This document shows positions 1 through 64,000 of a stretch of 64,000 bases of DNA, piece after piece. This DNA comes from Candidatus Pelearchaeum maunauluense (GTDB taxonomy: Archaea > Thermoproteota > Nitrososphaeria_A > Caldarchaeales > Caldarchaeaceae): assembly GCA_030059675.1 (NCBI GenBank), contig JANVYQ010000003.1, positions 64,001-128,000 on the forward strand, read 5' to 3'. Position numbers and translations under genes: made by a program. Under the pieces are notes generated by a model. It was not told the origin of the DNA and searched no databases. It saw only the letters and a program-made list of their open reading frames with translations. Each line of letters starts with the position of its first letter. Positions within the stretch are counted from its first letter, which is position 1.

Positions 1-60
1 CAAATCAAGTAGTATGTAATGTATTGTATAATTTATTGTCATTTAAGCACGTAGTCGTAG

Positions 61-1516
61 GTGGATGTTTTGAATCCTCTAGACATATCCTACATGGGGC
101 CATATTACCCAAGCTTTGCGCCAGAGTGGAGCAGCAGCGGAATATACGGCCTCCATTACTATAAAGGGGCTCTTCTCTACGCCGTTGCGTTTGACGCGCT
201 CACTATAATATACCATAAAGGAAGAGTCAAGGAGTACAGATATGAGCTTATTGGAGGACCCCCGCGAAGTGGAGGAGACACATACGGCGCAGCCGTGGGG
301 GTTGATGATACGTTATTCTTTGGAGGCTGGGTACACGCCCCCGCATATTATGACCCGCCAAGAGAAAGATAACTTTCCATCACAAATATTCACATTTACA
401 CAGAATAGACCTTAATGATATGGAGATTAAGCTTCTATACAAGGATGGGCCTGGGCGGGAAGATACCTGGAGCGCCGAGGTCTCAGACATACTATACAAT
501 CCCCTAGACGATTCCATAATACTCTTCAGAGGTGATGGACATTTTGGACATGGAGTATATTCCCTAGACAGGGGAGGAAAGACAGTCATGCGGCTCTCAT
601 CAATTCCAGTACTGAGGGGGACCTTCTTCCTTGACCACTTAATCGCTGGGATATTCTGTCCCCAGGCTTTACAGTTCCCTCCCCCTCACTCCAGCTATTC
701 AATATAGAAAACAAAGAAACAAAAATTACCAGGTACAATATCGCAGCGTCTGCTGTTGGAAATCCTTCTCAGGGTAAGTCTATAGTAGCTGTAGCACCTC
801 TCAGAAACCAGCTCTACGCCTTCGTTGATGATGGCGTCTTCGTCGGCGATCCGACTGGAACATACAACTGGACTCCCGATAGTGTTTTTGTGAGGCTCTT
901 CGCGACGGGGCATGGTGTTGCGCGTTATGCTCCCTGTAGGAGGGTTAAAGTAGTGAGCTTTGGTGGTGGGTTGCTGGTTCCCATAACGAAATCTGATATA
1001 GAAAACTCTCCAGTCCCAGCTACTTCGGCTTCAGGAATACTACTCTTCATGGATGAATCATGTGTAAAGATAATACACGCTAGCGGGAGGATAACGGGAT
1101 TGGCCGTAACGCCAGATTCCATACAGCTGGCAACCGTGACGTCAGAAAATACGCATACCTCCACACGGATAGATTACTGCTTTAAACAACTGCTCAAGCT
1201 ACCCCATGACATCATAAACAAGCATCCACCACCCCTATCATTAATCCTAGCTAAACGCCTCACAGCAGGCGAGCAATTAGGTGGGATACCTCTGAATGGA
1301 TACCATAAAAAACGCGTAGTCACAACTTCAAATAACGACAACATATTGATGGTAAGGGAATACGATACATCAGCACCAGAAAATAGCGCAGACGAAGAAA
1401 AATACACGCTAAAGAAGGGCCGTAACGAGATAGACTTGGATGGATTCGGGAGAATCGTCTCGTTCAAGTTTGAGAAAAACGACCAAGCAGGACACCTCTA
1501 TCTTTACCTCACATAA
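61..1516 (+). pseudogene. DUF2139-like conserved archaeal protein, frameshifted into 3 pieces
   Basis: Motifs PEWSSSGIYGLHYY, GGDTY, FGGWVHAPA, WSAEVSDILYNP and FVGDP resemble the DUF2139 family. The frame is restored by shifts at ~365 and ~690. Confidence 0.7.
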
Positions 1517-1610
1517 TTAATTATACTACCTAAAGTTAATATTAAAAGACTATATCCCACCAGCCTAACATTTAGGATGAACATATCATGAAGAGAGAAA
1601 ATCTGCACAA

Positions 1611-2943
1611 ATGAAATCTACAACTGCTGGACTGTTGGCGGTTGTCCTCCTAGTTATGGGGATTATCGGTGGATATTTCGCTGGTGTATCAACGGCTCCC
1701 GTTGCTGAGACTGTGACTGTAACACAAACAGTCGAAGGCGGTGGTATGGCTACAACCATAACAAGAACCGTAACGAAAACAGTCCAAGCGCCAGGTGAGG
1801 TTCACGAGCTTACAGTCTACGCCCTATGGAGCGGCGTAGAGGAGGAAAACTTCGGGATGGCTCTAGGCGCCTTCTCAATGATGACAGGCATAAAGATAAA
1901 CTATGTATCTCAGCCAGAGCTTCGGGATGTGTAACAACCCAACTAGCTGCGGGAACTTCTGAGGTTGACTCAATAATCGCGCCCTGGCCCACTTGGATAA
2001 AGGACGAGCTGGGAGCGGCTGGTCTATTGGAAGATGTTACGGATATACTTAATAAGGATGGCAGGGACAAGTCCCCATCAGCATATCTGAGTGTAGTTTC
2101 TGAGAACGGAAAGTTCTATGCCGTGCCCTTTAAGGCCTGGGCTAAGCCAGGCTTCTGGTATAATAAGCAGGTTTTTGACGAGTTAGGGCTTAATCCACCC
2201 ACAACATGGGACGAGTTTATGAATGTTCTAGACACACTCAAGGCTGGTGGTATAACACCCATAGCCAGCGGTGACGGTGTAGGCTGGCCACTCTCAGACC
2301 TCGTGGAGGCGTTCATAATAGGCCTCGGAGGCCCAGAGCTTCAGTTGAAGCTGATAAACCACGAAATAGCCTGGACAGACCCGCAAGTGAAGGAGATATT
2401 CGGAAGAATACAACAGTTGCTGAAGGGCGGGTACTTCGACGAGGCGCGCGAATGGACGATACAAATAGACCGACTAATGGAGAGGAAGGTTGGTATATAC
2501 TTCATGGGTAACTGGATAAACCTGATGCTCCAAGAGAAAGGCTACAGGCCTGGGATAGATTATGATGTCTTCGCCTTCCCAGGGACTGGTGGGATAGTTG
2601 CCGGCGGCGACTGGGCTTTCATACCGAAGTTTGCCAAGAATAAGGAAGCTGCTAAGAAGCTTCTGGAATTCCTAGCAGGCGCTGAGGCTCAGACGATTAT
2701 GTGAAGCTTAAGGGATTCCTAGCGACCAATAAGGACGTTCCTAAAGAGGCTTACGGTGCAGCTGACAGGAATATCGTGAATATGCTGGGAACCCTAGCCG
2801 TGCTTCCAGACCTGGACGACTCAACACCATCCGAGTTCCAGCGGCTCTTCCGGGACAAGCTTAAAGAGCTGTGGGCAAACCCAGACGCGTTAGACAGCAT
2901 ATTGGAGGAGCTTGAGCAAAAAGCCTCTGAGGTCATCGGGTAA
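1611..2943 (+). pseudogene. Sugar ABC transporter substrate-binding protein, frameshifted (~1930, ~2700)
   Basis: N-terminal membrane anchor, Thr/Val-rich linker, and SBP_bac_1-like motifs (FWYNK, PPTTWDEF, GDGVGWP, FMGNW) spread over three ORFs. Confidence 0.85.
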
Positions 2944-2948
2944 AAGAA

Positions 2949-3689
2949 GTGAAGACTAAAGGAACAACCATAATTATTTTTCTCCTCCCATCTATACTAT
3001 TCCTAAGCCTATTCGTAATATATCCGATGCTGTATAACTTCTACATAAGTCTCTTCAAGTGGAAAGTGGTCAGAATAGAATCATTTATCGGCCTGGATAA
3101 CTATGTCAAGCTACTTAACAATCCCCAATTCCATAGGGCGTTCATAAACAACCTAATCTGGATACTTATTCACGTACCCACAACAACAGTTTTAGGACTT
3201 CTCCTAGCTGTTCTCCTCAAGCGCGTCAAGGGCTCTTACATAATCAAGTCCGTAATCTTCCTAGGTATGGTCATACCCCAGATAGTTGTCGGCATAATGC
3301 TGCTCTTCATGTTCGACTCGGATGCACTGGATTCGCGGTAGTAGGTTATTCCGCTGGGCTTGAAGGAATACCCAAAGACCTATACGACGCCGCGGTTGAT
3401 GGAGCTTCTCCTTTCAAAACATTCTGGCACATAACTATACCCATGTTGAGGCCCGCAACAATAGTTGTGGTTACTATGACCCTAATCTGGGTTCTAAAGA
3501 TATTCGATATAGTTTATGTAGCCACGCGCGGAGGGGCCTGGAGGAGCTACAAACGTAATGGCTTATATGATGTATGAGCAGGGTTTCGTCTTCTATAAGT
3601 GGGGGGTAGCTGCCGCTATAGCGACGATATTCACCGTGATAATACTGGTGTTCTCAATATATCTGGTGCGCTCTATGGTGAGAAGATGA
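2949..3689 (+). pseudogene. Sugar ABC permease (MalF/UgpA type), disrupted
   Basis: FIGLDNY and AFINNLIW in the first ORF. The rest (TGFA..AGLEGIPKDLYDAAVDGA..LKIFDIVY..GPG) is in other frames, with an apparent internal deletion at ~3325 and a frameshift at ~3535. Confidence 0.85.
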
Positions 3690-4513
3690 GACTCTCGTCG
3701 ATATTGATACATGTGCTCGCGTGGGCTATAGCCTCGCTGTGGATTATACCGTTCATGGGGGTTTTATGGCCTCTATAAGGCCGTTAAGCGAGATACTAAG
3801 CGGCTGGTGGAACTTTCAAAACATGAACATAACACCAGATAACTACATCAACGCATGGACCAACGAGCAGGTTCCAATAAGTAGGCACATGATTAACTCA
3901 ATCCTAATAGCCATACCATCTACGATAATCCCAATATTCACTGCTTCGCTTGCAGCATACTGTTTCGCCCGTTTCAGCTTCCCTTTAAAAACATGCTATT
4001 CCTAACAATAGTCTTATTACAAACACTCCCACAGCAATCGGTGGTTATCCACTCTTCATCATGCTGAGTCAAATGGGACTCCTTAACACGCTGCTCAGCC
4101 TAGTCATAGTGCATACGGCCTTCGCAGCTCCATGGACTATTTTCTTCTTCCGCAACTTCTTCGCCACACTGCCTGCTGAGGTTGAGGAGCAGGCACGCGT
4201 GGATGGAGCTTCAGATTTCAAGATATATTATAAGATAGTGCTGCCCATGTCCCTGCCTGCATTATCCTCCGTCGCCGCGCTACAGTTCGTATGGGTTTGG
4301 AATGATTTCTTCTTCGCCTTAATATTCCTATCGGGAGCGCGTGAGCTACAGCCCCTTACCGTTGCTATATCCCTACTTAGGGGGAGATACTTCGTGGATT
4401 GGGGGCTGCTTACCGCAGCATCTGTTCTAACTATGGCAATCCCTCTACTGCTCTACGCGCTATTACAACGATACCTCATGAGGGGAATAGTCGTTGGCGC
4501 GGTGAAAGGATAA
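3686..4513 (+). pseudogene. Sugar ABC permease (MalG/UgpE type), frameshifted (~3765, ~3990, ~4050)
   Basis: ATGA overlap with the upstream gene. DNYINAW, AAYCFARF, the EAA loop EEQARVDGA and WNDFF lie in different frames. Confidence 0.85.
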
Positions 4514-4515
4514 TA

Positions 4516-5603
4516 TTATACTATAAGCTCCTCGGTCTTAGCGTCAAAGATATGCACCTTATCACGTCTAAATCCAACCCAGACACGCATACCCGCATGG
4601 AACTCGGTAGTAGGCTGTATGACCGCCTTAATAATATCATCACCAAGCTTAAGGTCAATAATCATATTAGAGCCCATGGGCTCAACCACGTAAAACTCTG
4701 ACTCAAACACAGAATCATCACCCTTATGCGTGGAGAGTAGTATATCCTCTGGTCTAATTCCTATGTATATTTCGCTGCCAGTTCTGTCTCTTAAGATGCT
4801 GCTAATGTCCTTAGCGTCGTATAGGAAGTATCCAGCGTCAAGCATTACCTCGCCGTTCTTCTCTGTTACTGAAGCCTTAATCATATTCATGGGCGGGCTT
4901 CCTATAAAAACACCTACAAACGTGTTGGCTGGCTTATTGTATATCTCAATAGGCACATCATACTGCTGTATCTTGCCACGATTCATGACAGCTAGCCTGT
5001 CAGCCATCGCCATAGCCTCAGCCTGGTCATGGGTTACGTATACGGTGGTTATCTTGAGGTCTTTCTGAAGCCGCTTTAGCTCAGCTCTCATATAGACGCG
5101 GAGCTTTGCGTCTAAGTTGCTCAGCGGCTCATCCATTAAGAAAGCCTTAGGCTGCCGCACTATCGCTCTTCCCAGCGCCACACGCTACTGCTCGCCGCCG
5201 CTGAGCTGTTTCGGCCTTCTGTTCAAGAGATGCTGTATATTGAGGAGACGCGCAGCCTTCTTGAAGCGGCGGTCTATCTCATTCTTAGGGAGCTTCCGCA
5301 TCCTTAATGGGAAAGCCATATTATCATAAACCGTCATGTGGGGTATAGGGCGTAGTTTTGAAAGACCATAGCTATATCACGGTCTTTTGGTGGGAGACTA
5401 TTAACGACATTCCCATCAATGTATATGTATCCCTCGTCGGGGGTTTCAAGACCAGCTATACATCTAAGCGTAGTAGTCTTTCCGCATCCAGAGGGGCCAA
5501 GTAAAACTACAAACTCCCCATCATCAATATTCAAGCTAACTCCATTTACTGCGAGTGTTTTATCAAACCGCTTAACCAGATTTTCTATACGTATATCACT
5601 CAT
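4516..5603 (-). pseudogene. Sugar ABC ATPase (MalK type), frameshift plus nonsense codon
   Basis: Walker [10 protein letters not shown]. Frameshift after QNYALYP (~5338). In-frame TAG at 5185-5187 in LSGGEQ*RVA. DEPLSNLD and a TOBE-like C-terminus follow. Confidence 0.9.
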
Positions 5604-5657
5604 AACCAACTATGTTTATCATTGTTTGGATTAAAAATTTTATGGCTAGAACAAGTC

Positions 5658-6593
5658 TTATCTAATCATCTCTTTTATTACCGTATTCCGTAGAAGGCCT
5701 ATTTTCTCTATTTCAGCCTCAACTATATCGCCGTGCTTTAGATATGGCTTCCCCGCTGCTGCAACTCCCGCTGGTGTCCCAGTAGCTATAATATCGCCTG
5801 GCTCAAGAGTCATACCATCAGACACATATTCTACCAGCTGGCCTATCTTGAAAATCATCTCCTCAGTATTCCCTTCCTGCCTCACCTCTCCATTAACTCT
5901 TAGAGTAAGTTTTAGAGGATATGGAGAACCAATCTCATCCTTAGTTACTAGATACGGCCCGCATGGGGCGGCGGAGTCAAGGCTCTTACCAAGAATCCAG
6001 TTCATGCCGTATGAGCTTTTCTTCTCAGGCCAGCCAGGTGGAAACTGTTTATCTCTAAAACTAACGTCATTAAACACCATATAGCCAGCTATGTACTCAT
6101 CAACATCATTAGAGCTTATGTATTTGCCGCGCTTACCTATCACGACAGCCAGCTCCACCTCATAATCAACCTTCGTGGAAGACTTTGGTATGATTATATT
6201 CTCCCCATGACCTATGAGGGCGTTGTTATATTTTCCAAAGAAATACGGCGCCTCAGGCACCTCAGAGCGTAGCTCCCTAGTATGTGAATAGTAGTTAGCC
6301 GCTACGCAGAGTATCTTCTGCGGGTCGGGTATAGGTGCTTTGAACCCGACCTCCTCATAACTGCAGTAGAGTGCGCGTTGGTCATTCATTTTGGGTGCTT
6401 CCATAATCAGCTTCATGATTGTATTATAAGCTTCATCGCCTTTGCAGAGTATCTCCTTAACTGAGAGAAGATAACCAGGCACAGTATCGCCGCCAATTAT
6501 CTCGGTATATGCCTTGGATAAGTCTAATATCCCATATTCGGTGAGCGCTCCCACTTTGATTGAACCATGAATAGTGATTGTTGCCAGCTTCAT
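5658..6593 (-). CDS. Fumarylacetoacetate hydrolase family protein
   Basis: KILCVAANY, VDYEVELAVVIG, NDVS, GDIIATGTPAGV motifs. Confidence 0.93.
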   Translation of the reverse strand: MKLATITIHGSIKVGALTEYGILDLSKAYTEIIGGDTVPGYLLSVKEILCKGDEAYNTIMKLIMEAPKMNDQRALYCSYEEVGFKAPIPDPQKILCVAANYYSHTRELRSEVPEAPYFFGKYNNALIGHGENIIIPKSSTKVDYEVELAVVIGKRGKYISSNDVDEYIAGYMVFNDVSFRDKQFPPGWPEKKSSYGMNWILGKSLDSAAPCGPYLVTKDEIGSPYPLKLTLRVNGEVRQEGNTEEMIFKIGQLVEYVSDGMTLEPGDIIATGTPAGVAAAGKPYLKHGDIVEAEIEKIGLLRNTVIKEMIR

Positions 6594-6670
6594 CTCTGCA
6601 ACATTTCTTGCAAAACCTTTTTCTTAATTAAGATAAAGGTTTAAGCACTGGCTCTTATCATAACGATGAT

Positions 6671-7180
6671 ATGAATAACGTAAATCTGGAGAAGATAAAA
6701 GAGTTCGTCCAAGCGGTGGAGAAGGACCCGACAGAGGCCAAGAAACACAAAATCGTTAATGGTAGCTGGGTGTTTGAGGAGGGAAAGCCGCAGTTTACCG
6801 CTATGCTAGAGTATCAAAATGGGAAGGTATCGCTGAACTGTGAGATGCCGCCGTTCGCTGGCGGATGGGGAACAAGCCCAGACCCAATACAATACTGCCT
6901 CTACGGCCTAGCTGCGTGCTTCGCGGTAACATTCGCGGCAACAGCAAGCTCTGAGGGGATACAGCTAAAAAAGCTAGAAGTAACCGCGGAAAACTGGATA
7001 GATCTGAAAAAACAAATAGGCCTATCCAAAGACCCGATAATTGAGCGTATCAAGCTAACGGTGCGCGCAGAAGGCGCTTCGCGCGAAGTTTTGGAAAGAT
7101 TGTTGAAGATATCTGAGGAGCGTTGTCCTGGTGTTGAGTGCGTTACGCGGAGTATTCCATTTGAGACCGTGTTAGGCTAA
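6671..7180 (+). CDS. OsmC/Ohr family protein
   Basis: GG..PDP...LYGLAACF and ERCP two-Cys pattern. Confidence 0.85.
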   Translation: MNNVNLEKIKEFVQAVEKDPTEAKKHKIVNGSWVFEEGKPQFTAMLEYQNGKVSLNCEMPPFAGGWGTSPDPIQYCLYGLAACFAVTFAATASSEGIQLKKLEVTAENWIDLKKQIGLSKDPIIERIKLTVRAEGASREVLERLLKISEERCPGVECVTRSIPFETVLG

Positions 7181-7208
7181 TCTTCCTTATAACGTCGTAG
7201 TTTATTAT

Positions 7209-7610
7209 TTATTTTTCCAGTTGTTTTATTGCCTCTAAAGCTATTTCTTCGTCTTCCTCTGAGGTTGCCCCGCTCACGCCTACAGCGCCTATTGTTTCAT
7301 CGCCGCGTTTTATGGGAACGCCACCACGGCCGAAGAGCATACGCCCCCCGCTCATCACGGATATGCCAGCCCAGAATGCAGGGTTTTCCTGTATGCGCTG
7401 CTGAAATTCGCCCGTTCTTCTCCTAAAGATTGCCGACGTTGTTGCTTTCCCCCACGCTATTTGGGGTGATGCAGCTATAGCGCCGTCCATCCTTGCCAGA
7501 AGTATGAGCTCTCCATGCGCATTTACGACAGCTATAGAAACCTTAACACCCATAGACTCAGCCTTCCTTATACCTGCTTCGACAATCTGCTTAGCCTGCT
7601 CCAGATTCAA
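7209..7610 (-). CDS. GlcG/HbpS heme-binding family protein
   Basis: SIAVVNAHG, RMDGA, IAWGKATTS, GGVPI, GAVGVSGA..EEDE motifs. Confidence 0.9.
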   Translation of the reverse strand: MNLEQAKQIVEAGIRKAESMGVKVSIAVVNAHGELILLARMDGAIAASPQIAWGKATTSAIFRRRTGEFQQRIQENPAFWAGISVMSGGRMLFGRGGVPIKRGDETIGAVGVSGATSEEDEEIALEAIKQLEK

Positions 7611-7618
7611 ACCCAGTA

Positions 7619-8131
7619 CTACCTCCTCTCGTACTCACTATAATGATGTTGTTCTATGCTTTGTGCGTGTATTGGTCTGAATGGCTCTAGTCTGCGTAGC
7701 CACGAATATACTAGATACCCTGCGATTACCGTGATGAGTTGGCCTCCAACCGCTGCCATTAACGCCTCGCTTAGCAACGCGCCTGTTACTGTAGAGATTA
7801 GATATGCTGTCCATATCCCTGTGAGAACCGCGTATATCAGAGCTCCCAGCAATACGCTCTGACGGCGCATAAGGTATATGGCCAGCAGGCCGGCTAATGC
7901 GAAGATCGTTGTGAGGAGGTCCATAGGTCCAAACGGTGAGGCGCTGTTGGTCATGAACTGGCCGAATAGGAATCCCAGCAGCGCTGGCACGCCGAAGAGA
8001 GCTATGAGCGGGCTTACTATTTCGCCAGGCTTGATGAAAAGTCCCGCGATCTCAATCCTTCCTATGGCTGCTGTTCCAGCTACGTAGAAGCCAGCCATCA
8101 GCACAAAAACGGCAAAATCGCTATACCTCAT
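7619..8131 (-). CDS. QueT-family (ECF S-component-like) transporter
   Basis: About 5 TM helices with G.F..N.ASPFGPMD, typical of QueT. Confidence 0.7.
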   Translation of the reverse strand: MRYSDFAVFVLMAGFYVAGTAAIGRIEIAGLFIKPGEIVSPLIALFGVPALLGFLFGQFMTNSASPFGPMDLLTTIFALAGLLAIYLMRRQSVLLGALIYAVLTGIWTAYLISTVTGALLSEALMAAVGGQLITVIAGYLVYSWLRRLEPFRPIHAQSIEQHHYSEYERR

Positions 8132-8149
8132 CTAGCCATTCACCTCAAG

Positions 8150-8986
8150 CTACCATAGGAAGGCGCCTTCCCAAATTATGAGGAATAGCATGAGCCATAT
8201 GAGGTCAACGAAGTTCCAGTAGAGGCTTACTGCATCAAGGAATCCATGGCTCTTGGGTTTGAAGTGTCCCAGCTTGGCCCTCCCTGCGGCTATTGCGAGG
8301 ACTATTATTCCCCCTACAACGTGGGCTCCGTGAACGCCTGTTAGTATGTAGAAGCTGGAGCCGTAGAACCCGCTTGCTGGCGTGAAGCCAAGCTCGTAAA
8401 TCAGGCGAGGCCACTCAATACCGAGCTTAAGCCCCATGAACACTATACCCAAAACCATAGTAGCTAGAATGCCCGCTAAAACGCCTCGGTTATTCCCCTT
8501 CTTAGCAGACCATACGGCCAGTTCTATGGTAACGCTGCTGGTTAGTAGTATTATCGTCTGGATTCGTGGGATGAAGTTTTCTAGGTGAGGAGCTCCTGGC
8601 GGAGGCCAGACAGGGAAGGTGGAGCGTATAAGGAAATAAGCTCCAAATGCTGAAGCGAAGAACGCCGTCTCAGTGAGGAGGAAGAGCGCGGTTGGGAAGC
8701 CGACGCTCCCTACCTTCTCAGGCTCGGCGGGTATTGGCGTCTTCTGAAGCCTCTCAAAGAAGCTGGAAATCACGTGCTGCCACTGCCTAACCTCAAACAC
8801 CACAAAAACCACTAACAAAGCGATGAAGTAGAAGACTAGAATTAAGCCTACTGTTGTGTATATCCCTTTAAGCAGGAGAATTAGGCCGGCTATCAGCGCT
8901 ATGGTGTTCAGCCCAACGATAGCAGGCCAGATGCTCCCCTCCTCATGTTCTTCATGAGCCGCGTGAGCGTTAGTTTCTGCGCTCAT
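8150..8986 (-). CDS. coxC: Heme-copper oxidase subunit III
   Basis: FLLTETAFF, TIILLTSS, FYILTGVHGAHV, YWNFVDLIW motifs. Confidence 0.92.
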   Translation of the reverse strand: MSAETNAHAAHEEHEEGSIWPAIVGLNTIALIAGLILLLKGIYTTVGLILVFYFIALLVVFVVFEVRQWQHVISSFFERLQKTPIPAEPEKVGSVGFPTALFLLTETAFFASAFGAYFLIRSTFPVWPPPGAPHLENFIPRIQTIILLTSSVTIELAVWSAKKGNNRGVLAGILATMVLGIVFMGLKLGIEWPRLIYELGFTPASGFYGSSFYILTGVHGAHVVGGIIVLAIAAGRAKLGHFKPKSHGFLDAVSLYWNFVDLIWLMLFLIIWEGAFLW

Positions 8987-9037
8987 GATAGTAACAGCTC
9001 CTGCAAACCAGCCTAAAAAGCATATTATTAAGTTTCG

Positions 9038-10024
9038 TTATCCTACTCTCCCAACAGCTCTAACTGCCTTCCTTATACAGCCCACGCGCGGGCTAAATAC
9101 CAGCGTAAAAACGATATTCGCCAAAGAGACTGTGAAGAGGAACAACGAGGCTACGCTCTCTGGATTTCTTATCATCATGAGCAACGCGGCAGATAGCGGA
9201 GCCAGCATAGACGCGAGAGGGCCAGCTAGATACATCATCGCATAACCAAGCCCGCCCGCCGCGCTGGAATCTCTATCTATGCGCAGGCCTAAAACGATGG
9301 GGAGAAGCTTAGCTCTACGCGGGAGTATTACAACAATATTGGACAAACCCACATAATAAAACTTGAATCTCACACCAGTTAAGAGCCCTACTAATAAATG
9401 CGCCAGGTCATGCGTAAAGAACCATAGCAAAAAGAAAACCCCAAAGGAGATGATTAGGTCTATGACTGGAATATTAGTAGGCAATAGTGCGAGGAGCCAG
9501 AGCCCTACCGCGATTCCTATAGCGGATAGGATGGAGCCGCTCAAAAGGCTCATAGTAAAAACGTACCCAAACTCTGGGAGTCTAGCCTCACCCGTTATGA
9601 GAGACCGTAAAACGGCATTACGATAATCAAACACGCGCCCAATCATCCTTATTGCAAGAGAATCAAATAACGGGCCCTGGAATGACTGTATTTCAATAAT
9701 ATCCTCCAACGTGGTAAAGCCATGATTTTCATGGCTTAGTATGTGTGTATGAGACCACTTCTTGAAAGGCGAGTCTATCGCAACTAGTTCAATCTTATTT
9801 GGCCGCTCATACCCAATTACACGAAACTTAACGCGAAATGGTTGGTGGAGTATGTGTAGCTTTAGTTCTATATCGGCTCCTAAATACAGTGTAGAGGGAG
9901 CATCTATAACTTTAACGCGCATCTCAGGCGGATAGAGCTTAGCCATATTATCGGGCGTCGTGATAATGTTAAACACGCGCTCCTGCTCGGCCTCTATCCG
10001 AGTCTTAACTGCCAGCCTAGCCAT
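9038..10024 (-). CDS. SRPBCC (START-like) domain fused to a membrane domain resembling an M50 peptidase
   Basis: N-terminal SRPBCC pattern (SPFKKWSHTH..TTLEDII). C-terminal TM region has FFTHDLAH and YLAGPLAS. Confidence 0.65.
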   Translation of the reverse strand: MARLAVKTRIEAEQERVFNIITTPDNMAKLYPPEMRVKVIDAPSTLYLGADIELKLHILHQPFRVKFRVIGYERPNKIELVAIDSPFKKWSHTHILSHENHGFTTLEDIIEIQSFQGPLFDSLAIRMIGRVFDYRNAVLRSLITGEARLPEFGYVFTMSLLSGSILSAIGIAVGLWLLALLPTNIPVIDLIISFGVFFLLWFFTHDLAHLLVGLLTGVRFKFYYVGLSNIVVILPRRAKLLPIVLGLRIDRDSSAAGGLGYAMMYLAGPLASMLAPLSAALLMMIRNPESVASLFLFTVSLANIVFTLVFSPRVGCIRKAVRAVGRVG

Positions 10025-10100
10025 ACCATCTCCCACAAGAGAGGCCCATCTTTATATTGAATCAACAGACGCAAACCATGGAAGAAGGAGAGGAAATAAA

Positions 10101-11723
10101 ATGGCGACCCAATGCAACCAACAGCTAAGCCTCCACTGGCTTGAAAAGCTCGTCTTGCTCGCTCTAAACGAGCTTAATAGGCCAGCCATCTACGAAGAGC
10201 TGGCTCAAAAAGCCGTAGAGCTGGTAAATAGAGCCCAGACGGCACTAAGCCGCGAGTCCTTCACAACAACAGCACGGAAGCCATCTGCCATAGCAAAAGC
10301 ATGTGGATGGCTACAACAGAAACAACTGATAGAACAGTATGAACATGGAGAAACTACTAGGATAATATCGCTGGGCAGGGAGGGATTAAGATACGCGTCA
10401 GAGGGTCTGCCAGAGAGGAGGCTGGTTAATTTCCTGATAGAGAGAGGCGGAGAAGCCACGGTGGATGAAGTATCAAGTGCCGTCAACGATTATACGATTG
10501 CCCTAAACTGGGCTAAACGTAACGGCTGGATAGCATTTGATAAGAAAAACTCGGAAACCTATGTGAGGATTGTATCTGAGCCTCCCAGCATGACGGTAGC
10601 AGAAGAGCTGCTCCAACGCTTAATGCTTGAGGACACTATACCCATGGATTCTCTACCCGAAGAGATGAAGAACATAGTTGAGCAAATGATAACTAGGCAG
10701 GATGTAATTCGGATAGTTGAAAAACGGGAACGTAGAGTAGGACTGACGTCAAAAGGGAAAGAACTCGCCTCGCAGCTTGCAGCGGTAAAGCTTGAAGACA
10801 TACTGAGTGAGATAACACAGCTCACGCCTGAGATACTGAAGACGGGAAAATGGAGGCATCTAACCCTAAGCAAATACGACATAACCGCGGCGGTGCCACC
10901 AGTATTCGCAGCTAAACGACATCCACTCGTAGAACTAATACGCTTAGTCAAACAAGTCTATGTGGAGATGGGCTTTGAAGAAATACAAGGCCCAATCGTA
11001 GAGCTTGCCTTTTGGAATTTTGACGCCCTATTCCAGCCGCAAGACCATCCAGCACGCGAGATGCAAGACACTTTCTACGTTGATTTAGAGGAAAAAGGAG
11101 AAATTCCCAGAGAGTATGTGGATGAAGTAAAGAAGGTTCATGAAAACGGTGGAAGAACAGGCTCTAAAGGTTGGCGCTATAATTGGAGTGAAGACGAGGC
11201 GCGGAGGCTCGTGCTAAGAACGCATACAACAGCTACAACAATTAGACATTTGGCAGAAGTTAAAAAACCACCAATAAAAGTCTTCTCTGTAGATAGGATA
11301 TATAGAAATGAGAAAGTAGATTGGAAACACCTAGCGGAATTTCACCAGATAGAAGGTATAGTTATGGAGAAGGGAGCTAACTTCAGGCAGCTTATGGGAA
11401 TAATAAAAGAATTTTATTCTAGGCTGGGGTTGCGCGAGGTTAGGTTTAGGCCCAGCTATTTCCCATACACCGAGCCATCAGCGGAGGTTGAGGTTTTCCT
11501 AGGTGGCAAGTGGCTTGAGCTGGGTGGTATGGGTGTGTTCAGGCCAGAAACCACCGCCCCATTCGGAGTCAAGTATCCAGTTCTGGCATGGGGGCTTGGG
11601 CTTGAAAGACTAGCCATGGCTATCTACGGAGTTGAGGATATAAGAACCTTCAGCAGAAACGACCTCGCATGGCTTAGACGCACCTCACCACTAACCCCAT
11701 ACCGCGTCGCGGGAAGAATCTAA
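10101..11723 (+). CDS. pheS: Phenylalanyl-tRNA synthetase alpha subunit
   Basis: FWNFDALFQPQDHPAREMQDTF, LRTHTT, FHQIEG, YFPYTEPS, WGLGLERL. Start moved to the ATG at 10101. Confidence 0.97.
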   Translation: MATQCNQQLSLHWLEKLVLLALNELNRPAIYEELAQKAVELVNRAQTALSRESFTTTARKPSAIAKACGWLQQKQLIEQYEHGETTRIISLGREGLRYASEGLPERRLVNFLIERGGEATVDEVSSAVNDYTIALNWAKRNGWIAFDKKNSETYVRIVSEPPSMTVAEELLQRLMLEDTIPMDSLPEEMKNIVEQMITRQDVIRIVEKRERRVGLTSKGKELASQLAAVKLEDILSEITQLTPEILKTGKWRHLTLSKYDITAAVPPVFAAKRHPLVELIRLVKQVYVEMGFEEIQGPIVELAFWNFDALFQPQDHPAREMQDTFYVDLEEKGEIPREYVDEVKKVHENGGRTGSKGWRYNWSEDEARRLVLRTHTTATTIRHLAEVKKPPIKVFSVDRIYRNEKVDWKHLAEFHQIEGIVMEKGANFRQLMGIIKEFYSRLGLREVRFRPSYFPYTEPSAEVEVFLGGKWLELGGMGVFRPETTAPFGVKYPVLAWGLGLERLAMAIYGVEDIRTFSRNDLAWLRRTSPLTPYRVAGRI

Positions 11724-11736
11724 GAAGGGTGATAAG

Positions 11737-13410
11737 ATGCCAGTAGTTAATATAAGGTTAGAGAAGCTTTCAAAACTTATAGGAAAAGAACTAACAGCCG
11801 AAGAAGCAGCACAACATCTAGCAGCAGCGGGCTTGGGAATAGAGGAAACAACAGAAAACGAAATAAAAGTCGAATACAATCCAAACAGGCCTGACTACTC
11901 CAGCATACACGGAATAGCCAGAACACTCAAGGGAATACTCGGGAAACAACGCGGCCTACCACGCTTCAAGCTAAGAAACCCGAAGATAATCGTGAATGTA
12001 GACCCAAGCGTTCAGGGTGTCAGGCCGTATATAGTATGTGGTGTGGTAAGGAATCTGAGCCTAACCGAAGAAGACCTTGAGGAGCTAATAGCGATGCAAG
12101 AAGATCTTCACTGGATTCTGGGAAGAAACCGCAAGAAAGTCGCAATAGGTCTTCATAATCTAGACGTTCTCACACCGCCTTTTGTATATAGGGCTGTAAA
12201 ACCCGAAGAGCTACAATTTATCCCTCTTAAGAGCTCTACGAAAATGACACCTAAACAAATTCTTGAAGAGCATGAGATAGGGAGGAAATATGCGCATTTG
12301 CTAGAGAGTTATGATAGGTATCCCATGATTTTAGATGCCCGTGGAAACGTGCTATCCATGCCTCCAATAATAAACGCAAGCCTCACGGAATTGACCTCTG
12401 GCGTTAGAAATATATTCATAGATGTAACGGGAACCGACTGGGAAAAGATAAACCAAACGCTGAATATACTGATGACTTCTATGATTGATTCTGGCGGCTC
12501 TGGAGAGGCAGTAATAGTAAGGTATCAACGAAAACGTTATCTTACACCATTAATGAAAAACGAATACCTTACGCTGAAAAGCTCGCTGGTAAATGAGCTT
12601 CTAGGATTAAACCTCTCAGATAAAGCAATAATAGACCTCTTACGAATGATGAGGTTTGACGCCACACCTTCTAGAAAGGGTATGCTGAAAATCACAGTCC
12701 CACCATATAGAACTGATATAATGCATCCAGTTGACCTTGTGGAGGAAGTAGCTATAGCTTACGGGTATTCGCGGATGGAGTTGGAGCTCCCTAAGGCTCG
12801 GATTTTCGGCTCTGTGAGGAGAACTACAATTATTCAGGAGATTATTCGCGAGATAATGATAGGGCTTGGTTTCACCGAAGTTCTTAACATCCTACTGACG
12901 AATGAGGACGAGCAGTACAGGATGATGAACGTTAATGAACATCCGCACATACGTGTTCTTAATCCCGCCACGCGAGAATACACCATGATGCGGACATGGC
13001 TAATTCCCTCCCTTCTCCGCAACTTAGCTGACAACCAGCAGCATCTTTATCCACAGCGGCTTTTCGAGATTGGGGACGTAATAGTTCCAGACCCTACGCA
13101 GCCAGAGAAGGCGCGGAGACGCTTATCACTAGCCGCTGTATCGTGTCATGCTGACGCGTCGTTCAGCGAGATGAAAGGAATAGCTGAAGAGCTGTTTAGG
13201 CTGCTGGGTCTCAATATAATCTTCACCCCAACAGCACACACGTCATTCATAGACGGCCGCGTGGCAGAGCTATGCGTTAGAGACAGCCCAATAGGAATAA
13301 TGGGCGAGGTCTCCCCATCTGTTTTAGAGTCATTCGACCTCCCCATGCCCACAACGGCGTTTGAGGTTGATGTGGAGCAGGCCCTACAATACCGACTGGA
13401 GAAGGATTAA
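11737..13410 (+). CDS. pheT: Phenylalanyl-tRNA synthetase beta subunit
   Basis: NRPD, SMPPIIN, PPYRTDIMHPVDLVEEVAIAYG motifs; follows pheS. Confidence 0.97.
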   Translation: MPVVNIRLEKLSKLIGKELTAEEAAQHLAAAGLGIEETTENEIKVEYNPNRPDYSSIHGIARTLKGILGKQRGLPRFKLRNPKIIVNVDPSVQGVRPYIVCGVVRNLSLTEEDLEELIAMQEDLHWILGRNRKKVAIGLHNLDVLTPPFVYRAVKPEELQFIPLKSSTKMTPKQILEEHEIGRKYAHLLESYDRYPMILDARGNVLSMPPIINASLTELTSGVRNIFIDVTGTDWEKINQTLNILMTSMIDSGGSGEAVIVRYQRKRYLTPLMKNEYLTLKSSLVNELLGLNLSDKAIIDLLRMMRFDATPSRKGMLKITVPPYRTDIMHPVDLVEEVAIAYGYSRMELELPKARIFGSVRRTTIIQEIIREIMIGLGFTEVLNILLTNEDEQYRMMNVNEHPHIRVLNPATREYTMMRTWLIPSLLRNLADNQQHLYPQRLFEIGDVIVPDPTQPEKARRRLSLAAVSCHADASFSEMKGIAEELFRLLGLNIIFTPTAHTSFIDGRVAELCVRDSPIGIMGEVSPSVLESFDLPMPTTAFEVDVEQALQYRLEKD

Positions 13411-13436
13411 GAATAACTAGTGAAGTAGATATAGCT

Positions 13437-13519
13437 GCCCCGCTACCCGCCTTAAGCTCCACCGAGACACGGTGCACCACCCGTCAATGAGGGTGGAGTG
13501 TTGGTGGCGGGGCACATAC
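13437..13519 (+). ncRNA. Candidate box H/ACA guide sRNA (single hairpin)
   Basis: Lower stem GCCCCGCUA/UGGCGGGGC, internal pocket, upper stem GCUCCACC/GGUGGAGU, K-turn-like CCGA / AAUGA motifs, and ACA at 13514-13516, 14 nt from the base of the upper stem. Confidence 0.65.
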
Positions 13520-13585
13520 CAACTCTCACGTTGGAAAAGTTAAAAATTGTTCCTCATGCGCAATTTAGGTAAAAGGTGCTTATGG

Positions 13586-14680
13586 ATGGACATAGAAACA
13601 AGGATGGAGCTGATACTTAGAGAACCGACGGAGGAGGTCATAACCGTTGAAGAGCTACGCCAACTTCTGGAGACCGAATCACATCCCGTAGCTTATGACG
13701 GGTTTGAGCCTAGCGGGCTGGCCCACATCCCCTTCGGCATACTTAGAGCAATAAAGCTCCGCGACATAATCGAGGCAGGCTGCAGATTTAAGCTCCTCCT
13801 AGCAGATTGGCACGCCATGATAAACAACAAAATGGGCGGTGATTTGCAGAAGATTAGACGCGTGGGGGAATATTTTATAGAGGTGTGGAAGGCGTCTGGA
13901 ATAGATGTCGCTAAAGTCGAGATTGTGTGGGCGAACGATTTGGCCAGCGACCCAGATTATTGGTGGCTTGTAATACAGGTGGCCCGAAACTCAACGCTGA
14001 AGAGAATCCTAAGATGCTTGCCAATAATGGGGCGGCGCGAGGGAGAGCTACAGGAGGCGGCGCAGATAATATACCCAGCAATGCAGGTAGCGGATATCTT
14101 CAAACTAGAGGCAAAGATATGCCAGCTAGGGCTAGACCAGAGGAGGGCAAACATACTCGCGCGAGAGCTGGGGCCGAAGCTGGGATATTGGAAGCCCGTA
14201 GCAGTGCATCACCACATGCTGATGGGGCTCTCAGGCCCTATCACTCCTGCTGGTCTTGAAGATGAGAGCGAGGAGCTTGATGTGGAGATTAGCTCGAAGA
14301 TGAGTAAGAGCAAGCCCGAAACAAGCATCTTCGTCCATGACGACCTAGAGACTATAAGGAGCAAGCTCATGTCGGCATATTGTCCGCCAAAGCAGACCGC
14401 GGGAAACCCAGTATTGGAGTACTGCAAGTATGTCATATTCAGGATGAATAGAGAGCTTGACGTTGATAGGCCAGCGAAATACGGCGGGCCGGTACAATAT
14501 AGTAGCTATAAAGAACTTGAGCGGGACTATATGGAAGGCCGATTACATCCCCTAGACCTTAAGAATGCTGTGGCGGAGGCGCTTTATAAGATACTCGAAC
14601 CAATACGGGAGCACTTTAAAAAAGACCCAAGGGCACGAGAGCTGTATGAGTTTGTCAAATCCCAGGAAATAACTAGATGA
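13586..14680 (+). CDS. tyrS: Tyrosyl-tRNA synthetase
   Basis: AYDGFEPSG, LADWHA, YPAMQVADI, GLDQR, KMSKS motifs. Start moved to ATG 13586. Confidence 0.97.
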   Translation: MDIETRMELILREPTEEVITVEELRQLLETESHPVAYDGFEPSGLAHIPFGILRAIKLRDIIEAGCRFKLLLADWHAMINNKMGGDLQKIRRVGEYFIEVWKASGIDVAKVEIVWANDLASDPDYWWLVIQVARNSTLKRILRCLPIMGRREGELQEAAQIIYPAMQVADIFKLEAKICQLGLDQRRANILARELGPKLGYWKPVAVHHHMLMGLSGPITPAGLEDESEELDVEISSKMSKSKPETSIFVHDDLETIRSKLMSAYCPPKQTAGNPVLEYCKYVIFRMNRELDVDRPAKYGGPVQYSSYKELERDYMEGRLHPLDLKNAVAEALYKILEPIREHFKKDPRARELYEFVKSQEITR

Positions 14681-14866
14681 AGCTTTCCAATGGCCGAGGG
14701 GTTTAAAATACATCCAACTAAAGTGATAAAGTATGCGCCTTTACCTAAGCTAATCACCACACAGTGATAACAAAACAATAATTAACCCCGAATAGATTTA
14801 ATAGTTGTAGGGTAGGGGTAGTGTTTCTTTTGGAGTCAAAACATCTAGAACGAGTGGAACAGAATC

Positions 14867-17506
14867 ATGAACCAGGTAGTTGAAATTCCTAGGAAAGTAA
14901 TTAAGAGAGACGGCCGCGTGGTCGACTTTGACCAGAGCCGTATACGCGAAGCTGTAAGGAAGGCCATGCTTTCCGTGGGCGAGGTTGACGAACAGAAGCT
15001 AGCCGAGGTAGTGAATTACGTGCTTAGGGTTTTGGCGGAAAAATATGGTACGGCCAAGATGCCTCATGTGGAGGATATACAGGATATAGTCGAGCTAGCC
15101 TTAACCAAGTTTGACCTCTATGAAGTAGCTAAGGCGTACATCCTCTACCGTAAGGAGCGAGAGCGAATACGTGAAGAGAAGAAGCGTATTCTGGAGCGCG
15201 ACTATGTGGATGAGGTGGATAAGAAGTTCTCGATTAATGCCATCCGCTTAATGGCTTCACGTTATTTACTCCGCGACAACACGGGAAGGCTGATTGAAGG
15301 GCCTAAGCAGCTTTTCCAAAGGGTAGCGGCGCTCATAGTAATCCCAGACATACTTTACGACTCGCGTATATTTGATAAGGATGGAAAGCAGCCCAGATGG
15401 GAGCTTGATAACTTCAACCCAGTGGAGTATGAAGGTAAGCTGGGGCTTGGAAGAACAGAAGACGGCTCTTATGAGGTTACGTGGAATAAGCATCATCTTG
15501 AACGTATGAGAAGCCTTTACGAATATCTAAACGACCAGGGGAAGATGCGCGTATCGTGGAGTCAGTTTATAGAAAAGCTAAAGAATGGAGAGTTTGAGGA
15601 ATATTATAAGAATTATAGGGAATATTACGAGCTAATGGTTGATAAGAAGTTCATGCCCAACAGCCCCACGCTCTTTAACGCGGGGGCTAGATTAGGGCAG
15701 TTGAGCGCCTGTTTCGTACTGCCTGTTGAGGATGATATGGAGAGTATTATGAAGTCTGCCCGCGACGCTGCCATGATATTCAAATCAGGAGGAGGAATCG
15801 GAATAAACTATTCTCCACTCAGGCCTGAGGGAGACACCGTTTTTTCAACATTTGGAGTAGCATCAGGTCCCGTGTCTTTCATGCGCATAATAGACGTAGT
15901 AACAGACGTTGTAAAACAAGGCGGGAAAAGACGCGGCGCCAACATGGGAATACTAGAGATATGGCACCCAGATATAGAGAAGTTCGTAACCGCGAAATCT
16001 AAGGAAGGCTTTCTAGAGAACTTTAACATCTCAGTCCTCATAACACCAGATTTCTGGAGCTACTATCATGCGAATAAGCCATATCCGTTGATAAACCCGC
16101 GTGATAAGAGCGTATGGCGAACTATAGACCCGAAACACTTGTTCAGGGAAATCGCAGACATGGCTTGGAAGACGGCAGACCCAGGGGTATTATTCTTAGA
16201 CAACATAAACCGCAGGAACCCGCTGAAGAAGATATACGGCGATATACGCTCCACCAACCCCTGCGGCGAACAGCCTTTATACCCATACGAGTCGTGCAAC
16301 CTAGGCTCAATCAACCTATATGCATTTGCTAAAAACGATGGCGGGAAGCTCTTTATTGATTGGAGCGAGTTAGAGAAGGCTGTAAAAATCGCCCTACGCT
16401 TTCTCGATAATGTGATTGATGTGAATAATTATCCAATACGCGAGATTGGGGAGATGACAAAGAAAACACGAAGAGTTGGCCTGGGAATAATGGGGTTGGC
16501 TGATTTGCTCTATGCCCTACGAATACCCTATAACAGTGAAGAAGGCTTTGCGTTGATGAGCAAACTCATGGAGTTCATATCCTATCACGCTATTAAGTCT
16601 TCTGTAGAGCTTGCTAAGGAGCGTGGTTCTTTCCCCGACTATCATAAATCAGCGTATGCAGAGGGCAAGCTACCCATAGAGGGCTACTATCATCGTGAGT
16701 GGTGGACCATGGATTGGGATTCTCTGGCCGAGGACATACGGCGATACGGCATACGTAACTCTCACACAACAACCGTAGCGCCTACAGGAAGCATATCCAT
16801 GCTGGTTGATGTTTCATCAGGGCTGGAGCCCCAGTTCGCCATAGTATTTGAGAAACGGGTTAGCGTAGGAACGTTCTACTACACCGACCTAGAGTTTGAG
16901 CGTCAGATGAAGGAATTAGGTCTCTACAAAGAGACCTTACTAAAGAAGATATCAGATAATGGCGGCTCTCTTCAGGGTATTGAAGAAATACCAGAAGAGC
17001 TAAGGAGAGTATTCCTAGTTGCGTATGATGTGCCATGGTGGGACCATATACGTGCTCAGTATGAGATACAGAAGTGGGTAGACGCGTCCGTGAGTAAGAC
17101 GATAAACATGCCGAGCTGGGTTACTGTTGATGATGTTATGAAAGCATACTTATTCGCCTACAACCTAGGCCTTAAGGGCATCACAATATACCGCGACTCA
17201 TCCAAAAGTGCGCAAGTGCTTGTAACACCTTCGCAGAGACTCAGCCGTTACATAGCAGTAACGCCGAATAAAACTCTGCAGATGATGGAGAAGCTTGGAG
17301 TAAAACCCTCTATCGGTACCGAAGACTTACAGCAGGAAGCCGCTCAGAAAAAACAGATATCACTAGTCACGTCTGTTGAGGGTCCGAGTGTCTCTGAAGA
17401 TAGACAAGATGAAGCTTGTCCATCTTGCGATAGTACAAACTTAGTATATCAGGAAGGTTGTATTAAATGTCTTGATTGTGGATGGTCAAGCTGTGTAGTG
17501 GCTTAG
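14867..17506 (+). CDS. nrdJ: Adenosylcobalamin-dependent (class II) ribonucleotide reductase with ATP cone and C-terminal Cys-rich tail
   Basis: VIKRDG ATP cone, PNSPTLFNAG, LSACFV, TNPCGEQ, CNLGSINL, APTGSIS, CPSC..CLDC. Confidence 0.95.
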   Translation: MNQVVEIPRKVIKRDGRVVDFDQSRIREAVRKAMLSVGEVDEQKLAEVVNYVLRVLAEKYGTAKMPHVEDIQDIVELALTKFDLYEVAKAYILYRKERERIREEKKRILERDYVDEVDKKFSINAIRLMASRYLLRDNTGRLIEGPKQLFQRVAALIVIPDILYDSRIFDKDGKQPRWELDNFNPVEYEGKLGLGRTEDGSYEVTWNKHHLERMRSLYEYLNDQGKMRVSWSQFIEKLKNGEFEEYYKNYREYYELMVDKKFMPNSPTLFNAGARLGQLSACFVLPVEDDMESIMKSARDAAMIFKSGGGIGINYSPLRPEGDTVFSTFGVASGPVSFMRIIDVVTDVVKQGGKRRGANMGILEIWHPDIEKFVTAKSKEGFLENFNISVLITPDFWSYYHANKPYPLINPRDKSVWRTIDPKHLFREIADMAWKTADPGVLFLDNINRRNPLKKIYGDIRSTNPCGEQPLYPYESCNLGSINLYAFAKNDGGKLFIDWSELEKAVKIALRFLDNVIDVNNYPIREIGEMTKKTRRVGLGIMGLADLLYALRIPYNSEEGFALMSKLMEFISYHAIKSSVELAKERGSFPDYHKSAYAEGKLPIEGYYHREWWTMDWDSLAEDIRRYGIRNSHTTTVAPTGSISMLVDVSSGLEPQFAIVFEKRVSVGTFYYTDLEFERQMKELGLYKETLLKKISDNGGSLQGIEEIPEELRRVFLVAYDVPWWDHIRAQYEIQKWVDASVSKTINMPSWVTVDDVMKAYLFAYNLGLKGITIYRDSSKSAQVLVTPSQRLSRYIAVTPNKTLQMMEKLGVKPSIGTEDLQQEAAQKKQISLVTSVEGPSVSEDRQDEACPSCDSTNLVYQEGCIKCLDCGWSSCVVA

Positions 17507-17617
17507 AATAGGAAATACCGCTAAATCATATTTTAGGTTTTTGAATTTAATCCAGCTTCTCAAGGATTAATAATTAGCTTGCTTCTCTGGCCGACGACTA
17601 GTGGGCGGTGAAGCTGT

Positions 17618-19090
17618 ATGTCATTTGACTTTACACCCACGCTAAACACATTGATAATACTAACTGTAATATCGCCCTTGTTCTCCTATGCTTCACGTAG
17701 GACGGGAGTCAGGCTGCTTGCCGATGCATACGCTATAATGGCGTTTGCGGCAAGCCTCATAATAGCTCTCACACAGTTCTCAGAAGTAGCTACTAACGGG
17801 CCTATAATTAGAGTAGCTGGGGAAGATCCCCTAACATCTACGGTAATTTACGTGGACCAACTCGCCATGTATGTTGCGGGAATTTTCATATTCATAGGCC
17901 TGCTGGCTGCGATTTTCTCGGTTGGATATATTGAGGAGAGGAAGCCGGAGTATTATCCGCTTCTTCTCACCATGGTTACGGGAATGGTTGGGGTGGCGTT
18001 TGCAGGCGACCTCTTTCTACTCTTCATCTTCTGGGAGATGATGTCAATCTCGTCATACTTGCTTGTGGCTTTCAGGTATAGAAACTGGGAGGCCGTAGAA
18101 GCTTCCTTCAAATATCTAATCATTAGTGCTGCTGGCGCGGCGGCTATACTGTTTGCTATGTCCTTCCTCTATGGAATGGTGGGTACGCTTAATATAGCTA
18201 TACTCGCAGAGACCCTAGCTACTGGCGTTGCCGCTGGCGAGTTCTGGAGCTACGTCATCATAGCTCTGCTAGTGGCAGGGTTCGGCGTCAACGCGGCCAT
18301 GTTCCCATTCCATTCATGGCTTCCAGACGCGCACCCAGCAGCCCCAAGCCCCATAAGCGCTATGCTGTCGGGAGTTGTCATAAAAACGGGAATATACGCG
18401 CTATTCAGAATCATGACCTTCGTATTCCCAGCAACGCTGTTCGACTGGAGTATAGTTCTCGCCATCTTCGCCGTACTAACCATGACCGTGGGAAACCTTA
18501 TGGCATTATTGCAAGAGGACATTAAGCGCCTCCTAGCGTTTAGCTCAATAGCCCACATAGGGTATATACTGCTTGCCCTATCGATATTCAGCGTAGGCGG
18601 CCTAGCTGGGGGGCTCCTTCATATATTAAACCACGCCAGCATGAAGGCGCTTCTCTTCCTTGCCGCGGGAGCTTTTATCCACGCCACTGCCACGCGAAAC
18701 ATAGACGAGCTAGCTGGAATCGGTAGGACGATGCCCATCTCAGCGGTGGCGTTCACGATAGGAGCATTCTCGCTAGCTGGAATACCAGGTCTAAACACAT
18801 TTTGGAGCGAAGCCCAGATAATAATAGCTGGAATAGAAGCAGGCTTTACAGTATTCGTTGTGATAATGATAATTAACATATTGATAAGCGTAGCCTACTA
18901 CCTACGGCTTGTTCAGACAATCTTCTTTAAGCCACCGTCGGAGAAAGCTATGAAGGCTCACGATGGAAGCGTCAGCATGATAACGCCATTGATACTCCTT
19001 TCAATACTCGCGATAGTAATCGGAGTTTATCCAGCACCATTCTTTAAAACGGTTTTCAACATAGCCCGAATACTCATAGCCAGCCCTTAA
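17618..19090 (+). CDS. Proton-translocating membrane subunit (NuoN/MrpD family)
   Basis: FIFWEMM, EASFKYL, HSWLPDAHPAAPSP, KRLLAFSSIAHIGY motifs; ~14 TM. Confidence 0.88.
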   Translation: MSFDFTPTLNTLIILTVISPLFSYASRRTGVRLLADAYAIMAFAASLIIALTQFSEVATNGPIIRVAGEDPLTSTVIYVDQLAMYVAGIFIFIGLLAAIFSVGYIEERKPEYYPLLLTMVTGMVGVAFAGDLFLLFIFWEMMSISSYLLVAFRYRNWEAVEASFKYLIISAAGAAAILFAMSFLYGMVGTLNIAILAETLATGVAAGEFWSYVIIALLVAGFGVNAAMFPFHSWLPDAHPAAPSPISAMLSGVVIKTGIYALFRIMTFVFPATLFDWSIVLAIFAVLTMTVGNLMALLQEDIKRLLAFSSIAHIGYILLALSIFSVGGLAGGLLHILNHASMKALLFLAAGAFIHATATRNIDELAGIGRTMPISAVAFTIGAFSLAGIPGLNTFWSEAQIIIAGIEAGFTVFVVIMIINILISVAYYLRLVQTIFFKPPSEKAMKAHDGSVSMITPLILLSILAIVIGVYPAPFFKTVFNIARILIASP

Positions 19091-19152
19091 AATTATCCCT
19101 CTCACGTTTTTAAGATACTTCCACCTTACATACAATAGACAGGTGACGCATA

Positions 19153-20277
19153 TTGCCGCGGCAAACAAAGAAGAAGGAACAGGAAGACGGGAAAAAACAA
19201 TACTCGGTACTAAAGGTACGTGAAGAAATAGTTGGAAAGCTCAAGAAATTGGGAGAACGTGTGCTCTCGTATCTGGAGCGTGGCGAGTTCCCAGAGATAG
19301 AGCTCCCCTCACGAACCACAACAAACATAGAATACAATAGCGAATTAAGACAATACGTGCTCGGCTCAAAGACGGTAACGCGCACTACACGCAATATAAA
19401 GCATCTAAGACCATTTACACAGCTTATGTGGATGGCTATGTTCGCAAAGCAGCTTGTTGAAACGAGGAAAACCAGCACACTTAGGGATGCGTTTTATAAC
19501 GCTATAGGTTTCGGAATAGATTTTGAAGACCAGCAGGAAAGCGATGAAACGGTAACTGAGTTGGAGACGTTGGTAGGAACTGTGCGGGAGGACTTTAACA
19601 TATATCCCGAAGAACGTTCAAGCGTATTTGGGAGGCTAGTTATAGAATATACCGTCCCAGGATATGAGGGTAGGCGCCTTGACCTAACTACAATACCTGA
19701 CGGCGCTATGATTGGGCCCGCTATGACTACTGCAGAATTTGTTAGATGCGATGCTGAGCAGGTATTTGTTGTTGAGAAGGGCGCTGTCTATCAGAGATTT
19801 TTAGAAGAGAACGTAAGCGATAGACATAAGGCTATAATAATTCATACGGCTGGTCAGGCTCCCAGGGCTACGCGCAGGTTCGTCAGAAGACTTAACCAGG
19901 AGCTCAACCTTCCCGTCTATATCTTCACCGACGGAGACCCATGGGGTATGCATATTGCGAGTGTGTTGATTTACGGCTCGGCGTTGGCGGCTCACGTGAG
20001 GGAGCTCAACGTGCCAGACGCTATATGGGCAGGCCTATGGGCAAGCGACATCAGCAAATACAAACTACCAGCTATGCGGTTTAATGACGAAGACGCGAGG
20101 AGAATAGTCGAGTTGGAGCGCGACCCGCGATACGTCTCCGACCCGTGGAAGAGGGAGATAGCTGTCTTCAAGAAGATCCAAAGGAAGGCGGAGCTTGAGG
20201 CCTTGAGCCGCTATGGACTGGAATACATAGTCACAGATTACCTGCCAGAAAAGCTGGCCGAGGTGACAAAAAGATAA
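19153..20277 (+). CDS. top6A: DNA topoisomerase VI subunit A
   Basis: TLRDAFY (catalytic Tyr), VVEKGA, TOPRIM FTDGDPWG, KAELEAL. Confidence 0.95.
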   Translation: MPRQTKKKEQEDGKKQYSVLKVREEIVGKLKKLGERVLSYLERGEFPEIELPSRTTTNIEYNSELRQYVLGSKTVTRTTRNIKHLRPFTQLMWMAMFAKQLVETRKTSTLRDAFYNAIGFGIDFEDQQESDETVTELETLVGTVREDFNIYPEERSSVFGRLVIEYTVPGYEGRRLDLTTIPDGAMIGPAMTTAEFVRCDAEQVFVVEKGAVYQRFLEENVSDRHKAIIIHTAGQAPRATRRFVRRLNQELNLPVYIFTDGDPWGMHIASVLIYGSALAAHVRELNVPDAIWAGLWASDISKYKLPAMRFNDEDARRIVELERDPRYVSDPWKREIAVFKKIQRKAELEALSRYGLEYIVTDYLPEKLAEVTKR

Positions 20278-20323
20278 CTGTAAGCATCAGGAAGATACAT
20301 ATACAGAGAGGGCGGGCTCTTAA

Positions 20324-21109
20324 TTGCTGAAACTCATAGAAGGCGCTCCCGCAATAACCCTTGACAAGCCCAAAAGGACACTAGTAGTCTCTGATCTTCA
20401 CCTAGGCTTTGAGGAGGAACTGCTGGCTCAGGGGATTAAGGTTCCGCCACAGAGCTGGAGGATAATACAAAACATAGCGCAACTCGTTAAAAGAGTAGAT
20501 GCAAGCCGTCTAATAATCTTAGGTGATGTGAAACATCAGTTTACAGGACCTTCTAGGCTTGAATGGAGGATGCTTCCTCGTCTTTTTGATGAGCTATGCG
20601 CGGTAGTTAAAGAGATTATGATTCTTCCTGGAAATCATGATGGTGGGATAAGGAAAATATTGAGTGATAAAGTCATCTTTTTACCCACACGGGGCTATTT
20701 CGTTAAGGAGGAAAAAATCGGGCTAGTTCATGGGCATGTATGGCCCTCTAAACAGCTTCTTGACGCTGAGATAATAATCGCGGGACATTTGCACCCGTTT
20801 ATAGCCTTTCACGGAGAGGCTGGGACTGTTAAAAGACGCGTCTGGCTTAGAATGAGAGGCAGCAAAGCCGCGCTAGCTGAGAAGGTACTCAAGAAACCAG
20901 TAAAAAGATACCGTGGAGAGATTACGTTGCTCATAATGCCCAGCTTTAATGACCTACTCTCAGGAACTACGGTAACGAACATTGAGGAGATAAGCAGAGG
21001 CCATGGACCTCTCCTCAGGTCTGGTATCTTCGACTTAGCCAGGGCTGAGGTTATAACTATAGATGGGGCTAGTCTTGGTTGTTTAGCATCACTTGAGCTG
21101 GAGGCATAA
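20324..21109 (+). CDS. Metallophosphoesterase (COG1407 type)
   Basis: SDLHLG, LGDVKH, PGNHDG, HGH, GHLHP, MPSFN. Confidence 0.9.
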   Translation: MLKLIEGAPAITLDKPKRTLVVSDLHLGFEEELLAQGIKVPPQSWRIIQNIAQLVKRVDASRLIILGDVKHQFTGPSRLEWRMLPRLFDELCAVVKEIMILPGNHDGGIRKILSDKVIFLPTRGYFVKEEKIGLVHGHVWPSKQLLDAEIIIAGHLHPFIAFHGEAGTVKRRVWLRMRGSKAALAEKVLKKPVKRYRGEITLLIMPSFNDLLSGTTVTNIEEISRGHGPLLRSGIFDLARAEVITIDGASLGCLASLELEA

Positions 21110-21112
21110 GAC

Positions 21113-21463
21113 TTGAGCGACCCCGCGGAGACGCTTCAACAACTCGCACGGGAATATCCATCTCTCTTTGACGAAGCATATCAGGCTGTTAGAGAGGGAA
21201 AGGTAAAGAAATACTGCTTCTATCCAAGCGGTAAGGTGGAGTGGATAGTAGTAGGGAGAAACCGCGACTACCTCATACTCCCAGAAGCCAACTACTGTAG
21301 TTGTGAAGATTTCTTCTTCCGCGTACTAAGCCAAGAAAAACCCATGTGCTACCACATACTGGCCGTCAGAATAGCAACGCTAACAGGCAGATACGAGGAA
21401 ATACAAGAAGCAGACCACTGGCGTAGAAGACTGATAAAAGAATGGATACCCAGAGAGGAATAA
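21113..21463 (+). CDS. SWIM zinc-finger protein
   Basis: YCSCEDF...CYHILA. Confidence 0.88.
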   Translation: MSDPAETLQQLAREYPSLFDEAYQAVREGKVKKYCFYPSGKVEWIVVGRNRDYLILPEANYCSCEDFFFRVLSQEKPMCYHILAVRIATLTGRYEEIQEADHWRRRLIKEWIPREE

Positions 21464-21498
21464 ACTCTAAAATAGGAAACAACACATAGTGTTTTGGG

Positions 21499-21611
21499 GC
21501 CGGGGTCGGGTAGTCCGGCTAGCTCGCCGGCCTCGAGATCCGCTCTATTAAGCTGGTCAGGATAGCCGGTGGCCTTCTCGGGCCGCGTGGGTTCAAATCC
21601 CACCCCCGGCG
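21499..21611 (+). tRNA. tRNA-Ser(CGA) with a 26-nt intron at 37/38 (21538-21563)
   Basis: Acceptor GCCGGGG/CCCCGGC, anticodon stem CCGGC/GCCGG, CT-CGA-G loop, long variable arm, TTCAAATC T-loop, G discriminator, T-run downstream. Confidence 0.92.
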
Positions 21612-22786
21612 TTTTTCTTATGTGTTCGTCTTTTAAGGAATAGGTATAATGGTAGAGCAATCGTTGCCAGCGGTGCGCTGCCAACTACTAGTATTAAGAG
21701 TCCTCTCAGGATGGTGTAGAGTAGTGTCACGCCGGTTATGAAGGGCTCTGTTGGGTCTATGTCGTGTAGCGTGGGTTTTGCGGGTTGTAGTATGCTGACA
21801 GTTATCTGTGATGTATCTGAAGTTTTTGTCTCCATATTACGTGTCTCCCCCAAAGCTGTTATCTTGGAGATAAGCTCATCAAAAATATCCGCAGGGACGT
21901 TAGCCACGATTTCGCCTGACCATCTCTCATTAGCAACTCTAAGTGAAGACCTTACCACATACCCTCCAGAATCGCGGGCTAGCTTTTCAATAACCGCGAG
22001 TGTGTTTGCCACATCTTGGCTCTCTAGGATTATGAACGCGGAGCGCGGCTTTGTTGGTAGCTGAGCCTGTAGTAGCTCAACCCTAATAGTAGAGAAACTG
22101 ACTGTATTCTCGAGATAGTTTATCCTGCCAGTTAGACGTTCTATCTCTCCCCTCACCCTCTCCAGCTCCCTCTCCATACTCAGCAAATCATCAACGCTGG
22201 CTGCAAGCCTCATGGTTTCCAGTAATCTCTCTTCTTGACGCAGTAGATTATCACGGCGGGCACGTAGGTCTATATATTCCTCGGTAACATCATCGCTCTG
22301 AGTATTCTTTTCCACCACTCGTCCAAGGGTCTCTATGTCAGCTATGGCCTGGTAGAAACTGTTACGTGGAACCCGTATTGTGATCGAGGCTACTTGTTTT
22401 CCATTAATTATAGTTGATGAGGTACCTGCAACGTATCCACCCAATTCTTTAGCCACATTAGCAATCTCATCCATTACATCCCCAACGTTATTTACCTCTA
22501 GCTTAATATTGGCCGTGAACGCTATCATCCTACCCAAATCACCAACTTGATTATCTCTTCTCACAGCATACTCAAGTTGCTCCATTATGGTAGTGGCTGT
22601 TTGAATACGCGTAACTGTTGTAACACCCGATACGGGTTGTCCACTCATCACAAAATCATCTATAGATGCTGGGCGGCTGGCTTGTGGTTTTTGCTAGGTT
22701 AAACTCCCTGCTACCATGCCAACAATTATCAAAATCGTTATAACTACTAGCAGCTTTACATGCTTATTCTTAGCCAACCTGCGCAT
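21593..22786 (-). pseudogene. DUF4349-family membrane-anchored protein interrupted by one in-frame TAG (codon 31)
   Basis: LGGYV, ITIRVP, DVTEEYIDL..R, ERELERVRGEIE motifs. A signal/anchor segment from ATG 22786 is in frame but separated by TAG at 22694-22696. Confidence 0.75.
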
Positions 22787-22815
22787 GTACTCTGATTGGT
22801 TTATGGAGTTGTATA

Positions 22816-22843
22816 GTTCTAGCGTTTAGAACGAAATGTTCTA
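22816..22843. promoter_or_regulatory. Tripartite inverted repeat GTTCTA-N5-TAGAAC-N5-GTTCTA, candidate TF operator
   Basis: Three exact hexamers in alternating orientation at 11-bp spacing, in a divergent intergenic region. Confidence 0.55.
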
Positions 22844-22901
22844 GCTGTGTGAGTTGATGCTAAATCCATAAAATACCGCATATAACTATAGTCCCTCTAG
22901 A

Positions 22902-24947
22902 ATGTCTCCCAACAGACTAATAAACGAAAAAAGCCCATACCTACTGAAGCACGCCCATAACCCCGTTGATTGGTATCCCTGGGGAAGTGAGGCTTTTGAA
23001 AGAGCGCGTAGAGAGAATAAGCCTATCCTTCTTAGTATAGGATATTCTACCTGCCACTGGTGTAGTGTAATGGAAAAGGAATCGTTTGAAAATGAGGAGA
23101 TAGCCGAGCTAATAAACAGGAACTTTATTCCGATAAAGGTGGATAGAGAAGAAAGGCCAGATATTGACGAGATTTACATGAGAGCGGTTCAGCTTATGAC
23201 GGGAAGCGGTGGATGGCCTTTAACTGTTTTTCTTACGCCAGACCTCAAACCCTTTTTTGGAGGTACTTATTTTCCACCAAAGAGGCGGGGCGGTCTCCCA
23301 GGTTTTGATGAGATACTTAAAGCAGTAGCTGAAGCATGGAAGACGAAGCATGAAGAGATAATAAAATCAGCCAGCGACGTGACCATGTTTATCCGACAGT
23401 TGTATGACCACAAACAAACTACGCGGCAGCTCTCTCCTGAACCCGTGAATCAAGCTTATGATGCCCTAGTTTCTCTTTATGACAGTAATTATGGCGGGTT
23501 TGGGGGAGCTCCCAAGTTCCCCATGCCCACCTACCTATTCTTCCTCCATAGATTCTACTGGAGAAATAAGGATAAAGTTGCCCTGCGTATGGCGCAGCAT
23601 ACTCTAACCCGCATGGCTCGCGGGGGAATACACGATCAACTCGCAGGAGGTTTTCATAGATACTCAACCGATAGATATTGGATAGTTCCACATTTTGAGA
23701 AGATGCTTTATGATAATGCTCTTCTTGCTAGAGTTTATCTTGAATCATATCAGCTCACTGGAGATAACTACATGCGTAGTGTGGCAGTAAAGACTTTAGA
23801 ATGGATGTTGGGCGATATGAAGAGCAACGAGGGAGCTTTTTATTCTGCCGTTGATGCGGATAGCCCAGAAGGCGAAGGAATATACTATACGTGGAAACGT
23901 GAGGAGGTTCTAGAAATACTTGGGAAGGAAGTGGGTGAGATTATCTGTAAATATTATGGAATAACATATGAAGGGAACTTTGAAGAGAAACGGAATATAC
24001 TAACCATTAGTAGAGAAATAGGCTCTTTAGCTACTGAGTATAAAATGGATGTTAGTGAGATGATAGATGTAATCGAAGAAGCGTCTAGGAGGTTATTGGA
24101 TGAGCGCAATAAGCGTCCGAAGCCCGCGGTGGATGATAAGATTCTTACATCGTGGAATGGTTTAGCTATTTCAAGCTTTGTATACGGCTATAGAGTAATA
24201 GGGGCGGTAGAGTATTTAGAATCCGCCAAAAAGGCAGCAGATTTCATCTTGTCAAAACTTTACGAATCAGATGGTCTGCTCCATAGATATAGAGGTGGTG
24301 AAGCATTAATAAACGCCAAGCTTGACGACTATGCATATCTAGTTGCTGCCCTTCTCGACATATATGAGTCATGTTTTGAAGAGCGGTGGATAGATTGGGC
24401 TATACAATTAAATCAAGAAATGATAGAACGATTATGGGATAAAGAAAATGGGGGATTTTACTTTAATCAAGAAGAGGTAGCTGGAATATCACGTATTAAA
24501 GATGGTTATGATGACGTAGTTCCATCAGGCAACTCCATAGCGGTATACAATCTATTAAGACTCGCGGAGCTAACTGGAGAAACCTCTTTAGAGGAAATGG
24601 CTGAGAAGACCATTAAGGCTTTCTGGGATAGTATAGAACAGGAACCAATAAACTACACTTATATGCTAACGGCTCTCGACTATCTATTTAATGAACGACG
24701 CGAAATCGTTCTAGTTGGCCCGATGAATGAGCTCACGCCCTTTATCAGGGAGGCGCATAAACGCTATTTGCCCAACAGCGTTATAGCTGCTTATGATGAT
24801 AAGGAAAGCGCTGATTTAACGCGGAAGCTTGCTCTCCTCCAAGGAAAGACATCTAGGGGAAAGCTGGCCGCTTACGTGTGTAAAAACTTCACATGCCATA
24901 ACCCTGTAGATACTGTGGATGAATTTCTAAAACTACTGGATGAATAA
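22902..24947 (+). CDS. Thioredoxin-domain protein (YyaL/DUF255/SPATA20 family)
   Basis: [45 protein letters not shown]. Confidence 0.95.
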
Positions 24948-24964
24948 CACAAATAGTAGCTTGC

Positions 24965-26143
24965 TTGGCGGCCTATCTGGTAAATTTGAAAAAAGCCCGC
25001 GAAGGCTTCATAGTGCTGCCAATATGCTGGCTCTCTTGGATGTGGAATCATGGTACTCGCGTTGCTGTCCCAGTATTGGCACCGTATCTCACCGAGAAAT
25101 ATTCACTTACAGTGTTTGAGGCCGCGGTTCTATCTGGAATAACCTACCTAAGTTTTTACGGCTTCATGATAGTATCTGGACAGGCGGTAGTGCGTATAGG
25201 TTATAAGCGGTCTGTCGCATTAAGTACTCTTGGAGCTGCTTTTCTCTTCGCATTCGCTGGCTATGCTCCTACTACACTAATGCTCTTCCTTCTACTCTTC
25301 TTAACAGGGTTCAGCCTCTCACTATACCTGCCAGCAGCTATTCCGTGGTTGTCAGGATTATTCAATAGTAGTAAACGTGGTCTTGTGGTGGGTGTTCATG
25401 AATCCGCCGCTCCCACAGGCCAGACCCTAGGGCCTGTCTTTGTGGCTGTGGCAGCTGCTATGCTAGCTTTAGAGCAGGTATTCGTAGCTTGGGCTGTAAT
25501 AGCAGCCCTGGCAGGCGTCTTAATCATACTCCTGGCAAAACCAACACCCTCTATGACCGTCCAGGCAGCGCGCGATGCGCAGCTTATGAGCATAAAGCGG
25601 TTAGGCATTATAATAATAGTAACCCTGGGCGTGCTTATCGGAAACCTGGGCGTTCTCCCAATTATCCCACTCTACCTAGTTAATGTCTTCGGGCTTGAGA
25701 GAGGTTTTGTCGCCACTCTAGTTGGTTTAAGTCGTCTACTTGGGCTCATAGGCCAGCCAGTAGGAGGATACCTATCAGATAGATTCGGCAGACTAACTCT
25801 CATAACAATACTCACGATACTAACTTTCCTCTCAACGGCATACATAGCATATGCACCATTTAACATTCTATACATAATCTTCCTAGTGATACAAGCCACG
25901 GCCACAGCAATGTACTTCCCCGTAGTATACGCACTAATATCCGAGGAAGCAAGAGCCTATGCAAGCATACAGATAGGACGTTTGCTCTTTGTCAGTGGTC
26001 TTTTGGGACCGACCCTAACAGCTTTCGTAATGGGCTACATGGCTGAAACATTCAGCTATACAATCGCATTCACATACCCGCTAATATTCACCCTACTAAG
26101 CGTTGCAGCGGTACCATGGCTGAGGAAATCTCCAAATAAATAA
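24965..26143 (+). CDS. MFS transporter
   Basis: About 12 TM helices with the GGYLSDRFGR motif. Confidence 0.9.
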   Translation: MAAYLVNLKKAREGFIVLPICWLSWMWNHGTRVAVPVLAPYLTEKYSLTVFEAAVLSGITYLSFYGFMIVSGQAVVRIGYKRSVALSTLGAAFLFAFAGYAPTTLMLFLLLFLTGFSLSLYLPAAIPWLSGLFNSSKRGLVVGVHESAAPTGQTLGPVFVAVAAAMLALEQVFVAWAVIAALAGVLIILLAKPTPSMTVQAARDAQLMSIKRLGIIIIVTLGVLIGNLGVLPIIPLYLVNVFGLERGFVATLVGLSRLLGLIGQPVGGYLSDRFGRLTLITILTILTFLSTAYIAYAPFNILYIIFLVIQATATAMYFPVVYALISEEARAYASIQIGRLLFVSGLLGPTLTAFVMGYMAETFSYTIAFTYPLIFTLLSVAAVPWLRKSPNK

Positions 26144-26221
26144 GCCAAAAAATGTTTATTCGGTCAATAGATTTATCCTAGCAGATATAACAATACAATA
26201 AGGGACGCAGGTGAAATCTCT

Positions 26222-27478
26222 TTGCTGAGCTTTGCCTCACTCAAAGTATGGGAAAAACCAGAGATAAAACGCAACCTCTGGTGGTATTATGAAGTAGCTA
26301 ACAATCGAAAACCCGCAAAATACCTCATATGCAGGCGCATACCAGTTGAGATAAGTCCAGCAAAAGCCGACGAAAACACATTATGGGATGTGCATGAAAA
26401 ACTATCAAAGGAATTCCAAGATTTATTCAATAATATAGTCGAGGGAAAGCTATCCCTTAAAGAGCTCCCTACAGCAAAACCAAATTTTCTCGACATAAAA
26501 GTAGAACTCACCAAAAGAATGTTGAAGCACTGCAATTTCTGTCGGTGGAACTGCAGAGTTGATAGAACGCTAGGTACAAAACATGGTACCTGCCAGTTGG
26601 AGAGTGAAAGCAGGGTATCAAGCTACTTCCACCACAGGGGCGAGGAACTACCAATAAGGGGAACAGGTGGAAGTGGAACTATTTTCTTTACGTCATGTAA
26701 TATGCGCTGCGCGTTCTGCCAGAATGGTGATATTTCGCATGATAAGTATAATGGGGTAATATTCACTCCGTATATGGTCGCGCTTGCTATGTGGCAGCTT
26801 AGATTGGAAGGCTGTCATAACATAAACCTAGTAGGTGGTGAGCCCACGATACACCTGCATACGATAGTTGAGGCTATAAGCTTGCTAAAGTTCTTTAATG
26901 ATAGAAAAACCCTCCCGCAGATAATTGTAGCTAAGGCGGACGGCTTTCTACCGTATAGGATGAATAAAGGCAACGCCCTATATGATGGTGAGTTTAACAC
27001 ACCAATATTATGGAACTCCAACATGTTCATGAGCCGTGAAACGCTCACCATACTTCGTGAGATAGTTGATATCTGGCTACCGGATTTCAAATTTGGAAAT
27101 AATAAATGCGCAGTACGACTTTCTAGGACTCCGTGGTACTTTGAGACCGTATCTAATAATCATAAAACAATTTACGAGTGGGGGGAGAATATAGTGATAA
27201 GGCATCTAGTGATGCCTAACCATGTAGAGTGCTGCACTAAGCCCGTTCTTAGATGGATAGCAGAGAACATGCCAGGGGTTCTCGTCAATGTGATGGACCA
27301 GTATCACCCTGACTGTGCATGCAACCCAAACGACCCAAATTATGACCCGCGGTATAGTGATATGGCCAGATACCCAACGCGGGATGAGGTGTTGGAGGCG
27401 TATAGGTATGCTCGGGAGTTGGGAATTCCGTTTGAAGAGATAACTTTTGAGAGGTCGGTGTATGGATATAATGTTTAG
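26222..27478 (+). CDS. Radical SAM protein, PflX-like
   Basis: CNMRCAFCQN, auxiliary CNFC..NC.V.R, GGEP, PDFKFGN, RHLVMP. Confidence 0.9.
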   Translation: MLSFASLKVWEKPEIKRNLWWYYEVANNRKPAKYLICRRIPVEISPAKADENTLWDVHEKLSKEFQDLFNNIVEGKLSLKELPTAKPNFLDIKVELTKRMLKHCNFCRWNCRVDRTLGTKHGTCQLESESRVSSYFHHRGEELPIRGTGGSGTIFFTSCNMRCAFCQNGDISHDKYNGVIFTPYMVALAMWQLRLEGCHNINLVGGEPTIHLHTIVEAISLLKFFNDRKTLPQIIVAKADGFLPYRMNKGNALYDGEFNTPILWNSNMFMSRETLTILREIVDIWLPDFKFGNNKCAVRLSRTPWYFETVSNNHKTIYEWGENIVIRHLVMPNHVECCTKPVLRWIAENMPGVLVNVMDQYHPDCACNPNDPNYDPRYSDMARYPTRDEVLEAYRYARELGIPFEEITFERSVYGYNV

Positions 27479-28803
27479 GGATGTAGTCGGAATCTGTCGC
27501 GTGGGAATAATATGGTCTCGCGTATGTTTGTTCTTCTGGTTATGACCATCATCAGCCGCTCAAACCCAAGCCCCCAGCCGGCATGTATTGGCATGCCATA
27601 GTCATAAACCTCCAGATGGTACTTAAATGACTCTGGATTAAGTCCCTGCTCTTCCAGCCGCCTCATGAGCAGCTCCTTCTCCCAAATCCTAGTACCACCA
27701 GAAGCCAGCTCAAGCCACTGATACATCAGGTCAAAAGACTCGCTTATCTCAGGCTTATCGCTCCGCGGCTGTATGTAAAATGGCTTTATCCGCGTGGGAA
27801 AGTCGGTTATAAAGTAATAGCTAGTGTGCTTCTTTGCAAGCGCTCTTAGGTGAGGTGTTCCAAAATCCTCGCCCCACTCTAGAGGCTGGCCCAAACCGTT
27901 GAGCTCGTCAAGGAGCTGCTCATAGGTATATCGTGGAAACGGTAGGGATGGAATCTTAAGACGCACATCGAGGGATTTAAGCTCCTCAGAATTATTCCGC
28001 TCTATCCACCTATATACATAAACTATGAGCTCTTCAAGAAAACGCATAACATCATCCATATCAGCAAATGCAATCTCTATATCGACTGAAGTAAATTCGC
28101 TTATATGTCTGCGCGTATGTGATTCTTCTGCCCTGAAGAATGGCCCCATCTCAAATACGCGCTCAAAGACCGTGGTGAGCTCTTCTTTATAGAGCTGGGG
28201 GCTTTGCGCCAGGTATGCTGTTCTATCAAAATACCTGACCTCGAAGAGGGCTGCTCCTCCTTCTGTGGCAGTCCCTATTATCCGCGATGTTCTAACCTCG
28301 GTGAATCCATGCTCATGGAAGAAGTCGCGTATAGCCTTGTTTACGCTACTGGCAAGAGTGAATACCGCCCTATTCTCGGGTTTTCGTAGGTCTAAAATCC
28401 TATGCCGCAGTCGCGTCTCCATACCTGCGGAGACTTTTCCCGTTACGTCGTAGGGTATTTGCTTGGCCGCCCTGCTCAGTATAGCGAGTCTGCTCGCTTT
28501 AACCTCTACACCCAACCTAGCCTTTGGCTCCGCTGAGACTCTACCATTAACATAAAGCACAGACTCCAGCCCTATCTCTTCAAGCACCCGCTTCGTATTT
28601 TCGTCAACCTCAGATTTGCGGATGGCTACTTGGCATATACCCGAAGAGTCCCGCAAAAGTATGAAGACGAGCTTTCCTAGGTCTCTTATCTCATGAACCC
28701 AGCCCAAAAGATGGACTTCCTTACCATCGTTCTCTGGCCTTACATTCCGCGCCATAGTGCGCTGTGAGATTATCTTCTTTAGGTCTGGTCTACCCAAGCC
28801 CAA
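27475..28803 (-). CDS. aspS: Aspartyl-tRNA synthetase (archaeal type)
   Basis: GWVHEIRDLG OB fold, LAQSPQLYKE, FRAE, HAGWGLGFERL, FPRD. Confidence 0.95.
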   Translation of the reverse strand: MGLGRPDLKKIISQRTMARNVRPENDGKEVHLLGWVHEIRDLGKLVFILLRDSSGICQVAIRKSEVDENTKRVLEEIGLESVLYVNGRVSAEPKARLGVEVKASRLAILSRAAKQIPYDVTGKVSAGMETRLRHRILDLRKPENRAVFTLASSVNKAIRDFFHEHGFTEVRTSRIIGTATEGGAALFEVRYFDRTAYLAQSPQLYKEELTTVFERVFEMGPFFRAEESHTRRHISEFTSVDIEIAFADMDDVMRFLEELIVYVYRWIERNNSEELKSLDVRLKIPSLPFPRYTYEQLLDELNGLGQPLEWGEDFGTPHLRALAKKHTSYYFITDFPTRIKPFYIQPRSDKPEISESFDLMYQWLELASGGTRIWEKELLMRRLEEQGLNPESFKYHLEVYDYGMPIHAGWGLGFERLMMVITRRTNIRETILFPRDRFRLHP

Positions 28804-28827
28804 CGGGTTAAGTTGAATAGAAGTCAG

Positions 28828-29376
28828 CTAATGAGTCTTACTCCTCCTATAGCCTCTTGACCGCCGTTCAAAATCTATCCTCAGATTTATGCCCTTAACC
28901 TGCTTAGCCACAACGGCAGCGGCCTCGGGACTTATCTTGAGATTCCGCTCCTCATCAAGTATTATGCGCGTCTCCTCCGTTTGGTCAGGTAGCCATATCT
29001 TATTTACCGCCATAATCCTAGCAGGTGCTACCAAAAGTTGGAGAAACTTATTACTATCTTTAGAATCCTCAAGAAGCTTAACCTGGAGCTTGGTTAAATC
29101 ACTTATCCTTTTCCTTAGGTTGGATTGTTGAGGATATGGAATTTTTGAAAGGTCGCCTTCTTTAAAAATAATGAAGAGCAGTGTGTTGTATTCTACGCTT
29201 TTTTTGTATGTTATTCCAGCCAGCTGTGGTATCTGCTTCTCCATGTCCATTAACAACCGCATTACCTTTAGGTCTGCCTCTGTTATCTCGCCGCGGCGTA
29301 TTTTATCTTCACACTTCGGGCAGAATATACCTGACCTTAGGTCGAATGAGCAGACTGGGAACTCCACGCCGTGCAC
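28828..29376 (-). CDS. Archaeal NusA-like KH protein with N-terminal zinc-binding motif
   Basis: FPVC..D..SG.FCPKC and LVAPARI..VNKIWLPD pattern. Confidence 0.7.
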   Translation of the reverse strand: MHGVEFPVCSFDLRSGIFCPKCEDKIRRGEITEADLKVMRLLMDMEKQIPQLAGITYKKSVEYNTLLFIIFKEGDLSKIPYPQQSNLRKRISDLTKLQVKLLEDSKDSNKFLQLLVAPARIMAVNKIWLPDQTEETRIILDEERNLKISPEAAAVVAKQVKGINLRIDFERRSRGYRRSKTH

Positions 29377-29410
29377 CCTTCAAGGCTCCCCAGGCCCCCG
29401 TCAGCTAAGG

Positions 29411-29692
29411 TCAGCGCGAAACAGTAATCTCTATTGTACTAACGTTCAGCGTCTGCCCTGTCTGGCTCTGAACCTGCTCTGTACCTATCTTTATGTCCTT
29501 CACCTTAAGGTCTTTGAAGAACCTGTTTTGCAGTATCTGGACGACATCTACGGCCCTGCTTATTGCCCTGCCTCTGGCCTTGATTACAACCTCGTTTGAG
29601 CCTGACTGGATTGTCGCCAGACAGGCTAGAACATAGTTCATTATCGGTTTCTTGCCCACCAACACTGTTGTAGCTAATTGCCGACTCTCCAT
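29411..29692 (-). CDS. albA: Chromatin protein Alba
   Basis: [32 protein letters not shown]. Confidence 0.97.
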
Positions 29693-29822
29693 ACACCATC
29701 ACCGTCTTACCAATAGGGGCGCAACCCACTTATTAAACTCCTGAATAAATAGGTTACGTACAGCCGGGGGAGTAACACCTTTAACCGAGAACTTCACGCA
29801 GTAGGCAAGAGGTGCTTGGAAA

Positions 29823-29984
29823 TTGCCGAGAAGGGATGCCGCCCTCCTCCAAATAGCGCAGAGAAGAAGGTTGTTGGTCAAGATTTGCAGAGAATGCGGC
29901 GCTAGAAACGCTCCTACGGCCGAGAAATGCAGAAAATGCAAGAGCTACAACCTTAGATGGAAGAGGCGCGAGATTAAGCGCTGA
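29823..29984 (+). CDS. rpl40e: 50S ribosomal protein L40e (missing from the ORF track)
   Basis: Manual translation from TTG gives MPRRDAALLQIAQRRRLLVKICRECGARNAPTAEKCRKCKSYNLRWKRREIKR; upstream SD-like GAGGTG. Confidence 0.95.
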   Translation: MPRRDAALLQIAQRRRLLVKICRECGARNAPTAEKCRKCKSYNLRWKRREIKR

Positions 29985-30038
29985 CGGCCAAAAACCGCAG
30001 GACATTATTTATTAGACTAGCAAGAATGAAGAGAAGAT

Positions 30039-30131
30039 GGGGCCGTGGTCTAGTGGCTATGACGCCGCCCTTACACGGCGGAGAGCGGCAAACATGCCCG
30101 CAAGCCGTGGGTTCGAATCCCACCGGCCCCA
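30039..30131 (+). tRNA. tRNA-Val(TAC) with a 20-nt non-canonical intron at 45/46 (30084-30103)
   Basis: Acceptor GGGGCCG/CGGCCCC, anticodon arm CCGCC-CTTACAC-GGCGG, T-loop TTCGAATC. BHB central helix GCGG/CCGC with bulges AG|A and AA|G. Confidence 0.92.
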
Positions 30132-30135
30132 CCTT

Positions 30136-30972
30136 CTAGTCTTTTTTGTATGCTCTGATGACCAGCGGAAGAGCTGTCATGAGATATGCGAGCTGTATTG
30201 CTAGTCTCCCTATCTCGGCTTTTACCGTATAGCCGAATAATACCGCAAATATCGAGCCTATGACGTTTTTGTCGTGTAGTAGGCTGTCTGTTGGTATAGG
30301 TAGCGCGTATGCCGTTTGTGCGAACCAGCCGAGTGAGATTCCGCTATCCTCGGCAAATTCTATAAGCTCATGCGTCCCGTAGCCAGCTAGACCACCGGCC
30401 AAAAGTACCAATAATATGCTGGTTATGTAAAAGAACCGTCTTATGTTTAGACGCATTCCTATGAAGAATAGAGCATATGCTAACGCGACTGCTACAGCTG
30501 CTCCTAAGAAAGAACCTATTGATGATGATAGTGGGTTTCGGACTAGGAATGGAATTATGAAGAGCACTGTTTCAAGACCTTCGCGGAATACTATTACGAA
30601 TGAAAATGCTGTAAGTCCTATCACTGTTCCGCGCGTAGTAATCTGTTCCACCCTGCTCTCGATTTCTGTTTTTATTGATTTAGCCTTGGTGGCCATCCAG
30701 AGTATCATGGTTGAGAGCACGACAACTGCCAGCCATGCGGCTACTCCTTCAAACAGTGCCTTTGTAGCACCACTAAGAGCGCCATATAGCATCCAGCTTA
30801 GCGAGCCCAACAATATGCTTGCGAATAGAGCAGTATAGACGCCGTACTTAACGTATTTCGTGAGTATTTTCCTGCCTGTTTTTGAGAGATACGCGAGAAT
30901 TATTGAGACGATGAGCGCAGCTTCAAAACCTTCACGCAGTGTTATGAGCGCTTCTGCGAATACCATTCTCAT
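30136..30972 (-). CDS. FTR1-family high-affinity iron permease
   Basis: Two RExxE motifs (REGFE, REGLE) in TM helices. Confidence 0.93.
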   Translation of the reverse strand: MRMVFAEALITLREGFEAALIVSIILAYLSKTGRKILTKYVKYGVYTALFASILLGSLSWMLYGALSGATKALFEGVAAWLAVVVLSTMILWMATKAKSIKTEIESRVEQITTRGTVIGLTAFSFVIVFREGLETVLFIIPFLVRNPLSSSIGSFLGAAVAVALAYALFFIGMRLNIRRFFYITSILLVLLAGGLAGYGTHELIEFAEDSGISLGWFAQTAYALPIPTDSLLHDKNVIGSIFAVLFGYTVKAEIGRLAIQLAYLMTALPLVIRAYKKD

Positions 30973-31038
30973 CTACACCTTGTGAGCCAGTTTTTGCCGA
31001 CCACGTCTATAACGGTGTTATAGTTCTATTTAACCTTC

Positions 31039-31066
31039 ACTTTGTGAAATAATTATTTCACAAAGT
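31039..31066. promoter_or_regulatory. Perfect 28-bp palindrome, candidate operator
   Basis: ACTTTGTGAAATAA|TTATTTCACAAAGT, adjacent to a minus-strand TATA-like TTAAATA (31027-31033). A related GTGAAAT..TTCAC site is at 31090-31111. Confidence 0.75.
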
Positions 31067-31144
31067 TACTCACAAGGTATTTAATTACCGTGAAATATAG
31101 GTAATCTTCACACCGTTAAATAGTTAATCGCGGTGTGAAAATTG

Positions 31145-31885
31145 ATGATGAACCTGAGGGCGGAGAAGATAATTCCAGGAGTTAGGGCTGTGCTTGCCCG
31201 TCTTTTGGTTGAGAAGTATGGCTTGAAGAAGGTTGAGGTTGCTAGAGCTCTTGGCTTGAGTCCGCAGGCTGTTACTCAGTATCTTACGGGTGCGCGTGCT
31301 GGGGATGCGGCGGAGATGCTAAAGCACCAACAAGTATTGACGTTGATAGAGGATTTGGCAGCCAAGATAGCGGCAAGAGGAGGCCAGCTTATGCAGGCCG
31401 AGATAATAGACCTGGCTTTCGAGATAGCTTCGATAATCCAGTCAAAGCCTGAGGAAGAAAAGGCAGAAGCTATTCCAACTGATGTTAGAGAGAAGTTGCT
31501 GAAGACCCTACGAGCAAGGCTTCAGGCCGAGCAGGAGGCTGCCGAGCTGTTTATGGGTGTTGCGGCGAAGATGCGTAATGATTTGAGCAGACTTCTATTT
31601 AGGCAGATAGCCAGCGACAGCATAAGACACGCAGACATAGTAATGGCCACAATATCAGCGATAGAGCGGGGTGAAAACACCCCAGTAGATTTCCCAGAAG
31701 AGAAAGAGCTTAAGAAATTGCTAGAGAATGAAGAAACGGCTCATGTCCATAGTCTTGAAGATGTTAGGCACCTAATACAGAACGATGTCATAGGGCTGCT
31801 CATAGATTCTATTGAGGCTGACGAGGAGAAGCACGCGAAGATACTGGCTAAACTGATTAGCATTAAACAGCAGAAAAAGCAGTAA
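31145..31885 (+). CDS. Putative iron-responsive regulator: COG2522/ThiR-type HTH plus ferritin/rubrerythrin-like domain
   Basis: IPGVRAVLARLL..YGL...EVARALGLSPQAVTQYL.G.R HTH. C-terminal E..DSIRH and E..DEEKH paired diiron-type motifs. Confidence 0.75.
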   Translation: MMNLRAEKIIPGVRAVLARLLVEKYGLKKVEVARALGLSPQAVTQYLTGARAGDAAEMLKHQQVLTLIEDLAAKIAARGGQLMQAEIIDLAFEIASIIQSKPEEEKAEAIPTDVREKLLKTLRARLQAEQEAAELFMGVAAKMRNDLSRLLFRQIASDSIRHADIVMATISAIERGENTPVDFPEEKELKKLLENEETAHVHSLEDVRHLIQNDVIGLLIDSIEADEEKHAKILAKLISIKQQKKQ

Positions 31886-31889
31886 ATAT

Positions 31890-32120
31890 CTACTCTTCTG
31901 GGGTTTTTAGGCCGAGCTTCTGCCGTAGCCTAACTATCCTCTCCCTATGCTCGCGTACGAGGGGCCCGATATCTTTGGGTGCCTCATAGCCATGCTTCTC
32001 GCGCATAGAAATCTTGAACAAAGCCCATCTGCGGGCCAGCTCGTCAAGCTCCTCTGAAGTTATCTCAGCCCGTAGAATCTCTTTAGCTATGCTATCAAAC
32101 TCGTCCCTACCATCTTGCAT
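31890..32120 (-). CDS. Hypothetical protein (76 aa, helical)
   Basis: ORF fills the gap between convergent and divergent neighbours; no motif recognised. Confidence 0.6.
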   Translation of the reverse strand: MQDGRDEFDSIAKEILRAEITSEELDELARRWALFKISMREKHGYEAPKDIGPLVREHRERIVRLRQKLGLKTPEE

Positions 32121-32189
32121 ACCCTGTACCTCTATGTCCAGACTCAGATTTAAATACGCGGTAAAAACAGATTCGCAAGGTGCCTAAAC

Positions 32190-32546
32190 ATGGCATCATA
32201 TGACGCGCTTATAATCTACCTAGTTCTAGTAGTGATACTCCCTCTACTATTCTGGGGTATGAACAAGCTTCTGGGCCCCCGTAGGCCCCAGAGAAAGAAG
32301 AGTATAGCCTTTGAGTGTGGGCAGGAGCCTATGCGATGGAGGCCATCTCCCTTCCCATTTGAATATTTCCCATACGCCATAATCTATGTGGCTTACGCGG
32401 TTTTGGCTGTTGTTGCGTTTCTCACATCGGTAACGCTGATAGATAGACCAGACGCGGCTCTTCGCGTGATATTGATACTCGCTATAATAAGCGCCTCGTC
32501 AATCTATTTGGCGCTAAACCTTAGAGACCTAGGGCAGAGGTTGTAG
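32190..32546 (+). CDS. nuoA: NADH-quinone oxidoreductase subunit A
   Basis: 3 TM helices, K...FECG loop, directly upstream of nuoH. Confidence 0.88.
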   Translation: MASYDALIIYLVLVVILPLLFWGMNKLLGPRRPQRKKSIAFECGQEPMRWRPSPFPFEYFPYAIIYVAYAVLAVVAFLTSVTLIDRPDAALRVILILAIISASSIYLALNLRDLGQRL

Positions 32547-32550
32547 TGAT

Positions 32551-33588
32551 ATGCCACTAACAGCTCAAATCCTTCCTCCACCAATCGAGCAGCTCATAAA
32601 CTTCATCGCAAGTGACGCGTTTGTTAAAGCAGTTATATTTCCAGGCGTCATATTTGTATCAGTCTTTGGGCTTTTTACTGTCTGGTATGAGAGAAAGTTG
32701 CTGGCGCGTGTGATGTTGCGTATAGGTCCTCTGCATGTCGGTAAGTATGCTGGTCTTCTGCAAGTTGTAGCGGATACTGTAAAGTTCCTAGCCAAAGAGT
32801 ATATTGTCCCAGAAACTGCTAGACGCCGTTTATTCGTACTAATGCCGATGCTCGGCGTGGTTATTAATGCGCTTCTATTTGCATTCCTCCCCTTCGGCCC
32901 TATGTGGCTCATATTCCCATCAGACATAAGCATACTCCTCTTCTTCGTCTTAGTGGCTATCTCTCCTCTACCGCTCATACTGGCTGGCTGGGCGTCTGGA
33001 AACAAATACAGCCTGATAGGCATCGTTAGATTCGCCTTCCAGATATTCGCATACGAGATACCGTTGTTCCTAGCTCTTACTGGTGTTATCGTGATGGCTC
33101 GTTCATTTGATATAGTTAAGATAGTTGAAGCCCAAGCATCCATGCCGTTCATCGTACCGCAGATAATTGGGTTCTTGGCTTTCTTCATAACCTTGGTGAG
33201 CGAAGTAGAGCGGATCCCCTTTGATATGCCAACAGCCGAGCAGGAGCTTGTAGAGGGATGGATGGTGGAATTCTCCTCCTATGGATTCTTAATGCTTCAG
33301 TTAGCAAATTACCTAAAGCTAGACGCGCTAGTAGTACTAACGGCCCTCCTATACCTAGGTGGGTGGTACGGGCCAGCCATACCTGGAATACCAGACTTCA
33401 TACTAGCTCCCCTCTGGGTTCTCCTAAAATCCCTAGTCATACTAGCAGCCATACTCCTCCTAAGAGGAACTTATCCACGGATAACGATTAAGAAAATATT
33501 AGACCTGGGTTGGCGGGTTCTCATACCGATGACGTTGCTAAACCTGCTCATAGTAAGTGTTATTATGACTATTCCCCAGCTCCTCTAA
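32551..33588 (+). CDS. nuoH: NADH-quinone oxidoreductase subunit H
   Basis: ERKLLAR...RIGP, GLLQVVADTVK, SGNKYSLIG, RIPFDMPTAEQELVEG. Confidence 0.95.
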   Translation: MPLTAQILPPPIEQLINFIASDAFVKAVIFPGVIFVSVFGLFTVWYERKLLARVMLRIGPLHVGKYAGLLQVVADTVKFLAKEYIVPETARRRLFVLMPMLGVVINALLFAFLPFGPMWLIFPSDISILLFFVLVAISPLPLILAGWASGNKYSLIGIVRFAFQIFAYEIPLFLALTGVIVMARSFDIVKIVEAQASMPFIVPQIIGFLAFFITLVSEVERIPFDMPTAEQELVEGWMVEFSSYGFLMLQLANYLKLDALVVLTALLYLGGWYGPAIPGIPDFILAPLWVLLKSLVILAAILLLRGTYPRITIKKILDLGWRVLIPMTLLNLLIVSVIMTIPQLL

Positions 33589-33977
33589 CGGCCTGCTATT
33601 CTCTCCGCCGCTATCTTCAGAATAACTCTAGTCTCTCTACCCTTCCATGGATATTTTTCCTTCCCTAGATACTTCTTGGCAAGCGAGTCTATATGCTCGT
33701 CAGCGCCATCTGTGGTCTGCTCAATCACACGGCCACGTATCATATACGCTTTATACGGATTATTCCAGTCCACTATCGCTATAGCAACACGCGGGTCTCT
33801 GCTAACGTTACGTTGCTTCACTCTCCCCACCGCGGTATTCACGCGTATTGTGTCGTCTTCTCTATCAATCCATACAGGCGTAACCTGAGGCGAGCCGTCA
33901 GGCATTATTGTTGCCAGAAAAGCAAAATTCTTACTGTCTATCATCTTCTTTAGTTCTTCGGGCAGTTCCAATACCAT
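33585..33977 (-). CDS. PPOX-class (split barrel) putative F420-dependent oxidoreductase
   Basis: LATIMPDGSPQVTPVW, KQRNVSRDPRV, HIDSLAKKYLG. Confidence 0.88.
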   Translation of the reverse strand: MVLELPEELKKMIDSKNFAFLATIMPDGSPQVTPVWIDREDDTIRVNTAVGRVKQRNVSRDPRVAIAIVDWNNPYKAYMIRGRVIEQTTDGADEHIDSLAKKYLGKEKYPWKGRETRVILKIAAERIAGR

Positions 33978-34018
33978 GCAATATAATTAATGAGGGGTGA
34001 AAATATGGTTTTCGTATA

Positions 34019-34396
34019 CTACCCCTTCCGCATTCGCTTCAGCTTGAATTCTAGGCCAGTGGCTATAAGGTTGGCGCGAGTTATAGCATATACCACCTGG
34101 TTTGATATGCGGGCATGTAACATGCTATCCACGTTACCGCCATTCTCACGCCATTTGCTATATATTGATACAATGTTATTGTTCAAGTCATCATAGCCAG
34201 CCATAATTTTCAAAAATTCCTGATTATTCTTGAGTTGTTCATTTGTCTGATACGCCTTTTCTATGTATGAATAGTCTTCCTCGTCAAGAAACTTTCTTAA
34301 GTAGTAGATTAGCTCCTTAATCTTTGTACGGCATTCAAGCATGGTAGCACGTTGTGACGCTGTTATTTCATGCGAAGCGCTCATTCTATCCGCCAC
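34019..34396 (-). CDS. Conserved hypothetical protein overlapping the end of nuoI
   Basis: 125-aa helical ORF overlapping the nuoI stop; C-terminus RANLIATGLEFKLKRMRKG. Confidence 0.7.
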   Translation of the reverse strand: MADRMSASHEITASQRATMLECRTKIKELIYYLRKFLDEEDYSYIEKAYQTNEQLKNNQEFLKIMAGYDDLNNNIVSIYSKWRENGGNVDSMLHARISNQVVYAITRANLIATGLEFKLKRMRKG

Positions 34397-35306
34397 CTCG
34401 TAGTATTAGATGTAGTCTTTCAAACCAGCCAAGCTCGGCAGGCGGCTGTGTTCTCGGAGGACTGGCCAGCTTCCTCGGGTCATAATAGAGAGAGATACGG
34501 TCTGTTGCTGACAGCTCATATTCGGGAGACATTTCCAAGGCGTAGAATGGGCATGCATCAACACAGAATCCACAGAATACGCATCTACCATAATCTACAG
34601 ATGGGAAGTATGACTTCTTATTCTGGGGCATACCCTCATCTATCTTTACGACTCCCAGTCTTATCTTTAAGTCGTCACGGGTTATCTCGTGATACTCGTC
34701 TTCTTTATCGGCTCCCTCAACAGTGACGGGCTTAACGCTCCAACCATTCTCAGAGCACCAGCGTAGGAACTCGGAGAAATGCTTCTCTATCACCGCCTCG
34801 GAGCGATAGTCATATATGGGGTCTAGGTTTAGCTTCCACACATAGCTGCTATCCTTCTGCTGTACGCTGCGAATGTCAGACCATGCGACTGGGATAACTG
34901 GGTGAGATACTGATAGGTTATGCTCACTATGCTGCTTAGGCGATAAGCTATCCACCAAAGCCTCCATAAGCTCCACAACAGTCTTCTCCCCCCTCTTTAG
35001 AGCATCGTAGAAAGCCTTATCAAAATGCAGTAAGACATTAAACCCATACACCATAGTTATTGCCTCTGAAATATTCTGGCACGCTATATCACAAAGACTA
35101 CAACCCGTGCATTTATTCATGTGTAGGACGTGTCTCCCCTTAAAGCCAGGGTAGGCTATGCCCGCCTTTGGGTCGTATCTAAAGTTCTCTCCTGTAACGT
35201 TTTCTATCCTCTCATAAGGATACTTGACAGTCACGGGTGTCATGAATATGTGTTTTACCGCAACTACAAACGGCTTAATTACACGCGAGACTTGGCTGAG
35301 CGACAC
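34386..35306 (-). CDS. nuoI: NADH-quinone oxidoreductase subunit I with a large internal insertion
   Basis: PVTVKYP, GFKGRH, CTGCSLCDIAC and DYGRCVFCGFCVDACP ferredoxin motifs. Confidence 0.88.
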   Translation of the reverse strand: MSLSQVSRVIKPFVVAVKHIFMTPVTVKYPYERIENVTGENFRYDPKAGIAYPGFKGRHVLHMNKCTGCSLCDIACQNISEAITMVYGFNVLLHFDKAFYDALKRGEKTVVELMEALVDSLSPKQHSEHNLSVSHPVIPVAWSDIRSVQQKDSSYVWKLNLDPIYDYRSEAVIEKHFSEFLRWCSENGWSVKPVTVEGADKEDEYHEITRDDLKIRLGVVKIDEGMPQNKKSYFPSVDYGRCVFCGFCVDACPFYALEMSPEYELSATDRISLYYDPRKLASPPRTQPPAELGWFERLHLILRGGG

Positions 35307-35369
35307 GTCCTAAACACCTACTACGCAGCTGCCAGACTTGGGTTTTCCCTCCCTAAATAGATAGCCTAG

Positions 35370-36449
35370 CTAGTCGGGGCTTTTGCTCTCCGAGCCCATC
35401 TTGGCGTGGGCTATTATGCTTATCTGGCCAGCAACCTGGCGGCACAGAGCTCTAAACGCATCGGCTGACGACGAGTCTGGCTTAGCTATAACAATGGGCG
35501 TTCCTAGGTCATGGTGCTCCCGTATTTCTGGATTGAGAGGAAGCTCGCCTAAGAAGGGGACATTCATGCTCTTAGCCACTGCTTTAGCGCCACCGCTTCC
35601 AAAGATGCCAGTACGCTTATGGCAGTGCGGGCACTCAAAGTAGCTCATGTTCTCAACAACTCCTATTATTGGAATGCCAAGCTTGGAGAACATCCGCAAA
35701 GCCTTCGAAGCTATAGCTACAGCCGCTTCCTGTGGTGTTGTTACTATTACGACGCCTGTCAGAGGTATAGTTTGGGCCAGCGTTAGAGGCGCGTCACCTG
35801 TACCGGGCGGTAGGTCTACGATTAGGTAGTCAAGCTCCCCCCACTCGGCGTCGGTCAGCAGTTGTTTGACCGCCCCGGCCACCAACGGGCCACGCCATAT
35901 AACTGGAGAATCATCCTGAACAAAAAGGCCGAGAGACATCACCTTAACGTTAAGAAATGTAGTGGCTGGTATAACCTTCCCAGTAGGCGACCTGTCAGGG
36001 AGGTTGGTAATCTTGATTATCTTTGGTATCGTTGGTCCGTATATATCGGCGTCTAGTAAGCCTACTTTTGCTCCTGTCCCGGCCAGCGCGAGAGCTAGGT
36101 TCACGGCTACAGTAGATTTTCCTACACCACCCTTGCCGCTTGCTATTGCTACGACGTTCTTGATGTTGGTGAATAGGTCTTCTGGGGATATGGGCCGGGC
36201 AGACCATACGCGCGCTGTAACCTTCATATCAACGTCGCTCACACCTGGTATGCTGGCAACTGCTTGTCGTGCTTCGCGTTCAATCTGAGCGTTGAATGGA
36301 CATGCTGGGGTTGTGAGTTCTAGAGTAAAGCTGACCCTTCCGCCTTCAACTTTCACATCCTTAATCATGCCGAGAGACACGATATCCCGCCCAAGCTCAG
36401 GGTCTACGACCCTCTTCAGCGATTGTATAACGTCCTTTTCACTGGGCAA
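35370..36449 (-). CDS. mrp: Mrp/NBP35 (ApbC) Fe-S carrier ATPase with N-terminal DUF59 domain
   Basis: VDPELGRDIV..LTTPACP, SGKGGVGKST, DLPPGTGD, ENMS..CPHC. Confidence 0.95.
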   Translation of the reverse strand: MPSEKDVIQSLKRVVDPELGRDIVSLGMIKDVKVEGGRVSFTLELTTPACPFNAQIEREARQAVASIPGVSDVDMKVTARVWSARPISPEDLFTNIKNVVAIASGKGGVGKSTVAVNLALALAGTGAKVGLLDADIYGPTIPKIIKITNLPDRSPTGKVIPATTFLNVKVMSLGLFVQDDSPVIWRGPLVAGAVKQLLTDAEWGELDYLIVDLPPGTGDAPLTLAQTIPLTGVVIVTTPQEAAVAIASKALRMFSKLGIPIIGVVENMSYFECPHCHKRTGIFGSGGAKAVAKSMNVPFLGELPLNPEIREHHDLGTPIVIAKPDSSSADAFRALCRQVAGQISIIAHAKMGSESKSPD

Positions 36450-36521
36450 ATTTTATCCCACTAACGATTTCTATGCGGGGTTAGTATTTTAGCGTTATCG
36501 GCCTAAAAGATGATGGATAGC

Positions 36522-38117
36522 TTAGGCTCTTAAGCCCAGTTCTGTTGACTTTTGATATGTTCCGAATACTTGTCTCAGTGTATCGGAAATCTCTCCCAGC
36601 GTAGCTCGTGCCTTGACGCACTCTAGTATAGGCGGTACTAGATTATCCTCGCTTTCTGCACTCTCCTTAAGCCGCGTTAAAGATTTCTTAACTTCGCTCA
36701 AGTCGCGTGAATTCCTAAATTGCTTTAAGCGTTCTACCTGTATCTTCTCAAGCTCAGGGTCTACCTTCATCAAGTCAATACGTGGAATCTCTTCACTCTT
36801 GAACATATTAACACCTATGATTATCCTCTCACCTTCCTCAACCTCGCGTTGGAACAAGTATGCGGAATCGCTGATTTCGTTAATCATTCTCGTTATAGCC
36901 TGCTCCAGTGGAAGCTTTCGCAGCTCCTCCAGAAGCTTCCAAGCCCTATTCTCAACCTCATCTGTTAATGCCTCCACGTAGTATGAGCCAGCGAGGGGGT
37001 CTACTGTTGCTGGTATATTAGTTTCATACGCTATTATCTGCTGTATTCTCAGCGCCAGCTTGGCTGATAGCTCTGTAGGTATAGCTAGTGCCTCGTCGTA
37101 CGCGTTTGTATGGAGAGATTGTGTTCCTCCAAGTATTGCGGAGAGAGCTTGCAGCGTTACGCGTGTAATGTTATTCATAGGCTCTATCGCTGTGAGAGAA
37201 GCTCCAGATGTCTGCGTGTGGAATTTAAGCATCATGGACTCGCGTTTTTTAGCACCATACCATTCGCGCATTATCGTTGCCCAGATTCTGCGCGCTGCTC
37301 TAAACTTGGCTATCTCCTCAAAAAAGTCCATACCTGCTACGAAGAAGAAAGAGAGCGTAGGGGCAAACGCGTCAATATCCAACCCACGCTCAAGAGCGCG
37401 CTCAACATATACACATGCATTATAGAATGTGAATGCGAGTTCCTGAACCGCTGTTGCACCTGCTTCGCGTATGTGGTAGCCGCTTATACTTATGGGGTGA
37501 AACTTCGGGACATTTCTAGAAGTGTATTCTATTATATCCACAGCTAGGCGTAGTGAGGGTTCTGGTGGGTAGATGAAGGTATTACGTGCTATAAACTCCT
37601 TTAATATATCATTCTGGACGGTTCCTCTCAACTGTTCTGGTTTTATCCCGTGTCTGGCCGCTTCTGCTATGTAGAAGGATAATAGTATTGCCGCCGTCGA
37701 GTTTATGGTCATGGATGTGCTTACCTTATCCAGTGGTATTCCATCCATTAGGCGGGACATGTCGTCGATTGTTGATATTGCAACACCTACTTTGCCCACC
37801 TCACCAGCGACGCGTGGGTGGTCTGAGTCATAGCCCATCTGTGTAGGTAGGTCAAATGCTACGCTAAGCCCAGTCTGGCCTTGCGATAAGAGGAATCTGA
37901 ATCTCCTGTTTGTTTCTTCGGCGCTACCGAAGCCTGAGTACTGCCGCATGGTCCAGAGTCGCTGCCTATACATCAGGGGATATATCCCGCGTGTGAATGG
38001 ATACTCTCCAGGAAGGCCTAGTTTTTCTGTTAAATTGCGGTCTTTAATGTCCTCCTCGGTATAGAGAGGCTTTATATCAATACCTGACTCGGTTTTCCAG
38101 CTTTTCCTACCCTGCAT
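36522..38117 (-). CDS. Methylmalonyl-CoA mutase, large (substrate-binding) subunit
   Basis: GEYPFTRG, WTMRQYSGFG (Tyr of MCM type), GTVQNDILKE, GYHIREAG. No B12-binding domain. Confidence 0.92.
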   Translation of the reverse strand: MQGRKSWKTESGIDIKPLYTEEDIKDRNLTEKLGLPGEYPFTRGIYPLMYRQRLWTMRQYSGFGSAEETNRRFRFLLSQGQTGLSVAFDLPTQMGYDSDHPRVAGEVGKVGVAISTIDDMSRLMDGIPLDKVSTSMTINSTAAILLSFYIAEAARHGIKPEQLRGTVQNDILKEFIARNTFIYPPEPSLRLAVDIIEYTSRNVPKFHPISISGYHIREAGATAVQELAFTFYNACVYVERALERGLDIDAFAPTLSFFFVAGMDFFEEIAKFRAARRIWATIMREWYGAKKRESMMLKFHTQTSGASLTAIEPMNNITRVTLQALSAILGGTQSLHTNAYDEALAIPTELSAKLALRIQQIIAYETNIPATVDPLAGSYYVEALTDEVENRAWKLLEELRKLPLEQAITRMINEISDSAYLFQREVEEGERIIIGVNMFKSEEIPRIDLMKVDPELEKIQVERLKQFRNSRDLSEVKKSLTRLKESAESEDNLVPPILECVKARATLGEISDTLRQVFGTYQKSTELGLRA

Positions 38118-38155
38118 AGGTTACCAACTCTAGAACAATTATAACCCTAATAGTC

Positions 38156-39091
38156 TTAAACCTTTAACTCATGTCTTAAGCGCTGGGCAATCTCGTGAGC
38201 CGCTGCTTCAATAGTTATCTCACGCTCCAATATCATATCAACGTATTTCCGCATCTCTTTATTGGAATCTATTAACTCAGTTATCTGTGGTGTTAGATGC
38301 TTTATGACCGCAAAAGCCAGCGCGTCTTCTATACGTTTTCTTCGTCTCTGGCTTGTTGAATCTTGTTTTCCCCGCAATTCTAATATTTTCTCGGCAAGCT
38401 CGCGCACACCTTCGCCTGTTAGCGCTGATGTCTTGAGTATCTTGATATTGTTAGGTAATGTGTTTCTGAGTATGTTTATGGTGGCTTCTGCGCCAGGTAT
38501 GTCGGATTTATTCACTACCACTATGTCTGCAATCTCCAGTATGCCCGCTTTAAGGCTCTGAATCTCGTCCCCAGTTTGAGGCATCACGACGAGCATAACA
38601 ACATCAGCTATTCGCGCAACCTCCACATCACTCTGACCAGCGCCTACAGTTTCTATCATTATGACATCTTTCCCAGAGGCCTCAAGAAGTTTCGCAGCGC
38701 CCTCGGCGGCTTCTGAAAGACCCCCAATCCCCCCTCTACTAGCCATACTTCTTATGAATATCCTATCAACCAGCGCTGCGTCAATCATTCTAAGCCTATC
38801 GCCCAGAACAGCCCCACCCGTGAAAGGGCTTGTAGGGTCTATCGCAAGTATCCCAATATCAAGACCTCGTTCAGCGAAATCTAGGGCAAGCCGTCCAAGT
38901 AGTGTGCTCTTGCCCGCTCCAGGAGCTCCTGTAACACCTATAATAAGCGCTTTTCTATCTCTCTTCGGTAGCTGTGCCAAGAAAGCCCTAGCAGCAGCGC
39001 TGTCGGATTCAATCAACGTTATCGCCCGCGCTATTGCCCGTCTATCACCTGAGATAACGCCTCTAACATACTCGTCTACGTTCAAGGACAC
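38156..39091 (-). CDS. meaB: MCM-associated GTPase MeaB
   Basis: GAPGAGKST, AIDPTSPFTGGAVLGDR.RM, ETVGAGQ, NKSD. Confidence 0.95.
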   Translation of the reverse strand: MSLNVDEYVRGVISGDRRAIARAITLIESDSAAARAFLAQLPKRDRKALIIGVTGAPGAGKSTLLGRLALDFAERGLDIGILAIDPTSPFTGGAVLGDRLRMIDAALVDRIFIRSMASRGGIGGLSEAAEGAAKLLEASGKDVIMIETVGAGQSDVEVARIADVVMLVVMPQTGDEIQSLKAGILEIADIVVVNKSDIPGAEATINILRNTLPNNIKILKTSALTGEGVRELAEKILELRGKQDSTSQRRRKRIEDALAFAVIKHLTPQITELIDSNKEMRKYVDMILEREITIEAAAHEIAQRLRHELKV

Positions 39092-39128
39092 TCCAACTCT
39101 CCCATAAGGCTGGTTATTAATTAGGGTT

Positions 39129-39641
39129 TTAAGGCTCCAACTCTATGAGGAGCTGCCCCTTCGCAACGCTTTGGCCTGGTTTGATATGTATCTTCTTCAC
39201 AATACCTCTGTGAGGAGCGCCTATCATTATTTCGGTCTTCATCGATTCCAACACCGCTAGCGGCTGGCCTGCATCTATAACAGCGCCCTCATCAACCATT
39301 AATTTGATAACCTTCCCTGGAAAAGGACATGTAATTACGCCATGCTGAGCCTGCTCTACTGCGGCTCGCCGTGTTGCTGAATATGGTCGTAAAAGCTCAG
39401 CCCTATAAGCTATTCCGCCTAACCAAAGGGTAATTAAATCACTACCAGACCGCTCAACCGCAAATGAGAGACTCCTATCATCACTAGTTTTAAGAACAAT
39501 CTCATCCTCATCCCTACTGACCAACATCACCTCAATCTTTTCCCCATTAATACTAATTACCAGCCTGCCCTCATACTCTTCTGCGACAACAGTAACCCTA
39601 CGTCCATCCAGCGTGAAGCTGATTCTCCTAGATAAGGTCAT
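39129..39641 (-). CDS. Biotin carboxyl carrier protein
   Basis: ESMKT biotinylation motif in the C-terminal biotinyl domain; overlaps the biotin carboxylase gene. Confidence 0.9.
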   Translation of the reverse strand: MTLSRRISFTLDGRRVTVVAEEYEGRLVISINGEKIEVMLVSRDEDEIVLKTSDDRSLSFAVERSGSDLITLWLGGIAYRAELLRPYSATRRAAVEQAQHGVITCPFPGKVIKLMVDEGAVIDAGQPLAVLESMKTEIMIGAPHRGIVKKIHIKPGQSVAKGQLLIELEP

Positions 39642-41151
39642 AATATCTAGTACCCACTATACGTCGCCGTTCTCTAGTCTGTTCATGGCGTGTTGGGTGT
39701 TGCATGTTGTTGCGGAAATATGCCGCGGCAGCGGCTATAGCATAGAGTTGGATTGAATTCTTCTCCTCTTCAACCTGCTTCTTAACCTTCTCCAAGATTC
39801 TCCGCCGCTCTATGAAGTCTGTATCAAGTTTTCCTGCTATGAAGTCCCCGTCCTCTAAAACAGCTTTGTGGAGAGGCGCTGTGGTAGCTATTCCTTCTAT
39901 GCGCATCTCGTTAAGCGCGCGAAGACATCTTACACGAGCCTCCTCAAAAGAACCACCCCAGCAGATTAGCTTAGCTATTAGAGAATCGTAAAATGCGGAG
40001 AGCTCCATCCCCTCATACAACGCGGTATCAACACGCACTCCAGGGCCGTTGGGTATGTGTAGCCGTATAACACGGCCTGTTGAGGGAGCAAAATCACTAA
40101 GAGGGTCTTCCGCGTTAATCCTACACTCTATAGCAGCGCCGATGGGATGTATTTCGTCTTGGGAGAAGGGAAGCGTCTCCCCACCTGCTAGGAGTATCTG
40201 CTGCTTCACTATATCAATCCCTGTACGCATCTCTGTTACTGGATGCTCTACTTGCAGCCTGGCATTAACCTCAATAAAGTATAGCCTCTTCCTCTCATCT
40301 AGGAGAAACTCAATAGTTCCCGCGTTCATGTAGTTTATAGCCCGCGCAGCTGCTACAGCTGCTTCGCCCATAGTAGACCTTAATTCCTCATCCAACGCTG
40401 GCGAGGGAGAAATCTCGACGAGCTTCTGAAAACGGCGCTGTATGCTGCATTCCCGTTCATGTAAATGAACCACCTCTCCACTGCTGTCAGCGAGTATTTG
40501 GAACTCTATATGCCTGGCAGGCTTTATTATCTTCTCAACGTATAGCGCTGTGCGTCCAAAGGCTGTACCAGCCTCCGCTGCCGCTATGCTGTACGCCTGT
40601 TTAAGCTCCTCTGGGTTATTTACTATGCGTATTCCCCTCCCGCCGCCACCGTAAACTGCTTTAAGCATAACTGGATATCCAACCTTATCAGCGAAGCTTA
40701 ACGCGTCCTCAAGCTCTACAGGCTTATCAACGCCTGGAACTGTTGGAACGCCCGCACTGGCAACCACCCTCCTACACTCAACCTTGTTCCCAGCAAGTTC
40801 AAGAGTGCGGCTGCTGGGACCTATGAAGATAATCCCCTCCTCCTCACAGCGTTTAGCGAATAATGGATTCTCGGACAAGAAACCATAGCCAGGATGCACT
40901 GCGTCAACGCCGCTTAAACGTGCCACCTCGATAATCTTCTCAATATTCAGATAACTCTCAGATGGCTCTGAGCCGCCCAAGGGGTAGGCGCGGTCAGATA
41001 ACCTGACGGGAAGGCTGCCTGCATCAACGTCGGAATATACTGTTACTGGCTTTATACCAAGCTCTCGGCATGCGCGGATTATCCTAAGAGCTATCTCGCC
41101 CCTATTCGCTATAAGCACCTTCCTAATCTCTCGCATCTCTTGCTCTAGCAC
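39628..41151 (-). CDS. accC: Biotin carboxylase (acetyl/propionyl-CoA carboxylase)
   Basis: LIANRGEIA, HPGYGFLSEN, GGGGRG, ERECSIQRR, RLQVEHPVTE. Confidence 0.93.
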   Translation of the reverse strand: MLEQEMREIRKVLIANRGEIALRIIRACRELGIKPVTVYSDVDAGSLPVRLSDRAYPLGGSEPSESYLNIEKIIEVARLSGVDAVHPGYGFLSENPLFAKRCEEEGIIFIGPSSRTLELAGNKVECRRVVASAGVPTVPGVDKPVELEDALSFADKVGYPVMLKAVYGGGGRGIRIVNNPEELKQAYSIAAAEAGTAFGRTALYVEKIIKPARHIEFQILADSSGEVVHLHERECSIQRRFQKLVEISPSPALDEELRSTMGEAAVAAARAINYMNAGTIEFLLDERKRLYFIEVNARLQVEHPVTEMRTGIDIVKQQILLAGGETLPFSQDEIHPIGAAIECRINAEDPLSDFAPSTGRVIRLHIPNGPGVRVDTALYEGMELSAFYDSLIAKLICWGGSFEEARVRCLRALNEMRIEGIATTAPLHKAVLEDGDFIAGKLDTDFIERRRILEKVKKQVEEEKNSIQLYAIAAAAAYFRNNMQHPTRHEQTRERRRIVGTRYYDLI

Positions 41152-41169
41152 AATAGAAGGGCTGTATAT

Positions 41170-41421
41170 TTAGCTGACTTCCAGCTGGTTCCGCAGCTTC
41201 ATAAGGAGATAGCGCCGATAAATCCTAGGCCCTATGGCCGCGTTTAGTATAGCTAGGGCTTGTATGGTTCCATGCGTGAGTGCGAAGACTAGTAGGGACT
41301 GCTTAAGAATTACAAGTGTTATTATCCCAGTTACAAATATGAATGCATGGACAAGTATGGCTAGAACCACCGCGTTGGTTTGGTAGCGCTTAACCGCGTC
41401 TTCAATCTGGCTAAGTGTCAT
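41170..41421 (-). CDS. Small 2-TM hypothetical membrane protein
   Basis: Hydrophobic 83-aa ORF downstream of the cox operon, with two intramembrane His residues. Confidence 0.65.
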   Translation of the reverse strand: MTLSQIEDAVKRYQTNAVVLAILVHAFIFVTGIITLVILKQSLLVFALTHGTIQALAILNAAIGPRIYRRYLLMKLRNQLEVS

Positions 41422-41471
41422 AGCCTAACACCGTTAGGTGATAATGTTAGTTTTTGATAAGTTTTTCGCGG

Positions 41472-42188
41472 CTAGCGCCTTTGCTCAATCACAACACCCT
41501 GACCACGTGATATGAGCGTATGCACAAGATACCCTACTGCGGCGAAGTCCATCAAAGGCGCGGCAACCAGCGTTATTATCCCCGCGTCGTGATGCTGGCT
41601 GAGTGGATACAGCTTGTAGACGTAGTCGCTTACCTGAGACAGGTAAAGACCAGCCCACAGCATGACTTTCCCAAAAGCTATAGCTATAACCGCCCTACGC
41701 GGCGGTGATAACTGCTTAACACTCAGATAGACGAGCCCGCCCAAAATCATAAAGCTAATATGCATAACCTCGTGCAGCAAGCCGTCAAGCGTGCCATTCA
41801 CGAAGATGTCGGGAATATGCCAGTATCCCAGTATAGCGGCAGCACCGGCCAGCCCTGGAATACCAGACCAATTCAGCTTTTTATTAAGAACGAGAAAACG
41901 CGTGTAAAACGCCCTCAGCATGCTAACGCGCGGCGACTGTCGGGGAGACGTGAGAATAAGCTGCATGATATCTTCGGATAGTGAGAGGATTAGAAAGCCT
42001 GAAGAGGCGAAGAGAAAATGCTGAACCATCATGTGAAATATGAAGTTTGTTATCTCCAGCTCATCTATCCCTGGGAATGTGTATAGGAATATGAAGACCG
42101 CTGATACGTATGCTGATTTATAAAAAATATGCAATAGTTTCTTTGTGTGTTGTCGCTGGGCTGCTCTAGCCATGACGCTGTGCTTCAA
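41472..42188 (-). CDS. CtaG/DUF1404-like cytochrome oxidase assembly membrane protein
   Basis: FHMMVQH, YWHIP, LHEVMHISF motifs typical of caa3 CtaG; follows coxA. Confidence 0.8.
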   Translation of the reverse strand: MKHSVMARAAQRQHTKKLLHIFYKSAYVSAVFIFLYTFPGIDELEITNFIFHMMVQHFLFASSGFLILSLSEDIMQLILTSPRQSPRVSMLRAFYTRFLVLNKKLNWSGIPGLAGAAAILGYWHIPDIFVNGTLDGLLHEVMHISFMILGGLVYLSVKQLSPPRRAVIAIAFGKVMLWAGLYLSQVSDYVYKLYPLSQHHDAGIITLVAAPLMDFAAVGYLVHTLISRGQGVVIEQRR

Positions 42189-43722
42189 CCTCGTTCATCG
42201 CCTCGCCCATAAAGTCGGGCATGCCATTCTTAGCCGCGTCCCATGGGTCTGGGCTTGCCGCTGGCCCCTTCTTCCAGCTAATCAGCAAGTTAAGCAGGAA
42301 GATTATAGTCCCCACGCCTATCAATATTGCGCCGAACGTGGCTATAGCGTGAAGTCCTTGGAACTCTGGCAGATACTCATAGTAGCGTCTCGGCATGCCG
42401 AGTAGCCCTAGTGCGAGCATGGGTATGTATAGCAAGTACTGTCCTACGTTGGCGCTTATGAAATGAACCTTGCCCAAGGTCTCGCTGTACATTCTCTTGG
42501 TGAAGTGTGGGAAGTAGTAGTAGGTCGCTGCGAAGGCGGCTTGGCTTATTGCGCCAAAGAGAATAAGGTGGAAGTGGCCGACAACAAAGTATGTGTCCTG
42601 TAGATGGAAGTCAACGGGTATCCCCGCCTGGAATACGCCTGTTATCCCACCTACTATGAATGTGCCTATGAAGCTCAGCGTGAAGAGTGTGGGAGTGTTA
42701 AACCTTATTTTACCTCCATACAAAGTGGCCTCCCAGTTAATCACCTTTATCCCAGAGGGTATAGCTACAGCCATAGTCATTAACATGAAAGGCGCCAACG
42801 CATTTATTGACATGCCAGTCGTGAACATGTGGTGCGCCCATACTCCGAAGCCGAGGACGCCTATGAGGACTGTTGAGTATGCTATTGCCTTATAGCCGTA
42901 TATTGGTCGTTTTACAAGTCTTGGTAATATCTCGGAGATAATTCCCATGGCTGGGAGGACCAGTATATAGACCTCTGGGTGTCCGAAGAACCAGAATAGG
43001 TGTTGCCAGAGTATCGGGTCTCCCCCACCTTCAGGTATGTAGAACTGGGTGCCGAAGTTTCTATCTAGTAGTAGTAGTGTGAGGCCGAATGCTAGTACTG
43101 GGACAGCTAAGATTATGATGAATGCCGTAACTGCTATAGACCAGACGAAGAGGGGCATGTTGCTGAAGTTTATCCCGGGTCTGCGTAGACGCCATATTGT
43201 TACTATGAAGTTTAGGGAGCCGATTATGGATGATGTCCCTACTATGTGCAGGCTTAGTATCCACATATCCACGCCTATGTCGGGCTGGATTACGGTTAGC
43301 GGGGCGTAGCCTGTCCAGCCTATGTTGGGCCAGCCTATAAGGAGTAGAGCGGCCGCAACTGGCAGAAGCCAGAAGCTCAGGGCGTTTAGCTTCGGGTAGT
43401 ATAGGTCTGGAGCGCCTATCATCTTTGGAACCATGTAGTTAGCGAATCCGAAGAACACTGGGGTTGCCCAGAAGAATATCATTAACGTACCATGAACGGT
43501 GAAGAGGCTGTTGTAGAAGTTTGCGTCAACAACGTTTCCTTCTGGTGTAGCGAGTTCCCAGCGCATCCATAGGGCGAAGAGGCCGCCTACTATGAGGAAG
43601 ATGTAGGAGAACGCGAAGTACAGCATTCCTATCTCCGTATGATGCGTGGTGGTGAGTATTCTCCGCAGACTCTTATACCAAGGTGTGTGCTGTTTCTCAA
43701 CACGCGATTGAGTTACGGTCAT
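42166..43722 (-). CDS. coxA: Heme-copper oxidase subunit I, type A1
   Basis: FTVHG, WFFGHPEVY, VWAHHMF, VVGHFH. Confidence 0.97.
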   Translation of the reverse strand: MTVTQSRVEKQHTPWYKSLRRILTTTHHTEIGMLYFAFSYIFLIVGGLFALWMRWELATPEGNVVDANFYNSLFTVHGTLMIFFWATPVFFGFANYMVPKMIGAPDLYYPKLNALSFWLLPVAAALLLIGWPNIGWTGYAPLTVIQPDIGVDMWILSLHIVGTSSIIGSLNFIVTIWRLRRPGINFSNMPLFVWSIAVTAFIIILAVPVLAFGLTLLLLDRNFGTQFYIPEGGGDPILWQHLFWFFGHPEVYILVLPAMGIISEILPRLVKRPIYGYKAIAYSTVLIGVLGFGVWAHHMFTTGMSINALAPFMLMTMAVAIPSGIKVINWEATLYGGKIRFNTPTLFTLSFIGTFIVGGITGVFQAGIPVDFHLQDTYFVVGHFHLILFGAISQAAFAATYYYFPHFTKRMYSETLGKVHFISANVGQYLLYIPMLALGLLGMPRRYYEYLPEFQGLHAIATFGAILIGVGTIIFLLNLLISWKKGPAASPDPWDAAKNGMPDFMGEAMNEVEAQRHG

Positions 43723-43743
43723 TATATCATCACCACCTCATTA

Positions 43744-44160
43744 TTATTCTACTATGAGCATAGCGCGCATGTTGGAATGGCCTGAGCCACAGAACTCAGC
43801 GCACTGGATAACATACTCACCAGGCTTCATGGGCGTGAAGGTTAACACGTTAACTCGTCCAGGGACTACGTCTCTCTTAATACCAAAATCTTTTAAGTAA
43901 AAACTATGTATTACATCTTCGCTTATCAGCTCCAGCTTAACCGTCTGTCCTGCTCTAATGTGGAGTTCGGCTGAGCGTGTTCCGTCAGGGTATATGAATT
44001 CCCACGCGAACTGCCTAGCCCTTACTTCAATAGTTATGTCAGCCTCCTGCGCCTGTGCTTCAAATTGGCTGGCAGTGAACCAAGATGCTATCCCTATATA
44101 GGCGAATAGTATTGCTGCTCCAATTATTGTTCCCCACTCCACGTATCTAACACTTGTCAT
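43744..44160 (-). CDS. coxB: Cytochrome oxidase subunit II, C-terminal part (1 TM plus CuA domain)
   Basis: QFAWEF.Y, DVIHSF, CAEFCGSGHSNM CuA ligands. Confidence 0.93.
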   Translation of the reverse strand: MTSVRYVEWGTIIGAAILFAYIGIASWFTASQFEAQAQEADITIEVRARQFAWEFIYPDGTRSAELHIRAGQTVKLELISEDVIHSFYLKDFGIKRDVVPGRVNVLTFTPMKPGEYVIQCAEFCGSGHSNMRAMLIVE

Positions 44161-44399
44161 CCTCCATCAACCCCCCTTTCTCGGAACTTTATGCTCATCC
44201 AGATTAGCGAGCCTAGGAATATCGCTCCAACGGCCGAGCCTGAGATGTAGATGAACTGGTAAAGCTGGTTTATCCGCACAGTCTCGCGTGAGAGCGGCTC
44301 AAAGAGCTGTCCAAAGTTGCCCAGAGCTAGTAGAGCGGCGAAAAGGGTTATGATTATCCCGGCCCAGGCAACGTAATCTCCCGCCGAGAGTTTTTCCAT
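44157..44399 (-). CDS. Cytochrome oxidase subunit II N-terminal TM part (split gene)
   Basis: P.S....INQLY..I.......LIW...KFR resembles the CoxB first helix region; ATGA overlap with coxB. Confidence 0.65.
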   Translation of the reverse strand: MEKLSAGDYVAWAGIIITLFAALLALGNFGQLFEPLSRETVRINQLYQFIYISGSAVGAIFLGSLIWMSIKFRERGVDGG

Positions 44400-44471
44400 A
44401 TTTTCACCTAATCTGTTAGGTTAAAATCGGGCTTTCTCACTATTTAGAGTTTATTATTACTTACAAAAATG

Positions 44472-44900
44472 TTATTTCAACTGTATTAGGTAGAGCGCTG
44501 TCCCCAGATAGAAGCCAAAAACCAACAGCGCTACGCCCATGTGTGTTGTTACTAAGAGGGGGTGGAGTAGGCTGAAGATTACCTGGGCTCCTACGAAGAA
44601 GACCTGAACGGTTATCGCTACCAAGCCAGCTAGAGCCAGCTTCTTAGCAGGCTTAAGCTCCTCCTCTCTCCTACTTCTGAGCACCAGCGAGGTTGTAACG
44701 GCTAGAATAAAGCTCAGCATAGCAAACCCGCGGTGGAGAAACTCCACCAGAATCCCGAAGCTGGTTATCTCGGGGCAGAGAGGCCAGTCTGGACAAGCCA
44801 AACCAGCACCAATCTTACTCACATACGTGCCTACGAGCATGGTGGAGTATATCACAATTACTGTAATGAATGAGAGGAGCTTCACATGCTTCGGCACCAT
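44472..44900 (-). CDS. ctaA: Short (4-TM) heme A synthase
   Basis: GAGLACPDWPLC, EFLHR, second His motif VTTH. Only one half-repeat. Confidence 0.88.
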   Translation of the reverse strand: MVPKHVKLLSFITVIVIYSTMLVGTYVSKIGAGLACPDWPLCPEITSFGILVEFLHRGFAMLSFILAVTTSLVLRSRREEELKPAKKLALAGLVAITVQVFFVGAQVIFSLLHPLLVTTHMGVALLVFGFYLGTALYLIQLK

Positions 44901-44973
44901 GTAATACCATCCTCATCCTTATTAGAGATGGGTTGGTACTTTCGCCTAATAGATTTTATTATCAATTGAACTC

Positions 44974-45867
44974 TCAGCTAAAGCTGGGCTCCACCTCCCT
45001 GGTGAAGATTTTCATGTCTTCTATGATTTTGTCAGTTTGTTTATCACCGAAGTTAAGCACAAAATAAGAAGCTCCAGCATCCGCGTATGGTGAGAGCTGC
45101 TCTATTACTTGCTGGGGCACGCCACTCAGCATGACTCTCTTAATACCTGTGGGGGCAATGGTCTCGCGGGGAGATTTTCCTGAAAGGTCTACCGAGAACC
45201 GTCCAGAAACTACGAACCCCCCGTGATTTGATGATTGCACCAACTTCATCCTGTCATGGAACTCGTCAAGTGGTATTCCTGAAAAGTGCCAGCCATCAGC
45301 TAGGCTTAATGCGCGTCTAACTGCTGCACGCGAATGGCCCCCTAGCCATATCGGCGGGCCATCAGGCTGTATTGGCCTGGGGTCAAATATTGCGCTCTCT
45401 ATTTTGTGATATTTTCCGATGAATGTGGGGGTGCGGCTTGACCATAGAGTTTTGAGTAGTTTAAGCTGTTCGCTGAACAGATCTCCCCGGCCTCTAAATG
45501 ACGCTCCTAAGTTTCTAAACTCCTCCTCAGCCCATCCTACTGCGAAGCCAGCTATTAGGCGGCCGCCGCTGAGGTTATCAAGCGTCGCAAGCTCCTTGGC
45601 AGTTATCACAGCGTTGCGCATGGGTAGTACTATTATTGAGGTTCCAAGCCTTACCTGCTGGGTTATCGCAGCAACGTAAGCGAGTGTAATGAGGGGTTCG
45701 TATATTCTGCCGTAGGGGTAGCTTAGGTTGCGGGGCATTAGTATGTGGTCGGTAACCCATATTGAGTCGTAGCCCAGCTCTTCGGCTGCTCTCGCTATTT
45801 TCCCGATGCTCTCCCTGCTGGAGTTTTTACCGAAGTTGGGTAGGCATACGCCGAACTTAACCCTCAA
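44974..45867 (-). CDS. LLM-class putative F420-dependent oxidoreductase
   Basis: AEELGYDSIWVTDH, ATLDNLSGGR, PRPIQ..PPIWLGG. Confidence 0.9.
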   Translation of the reverse strand: MRVKFGVCLPNFGKNSSRESIGKIARAAEELGYDSIWVTDHILMPRNLSYPYGRIYEPLITLAYVAAITQQVRLGTSIIVLPMRNAVITAKELATLDNLSGGRLIAGFAVGWAEEEFRNLGASFRGRGDLFSEQLKLLKTLWSSRTPTFIGKYHKIESAIFDPRPIQPDGPPIWLGGHSRAAVRRALSLADGWHFSGIPLDEFHDRMKLVQSSNHGGFVVSGRFSVDLSGKSPRETIAPTGIKRVMLSGVPQQVIEQLSPYADAGASYFVLNFGDKQTDKIIEDMKIFTREVEPSFS

Positions 45868-45889
45868 GGCTCATACTCACCAACGCTAT

Positions 45890-47260
45890 TCAACCTTTGC
45901 CAGACGACACCTTTTCGGCCAGTCTTAGAACCTTCCTAGCAACATCAATAGCATCGTTTCCTATAATCAGCATCATGGGCTCCTTCCCAACATCCCCGTC
46001 GTGATAAATCACGTCAGGCACGCCTCCATACGCTTTGATAGCCTCCTCAACACCCCAGGGAATCGTCATGCCCTCAACATCCTTTATCTCGGGAGGCTCT
46101 TTACGCCTGTCATAGCTTGATATGGAGTAGCCAAGCTTAATAGCGGCGTTTAGTATCTCGTCGTTTTTCTTGATGTTGATTGCGCTACGCATGGATTTGC
46201 TGTACTTCATTATTGTTAGTACGGCGCTGGCTACGTGGCGTGAAGCGCCGAAGCGAGGCTCCGATACAGCGCTGACCCTATTACCAATCTTGACAATACG
46301 CCCAGGGATTGCCGCCACATCATCATAGCCCTTGGCATCATCAATAGCCATGGCTAGGTTCATCTGAGACTCGGGGACGAGGAGATGAATGTTCGGGTCT
46401 GCCGTTATTAGTTCAAGAGCCTCCTGCATAGTAAGTAGGGTTCTAAACCTCCTGGCGTCCTGTAAAACAGTCGCCATCGGGTTAACGGGGCCATGTCCAG
46501 AGCCTATGGCGAGGCCGTTCCTAATTGCCTGCGTGACGAATGTCTTGGCTTCTTTTACCGCCTCGCTTACGCTAAGCCCCTTGGCGAGGCCAGCGGCTAT
46601 GGCCGAGGCGAAGACACAGCCAGTTCCATGTGTATTCTTCGTATCTATGCGCGGTGCTTCAAAATAGTAGAACTTCTCCGCATGGTAAAGCACGTCAACC
46701 ACATTCCTGCTCGCTAGATGGCCTCCCTTCACCACCGCGGCCCTGGCTCCTCTATCCACCAGCATCTTCGCAGCGCGCTTCTGGTCATCTAGCGTCTTTA
46801 TCTTAACGCCTGTCAGCGCCTCCGCCTCGGCTGCGTTGGGCGTTACAACGCGGGCGAGAGGTATTAGCTTGGTGAGTAAAATCTCTATAGCGTCTTCGCG
46901 AATTAGCCTGGCGCCGCTCTTAGCTACCGCTACAGGGTCAACCACTATGGGCGCGTCTATTGATGAAAGCTCGTCTGCTACAGCCTCTATAATATCCGGG
47001 GTGTGTAGCATCCCTGTCTTAATTGCGTCAACTCCTATATCCTCAACCACAACCCGTATCTGCTCACGTATTATCTCGGCTGGAATATCTTGTATAGCCG
47101 TAACCTTGGCTGTGTTCTGTGCTGTTATTGAGGTTATGGCGGTCATCCCGTGAACTCCAAATGCTGCGAATGTCTTAAGGTCTGCTTGTATCCCTGCGCC
47201 GCCTCCTGAGTCTGAGCCAGCTATGGTTAGAGCGCGCGGTATTTTCAAACCCTGCACCAC
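45890..47260 (-). CDS. thiDN: HMP/HMP-P kinase fused to ThiN thiamine-phosphate synthase
   Basis: [31 protein letters not shown], then ThiN PE...N, FGASRH, GKEPM. Confidence 0.95.
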
Positions 47261-47296
47261 CCTTCCCGCTCACCTAATAAACCAATAGGCCGATGA

Positions 47297-47866
47297 TTAA
47301 AGCATGACAACCCTGTCCATGTGATGTTTAAGCTCTTCCACTAGAAGCTTCTCCCTAAGGCTTATTCCAGAGCCGTAGTCTTCTGCTAGGCTTGAGCCGT
47401 AGTATGCTGTGCCTATGAATGTTCGGCTGATTTTAATGATGTTTAGTAGCTCATCTAGCTCGCCTGCGTGTAGGAAGATTGTTAAGTCATTTATCGCCAG
47501 TAGTGGTCGTGGTTTTTCCATGTATTGTTTAAACAGCAGCCTGGCGTTTTCTGCGTTATGCTTAGCGTAGCGTATTACATCGTCCATGTTGCAGGCTTGT
47601 GTGCGCGGAGCGTAGACTAGGCTGGGCCTTAGGTAGGCGGCCTCGTTGGGTAGCTTGATATACTCAGTTATTGTTCCGCCTATCTTTCCCATGCGTGGAG
47701 GCGCTAGGTCTATAACAACCATGTCTCTCGCATGGCCCTCTGCCACCAGCCGCTCTAGTAGCTCAGCCAGCGCGCGGGTTTTCCCACTACCTGCTTCGCC
47801 TATGATGAGCGTCTTTAGGCCAAGAATCTTCTCCCTATCTATTCCTGAGAAGGCCGAACCCCTCAA
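47297..47866 (-). CDS. Uncharacterised small P-loop NTPase
   Basis: Walker A IIGEAGSGKT, VIDLAP, Walker B-like LLAIND. Confidence 0.75.
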   Translation of the reverse strand: MRGSAFSGIDREKILGLKTLIIGEAGSGKTRALAELLERLVAEGHARDMVVIDLAPPRMGKIGGTITEYIKLPNEAAYLRPSLVYAPRTQACNMDDVIRYAKHNAENARLLFKQYMEKPRPLLAINDLTIFLHAGELDELLNIIKISRTFIGTAYYGSSLAEDYGSGISLREKLLVEELKHHMDRVVML

Positions 47867-48410
47867 GGCTCAGCAGCACTAGGTATCCAATTATGCTTCC
47901 TGGTATTGAGCTTGCAGCCCACCCCCAGTAGAATGTGGTGAGAGCGCCGAAGAGGCCGAGGCTCTCTATCAGTTGGGCTGATTTATGCCCTATTGCGGGC
48001 GCTACTACGAGTAGTGAGAATGTCCCTCCGATGAGAACGGTTCCCACAGGCTCAAAGAGAGCCGCAACTAGAGCTTTTCTCCTACCTATCCACCGCCGCA
48101 GGAGGCGGTAAGCCAGGCCAACAACCACAGCCCCTGGTATCCCGCCTGGAAAAGCGAAGACGGTCCCTATACCGACTGCGTTCCTGTATATCCCGACTAG
48201 TATAGCTACCAGCGACGCCCACCAGGGACCTATCATCACACCGCCAACCGCGTTGACGAGGTGTTGGCCTGGGAAGGCTAGGGTTCCGAAGAATGGAAAG
48301 AAGAATGTATGGGCTAGGATTATGCCCAGTCCTGTGAAGACCGTCGTGTATGCTATATTTACGGAGACGGGCTTCTTGATTTCTTTCTGGGCGCTTGCGT
48401 CTGAAGGCAT
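47835..48410 (-). CDS. thiW: ECF S-component ThiW (thiazole transporter)
   Basis: AFPGQH.VN, GPWW, GIGTVFAFPG..PG, EPVGT; near thiDN. Confidence 0.92.
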   Translation of the reverse strand: MPSDASAQKEIKKPVSVNIAYTTVFTGLGIILAHTFFFPFFGTLAFPGQHLVNAVGGVMIGPWWASLVAILVGIYRNAVGIGTVFAFPGGIPGAVVVGLAYRLLRRWIGRRKALVAALFEPVGTVLIGGTFSLLVVAPAIGHKSAQLIESLGLFGALTTFYWGWAASSIPGSIIGYLVLLSLEGFGLLRNR

Positions 48411-48458
48411 GCTGTCTGGTGGGTTTTAAAGGAAAATATAACCATAGATATAAGCGGC

Positions 48459-48893
48459 TTATCGCTCAGCCCAGACCCACTTATCGCTTGTTAAGTAATT
48501 GACAAGAGTCCCAGCACCTATCGCTATGACATTAGAGAGCAGATAGTATAGGCCAGCTAGGTCGGTCAATAGGTAGAGGACTGCCAGATTGGTAATCATG
48601 CCAAGAAAACGCGAGCCATGAAACTTGAAGAGACGCACAACCCATCCATCAGATACGCGTCTATCGCCAAACGTCCATAAATCGTTCCAGTAGAAGTTGT
48701 TTATGATTGAGGCTTCTATGCTTATGACGGCCGACAGCATGTAGAAGCGCTCACCAAACACATAAGTTGTTAAAAGCCATAGAAGGCCCACATTGACGAC
48801 AAGGCCTGAAAGCCCTACTCCTCCAAATCTCACCAGGCGGATTATGGGAATCTTAGCCAATATGTGATGCAGAGTATTACGCCTAGCTTTCAT
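48459..48893 (-). CDS. GtrA family protein
   Basis: RFGGVG..G..VN, NNFYWNDLWTF, NY...KWV. Confidence 0.9.
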   Translation of the reverse strand: MKARRNTLHHILAKIPIIRLVRFGGVGLSGLVVNVGLLWLLTTYVFGERFYMLSAVISIEASIINNFYWNDLWTFGDRRVSDGWVVRLFKFHGSRFLGMITNLAVLYLLTDLAGLYYLLSNVIAIGAGTLVNYLTSDKWVWAER

Positions 48894-48954
48894 TCAACGT
48901 ATCTATCTTCGTCATCTTCTAACGTGCTTAAATAATGTTTCACTAAGTCATCTA

Positions 48955-50052
48955 CTACTGGAAGAATGTTAGGCTGGTCTGCTTGGATGCGGGTTTTAGG
49001 TCAAAGAGCCTTACGCCAGCCCTACGTAGCATGAGGCTGGGCTGCTCATTTAGGAGTGCGTTAAAGAGATGTCTAACGGTATCTATCAAGAGCCGCCTAT
49101 CAACTGGCTCGTTTATAGTCTTGGAGCGTGTAATCATCCGCAGGGTTGTTGATATTGCTATTATTCCAACTCCAGAGAAAGATACTCCCATACTCTCCGC
49201 TTTGTTCAAAATATCATTAATGGGATTAGATAGCTGGCGCATTATTTCTTCAACATCACGAGTGTTTTGCTTTAGGGTTATTATCCTGCTTATCTGCTTC
49301 CTCTCACGCCTCTCCGCGACCGGCTCATAATACTCGCCGCGCGCTGCCAGTTTCAAGTAGGTTGCGGTCTTCTCACCCACTAGTTGGCGGAGCTTATCCA
49401 CGCTAAGCTGGGCTAGGTCTCCTATCGTCTTAACACCAAGCTCCTCCAGCTTTGTACGCAGCTTCTCGCCTACACCTGGGAGCTTCTCAACAGGTAACTC
49501 GGCTAAGAAGGAGGCTGTCTCCTCTGGCTTTACTACGCGTAGTCCATCGGGCTTAGCTACGTCAGCAGCTATCTTGGCTACAACCTTATTACATGCTATT
49601 CCAACTGTGCATTTAAGCCCCAGCAACTCGCGTATTCTTCTCTTAATCTCGGAACCAAGCTCCATGGCCCTAGAATAATCATAGCCAACGCGCGATGATA
49701 TGTCAAGAGAAGCTTCGTCTATGCTCTCCACCTCCACGACATCGGCGAACTCGCGTAGAATCTCCATGACCTGCTCGGATATCTGGGCATACTCCTCTCG
49801 GCGCATAGGTAGGAAGACCGCATCCGTGCCCTTGAGCAGCGCTTTGGCTCGTACTATTGGTATTCCTGCCTTAACCCCGTACCTGCGGGCTATGTAGTTG
49901 GCCGAGCTTACAACACCGCTTTCCTCAGTTCTGCCTGAGTAGACGCAGACCACTACTGGTTTATCCGCTATCCCTGGGTTCTGAAGCTCCTCAATCTGGG
50001 CGAAGAAGTAGTCAAGGTCAATATGCGCTACTATCTGGTCTTTCCTCTTCAT
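48955..50052 (-). CDS. dinB: Y-family DNA polymerase IV (Dpo4/Dbh)
   Basis: HIDLDYFFAQIE, ANYIAR.YGV, SIDEA, AKIAAD..KPDG. Confidence 0.95.
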   Translation of the reverse strand: MKRKDQIVAHIDLDYFFAQIEELQNPGIADKPVVVCVYSGRTEESGVVSSANYIARRYGVKAGIPIVRAKALLKGTDAVFLPMRREEYAQISEQVMEILREFADVVEVESIDEASLDISSRVGYDYSRAMELGSEIKRRIRELLGLKCTVGIACNKVVAKIAADVAKPDGLRVVKPEETASFLAELPVEKLPGVGEKLRTKLEELGVKTIGDLAQLSVDKLRQLVGEKTATYLKLAARGEYYEPVAERRERKQISRIITLKQNTRDVEEIMRQLSNPINDILNKAESMGVSFSGVGIIAISTTLRMITRSKTINEPVDRRLLIDTVRHLFNALLNEQPSLMLRRAGVRLFDLKPASKQTSLTFFQ

Positions 50053-50513
50053 GAGCGTTTTTTGAGCGGTATGGCGTTAGTCTCCTTAATAGTCCTGAGA
50101 ACAATCCTCGTCTCAGTAGCTACCACGCCGTCCAGCTTGCCTATCTCATCCAGCAGTTTGGCCAGAGTATCCCTATCACGCGTCCTGAGCTTGACCAAGC
50201 AGTAGTAGTCTCCCGTGACGTCGTGAACCTCCTGCACCTCCTCAAGGCTAGCTAGACTCTTAAGGAGGTTGTCATACTTGCTTGGATGAGCTCTTACCGA
50301 GACGAATGCAGCCAATCCATGGCCTAGCTTCTCCTCGTTCAAAACGGCTTGAAAACGCTTTATATACCCGTTTTTAAGCAGCTTCTGGACACGCGTATAG
50401 ACAGCAGCCTCGCTAATGCCCAGCTTCCTAGCCATATCCGAGTAGGAGACCCTGCCATTCTCCTGAAGCATGGCCAGTATTATCAGGTCCTTATCGTCTA
50501 TGGATTGCCGCAC
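50049..50513 (-). CDS. Lrp/AsnC family regulator
   Basis: DDKD..IL..LQENGR.S..DMARKLG.SE, VTGDY. Confidence 0.93.
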   Translation of the reverse strand: MRQSIDDKDLIILAMLQENGRVSYSDMARKLGISEAAVYTRVQKLLKNGYIKRFQAVLNEEKLGHGLAAFVSVRAHPSKYDNLLKSLASLEEVQEVHDVTGDYYCLVKLRTRDRDTLAKLLDEIGKLDGVVATETRIVLRTIKETNAIPLKKRS

Positions 50514-50593
50514 TCCATGATAAAAGTTAGCATCGGTATAAAAACCTGCTTATCGTTAATAAGGTCTTTTCCGTCTACTTTTTGGGAGGATAG

Positions 50594-51547
50594 GTGGTTT
50601 TGGGGGGCTTGGTTATAGTTAAAGGACCTGAGTTGCTTAGGTATAGCTTTCCAGGCAGCCATCCTCTTACGAGTTTGAGGCTTGAGCGCTTTTATGAGCG
50701 GCTTGAGCGTGAGATGGGAAACTCGCAGGCTGTGCGGTTTATCCAGCCCCGCATGGCGTCGGAGGAGGAGCTAACCCTCTTCCATACAACGCGCTATGTG
50801 GAGTATGTGAAGAAGATGTGCGAGAGGGGGTATGGGTATCTGGACTATGGAGATACTCCAGCGTATAGGGGAGGATATGAGGCGGCGTCCTATGTTGTTG
50901 GGAGCACGCTGGAGCTGTGTAGGCTTGTTCTCAGGGGCGAGACCAAGCGCGGCTTCAACCCTATGGGAGGCCTACACCACGCGCGGCGAGACACCGCTGG
51001 AGGGTTCTGCATATTCAATGACGTGGGTGTGGCTATACACTATCTACTAGACAAACATGGGCTCAAGCGCGTGGCCTACGTGGATATAGACGCGCATCAC
51101 GGCGACGGCATATGCTATGACTTCTACAGCGATGAGCGCGTAATCTTCGCAGACATTCACCAAGACGGAAGAACACTATATCCTGGAACGGGGTTTGAGC
51201 ATGAGACAGGCGAGGGAAACGCTCAAGGGCTTAAGCTTAACATACCACTACCACCCTACGCTGGAGATGAGGAGTTTATACAGGCGTTTGGAAGGATAGA
51301 GGAGTTCTTGAACAAGCATGAGTTTGACATAATCCTCTTTCAGTGCGGTGCTGATGGGCTTATGGGAGACCCTATAACCAACCTGCAATACAGCCCCAAG
51401 GCGCATGAGCATGCCGCCAAGCGGTTGCTTGAGCTTGCGGAGCGTAAGTGTGCTGGTCGTATAATCGCGATGGGCGGCGGTGGATATAATCCTGACAACG
51501 TCGCGGCCGCTTGGATGGCTGTGGTGAAAACATTTGCAGAATACTGA
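50594..51547 (+). CDS. Histone deacetylase / AcuC family Zn-dependent deacetylase
   Basis: GGLHHA, GFCIFND, DIDAHHGDG, QCGAD, GGGGY. Confidence 0.93.
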   Translation: MVLGGLVIVKGPELLRYSFPGSHPLTSLRLERFYERLEREMGNSQAVRFIQPRMASEEELTLFHTTRYVEYVKKMCERGYGYLDYGDTPAYRGGYEAASYVVGSTLELCRLVLRGETKRGFNPMGGLHHARRDTAGGFCIFNDVGVAIHYLLDKHGLKRVAYVDIDAHHGDGICYDFYSDERVIFADIHQDGRTLYPGTGFEHETGEGNAQGLKLNIPLPPYAGDEEFIQAFGRIEEFLNKHEFDIILFQCGADGLMGDPITNLQYSPKAHEHAAKRLLELAERKCAGRIIAMGGGGYNPDNVAAAWMAVVKTFAEY

Positions 51548-52136
51548 GCATGGGAGGCCGCGGATTGGTAAGAAGGGGATTAGAGCGTTAGGCATTGCTG
51601 AGAGCTTCCATAAGAAGCTGGGAAGCAGGGCAGTTCTCGCGGCAGTAGCCATGAGGTCAGACCTAGTTGTGGATGGCATGGCGTTAGGAACATGCACGGT
51701 AGGCGGGATGGACGCGACAGACAGCATAATAACGCTATGGAAAGCGATGGGCAGAGATGATATACAGCTAGTAATGCTCAACGGCTGCGTAATAAGCTGG
51801 TTCAACGTCATAGACCTAACGAGGCTCCACCAAGAGTTGAAGAGGCCAATAATATGCCTAACCTACGAAGAGTCTGCTGGAATAGAAAACTATTTTCGCA
51901 GATACTTCCCAGAAGACTGGGAGGAAAGGCTTAGGATACATTTGAGGAATGGTGAGCGGTGCAGCATAACACTCAAGACGGGTTTTGATGTCTTCATAAG
52001 GTCTCTAGGTATTGACGCGGATTATTCCAAGAAGGTCTTGGATAAGTTTACGCTTCATGGGAAGTATCCAGAGCCTATAAGGCTGGCTAAGATGGCTGCG
52101 CACTCGGTCTTGGAGATGCTTAGCCTAGGCGCATAG
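51534..52136 (+). CDS. DUF99 family protein (EndoV-like RNase H fold)
   Basis: GIRALGIAESF, GGMDATD, SWFNVID, PEPIRLA. Confidence 0.88.
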   Translation: MQNTEHGRPRIGKKGIRALGIAESFHKKLGSRAVLAAVAMRSDLVVDGMALGTCTVGGMDATDSIITLWKAMGRDDIQLVMLNGCVISWFNVIDLTRLHQELKRPIICLTYEESAGIENYFRRYFPEDWEERLRIHLRNGERCSITLKTGFDVFIRSLGIDADYSKKVLDKFTLHGKYPEPIRLAKMAAHSVLEMLSLGA

Positions 52137-52138
52137 TC

Positions 52139-53422
52139 TTAGAGGAGAAGCTTGCCAGCTGCTACGCCTGCTTTGGCTCTCTCTTCGCTTGTCATAGAAA
52201 AAACATGCCTTAGCATGCTCTCATACGCGGTGGTCATACCCTTCTTACGCCTCTCCATCATCCGCCTAGCGGTTTTAATGGCCGAATCCAAGCAAAGCTC
52301 CCTGCTGCCAAATCCGATGGTCTCGCCATAGATTGTGAAGGATGGGACATCGCGCATAACTACGCCGTACAAGTGTGAAGAGACTCCTACTCTCTTGCCG
52401 CTGAATATCAACGTACCTATAGCGGTTTTGGCGTGGTCGCCTACGAAGCAGCCCACAAACATCCTACCAGTATCAATCTCTGCATCGCCTATGCGCATCT
52501 TGATTGTGCCGTAAGTGTTCTTCAGGTCTGAGTTGATTGTCCCAGCCCCTAGATTAACCCACTCGCCAACGTATGCGTGGCCTATGTAGCCGTGGTGCCG
52601 CTTATTGGAGTATGCGTGGAAGATTGTTGCCTCTACCTCGCCCCCAACACGGCATACATCGCCTATACTGCATCCCTCGCGTATCTGCGCTCCAAAGATG
52701 ATACAGCTCCGCCCTATGAATGAGGGCCCTGAAACCCGTGAAGGCGCGTGTACATACGTCTCCCTTCCCACGTAAATCGGCCCAACGCGCGCGTCTAGTA
52801 TTGTTCCAGACTCAATAAACGCGTCTCGTGCTACGTAGATGTTTCCCGCATCGCCGTATATCTTTACCCCATCATCTACATCGCCTTCCCACTCGCCGCC
52901 TTTAAACTCCTCGGCAACCAGCTTTCCGTTCATCTCAAAGAGCTCCCACGGGTATGTGAGGAGACACCCTTCATCAATCGTAAGCTTCTTACCTACTCGC
53001 TCAATTATGAGGCGGCTTACGTCGTGGCCGCTTGTTAGCGCTTTTCTCATCAGCTCATCCTCAAAACTCTCCTCGCCTAAATGTGCTGCAACTACTCTAT
53101 CGTTGCTGATTACCGCTATCCCCTTCTCGCTTAGTTTTCTAAAGATTTTATCTGGCAAGTTATTTGGAAGCAGAAGACCATTAACCAGAAGGGTTGAGTC
53201 ATCTATCCTGTCAAAATTATTTACTCTATTTCCATATTTCTCTACTTGTATAGGTTTTAGATACTCGCGGCAGAATAGGAGAATGTCTCCCTCATGTTCT
53301 ATCTTCTTCTCTATCTTCTGTATTATAGGGGATGTTCCTATGAAGAGCTCGTAGGTAGGTCTTGTGAGTGTTAGTGGTGAGAAGTTTGTTATTGTCTCGT
53401 CTTCAAAGATTGCAAGTCTCAT
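52139..53422 (-). CDS. GlmU-related putative sugar nucleotidyltransferase with hexapeptide repeats
   Basis: FSPLTLTRP, GGEV, NKRHHGYIGHAYVGEWVNLGAGT.NSDLKNTY. Confidence 0.85.
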   Translation of the reverse strand: MRLAIFEDETITNFSPLTLTRPTYELFIGTSPIIQKIEKKIEHEGDILLFCREYLKPIQVEKYGNRVNNFDRIDDSTLLVNGLLLPNNLPDKIFRKLSEKGIAVISNDRVVAAHLGEESFEDELMRKALTSGHDVSRLIIERVGKKLTIDEGCLLTYPWELFEMNGKLVAEEFKGGEWEGDVDDGVKIYGDAGNIYVARDAFIESGTILDARVGPIYVGRETYVHAPSRVSGPSFIGRSCIIFGAQIREGCSIGDVCRVGGEVEATIFHAYSNKRHHGYIGHAYVGEWVNLGAGTINSDLKNTYGTIKMRIGDAEIDTGRMFVGCFVGDHAKTAIGTLIFSGKRVGVSSHLYGVVMRDVPSFTIYGETIGFGSRELCLDSAIKTARRMMERRKKGMTTAYESMLRHVFSMTSEERAKAGVAAGKLLL

Positions 53423-53478
53423 CTGTCCAGCACCCTTTATATGAGGAGGTTTGTAGGTTTTCAGCCTGTTGGCTGGAT

Positions 53479-54528
53479 TTAAATCCTTGAAGAGAGCCGC
53501 GTGTGGGGGGCTATGGTCATTTGAGGCAATTCCGCGCCGTTGAGCCTTAGTCCCGCGCCTATGTGCGCTCCCTCCCCAACTATAACGCTCCGCAGGCTAG
53601 CGCCATCATCTATAACAACATCCTCCAACACTATGGAGGACTCTATAACAACGTTAGCTCCTATCCTAACGTTATCACCTATGAATGATGGTCCTATAAC
53701 TGTTGAGCCGCTGCCTATGCGTGTCCCTTCACCTATGATGCAGGGGCCCGCTAGTTTGGTATCCTTACCCATGTAACATGGCCGCTTAAGGCTTACTTTA
53801 CTTCCCAGCCTGCGTGTTAGGAAATAGGCGTTGGCCTGGAGGTAGCTTGGTGGGCTTCCCACATCAAACCACCAATCCCCAGAATCCACATAAACCCCTA
53901 TCCTCCTGCCGCTTTCAGCCATTATGTTAAGCGCGTCAGTAAGCTCATACTCCCCGCGCGGAGATGGCTTCAGACTCTTAACCACATCTAAGGTCTCAGA
54001 TGGAAGTATATAGACACCGCTATTGACTGGGCCGCTTTCACCCGCCTTCTCTAGGATGCGCTCCAGAATGTTATTGCTGGCTCGTATTATGCCGAAACGC
54101 TGGCCTGAGTCAACCCTAACACCCATGAGTGAGCCATCGTATTTGCCGCTTCTATGAAATTCAATAAGCCGCTCCAGAGCTTCTGGCGTGAGTGTTATAT
54201 CCCCATAAACTACCAGGAACTCCCTGACGTCGCTTAGATATTCTGAAGCAGCCGCCAACGCGTGGCCTGTTCCCAGAGTCTTCTCTTGATGGATAAACCT
54301 AATGTCAAGGTCTTTAGCCCTCTCGCCCACCAGAGCCATAACCTTCTCGGAGAGGTAGTTTATGATTATTCCAACCTCCCTCACTCCTGCGTGGCGTAGG
54401 GCGTCAAGCACCATGAGTATAACTGGTCTTCCAGCTACTGGGAGGAGAGGCTTAGACCTAGTATCGCTAAGCGGCCTTATGCGCTTGCCCAGGCCTGCCG
54501 CGAAGACAACAGCCTTCAAAGCCATCAC
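53479..54528 (-). CDS. NDP-sugar pyrophosphorylase with C-terminal left-handed beta-helix
   Basis: AAGLGKRIRPL...KPLLP, LGTGHA, SPRGEYELTDA. Confidence 0.9.
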   Translation of the reverse strand: MMALKAVVFAAGLGKRIRPLSDTRSKPLLPVAGRPVILMVLDALRHAGVREVGIIINYLSEKVMALVGERAKDLDIRFIHQEKTLGTGHALAAASEYLSDVREFLVVYGDITLTPEALERLIEFHRSGKYDGSLMGVRVDSGQRFGIIRASNNILERILEKAGESGPVNSGVYILPSETLDVVKSLKPSPRGEYELTDALNIMAESGRRIGVYVDSGDWWFDVGSPPSYLQANAYFLTRRLGSKVSLKRPCYMGKDTKLAGPCIIGEGTRIGSGSTVIGPSFIGDNVRIGANVVIESSIVLEDVVIDDGASLRSVIVGEGAHIGAGLRLNGAELPQMTIAPHTRLSSRI

Positions 54529-54599
54529 ATCTAAAAGGAGGCCTTAACCGCTAACCTACTAATCTTCCCCAGCATATTAACCATGTCAGTAGAAGCGGC

Positions 54600-55625
54600 A
54601 TGACTCTCATATTCGTCGGCCTCGGTTTAGGCGTCCCACCTCACCTGACTCTTGAAGCCCTAGAGGTAATACGGTCAGCCGACAGGCTCATCCTAGATTC
54701 TTATACCAGCATAATCCCCGACGCTCTCATACAGTTCATCAAGAGGGAAGCGGGAGATAGGTTGAGAATAGCTGAGCGCAGCCTGCTGGAGGAGAGAAGC
54801 GGTGAAGTCTTGGAAGAAGCCTCACGCGGGGAAGTCGCCATACTAGTGCCAGGAGACCCCTTCATAGCCACAACCCACCAATCTCTAAAAACCGAGGCGC
54901 TAAAACGAAAAATCAAAGTGAGGGTTGTTCATGGTCTATCCATCTTCACAGCAGCAATAAGCGCTTCAGGCCTTCACATATACAAGTTCGGGAGAACAGC
55001 AACAATACCGAAGACCAACAACGTTAAGCTCATGTCGCAGCCATACAACGTGCTGGCCGAAAACCTATCACGGGGTCTTCATACACTCTTCCTCCTAGAC
55101 ACGGCCGAAGGGGGAGTTAGCGTCGGCGAAGCCCTAAACCTACTACTCAGCGCCGAGGAAGAGTTTGGCAGGGGAGTAGTGAGGAGAGACTCACTGGTGA
55201 TAGCGCTCAGCCGCGTGGGTTATGGAGATTCTAGAACAGTAGCTGGAAGCATAAGCTCGGTAGCAAACCTAATACCCCAACAACCACCCCATACACTAAT
55301 CTTCCCAGGAGAACTACACTTCACAGAAAAAGAAGCCGTAAAGGCCTACTCAATAGACGCTGAGCTAGTAGAGAGACACACCCCATCCGATTACGTTAAG
55401 GAGAGAATAGAGCGATACGTGGGAAAATGCAGACGCGTAATAGATACGGTTATTGAACAGAGAGCAGCAGACAAGGATTTCATATCCTACGTAGAGGCAT
55501 ACGTAGAGGATAGCCAGCGCTTCATGATGGCGGGAGACTATACAAACGCTCTCCTAGCAATAGGCTATGCCGAGGGGTTGCTGGATGCTCTCAAGCTCCT
55601 GGGGAGGGCGAGGTTTGAATGGTGA
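54600..55625 (+). CDS. dph5: Diphthine synthase fused to a DUF357 domain
   Basis: VGLGL, SYTS, GDPFIATTH, YKFGRTATI, GLHTL.LLD; C-terminal AY.EDS..F...GD..NAL..IGYAEGLLDA. Confidence 0.92.
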   Translation: MTLIFVGLGLGVPPHLTLEALEVIRSADRLILDSYTSIIPDALIQFIKREAGDRLRIAERSLLEERSGEVLEEASRGEVAILVPGDPFIATTHQSLKTEALKRKIKVRVVHGLSIFTAAISASGLHIYKFGRTATIPKTNNVKLMSQPYNVLAENLSRGLHTLFLLDTAEGGVSVGEALNLLLSAEEEFGRGVVRRDSLVIALSRVGYGDSRTVAGSISSVANLIPQQPPHTLIFPGELHFTEKEAVKAYSIDAELVERHTPSDYVKERIERYVGKCRRVIDTVIEQRAADKDFISYVEAYVEDSQRFMMAGDYTNALLAIGYAEGLLDALKLLGRARFEW

Positions 55626-56077
55626 AGAAGAGAAAAACAATACTCACCACAGGCGCATTTGACATAATACACCCAGGCCACGTAAGCATGCTCTGGGCTG
55701 CAAAAAAGCTGGGAGGAAGAAACGCAAGACTAGTCGTAGTAATTGCAAGAAACGAGACGGTGAAAAGAAACAAAAACCGCGAACCAGTCTTCGACGAGAA
55801 GCTCAGAAGAGCAATAGTCGAGAACCTAAAACCAGTTGATAAAGCAATACTCGGCTTCAAGCCCTTCTCATTCGAGAAGGTAATCAAGAAGATCAAACCA
55901 GACATGGTCGTGTTCGGCTACGACCAGACAGAGCTCAGGAAGAGCTTCGAGAAATTCTGTAAGGATAGGGGGTTAAAGATTAGGGTTGTGACTGTTAGGA
56001 AGTTTGGAGGAAGGGGAATAAATAGCAGTAGTGATGTTTTCAAGCGTATTCTTGAGATGGGCAGGCGGGCTAGGTAA
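55619..56077 (+). CDS. ribL: Archaeal FAD synthetase
   Basis: GAFDIIHPGH, VVVIAR, LKPVD.A, GYDQ; convergent with ribK. Confidence 0.85.
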   Translation: MVKKRKTILTTGAFDIIHPGHVSMLWAAKKLGGRNARLVVVIARNETVKRNKNREPVFDEKLRRAIVENLKPVDKAILGFKPFSFEKVIKKIKPDMVVFGYDQTELRKSFEKFCKDRGLKIRVVTVRKFGGRGINSSSDVFKRILEMGRRAR

Positions 56078-56804
56078 CAGGAGGCTGTGCTGGAGCTTTT
56101 GTTTTTGTGAAGTTTTCAAAGAAGGTGGATGGAGGTATAACAACCGTTAGCTTAACCTTATCCCCGTCTTTGAGGCCGAGCTTACCACGTAGATAAGGCT
56201 CTGCAATAACCTCCAGTACAGAGTTATCGTACTGCGTCCTCTCCACAAACAGTATAGCGACATCCTCAGTATCGTTCAGCACGGCTTTAATCGCCTTAGC
56301 GCCTCCGTATGTGCGCTTCTCATCCCTAAACCCATGTATCTCAATAGGCGCCAGACGCTGCAACAGGTGGCGGTTCTCTATAGAGTCGCGCGAAAGTAAG
56401 CTAATGTTCAGCGTGCCTGGATAGGCCTTGAAGCCCAGCTTCTCCTCTATCTGCTTCGCATAGCCAGGAAGGCTTATGTAGTAAGCCCCCTCGCCCAGGC
56501 CTGTGAATACCCTGCCCTCAAGCGTGATATTTACAGGCCTCTCAAAAATCGCCTTTAGAGAGAGGTAAACCTCCCTTAGCTGGGATAGTCCCTTCTCGGT
56601 TATCTTAACGTAGCTGGTTCTGCCTACTATCCGCCTCTCTATGAATCCCTCCTTCTCCAGCTGTATGAGCAGCCTTGATGCAGACTGCTGTGAGGTTCCG
56701 AGATATTTTGAGAGCATGGGGGTTGTCATCTTCAGACTATTGGTGAACGCGTCCCGCTCAGCTAGAAAGATTAGAACCCGCTCTTTAAAGGAAAGCAGCT
56801 GCAT
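56070..56804 (-). CDS. ribK: CTP-dependent riboflavin kinase with N-terminal HTH (RbkR type)
   Basis: SQQSASR.L..LE HTH; GLGEG.YY, YPGTLN, LR..L.LKDGD. Confidence 0.93.
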   Translation of the reverse strand: MQLLSFKERVLIFLAERDAFTNSLKMTTPMLSKYLGTSQQSASRLLIQLEKEGFIERRIVGRTSYVKITEKGLSQLREVYLSLKAIFERPVNITLEGRVFTGLGEGAYYISLPGYAKQIEEKLGFKAYPGTLNISLLSRDSIENRHLLQRLAPIEIHGFRDEKRTYGGAKAIKAVLNDTEDVAILFVERTQYDNSVLEVIAEPYLRGKLGLKDGDKVKLTVVIPPSTFFENFTKTKAPAQPPVT

Positions 56805-56903
56805 CCCCCTTAGAAGTTATGGTACGCGCCCCAGCTTTTAAGGTTGAAACGCCCATTACGATTTATAAAACCAACGAATCAGAAGGGGAAGGATTGGAAA
56901 ACA

Positions 56904-57509
56904 TCAAACGGTTAATGTCTCGTTTATTTTAAGCCCCTCACTCGTGTATAGGAGGATATCTATACCATTACCGCTCCCAGCGTCGCGCGCTATTGAGGAG
57001 CGTATGGCCTTCACCGCCAAGTTATAGAGCTCCTCAGATGTCATATCCTTCTTATACTCGTTCTCAATAACGCCTACCGCTATCTCTGCGCCTGTTCCAA
57101 CAACAGCGTAGTCGTCCTCTATTATTGAGCCTAGTGGGTCTAGAACTATTACATGCGTCCCCTTATCATCAAGCCCGCCTACTATCGTCTCGGTGAAGTA
57201 TGGGAAGAAGCGGCTGCTGAAGAGTTGCCAGGAAAGTAGCTTAGCTACTGTCTGCACGGATGGCTCTGTCCTGTTCTCAATCCTGTATAGGTTTACTATG
57301 GCGGTGGCCTCCTTAACTAGGTTCTGCATGTCAGCCACAACGCCTGCGCATGCTGCTCCTATCTTCTTGCTGACTGGGAAGACCTTCCTAGCTGATTTGG
57401 ACAGAACAAAATAACCATATGCGAACCTCTTTTCAGATGCTAGGACTACGCTATCCTTCCCAGCTATCCCGACCGTAGTAGCCCCTGGGAGGAAGATTGG
57501 CTGCGACAA
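56904..57509 (-). CDS. psmB: Proteasome beta subunit (probably the non-catalytic paralog)
   Basis: PGATTVGI..DSVVLASEKR, AG.VAD, RDAGSG.GID. Confidence 0.93.
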   Translation of the reverse strand: MSQPIFLPGATTVGIAGKDSVVLASEKRFAYGYFVLSKSARKVFPVSKKIGAACAGVVADMQNLVKEATAIVNLYRIENRTEPSVQTVAKLLSWQLFSSRFFPYFTETIVGGLDDKGTHVIVLDPLGSIIEDDYAVVGTGAEIAVGVIENEYKKDMTSEELYNLAVKAIRSSIARDAGSGNGIDILLYTSEGLKINETLTV

Positions 57510-57611
57510 GGTTCTGTTCCACCTGCTCGCGGTTATCGTCGTTAACGCCCTACTTAACCTTAATCCCTTGACATGCTTAAATGGTCTGGTTTATGTAGCT
57601 GGCTGTTGGGG

Positions 57612-58703
57612 ATGGCTCCGAGGGTTCTCTCGGTTGACGGCTCTATAGGCGAGGGGGGTGGGCAGGTTCTTCGCGTGGCCGTGGCGCTGGCCGCGGTCTT
57701 GGGATGCCAGCTTAGGGTGTTTAACATAAGAGCGCGCCGCAGCCCTCCTGGACTTAGGGCGCAGCACCTAACAGCGGTAAAGGCTGTCGCATCCCTCGCC
57801 GACGGGCGCGTAGAGGGCCTGAAAGTAGGCTCAACCCAAATCTCTTTTGAGCCAGGTGAGCTGAGTGGGGGTAGGATGGAGTTTGACGCGGGTACCGCTG
57901 GTAGTACGACGCTAATACTCCAGTCTCTCATGCCTGTCATGGCGTTTGCTGGCTCGCCTGTTGATGTTGTTTTGAGGGGCGGGACCAACAACCCCATGGC
58001 CCCTCCCTACGAGTATCTTGAAAACGTCCTCCTTCCCGTGCTTCGTGAAATGGGGTTTGACGCCACACTTAAGCTGCATAGGCGCGGCTTCTACCCTAGG
58101 GGCCAAGGAGTAATCTCGGCCCACTCAAAGCCCGTGGATGTTCTTAAGCCAGTGAAGCTGGTTGGGAAGGCGCGCGTGGTGAAGATCACGGGTCTGAGCT
58201 ATAGCTGTAGGCTGCCTGAGCACATAACTCAGCGTATGGCGCGTTCCGCTGAGCAGCTGTTAAAGCGGAACGGCTACGATGATGTGAGCATAGCTACTGA
58301 GGCCTTAACGCCTGAGAACCCGCGGTGCGCGCCAGACCCTGGAACGGGGATTATACTATTCGCTCACACGGATTTGGGTACTTTGCTGGCCGTGGATAAG
58401 CTGGGTGAGCGCGGCGTTCCCGCTGAGCGTGTGGGTGAGGAGGCTGCGCGCGGTCTCATGGAGGAGATGCAAGCAAGGGCGCCTGTTGATAGCCATCTGG
58501 GGGACCAGTTGGTTGTTTGGACCGCCCTTGCCGCTGGTGAGTCTGAGTATGAGGTGAGCCGTATAACAAGCCACACGCTTACTAGCGTTGAGGTTTGCAG
58601 ACAGCTTACTGGGGCTGTTTTCGAGGTTGATGGAAGGCTGGGTGAGCGTGGCCTGGTTAGGTGTAGGGGAATAGGGCTGAGGAGAGGGGCAGCGTCTGAC
58701 TAG
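57612..58703 (+). CDS. rtcA: RNA 3'-terminal phosphate cyclase
   Basis: DGSIGEGGGQVLR, PGLRAQH, TAGS, RRGFYPRG, HLGDQL, TSHT. Confidence 0.95.
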   Translation: MAPRVLSVDGSIGEGGGQVLRVAVALAAVLGCQLRVFNIRARRSPPGLRAQHLTAVKAVASLADGRVEGLKVGSTQISFEPGELSGGRMEFDAGTAGSTTLILQSLMPVMAFAGSPVDVVLRGGTNNPMAPPYEYLENVLLPVLREMGFDATLKLHRRGFYPRGQGVISAHSKPVDVLKPVKLVGKARVVKITGLSYSCRLPEHITQRMARSAEQLLKRNGYDDVSIATEALTPENPRCAPDPGTGIILFAHTDLGTLLAVDKLGERGVPAERVGEEAARGLMEEMQARAPVDSHLGDQLVVWTALAAGESEYEVSRITSHTLTSVEVCRQLTGAVFEVDGRLGERGLVRCRGIGLRRGAASD

Positions 58704-58766
58704 CTTTTCTGGCCATGGATAACATCTTTAAACTACCCTTTACGCGGCACGGCTGGGGGCTCGCCT

Positions 58767-59303
58767 ATCACGAGCAGGGGTCTATTTATAGGGCGTTTCC
58801 AACCGTTCCACCTAGGGCATCTGGAGGCAGTGAAGTATATCCTCTCTAGGGAGGATGAAGTTATTATAGGTGTGGGGAGTGCGCAGTATAGCCATACGTT
58901 TGAAAATCCCCTAACGGCTGGTGAGAGGATTGAGGTGATTTATAGGACTCTCAAGGCTTCTGGCGTGGATTTGGGGAGGTGCTTCATCACGCCCATACCA
59001 GACCTGGGAGAGCATATGCTCTGGGTTTCTAGGGTTCGCTCTTTCTGCCCTCCTTTTCAGACGGTCTATAGCAACAATCCGCTCGTTGCGCGGCTCTTCA
59101 GCGAGGCGGGCTACCAGATAAGGCCTGTTCCCCTGTTTGAGCGGGAGAAATATATGGCGACTGAGATAAGGAAGAAAATAGCCAAAGGCGACGATTGGCG
59201 TAGCTTAGTTCATCCAGCTGCTTATGAGTATCTGGTGAGTATAGGTCTGAGTGAGAGGATTAGATACATACTTGCTGACGACCGCTCGAGCGGGGGAGGA
59301 TGA
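58767..59303 (+). CDS. nadM: Nicotinamide-nucleotide adenylyltransferase (start codon uncertain, probably ATC 58767)
   Basis: In-frame RGLFIGRFQPFHLGH lies upstream of the called GTG (58830); then GSAQ.SH..ENP.TAGER and ATEIR. Confidence 0.9.
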   Translation: MTSRGLFIGRFQPFHLGHLEAVKYILSREDEVIIGVGSAQYSHTFENPLTAGERIEVIYRTLKASGVDLGRCFITPIPDLGEHMLWVSRVRSFCPPFQTVYSNNPLVARLFSEAGYQIRPVPLFEREKYMATEIRKKIAKGDDWRSLVHPAAYEYLVSIGLSERIRYILADDRSSGGG

Positions 59304-60084
59304 GCCTAATCTTATCGCCTGACCTGACACGATATTTATGCGCTGCATTCCCCATGTTTATCGCGAGCTCAAGGTAGCCTGTGCCGCCTATCACTAGGGC
59401 GGGCTTTCCGCGCTCCACGTAGCCGTATGATGGGACGAATGGGGCGGTAATTCCCTTTCCCTTGATGAGAATCTTAGCCCTTTTATTCTTCATGGAAATC
59501 TCGCTGTGGTGGATGTTTGTTATTATGTTTCCGAACTTATCAACCCTGAGAACAACAGCTCTTATCTCATTCCCATTATACTCTGGCTTTGGTATCTCAA
59601 TCCTGGCGTACTCAAATGTCCGTCTAGCGAAGCTTTCTATGTCCTCGCCCTTGACTATCCTTCCAGCAACCTCCGCAAATACATCCCTACCATGAAACGT
59701 TTCAGAGAACCGCGCTGGCAGCTTTGATGAATCTATCCACCACGCTTCTATAATCTCCTCAGACGAGGCCGCGGGATACATTACCCCCGTATCAGGCCCT
59801 ATGAAGACGTTCCCACGTTTAGTGATGAAGACTATTCCCCTCCTCTCAGTGCCTACCTTCGGGTCTACAACGCAGATGAAGATTGTATTCTCTGGGAAGC
59901 TTTTGGCGGCTTCCTTTAGTAGAAACGCAGCCTCAAACTCGTTGAAGCTCTCAACCTCATGAGTTATATCCACCAGCTGCACATCCCTTCTGTGGCGTAG
60001 TATGACCGCCTTAAGCTCGCTCACATAGGTATCGCGATAACCGTAGTCGGTCATCAAGGCTATTATAGGCCGCTCCATAGCCAT
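59260..60084 (-). CDS. SAM hydroxide adenosyltransferase (DUF62; chlorinase/fluorinase family)
   Basis: LMTDYG, DITH, VVDP.VGT.R, GPD.G, TFHGRDVF, DKFGNIITN. Confidence 0.92.
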   Translation of the reverse strand: MAMERPIIALMTDYGYRDTYVSELKAVILRHRRDVQLVDITHEVESFNEFEAAFLLKEAAKSFPENTIFICVVDPKVGTERRGIVFITKRGNVFIGPDTGVMYPAASSEEIIEAWWIDSSKLPARFSETFHGRDVFAEVAGRIVKGEDIESFARRTFEYARIEIPKPEYNGNEIRAVVLRVDKFGNIITNIHHSEISMKNKRAKILIKGKGITAPFVPSYGYVERGKPALVIGGTGYLELAINMGNAAHKYRVRSGDKIRLILPRSSGRQQVCI

Positions 60085-60161
60085 CTCCGAGTCTTGATAA
60101 AAGCCCTATGAATAAAGCTAGTGGTATGCTTTTATGGAGAGGCTCATAGGGGTAGGGAGCC

Positions 60162-60515
60162 TTGGGGCTTAAGCAGTGTATCGTCATACGTCGGGACCTT
60201 AGGATGAGTGTGGGCAAGACCGCTGCCCAGGCTGCTCATGCATCGGTGTCGGCGCTTGAAGAGGCTAGGCGGACGCGGCCTGAGTGGGTTAGGCTATGGC
60301 TTGCGGAAGGGCAGAAAAAGATAGTCCTAAAGGCCGATACAGCTGAGGAGATTAAGGAATTGGCGCAACTATGCGATGTGCGCGGAATCCCCTACAGCGT
60401 TGTCCAAGACGCTGGACTTACAGAACTACCGCCTGGAACTATAACAGCTTTAGGCATAGGGCCAGCCCCAGAAGAGATTCTTGAACCAATAACTGGGAAG
60501 CTTAAGCTCCTCTAG
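60162..60515 (+). CDS. pth2: Peptidyl-tRNA hydrolase Pth2
   Basis: KQ.IVIR.DL.MS.GK.AAQAAHA, GQKKIVLK, DAGLTE, TGKLKLL. Confidence 0.96.
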   Translation: MGLKQCIVIRRDLRMSVGKTAAQAAHASVSALEEARRTRPEWVRLWLAEGQKKIVLKADTAEEIKELAQLCDVRGIPYSVVQDAGLTELPPGTITALGIGPAPEEILEPITGKLKLL

Positions 60516-60525
60516 TGAGGACTGC

Positions 60526-61896
60526 ATGATGATAAGCGGCGAAGATGTGGAGCGTATATGCGGGATAGAAGCATACGCAACCAAGGCAGAGGGAATAGGT
60601 GGGGTATTGAAACATAAGCCTGAAGACTTCGTGGTGTGGGAGCATTTGGTTAATGGGCTTGATGCGCGGGAAGAATTTGAAAAACCAGCACCTAGGCCCA
60701 TCACATCACCTTACGCGCTCTATGCTGCTAGAAAGAAGAACCTAGAAACCCTCGCAGCCATAAAACTACTAGCAGAGCATCTAGACGTGAAAATATCCCA
60801 CATAGGTGCATGCGGTATCAAGGATAGGCGCTCCATATCCTACATGTTCCTCTCGGCACCCACGCGTAAGGTTGTGCAGAGCATAGATGTATGTTTTGGC
60901 GAGAAAGAGTTTGAGGTAAAGCTAGTCAGAGGCGTGGCAAGGCCGTTAAGCTCCAGATGGCTGGTGGCAAACTCCTTTGATATAGTAATATCACATACAA
61001 GCATGAGGGATGACGCTCTCATGGAAGCCTTCTCGCGCATTCTCAGCGAGCTTGGCGGGGCTTTTCCCAACTTCTTCGGCCACCAACGCTTCGGGATAAC
61101 CAGGCCAATCACACACCTAGTAGGAAAAGCAATACTCCACGGGGATTATGAGCTTGCCGTGAGGACGCTTCTCTTCCTCTCAACCCGGATAGAAATGGGC
61201 TATAACAGGGAGAGAAGAGTAGCCGCATACCAGAAATGGGGAAGAGGCGAGATAGCGGAATTCTTCAAACCCAACCTAAGGTATGAGTACATAGTTGCGC
61301 GGCACCTAGACCTGCACGGCGGAGATTATCTGGGTGCTCTCAGGAGACTTCCGCTAAGGCTGAAGAAACTCTTCATACACGCTTACGCATCCTACATATT
61401 CAACAAAGCTCTATCAAGAATGCTTAAGGAGGGCGTAATGCTCAACGAGCCTGAGGCCGGCGATATCGTGGGGAGGCTAGACCGTAACGGGCTCCTGGCT
61501 GGCAGGGTCTTCCAAGTGCATGCTGGAAACCTGGCAGCGTGTAGGAGGTACGCTTCTAAAGGCGAGCTTGGGGTCTTCTTACCAGTCGTGGGTTATAGGA
61601 CTATTATTCCACGGAGCGGGAAGGGCGAGATTGTACGGGAGGTGCTGGAGGAAGAGGGTCTGGAGCTGAGCTTATTCGCGTGCCCTTCCATGCCAGAGGC
61701 GCGCACGCCAGGGGAGTATAGAACGCCGCTAACACACTTCACTGGCATGGAATACCAGCCAACAGGCTATGGTGTTAGGGTTAGATTCACACTCCCACGC
61801 GGAAGTTATGCGACGATGCTACTTCGGGAATTCATGAAGCCAGATTCGGCGCTGGCGTATAGTGGAAGAGTTAAGAGCAAGAGCATAGGGGTATAG
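60526..61896 (+). CDS. truD: tRNA pseudouridine(13) synthase
   Basis: PEDFVV.E, GIKDR, PNFFGHQRFG, HAY.SYIFN, F.LPRGSYAT.LLRE. Confidence 0.93.
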   Translation: MMISGEDVERICGIEAYATKAEGIGGVLKHKPEDFVVWEHLVNGLDAREEFEKPAPRPITSPYALYAARKKNLETLAAIKLLAEHLDVKISHIGACGIKDRRSISYMFLSAPTRKVVQSIDVCFGEKEFEVKLVRGVARPLSSRWLVANSFDIVISHTSMRDDALMEAFSRILSELGGAFPNFFGHQRFGITRPITHLVGKAILHGDYELAVRTLLFLSTRIEMGYNRERRVAAYQKWGRGEIAEFFKPNLRYEYIVARHLDLHGGDYLGALRRLPLRLKKLFIHAYASYIFNKALSRMLKEGVMLNEPEAGDIVGRLDRNGLLAGRVFQVHAGNLAACRRYASKGELGVFLPVVGYRTIIPRSGKGEIVREVLEEEGLELSLFACPSMPEARTPGEYRTPLTHFTGMEYQPTGYGVRVRFTLPRGSYATMLLREFMKPDSALAYSGRVKSKSIGV

Positions 61897-61902
61897 CGGA
61901 AA

Positions 61903-62613
61903 ATGTATGTACAGGAGAGGCCAGGCTCACCCGCGACCTATGTCATAATAGCTGCCAACGTAATAATATGGCTCATCACAGCTCTCATAACAGCATCAGC
62001 GGGGAGAATGTACCTATGGATACTGTATAACTTCGGCGCAGTCCCCATATTGATAGTTAATGGAATAAACCTACACTCCCTAATCACTCATATGTTTCTC
62101 CACGACACCTCCAGCATCTGGCACATATTCCTCAACATGTACATGCTTTTTCTGTTTGGGCGTGATGTGGAGCAGACTTTGGGGACTTTCCGTTTCCTCT
62201 TGGTGTATTTTCTAAGCGGCTTGGGAGGCTCGTTCCTCCACATCTTCTACTTCACCTCCTTCTTCCCCACACCATCTACGACGGAGGAGCTGGTTAGATG
62301 TTTCCAGCTATCGCAGCCGCCTTGTGTCCCGTCTATAGGGGCTTCTGGAGCCATCTTTGGCCTAATGGCAACCTACGCGGTGCTCTACCCCTTCAGACGA
62401 CTCTTCCTGCTATGGGGCTTCTTCCTACCTATAGCGGCTCCAGCGATAGCTGTAATACTCGTCTTGGCGCTTATACAGACGCTCTTCATGCTGGCGACGC
62501 CTTTCAGCTCAATAGCCTACACAGCCCACGTGGGAGGCTTCATAACAGGGCTGGCGCTGGCGCTCCTCTTCAGGGCTACACACCTACGGCGGAGAATATA
62601 CTGGGAATGGTAG
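61903..62613 (+). CDS. Rhomboid intramembrane serine protease
   Basis: THMFLH, HIFLNM, GASGAIFG, AHVGG. Confidence 0.93.
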   Translation: MYVQERPGSPATYVIIAANVIIWLITALITASAGRMYLWILYNFGAVPILIVNGINLHSLITHMFLHDTSSIWHIFLNMYMLFLFGRDVEQTLGTFRFLLVYFLSGLGGSFLHIFYFTSFFPTPSTTEELVRCFQLSQPPCVPSIGASGAIFGLMATYAVLYPFRRLFLLWGFFLPIAAPAIAVILVLALIQTLFMLATPFSSIAYTAHVGGFITGLALALLFRATHLRRRIYWEW

Positions 62614-62779
62614 TCCAAAAATAGATTAAAATAGCCTGCATTACTTCAGTGAGCAGGCTCCAAAACCCAGTAGAGAGTGGATAACCATGCTGTCCAGCCA
62701 TTCATGCTCATTCTACGCAGGGCATAAAAAGACAGGCATCTTCAGCCTCCACCTAACCACATCCAAAAACATAGTGGAG

Positions 62780-63346
62780 ATGGTGGAGGAGGAGCGCGTC
62801 CCAGAGGAGGATGTTAAGAAAGTCCTAAAGAAATACGGGGTTGGTAGATTCTATAAACAAGAGACGAAAAACGGCATAAGCTACTTCACATACAAGTTCA
62901 AGAACTGGTCCCTCATAAGGTACTTGGTTAATTGGGGTAGGATGTCGTCGCTCTTCCCAGTACATCTAACAACCGCGTGCTGTAGCGTTGAGTTTGCTGC
63001 AACTCACTCGCCCCGCTACGACCCAGAGAGGTTCGGCTGGCTTCCAGCGACAGGCTCTCTGAGGCAATCAGACGTCCTAGTTGTAGAGGGCACGGTAACC
63101 TCTAAGATGGCGCAGCGCGTCAGGCTCATCTACGACCAGATGCCAGAGCCCAAGTGGGTAATGGCCATGGGAGCGTGTGCCATCTCAGGGGGGCTATATG
63201 CCAAGGATTCATACAACGTGATACAGGGGATAGATGATATAGTCCCCGTGGATGTGTATATCCCTGGATGCCCACCAAGGCCTGAGACACTCTTCCAGGG
63301 AATACTTCTCCTACGCGAGAAGATTCTCTATAGTAAGGCTATATAG
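62780..63346 (+). CDS. nuoB: NADH-quinone oxidoreductase subunit B
   Basis: TACCSVE, RYDPERFG, QMPEPKWV.AMGACA, PGCPPRPE. Start moved to ATG 62780. Confidence 0.95.
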   Translation: MVEEERVPEEDVKKVLKKYGVGRFYKQETKNGISYFTYKFKNWSLIRYLVNWGRMSSLFPVHLTTACCSVEFAATHSPRYDPERFGWLPATGSLRQSDVLVVEGTVTSKMAQRVRLIYDQMPEPKWVMAMGACAISGGLYAKDSYNVIQGIDDIVPVDVYIPGCPPRPETLFQGILLLREKILYSKAI

Positions 63347-63359
63347 GAGGTGAGTTAAG

Positions 63360-63851
63360 TTGGCTGAAACCGACCAGCTTACACAAATCGTAGAGAGCGT
63401 CAAGCAGAGATTCGGCGACGCGATTAAGGAGGTTATATACGAGCCCAAGAAAGCAGTAAAGATAGTCATAGACCAGCAGACATTCCGCGATGTGGCTCTC
63501 TACCTACGGGACAATCATGGAATAGACCACGTAAAGGCAATTACAGGAGTTGACCTCATAAAGCTACCTAAGAAAGAGGAGAAGATAGAAGTTATCTACC
63601 AGCTCGGCTCGTACTCTAGAGAAGAGCTCAGGAGATATGTTTTGAATATCTCAACAAAGCTTGATAGGTCTTCTCCTGAGATGGATTCCCTATATGATGT
63701 ATGGCCTAGCTGCGAGTATCATGAGCGGGAGACCTATGAGATGCTTGGTGTGGTCTTTAGAGGTCATCCAAACTTGCAGCGTCTCCTTCTTCCAGAGTTC
63801 TGGGCTGACAAGCCTCCCCTAAGGAAGGATTATAACGTCCCAGGACGCTAA
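63360..63851 (+). CDS. nuoC: NADH-quinone oxidoreductase subunit C
   Basis: ITGVD, HERETYEMLGVVF.GHPNL.RLLLP, PLRKDY. Confidence 0.93.
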   Translation: MAETDQLTQIVESVKQRFGDAIKEVIYEPKKAVKIVIDQQTFRDVALYLRDNHGIDHVKAITGVDLIKLPKKEEKIEVIYQLGSYSREELRRYVLNISTKLDRSSPEMDSLYDVWPSCEYHERETYEMLGVVFRGHPNLQRLLLPEFWADKPPLRKDYNVPGR

Positions 63852-64000
63852 GCTACTGCCGACGAATATAGCGGTGTTCTGGATATTATTGAGAGCGCTA
63901 CCCACTGAATCAGTAGTGTCGCTACTAGGAGAATGGTTGATAAGGTTAGGATGAAGTTGAAGAACGCTGTTCCTATCCCCAATACCACCACCGTCGGCGC
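63848..64000 (-). CDS. 3' end of a membrane protein (truncated by the window edge)
   Basis: Open hydrophobic frame ...APTVVVLGIGTAFFNFILTLSTILLVATLLIQWVALSIISRTPLYSSAVA*, convergent with nuoC. Confidence 0.5.
   Translation of the reverse strand, partial: APTVVVLGIGTAFFNFILTLSTILLVATLLIQWVALSIISRTPLYSSAVA

What the first reader, a model, noticed from the sequence alone, without database searches (positions are those of the whole stretch)
30136..31885. Candidate new archaeal iron-sensing regulatory module: HTH-ferritin fusion, FTR1 permease and a perfect 28-bp operator
Seen: an FTR1 permease (two RExxE motifs) is divergent from a ~246-aa protein. Its N-terminus is an HTH of the COG2522 type, the kind found in ThiR. 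Its C-terminus has paired E...DSIRH and E...DEEKH motifs of a diiron four-helix bundle. Between the genes is a flawless palindrome, ACTTTGTGAAATAATTATTTCACAAAGT (31039-31066), just upstream of the FTR1 TATA-like box (31027-31033, minus strand). A related GTGAAAT-N-TTCAC site (31090-31111) sits just upstream of the regulator's own TTAAATA box (31116-31122), and further TGTGA half-sites occur at ~30982, ~31071 and ~31134. Established: the characterised prokaryotic iron regulators I know are mostly Fur, DtxR/IdeR and Rrf2 types. Inference: the ferritin-like domain senses iron directly and controls uptake and its own expression. The position upstream of TATA is compatible with activation or with BRE occlusion.
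Basis: partly seen in the sequence, partly recalled or inferred. Interest (0 to 1): 0.85.

Follow-up and report, generated by a model that had tools for sequence, protein, structure and literature searches.

The report
Archaeal HTH–ferritin metal regulator module
An uncharacterised archaeal DNA-binding protein fused to a ferritin-like metal-binding domain sits back to back with an iron permease and shares conserved operator boxes with iron–sulfur assembly genes, which makes it a strong but untested candidate for a new kind of iron-sensing gene switch.

Summary
FTR1 (30136-30972, -) is divergent from a 246/247-aa protein with an XRE-type HTH and a distant rubrerythrin/ferritin-like C-terminal domain. 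The 28-bp palindrome is the longest perfect palindrome in the 1.79-Mb genome. The fusion is a family: 67 loci in Nitrososphaerota/Caldarchaeales, Conexivisphaerales, Bathyarchaeia, Thermoplasmata and Micrarchaeota, all unnamed. 35 of 67 loci hold a metal-cation transporter gene (Nramp, FeoAB, FTR1, ZIP-like, ZnuABC-type).

It occurs upstream of the regulator in 36 of 67 loci, about 150-fold denser than elsewhere. In Caldarchaeales it also sits just upstream of sufB and sufC. The 28-bp palindrome (YGTGAA-N8-TTCACR) is a second element, kept in 11 of 15 Caldarchaeales loci and found only at this promoter.

A homodimer model brings D158/H162 of one chain against D226/H230 of the other, which suggests metal-bridged dimerisation. 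Iron sensing remains inference. One canonical ExxH is replaced (S159). Short Cys-rich HTH paralogs also use TAAC boxes. The commonest Caldarchaeales partner is a PhnCDE-like transporter. Eight literature searches found no description.

The parts
30039..30133 (+). tRNA-Val(TAC). It marks the far boundary of the exchangeable transporter slot.
   Evidence: ARAGORN. The same tRNA flanks the slot in the sister locus L001.
30136..30972 (-). FTR1-family iron permease, 278 aa, with REGFE and REGLE motifs. It is the regulated cargo gene.
   Evidence: Pfam FTR1 1e-65. NCBIfam EfeU/Ftr1 subfamily 197.8 bits and EfeU equivalog 175.8 bits, both below their cut-offs. It is the only FTR1 in the genome.
31008..31022 (.). 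TAAC box 1: TATAACGGTGTTATA (core TAAC-N3-GTTA at 31010-31020). This is the family-wide operator candidate. It lies 4 nt downstream of FTR1's TATA-like box and 35 nt upstream of the ATG.
   Evidence: Homology with L001 begins exactly here.
31027..31033 (-). TATA-like box (TTAAATA on the minus strand) for FTR1.
   Evidence: Sequence. It forms an inverted copy with 31115-31123 (I6). The promoter role is inferred from the archaeal TATA consensus (recalled), not measured.
31039..31066 (.). Perfect 28-bp palindrome with core TGTGAA-N8-TTCACA. It is a promoter-specific second element.
   Evidence: YGTGAA-N8-TTCACR is exact in 11 of 15 Caldarchaeales loci with a variable spacer. In four other genomes it is intergenic only at this locus.
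31089..31112 (.). Second, imperfect element: CGTGAA-N12-TTCACA. It is embedded in an inverted repeat TTACC...GGTAA that is kept in L001 as TTGCT...AGCAA.
31108..31118 (.). Degenerate TAAC box 2 (TCACACCGTTA, one mismatch) abutting the regulator's TATA-like box. It corresponds to the second exact box of Caldarchaeum loci.
31116..31122 (+). TATA-like box (TTAAATA) for the regulator. The transcript is probably leaderless.
   Evidence: Sequence. The role is inferred.
31145..31885 (+). HTH–ferritin-like regulator, 246 aa from ATG 31145 (an upstream TTG at 31142 gives 247 aa). Residues 6-58 form the XRE-type HTH, 62-99 two linker helices, and 112-245 a four-helix ferritin-like domain. Invariant residues are E129, D158, H162, E196, D226, E227 and H230.

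Best explanation
The 246-aa protein belongs to an undescribed archaeal family of metal-responsive transcription factors.

Anatomy. It has an N-terminal XRE/Cro-type HTH, the same module that the genome's ThiR-like protein carries. This is joined by two helices to a distant rubrerythrin/ferritin-like helical domain.

Proposed mechanism.
1. The C-terminal domains pair into a homodimer. In this dimer the conserved carboxylate/His residues of one chain (E129, D158, H162) face those of the other chain (E196, D226/E227, H230).
2. Metal, most likely Fe(II), would therefore bridge the two chains and stabilise the DNA-binding dimer.
3. The loaded dimer binds palindromic sites built from YGTNAW half-sites. 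The main one is the TAAC-N3-GTTA box between the TATA-like box and the start of FTR1, where it would block polymerase recruitment. A degenerate box lies at the regulator's own promoter.
4. The result is that iron uptake and the regulator itself are shut off when metal is plentiful.

Wider regulon. In this genome and its order the same box type sits immediately upstream of sufC and sufB, so Fe-S assembly is probably co-regulated.

The 28-bp palindrome. TGTGAA-N8-TTCACA is a second class of site. It is specific to this divergent promoter in Caldarchaeales and lies upstream of both TATA-like boxes. Its occupant is not settled; it may be the same protein in another arrangement or another factor.

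Shown here: the domain architecture, family distribution, gene linkage, motif conservation and positions, and a predicted dimer.

Inferred: metal binding, iron as the metal, repression, and which protein occupies which site.
For: Architecture
- HTH_3 is above its cut-off and Rubrerythrin is 0.8 bit below.
- Precomputed PF02915+PF01381 is listed for 4 of 45 homolog clusters (P0005, P0007, P0013, P0034).
- The A1 profile hits lambda-repressor-like HTH (4.6e-4), Pfu COG1633 protein 2fzf (0.008) and mini-bacterioferritin 9qq4 over residues 115-240 (0.0098).
- AF2 gives pLDDT 90.6 with four long helices at 112-245.
- The Atlas structural match to a rubrerythrin-domain cluster has TM 0.83 by row over 133 residues.

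Conserved ligands
- E129, D158, H162, E196, D226, E227 and H230 are invariant in 26 sequences at 32-59% identity.

Dimer
- ipSAE was 0.84/0.84/0.83 against a best control of 0.00. Partner pLDDT was at least 78 and the runs shared at least 89% of contacts.
- In the calibration the mark was reached by 20 of 30 known homo-pairs and 1 of 23 single chains. Those counts hold only roughly here, because my own alignment was used and Fe ions rode along.
- The closest cross-chain pairs are D158-D226', H230-D158' and H162'-D226.

Gene linkage (67 loci)
- Nramp in 9 loci, FeoAB in 3, FTR1 in 4 (plus the window), ZIP-like in 10 (7 of 10 members hit Pfam Zip), and an ABC-3/ZnuA operon in 10.
- Their union is 35 of 67 loci.

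Operator
- Exact TAAC-N3-GTTA occurs within -260..+10 in 36 of 67 loci: 49 sites at 2.74/kb against 9 sites at 0.018/kb elsewhere. Eleven scrambled-half palindromes gave 0-4 sites.
- WTNACR-N1-YGTNAW counts 59 inside and 11 outside (43 loci). YGTNAW-N8-WTNACR counts 25 and 10 (23 loci).
- In three non-Caldarchaeales genomes the strict box occurs only at the regulator locus.

Regulon
- All four ATAACRNYGTTAT sites of the own genome are intergenic and promoter-proximal. They lie at sufC (NCBIfam SufC 333 bits, cut-off 212.8), sufB (SUFBD_core 1.5e-87), a rhodanese gene and this locus.
- In five more genomes the box lies 16-22 bp before sufC (4 genomes), 7 bp before sufB (4 genomes) and at the regulator locus (4 genomes).
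- In the order survey, genomes with the regulator hold 101 sites against 13 control (43 genomes). Genomes without it hold 47 against 23 (18 genomes).

Slot swap
- The sister locus L001 (regulator 98% identical) keeps the whole control region from the TAAC box onward but carries a 3-gene ABC operon instead of FTR1.
- The own genome has no copy of that operon.

Other regulators
- The genome's DtxR-type regulator has a different operator, TTTAGCC-N2-GGCTAAA x2.
- No Fur was found in a 94%-complete genome.
Against: - No experiment or expression data exists, and no RNA run was listed.
- The canonical helix-B ExxH glutamate is Ser159, so a classical diiron site is not assured.
- The Rubrerythrin score is below Pfam's cut-off, and the fold searches gave only weak or helical-hairpin matches.
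- The box is not exclusive to this protein. Genomes of the order with no full-length regulator at E<=1e-20 still carry boxes at FTR1 (L128), sufB (L132, L133) and between iscU and iscS (L134).
- Those genomes hold short HTH paralogs (108-173 aa) with Cys-rich tails. Some have a TAAC box at their own promoter.
- The own genome has such a 124-aa paralog. That paralog, rather than the ferritin fusion, could therefore occupy the suf boxes.
- Conexivisphaerales and Geocrenenecus loci lack TAAC boxes and show YGTAAA/YGTGAA sites instead. Their suf upstream regions show no motif.
- The commonest Caldarchaeales partner (15 loci) is PhnCDE-like by NCBIfam (PhnE equivalog 241 bits against 216.7). That family carries oxyanions, not iron.
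- About 26 of 67 loci show no transporter neighbour. Examples are MTHFR, TackOD1 and phosphoesterase.
- The dimer model may pass through likeness to solved rubrerythrin-type dimers.
Confidence: 0.55

Rival explanations
1. Division of labour. The HTH–ferritin protein is a purely local regulator that binds the YGTGAA-N8-TTCACR palindrome. The TAAC boxes at FTR1, sufB and sufC would then belong to the short Cys-rich HTH paralog, a putative Fe-S-cluster sensor.
For: - The palindrome occurs only at this promoter in each Caldarchaeales genome examined, as expected for a local regulator.
- TAAC boxes persist at FTR1, sufB and iscSU in genomes without the fusion. They also sit at the promoters of Cys-rich paralogs.
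- In other phyla two adjacent boxes create the same YGTTAA-N8-TTAACR geometry.
Against: - TAAC boxes accompany the fusion gene in 36-43 of 67 loci across phyla. This includes loci with a non-metal divergent gene, such as L050 and L051 with MTHFR.
- In G009-G011 the strict box is unique to the fusion's locus, although short paralogs exist there too.
- Single boxes without an N8 partner are common.
Confidence: 0.2
2. It is a redox, peroxide or O2 sensor rather than an iron-availability sensor. A rubrerythrin-like metal site would change oxidation state, and that would switch DNA binding in a PerR-like logic. This would induce SUF and adjust metal uptake under oxidative stress.
For: - The C-terminal domain is closest to rubrerythrin and bacterioferritin-type domains. 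From recall, these react with H2O2 or O2.
- SUF and metal transporters are typical oxidative-stress regulon members in bacteria (recalled).
Against: - The direct neighbours are importers (Feo, FTR1, Nramp, ZIP), not peroxidases or catalases.
- No peroxide-defence gene was seen next to a box in the loci examined.
- The altered ligand set (S159) argues against a catalytic diiron centre.
Confidence: 0.15
3. The ferritin-like domain is only a dimerisation scaffold, or it senses something other than iron: Mn(II), another cation, or an oxyanion linked to the PhnCDE-like transporter.
For: - PhnCDE-like operons are the divergent partner in 14 loci and are present in 15. They are assigned to the phosphate/phosphite/phosphonate transporter family by NCBIfam.
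- Nramp, ZIP and ZnuABC-type partners fit Mn or Zn as well as Fe.
- The canonical ExxH is incomplete.
Against: - Seven putative ligand residues are invariant over 26 sequences down to 32% identity. That is hard to explain for a mere scaffold.
- FeoAB, FTR1 and sufBC are iron-specific contexts.
- FTR1 replaces the Phn-like operon in the same regulatory slot.
Confidence: 0.1

Closest known systems
ThiR (archaeal HTH + ThiN thiamine regulator; function recalled, paper not held in the library)
   Same: It has a homologous N-terminal HTH module. The genome's own 322-aa HTH+ThiN protein matches positions 7-60 of the family profile at E=4e-6. It follows the same design logic: an HTH fused to a domain borrowed from the pathway it controls.
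   Different: The sensor domain is ferritin/rubrerythrin-like, not ThiN. The neighbours are metal transporters, not thiamine genes.
DtxR/IdeR and Fur metal-dependent repressors
   Same: The proposed logic is the same: a metal-loaded dimer binds a palindromic operator that overlaps promoters of iron-uptake genes. For E. coli Fur (recalled) this also includes suf genes.
   Different: There is no sequence or domain relationship. The genome's own DtxR-type regulators use a different box, TTTAGCC-N2-GGCTAAA. The metal site would be a carboxylate/His site between two ferritin-like half-bundles.
Rubrerythrin/sulerythrin and encapsulated ferritins (four-helix or two-helix ferritin-like proteins whose metal sites lie between subunits; structural details recalled)
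   Same: The helical ferritin-like domain shows an E...xxH...E...ExxH pattern. VIA-align 2 gave Z 8.8 to P. furiosus rubrerythrin 1nnq (59 residues, rmsd 1.5 Å), Z 9.1 to EncB (66 residues, rmsd 3.4 Å; 64 residues, rmsd 2.8 Å) and Z 8.6 to sulerythrin (122 residues, rmsd 12.6 Å). All are within the range the tool calls common for helical proteins. The predicted dimer puts ligands of two chains together.
   Different: It is fused to a DNA-binding domain. One ExxH glutamate is replaced by Ser with an invariant Asp one residue earlier. There is no rubredoxin domain. It is not an enzyme or a storage cage as far as can be told.
FBXL5 / BTS-HRZ hemerythrin-domain iron sensors of animals and plants (recalled)
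   Same: The concept is shared: a carboxylate/His-ligated helical-bundle metal site is used as the cell's iron gauge.
   Different: The fold family differs (hemerythrin versus ferritin-like). The output differs (ubiquitin ligase stability versus direct DNA binding). Those systems are eukaryotic.

Membership tests
FTR1/EfeU iron permease (PF03239) | Match to the family model over the full length | tested here: met
   Pfam FTR1 E=1e-65, residues 5-270 of 278.
FTR1/EfeU iron permease (PF03239) | Two RExxE motifs in transmembrane helices (feature recalled) | tested here: met
   REGFE and REGLE are present in the translation.
EfeU equivalog (NCBIfam NF041756) | Score above the curated equivalog cut-off | tested here: not met
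   175.8 bits against a cut-off of 255. TIGR00145 scores 197.8 against 303.8. It is an FTR1-family member, not an EfeU equivalog. No EfeO/EfeB neighbour is present.
XRE/Cro-type HTH (PF01381 HTH_3) | Score above Pfam's gathering cut-off | tested here: met
   28.4 bits against 23, residues 22-52. The profile hits a lambda-repressor-like protein at 4.6e-4.
Rubrerythrin/ferritin-like superfamily (PF02915) | Score above Pfam's gathering cut-off | tested here: inconclusive
   The window protein scores 22.0 bits against 22.8. Precomputed PF02915 is listed on 4 of 45 homolog clusters. The profile hits mini-bacterioferritin at 0.0098 over 115-240. The Atlas structural TM is 0.83 by row.
Rubrerythrin/ferritin-like superfamily (PF02915) | Canonical diiron ligand set E, ExxH, E, ExxH (recalled) | tested here: not met
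   E129, E196 and E227-x-x-H230 are present and invariant. The helix-B position aligned to the bacterioferritin ExxH glutamate is S159, with invariant D158 one residue earlier.
Rubrerythrin/ferritin-like superfamily (PF02915) | Four-helix bundle fold | tested here: inconclusive
   AF2 predicts four long helices at 112-245 with pLDDT above 90. Foldseek found no match at E<=1e-3; the top weak rows were ferritins, Bfr and rubrerythrin. VIA-wide rows were dominated by helical hairpins.
ThiR (HTH + ThiN) | ThiN domain | tested here: not met
   There is no ThiN match. A separate ThiR-like gene exists in the genome.
Fur / DtxR / Rrf2 iron regulators | Match of the protein to the family's Pfam model | tested here: not met
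   None appears among the Pfam or NCBIfam matches up to E=1.
Metal-dependent transcriptional repressor (functional class) | Metal binding, and metal-dependent binding to the operator | not testable with these tools
   Only indirect evidence exists: invariant ligands, a predicted inter-chain site and operator positions.

The most novel reading that the evidence does not exclude
This would be a previously unrecognised class of prokaryotic metal sensor. In it a ferritin-like carboxylate/His site assembled between two chains acts as the iron (or iron-plus-oxidant) gauge and directly drives an HTH onto DNA. It would work side by side with Cys-rich paralogs that carry the same HTH and read Fe-S status. 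Labile iron and cluster status would then converge on one shared TAAC-box operator code controlling uptake (FTR1, Feo, Nramp, ZIP) and SUF/ISC assembly in several archaeal phyla that have no cultured model.
Probability: 0.3. Interest if true: 0.85.

Novelty: new variant of a known kind. Interest (0 to 1): 0.72.

Why it matters
Iron regulation in Nitrososphaerota/Caldarchaeales, Bathyarchaeia, Micrarchaeota and many Thermoplasmata is essentially unknown. The textbook sensor families are Fur, DtxR, Rrf2 and a few others. If confirmed, this would be a transcription factor that reads metal through a ferritin-like inter-subunit site. It would add a new sensor fold to the metalloregulator repertoire.

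It would also give a ready-made operator code, TAAC-N3-GTTA, for predicting iron and Fe-S regulons in uncultured archaea. It would explain how different uptake systems (FTR1 versus an ABC operon) are swapped into one regulated slot.

It is directly testable with one recombinant protein and two short DNA duplexes.

Tried and rejected
- Fold searches. Foldseek against PDB found no match at E<=1e-3. VIA-align wide was dominated by generic helical hairpins over residues 106-180, with Z 8-10, which is within the range the tool calls common for helical proteins. Neither settles the fold.
- Sequence search of PDB with the single protein gave only a de novo 4-helix design (0.037) and a bacterioferritin (0.75).
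- Profile of the ZIP-like neighbour cluster against PDB: nothing meaningful. The cluster was settled by Pfam on its members instead.
- DtxR as owner of the TAAC box or palindrome: rejected as unlikely. The DtxR-type gene in the genome has its own distinct double palindrome, and no TAAC or GTGAA element lies near either DtxR gene.
- RNA hairpin reading of the 28-bp palindrome: rejected. In 11 loci the arm sequence (GTGAA/TTCAC) is conserved while the spacer varies, and the element lies between divergent TATA-like boxes.
- suf regulon outside Caldarchaeales: upstream regions of suf operons in one Conexivisphaerales genome (G002) and one Geocrenenecus genome (G003) showed no clade motif.
- Strict box in Micrarchaeota and other genomes: found in three of the five genomes searched (G009-G011), only at the regulator locus; none in G004 or G012.
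- A simple code linking recognition-helix residues to half-site base 4 was not found. The one correlation is Q->H in Geocrenenecus with YGTAAA.
- Expression: no RNA holder was listed for the locus.
- Literature. Searches (search listings and abstract starts only) found no paper on an HTH–ferritin/rubrerythrin regulator.
- The 2024 Chem Rev metallostasis review appeared in three listings with 0 occurrences of 'ferritin-like domain', 'ferritin-like', 'diiron' and 'rubrerythrin-like'. I did not read it.
- The ThiR paper is not in the library. The RbkR paper (PMC5397151, 'find' mode only) does not mention ThiR, ferritin or rubrerythrin.
- Supplements were not consulted.
Full report
**Observation.**
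- An FTR1-family permease occupies 30136-30972 on the minus strand. Pfam FTR1 gives 1e-65, and REGFE and REGLE are present.
- It is divergent from an ORF at 31142-31885. Homologs of 245-246 aa point to the ATG at 31145 as the start.
- The protein has an XRE-type HTH: HTH_3 scores 28.4 bits against a cut-off of 23, at residues 22-52.
- Its C-terminal half scores 22.0 bits on Pfam Rubrerythrin, just under the 22.8-bit cut-off.
- The 169-nt spacer contains the flawless 28-bp palindrome at 31039-31066.
- That palindrome is the longest perfect ungapped palindrome in the 1.79-Mb genome and is unique there.
- GTGAA/TTCAC pentamers occur 6 times in the spacer against 0.28 expected. None of 2000 shuffles reached this, and it is the maximum for any window of that size in the genome.

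**The protein is a family.**
- A word-indexed search found 45 relatives at 33-100% identity. All are unnamed, or labelled 'hypothetical', 'HTH domain-containing', or by JGI 'predicted transcriptional regulator/rubrerythrin'.
- A full HMM scan of 1.84 billion representatives found 52 clusters at E<=1e-30, essentially all 230-275 aa and full length. It also found stand-alone C-terminal domains and many HTH-only relatives.
- The ESM Atlas holds archaeal clusters of 138, 94 and 87 members with the same two Pfam families.
- In GTDB species genomes, 67 loci were recovered. Their record titles place them in Caldarchaeales/'Caldarchaeum', Conexivisphaerales, other Nitrososphaerota, Bathyarchaeia, Thermoplasmata and Micrarchaeota. 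All but two are marked as MAGs; one of the two (L052) carries a single-cell-style isolate name (SCGC).
- In the window's own order, 43 of 61 sampled genomes carry one copy, and four genera carry none.

**Structure.**
- Twenty-six sequences at 32-59% identity share invariant E129, D158, H162, E196, D226, E227 and H230.
- The profile aligns residues 115-240 to a mini-bacterioferritin at E 0.0098. In that alignment E227-x-x-H230 matches the second ExxH.
- In the first motif the glutamate position is S159, with invariant D158 one residue earlier. The ligand set is therefore ferritin-like but not canonical.
- AF2 gives a confident model (pLDDT 90.6). It has the HTH helices, two linker helices (62-99) and four long helices at 112-245.
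- Fold searches were weak and uninformative beyond 'ferritin/rubrerythrin-like helices'. The Atlas structural hit to a rubrerythrin-domain cluster has TM 0.83 by row over 133 residues.
- A homodimer prediction with Fe ions riding along scored ipSAE 0.84, 0.84 and 0.83 against a best control of 0.00. Partner pLDDT was at least 78 and the runs shared at least 89% of contacts.
- In the calibration the mark was reached by 20 of 30 known homo-pairs and 1 of 23 single chains. These counts are only roughly applicable here.
- The whole interface is the C-terminal domain. The tightest cross-chain pairs are D158-D226', H230-D158' and H162'-D226.
- The model therefore puts the putative ligands of two chains together. 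From recall, this is how domain-swapped rubrerythrin/sulerythrin and encapsulated ferritins are built. It is a model, and it may pass by likeness to such structures.

**Neighbourhoods.** ORFs in the 67 loci were clustered, and representatives were annotated with Pfam or NCBIfam.
- A PhnCDE-like ABC operon is present in 15 loci and is the divergent neighbour in 14. All are Caldarchaeales.
- Nramp is present in 9 loci.
- A ZIP-like permease is present in 10 loci; 7 of 10 members hit Pfam Zip, best 1.5e-11.
- FTR1 is present in 4 loci, plus a weak fifth and the window.
- FeoA-FeoB is present in 3 loci.
- One locus has an SBP_bac_8/11/6 binding protein.
- A convergent ABC-3/ATPase/ZnuA operon is present in 10 Caldarchaeum loci.
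- The union of loci with a metal-cation transporter gene is 35 of 67. With the Phn-like and SBP loci it is 41 of 67.
- The remaining loci have unrelated or truncated contexts, such as MTHFR, TackOD1, phosphoesterase and a MobA-like gene.

- Printing the upstream regions shows a recurrent TAAC-N3-GTTA box.
- It is exact within -260..+10 of the regulator in 36 of 67 loci: 49 sites at 2.74/kb, against 9 sites at 0.018/kb in the rest of the loci. Eleven scrambled-half palindromes gave 0-4 sites.
- The window has it as TATAACGGTGTTATA at 31008-31022. That is 4 nt downstream of the TTAAATA box that faces FTR1 and 35 nt before the ATG. A one-mismatch copy (TCACACCGTTA, 31108-31118) abuts the regulator's TTAAATA.
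- Writing half-sites as YGTNAW (F) and WTNACR (R), two arrangements stand out among spacings 0-21. R-N1-F counts 59 inside and 11 outside (43 loci). F-N8-R counts 25 and 10 (23 loci), with F-N9-R at 11 and 6. The inside:outside length ratio is 0.035.
- The 28-bp palindrome is an F-N8-R site (TGTGAA-N8-TTCACA).
- Clade-specific half-sites were found: CGTTAT plus CGTGAA in Caldarchaeales; TGTAAA in Conexivisphaerales and Geocrenenecus (9 of 9 loci, no TAAC box); and TGTTAA/CGTTAA elsewhere.
- YGTGAA-N8-TTCACR is exact in 11 of 15 Caldarchaeales loci, with conserved arms and a variable spacer. It always lies between two TAAC boxes.
- In four other genomes of the order it is intergenic only at this promoter. 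The four extra hits lie in coding sequence.

**Regulon.**
- In the own genome the four ATAACRNYGTTAT sites are all promoter-proximal. The reversed control gives 2.
- The sites lie at this locus, 22 bp before sufC (NCBIfam SufC 333 bits against 212.8), about 12 bp before sufB (SUFBD_core 1.5e-87), and before a rhodanese gene.
- In five further genomes the pattern gives 45 strand-hits against 6 control. Among the 20 loci inspected it lies 16-22 bp before sufC in 4 genomes, 7 bp before sufB in 4, and at the regulator/ABC spacer in 4.
- All 18 genomes of the window's family hold 3-4 sites: 60 in total against 7 control.
- Across the order, genomes with the regulator hold 101 sites against 13 control (43 genomes). 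Genomes without it hold 47 against 23 (18 genomes). The four genera wholly lacking it hold 37 against 20 (14 genomes). These genomes are kin, so this is a tendency and not a test.

**A complication.**
- Regulator-less genomes still have boxes before an FTR1 gene (L128), before sufB (L132, L133) and between iscU and iscS (L134).
- These genomes carry short proteins of 108-173 aa with the same HTH and a Cys-rich C-terminus. The genes often lie beside iscS, iscU or ThiF-like genes, and some have a TAAC box at their own promoter.
- The window's genome has such a 124-aa paralog and a ThiR-like HTH+ThiN protein.
- The TAAC box is therefore an operator type of this HTH family, not of the ferritin fusion alone. 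Which paralog occupies the suf boxes is open.
- For the fusion itself: in G009-G011 the strict box is unique to the fusion's locus, although short paralogs exist there too. The box also accompanies the fusion where the divergent gene is not a transporter, as in L050 and L051.

**Other regulators.**
- No Fur was found in the 94%-complete genome.
- Two DtxR-type genes exist. One precedes a ZIP-like gene. The other lies between a metal ABC ATPase gene and a Dps-like gene, and has two TTTAGCC-N2-GGCTAAA palindromes.
- That is a different operator, so DtxR is an unlikely owner of the TAAC box or the 28-bp palindrome.

**Slot swap.**
- Locus L001 is titled Candidatus Pelearchaeum sp., and its regulator is 98% identical. 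It is syntenic on both sides.
- Between tRNA-Val(TAC) and the TAAC box, however, it carries the three-gene Phn-like ABC operon instead of FTR1. Sequence homology starts exactly at the box.
- Its palindrome differs by a symmetric pair of changes: ACTTTG/CAAAGT becomes ACTCTG/CAGAGT.
- The window's genome has no Phn-like binding protein or permease, no Nramp and no FeoB.
- Two different importers thus occupy one regulated slot. This suggests, but does not show, that the Phn-like system serves the same physiological need.

**Mechanism proposed.**
- Shown here: the architecture, the family, the linkage, the motifs and their positions, and a predicted dimer.
- Inferred: Fe(II) bridges the two ferritin-like halves across the dimer. 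The loaded dimer binds TAAC-type boxes between the TATA-like box and the start, and represses FTR1 (or Feo, Nramp, ZIP or the ABC operon) and the regulator itself. In Caldarchaeales it would also repress sufB and sufC, possibly together with or in competition with the Cys-rich paralog.
- The 28-bp palindrome lies upstream of both TATA-like boxes. It may be a high-affinity or alternative-geometry site of the same protein, or the site of another factor.

**Rivals.**
- Division of labour: the palindrome belongs to the fusion and the boxes to the Cys-rich paralog.
- Redox or peroxide sensing.
- A non-iron ligand, or a purely structural domain.

**Novelty.** Eight full-text searches (listings and abstract starts only) found no description of an HTH–ferritin/rubrerythrin regulator or of this operator. 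I rate it a new variant of a known kind: a metal-dependent repressor built on a new sensor module. The finding rests on consistent comparative evidence, but there is no biochemical proof.

Noticed in passing
window 30039-31022, compared with L001 1310-3870: Between the same tRNA-Val(TAC) and the same TAAC box, the window carries a single FTR1 gene while the 98%-identical sister locus carries a PhnCDE-like ABC operon. Homology resumes exactly at the operator. The window's genome has no copy of that operon.
   Followed up: yes
own genome G000:C5:39328-39702 (outside the window); L137, L138, L140, L141, L142, L146, L136: This is a family of short proteins (108-173 aa) with the same HTH plus a Cys-rich C-terminus (C..C...C.H...C..C). 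The genes often lie beside iscS, iscU or ThiF/MoeB-like genes, and some have a TAAC-N3-GTTA box at their own promoter. They are candidate Fe-S-sensing regulators.
   Followed up: partly
own genome G000:C14:171165-171198 (outside the window), locus L123 1180-1215: Two tandem TTTAGCC-N2-GGCTAAA palindromes lie between a metal-type ABC ATPase gene and a DtxR-family gene, which is followed by a Dps-like gene. They look like a classical DtxR/IdeR-type iron box. A second DtxR-type gene precedes a ZIP-like transporter at C2:349362-350493.
   Followed up: partly
window 31890-32120 (-): A small ORF (76 aa, no family match) lies convergent with the regulator. Similar small ORFs of 79-102 aa follow the regulator in L001, L002 and L005. 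Its function is unknown.
   Followed up: no
window 31084-31104, compared with L001: The inverted repeat TTACC-N10/11-GGTAA around GTGAAATATA is kept in L001 as TTGCT...AGCAA, that is, with changes on both arms. Only two sequences were compared, so this is anecdotal.
   Followed up: no
L093 3-320 and 327-1160 (Micrarchaeota genome G004): A 105-aa ORF with the same HTH type lies directly upstream of sufC on the same strand.
   Followed up: no
own genome G000:C16:5542-5554 and C14:49029-49039 (outside the window): Further TAAC boxes lie upstream of a double-rhodanese gene, and between a CoA-transferase III gene and an indolepyruvate/2-oxoacid:ferredoxin oxidoreductase-like gene. They are possible extra regulon members. 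Conservation in other genomes was not checked.
   Followed up: no
window 41426-41436 and 53646-53656: There are two more exact TAAC-N3-GTTA matches in the window (genome C14:105426 and C14:117646). The first lies in a short gap between small membrane-protein ORFs near a large membrane-protein ORF. The second lies inside a nucleotidyl-transferase-like ORF. Both are probably chance.
   Followed up: no
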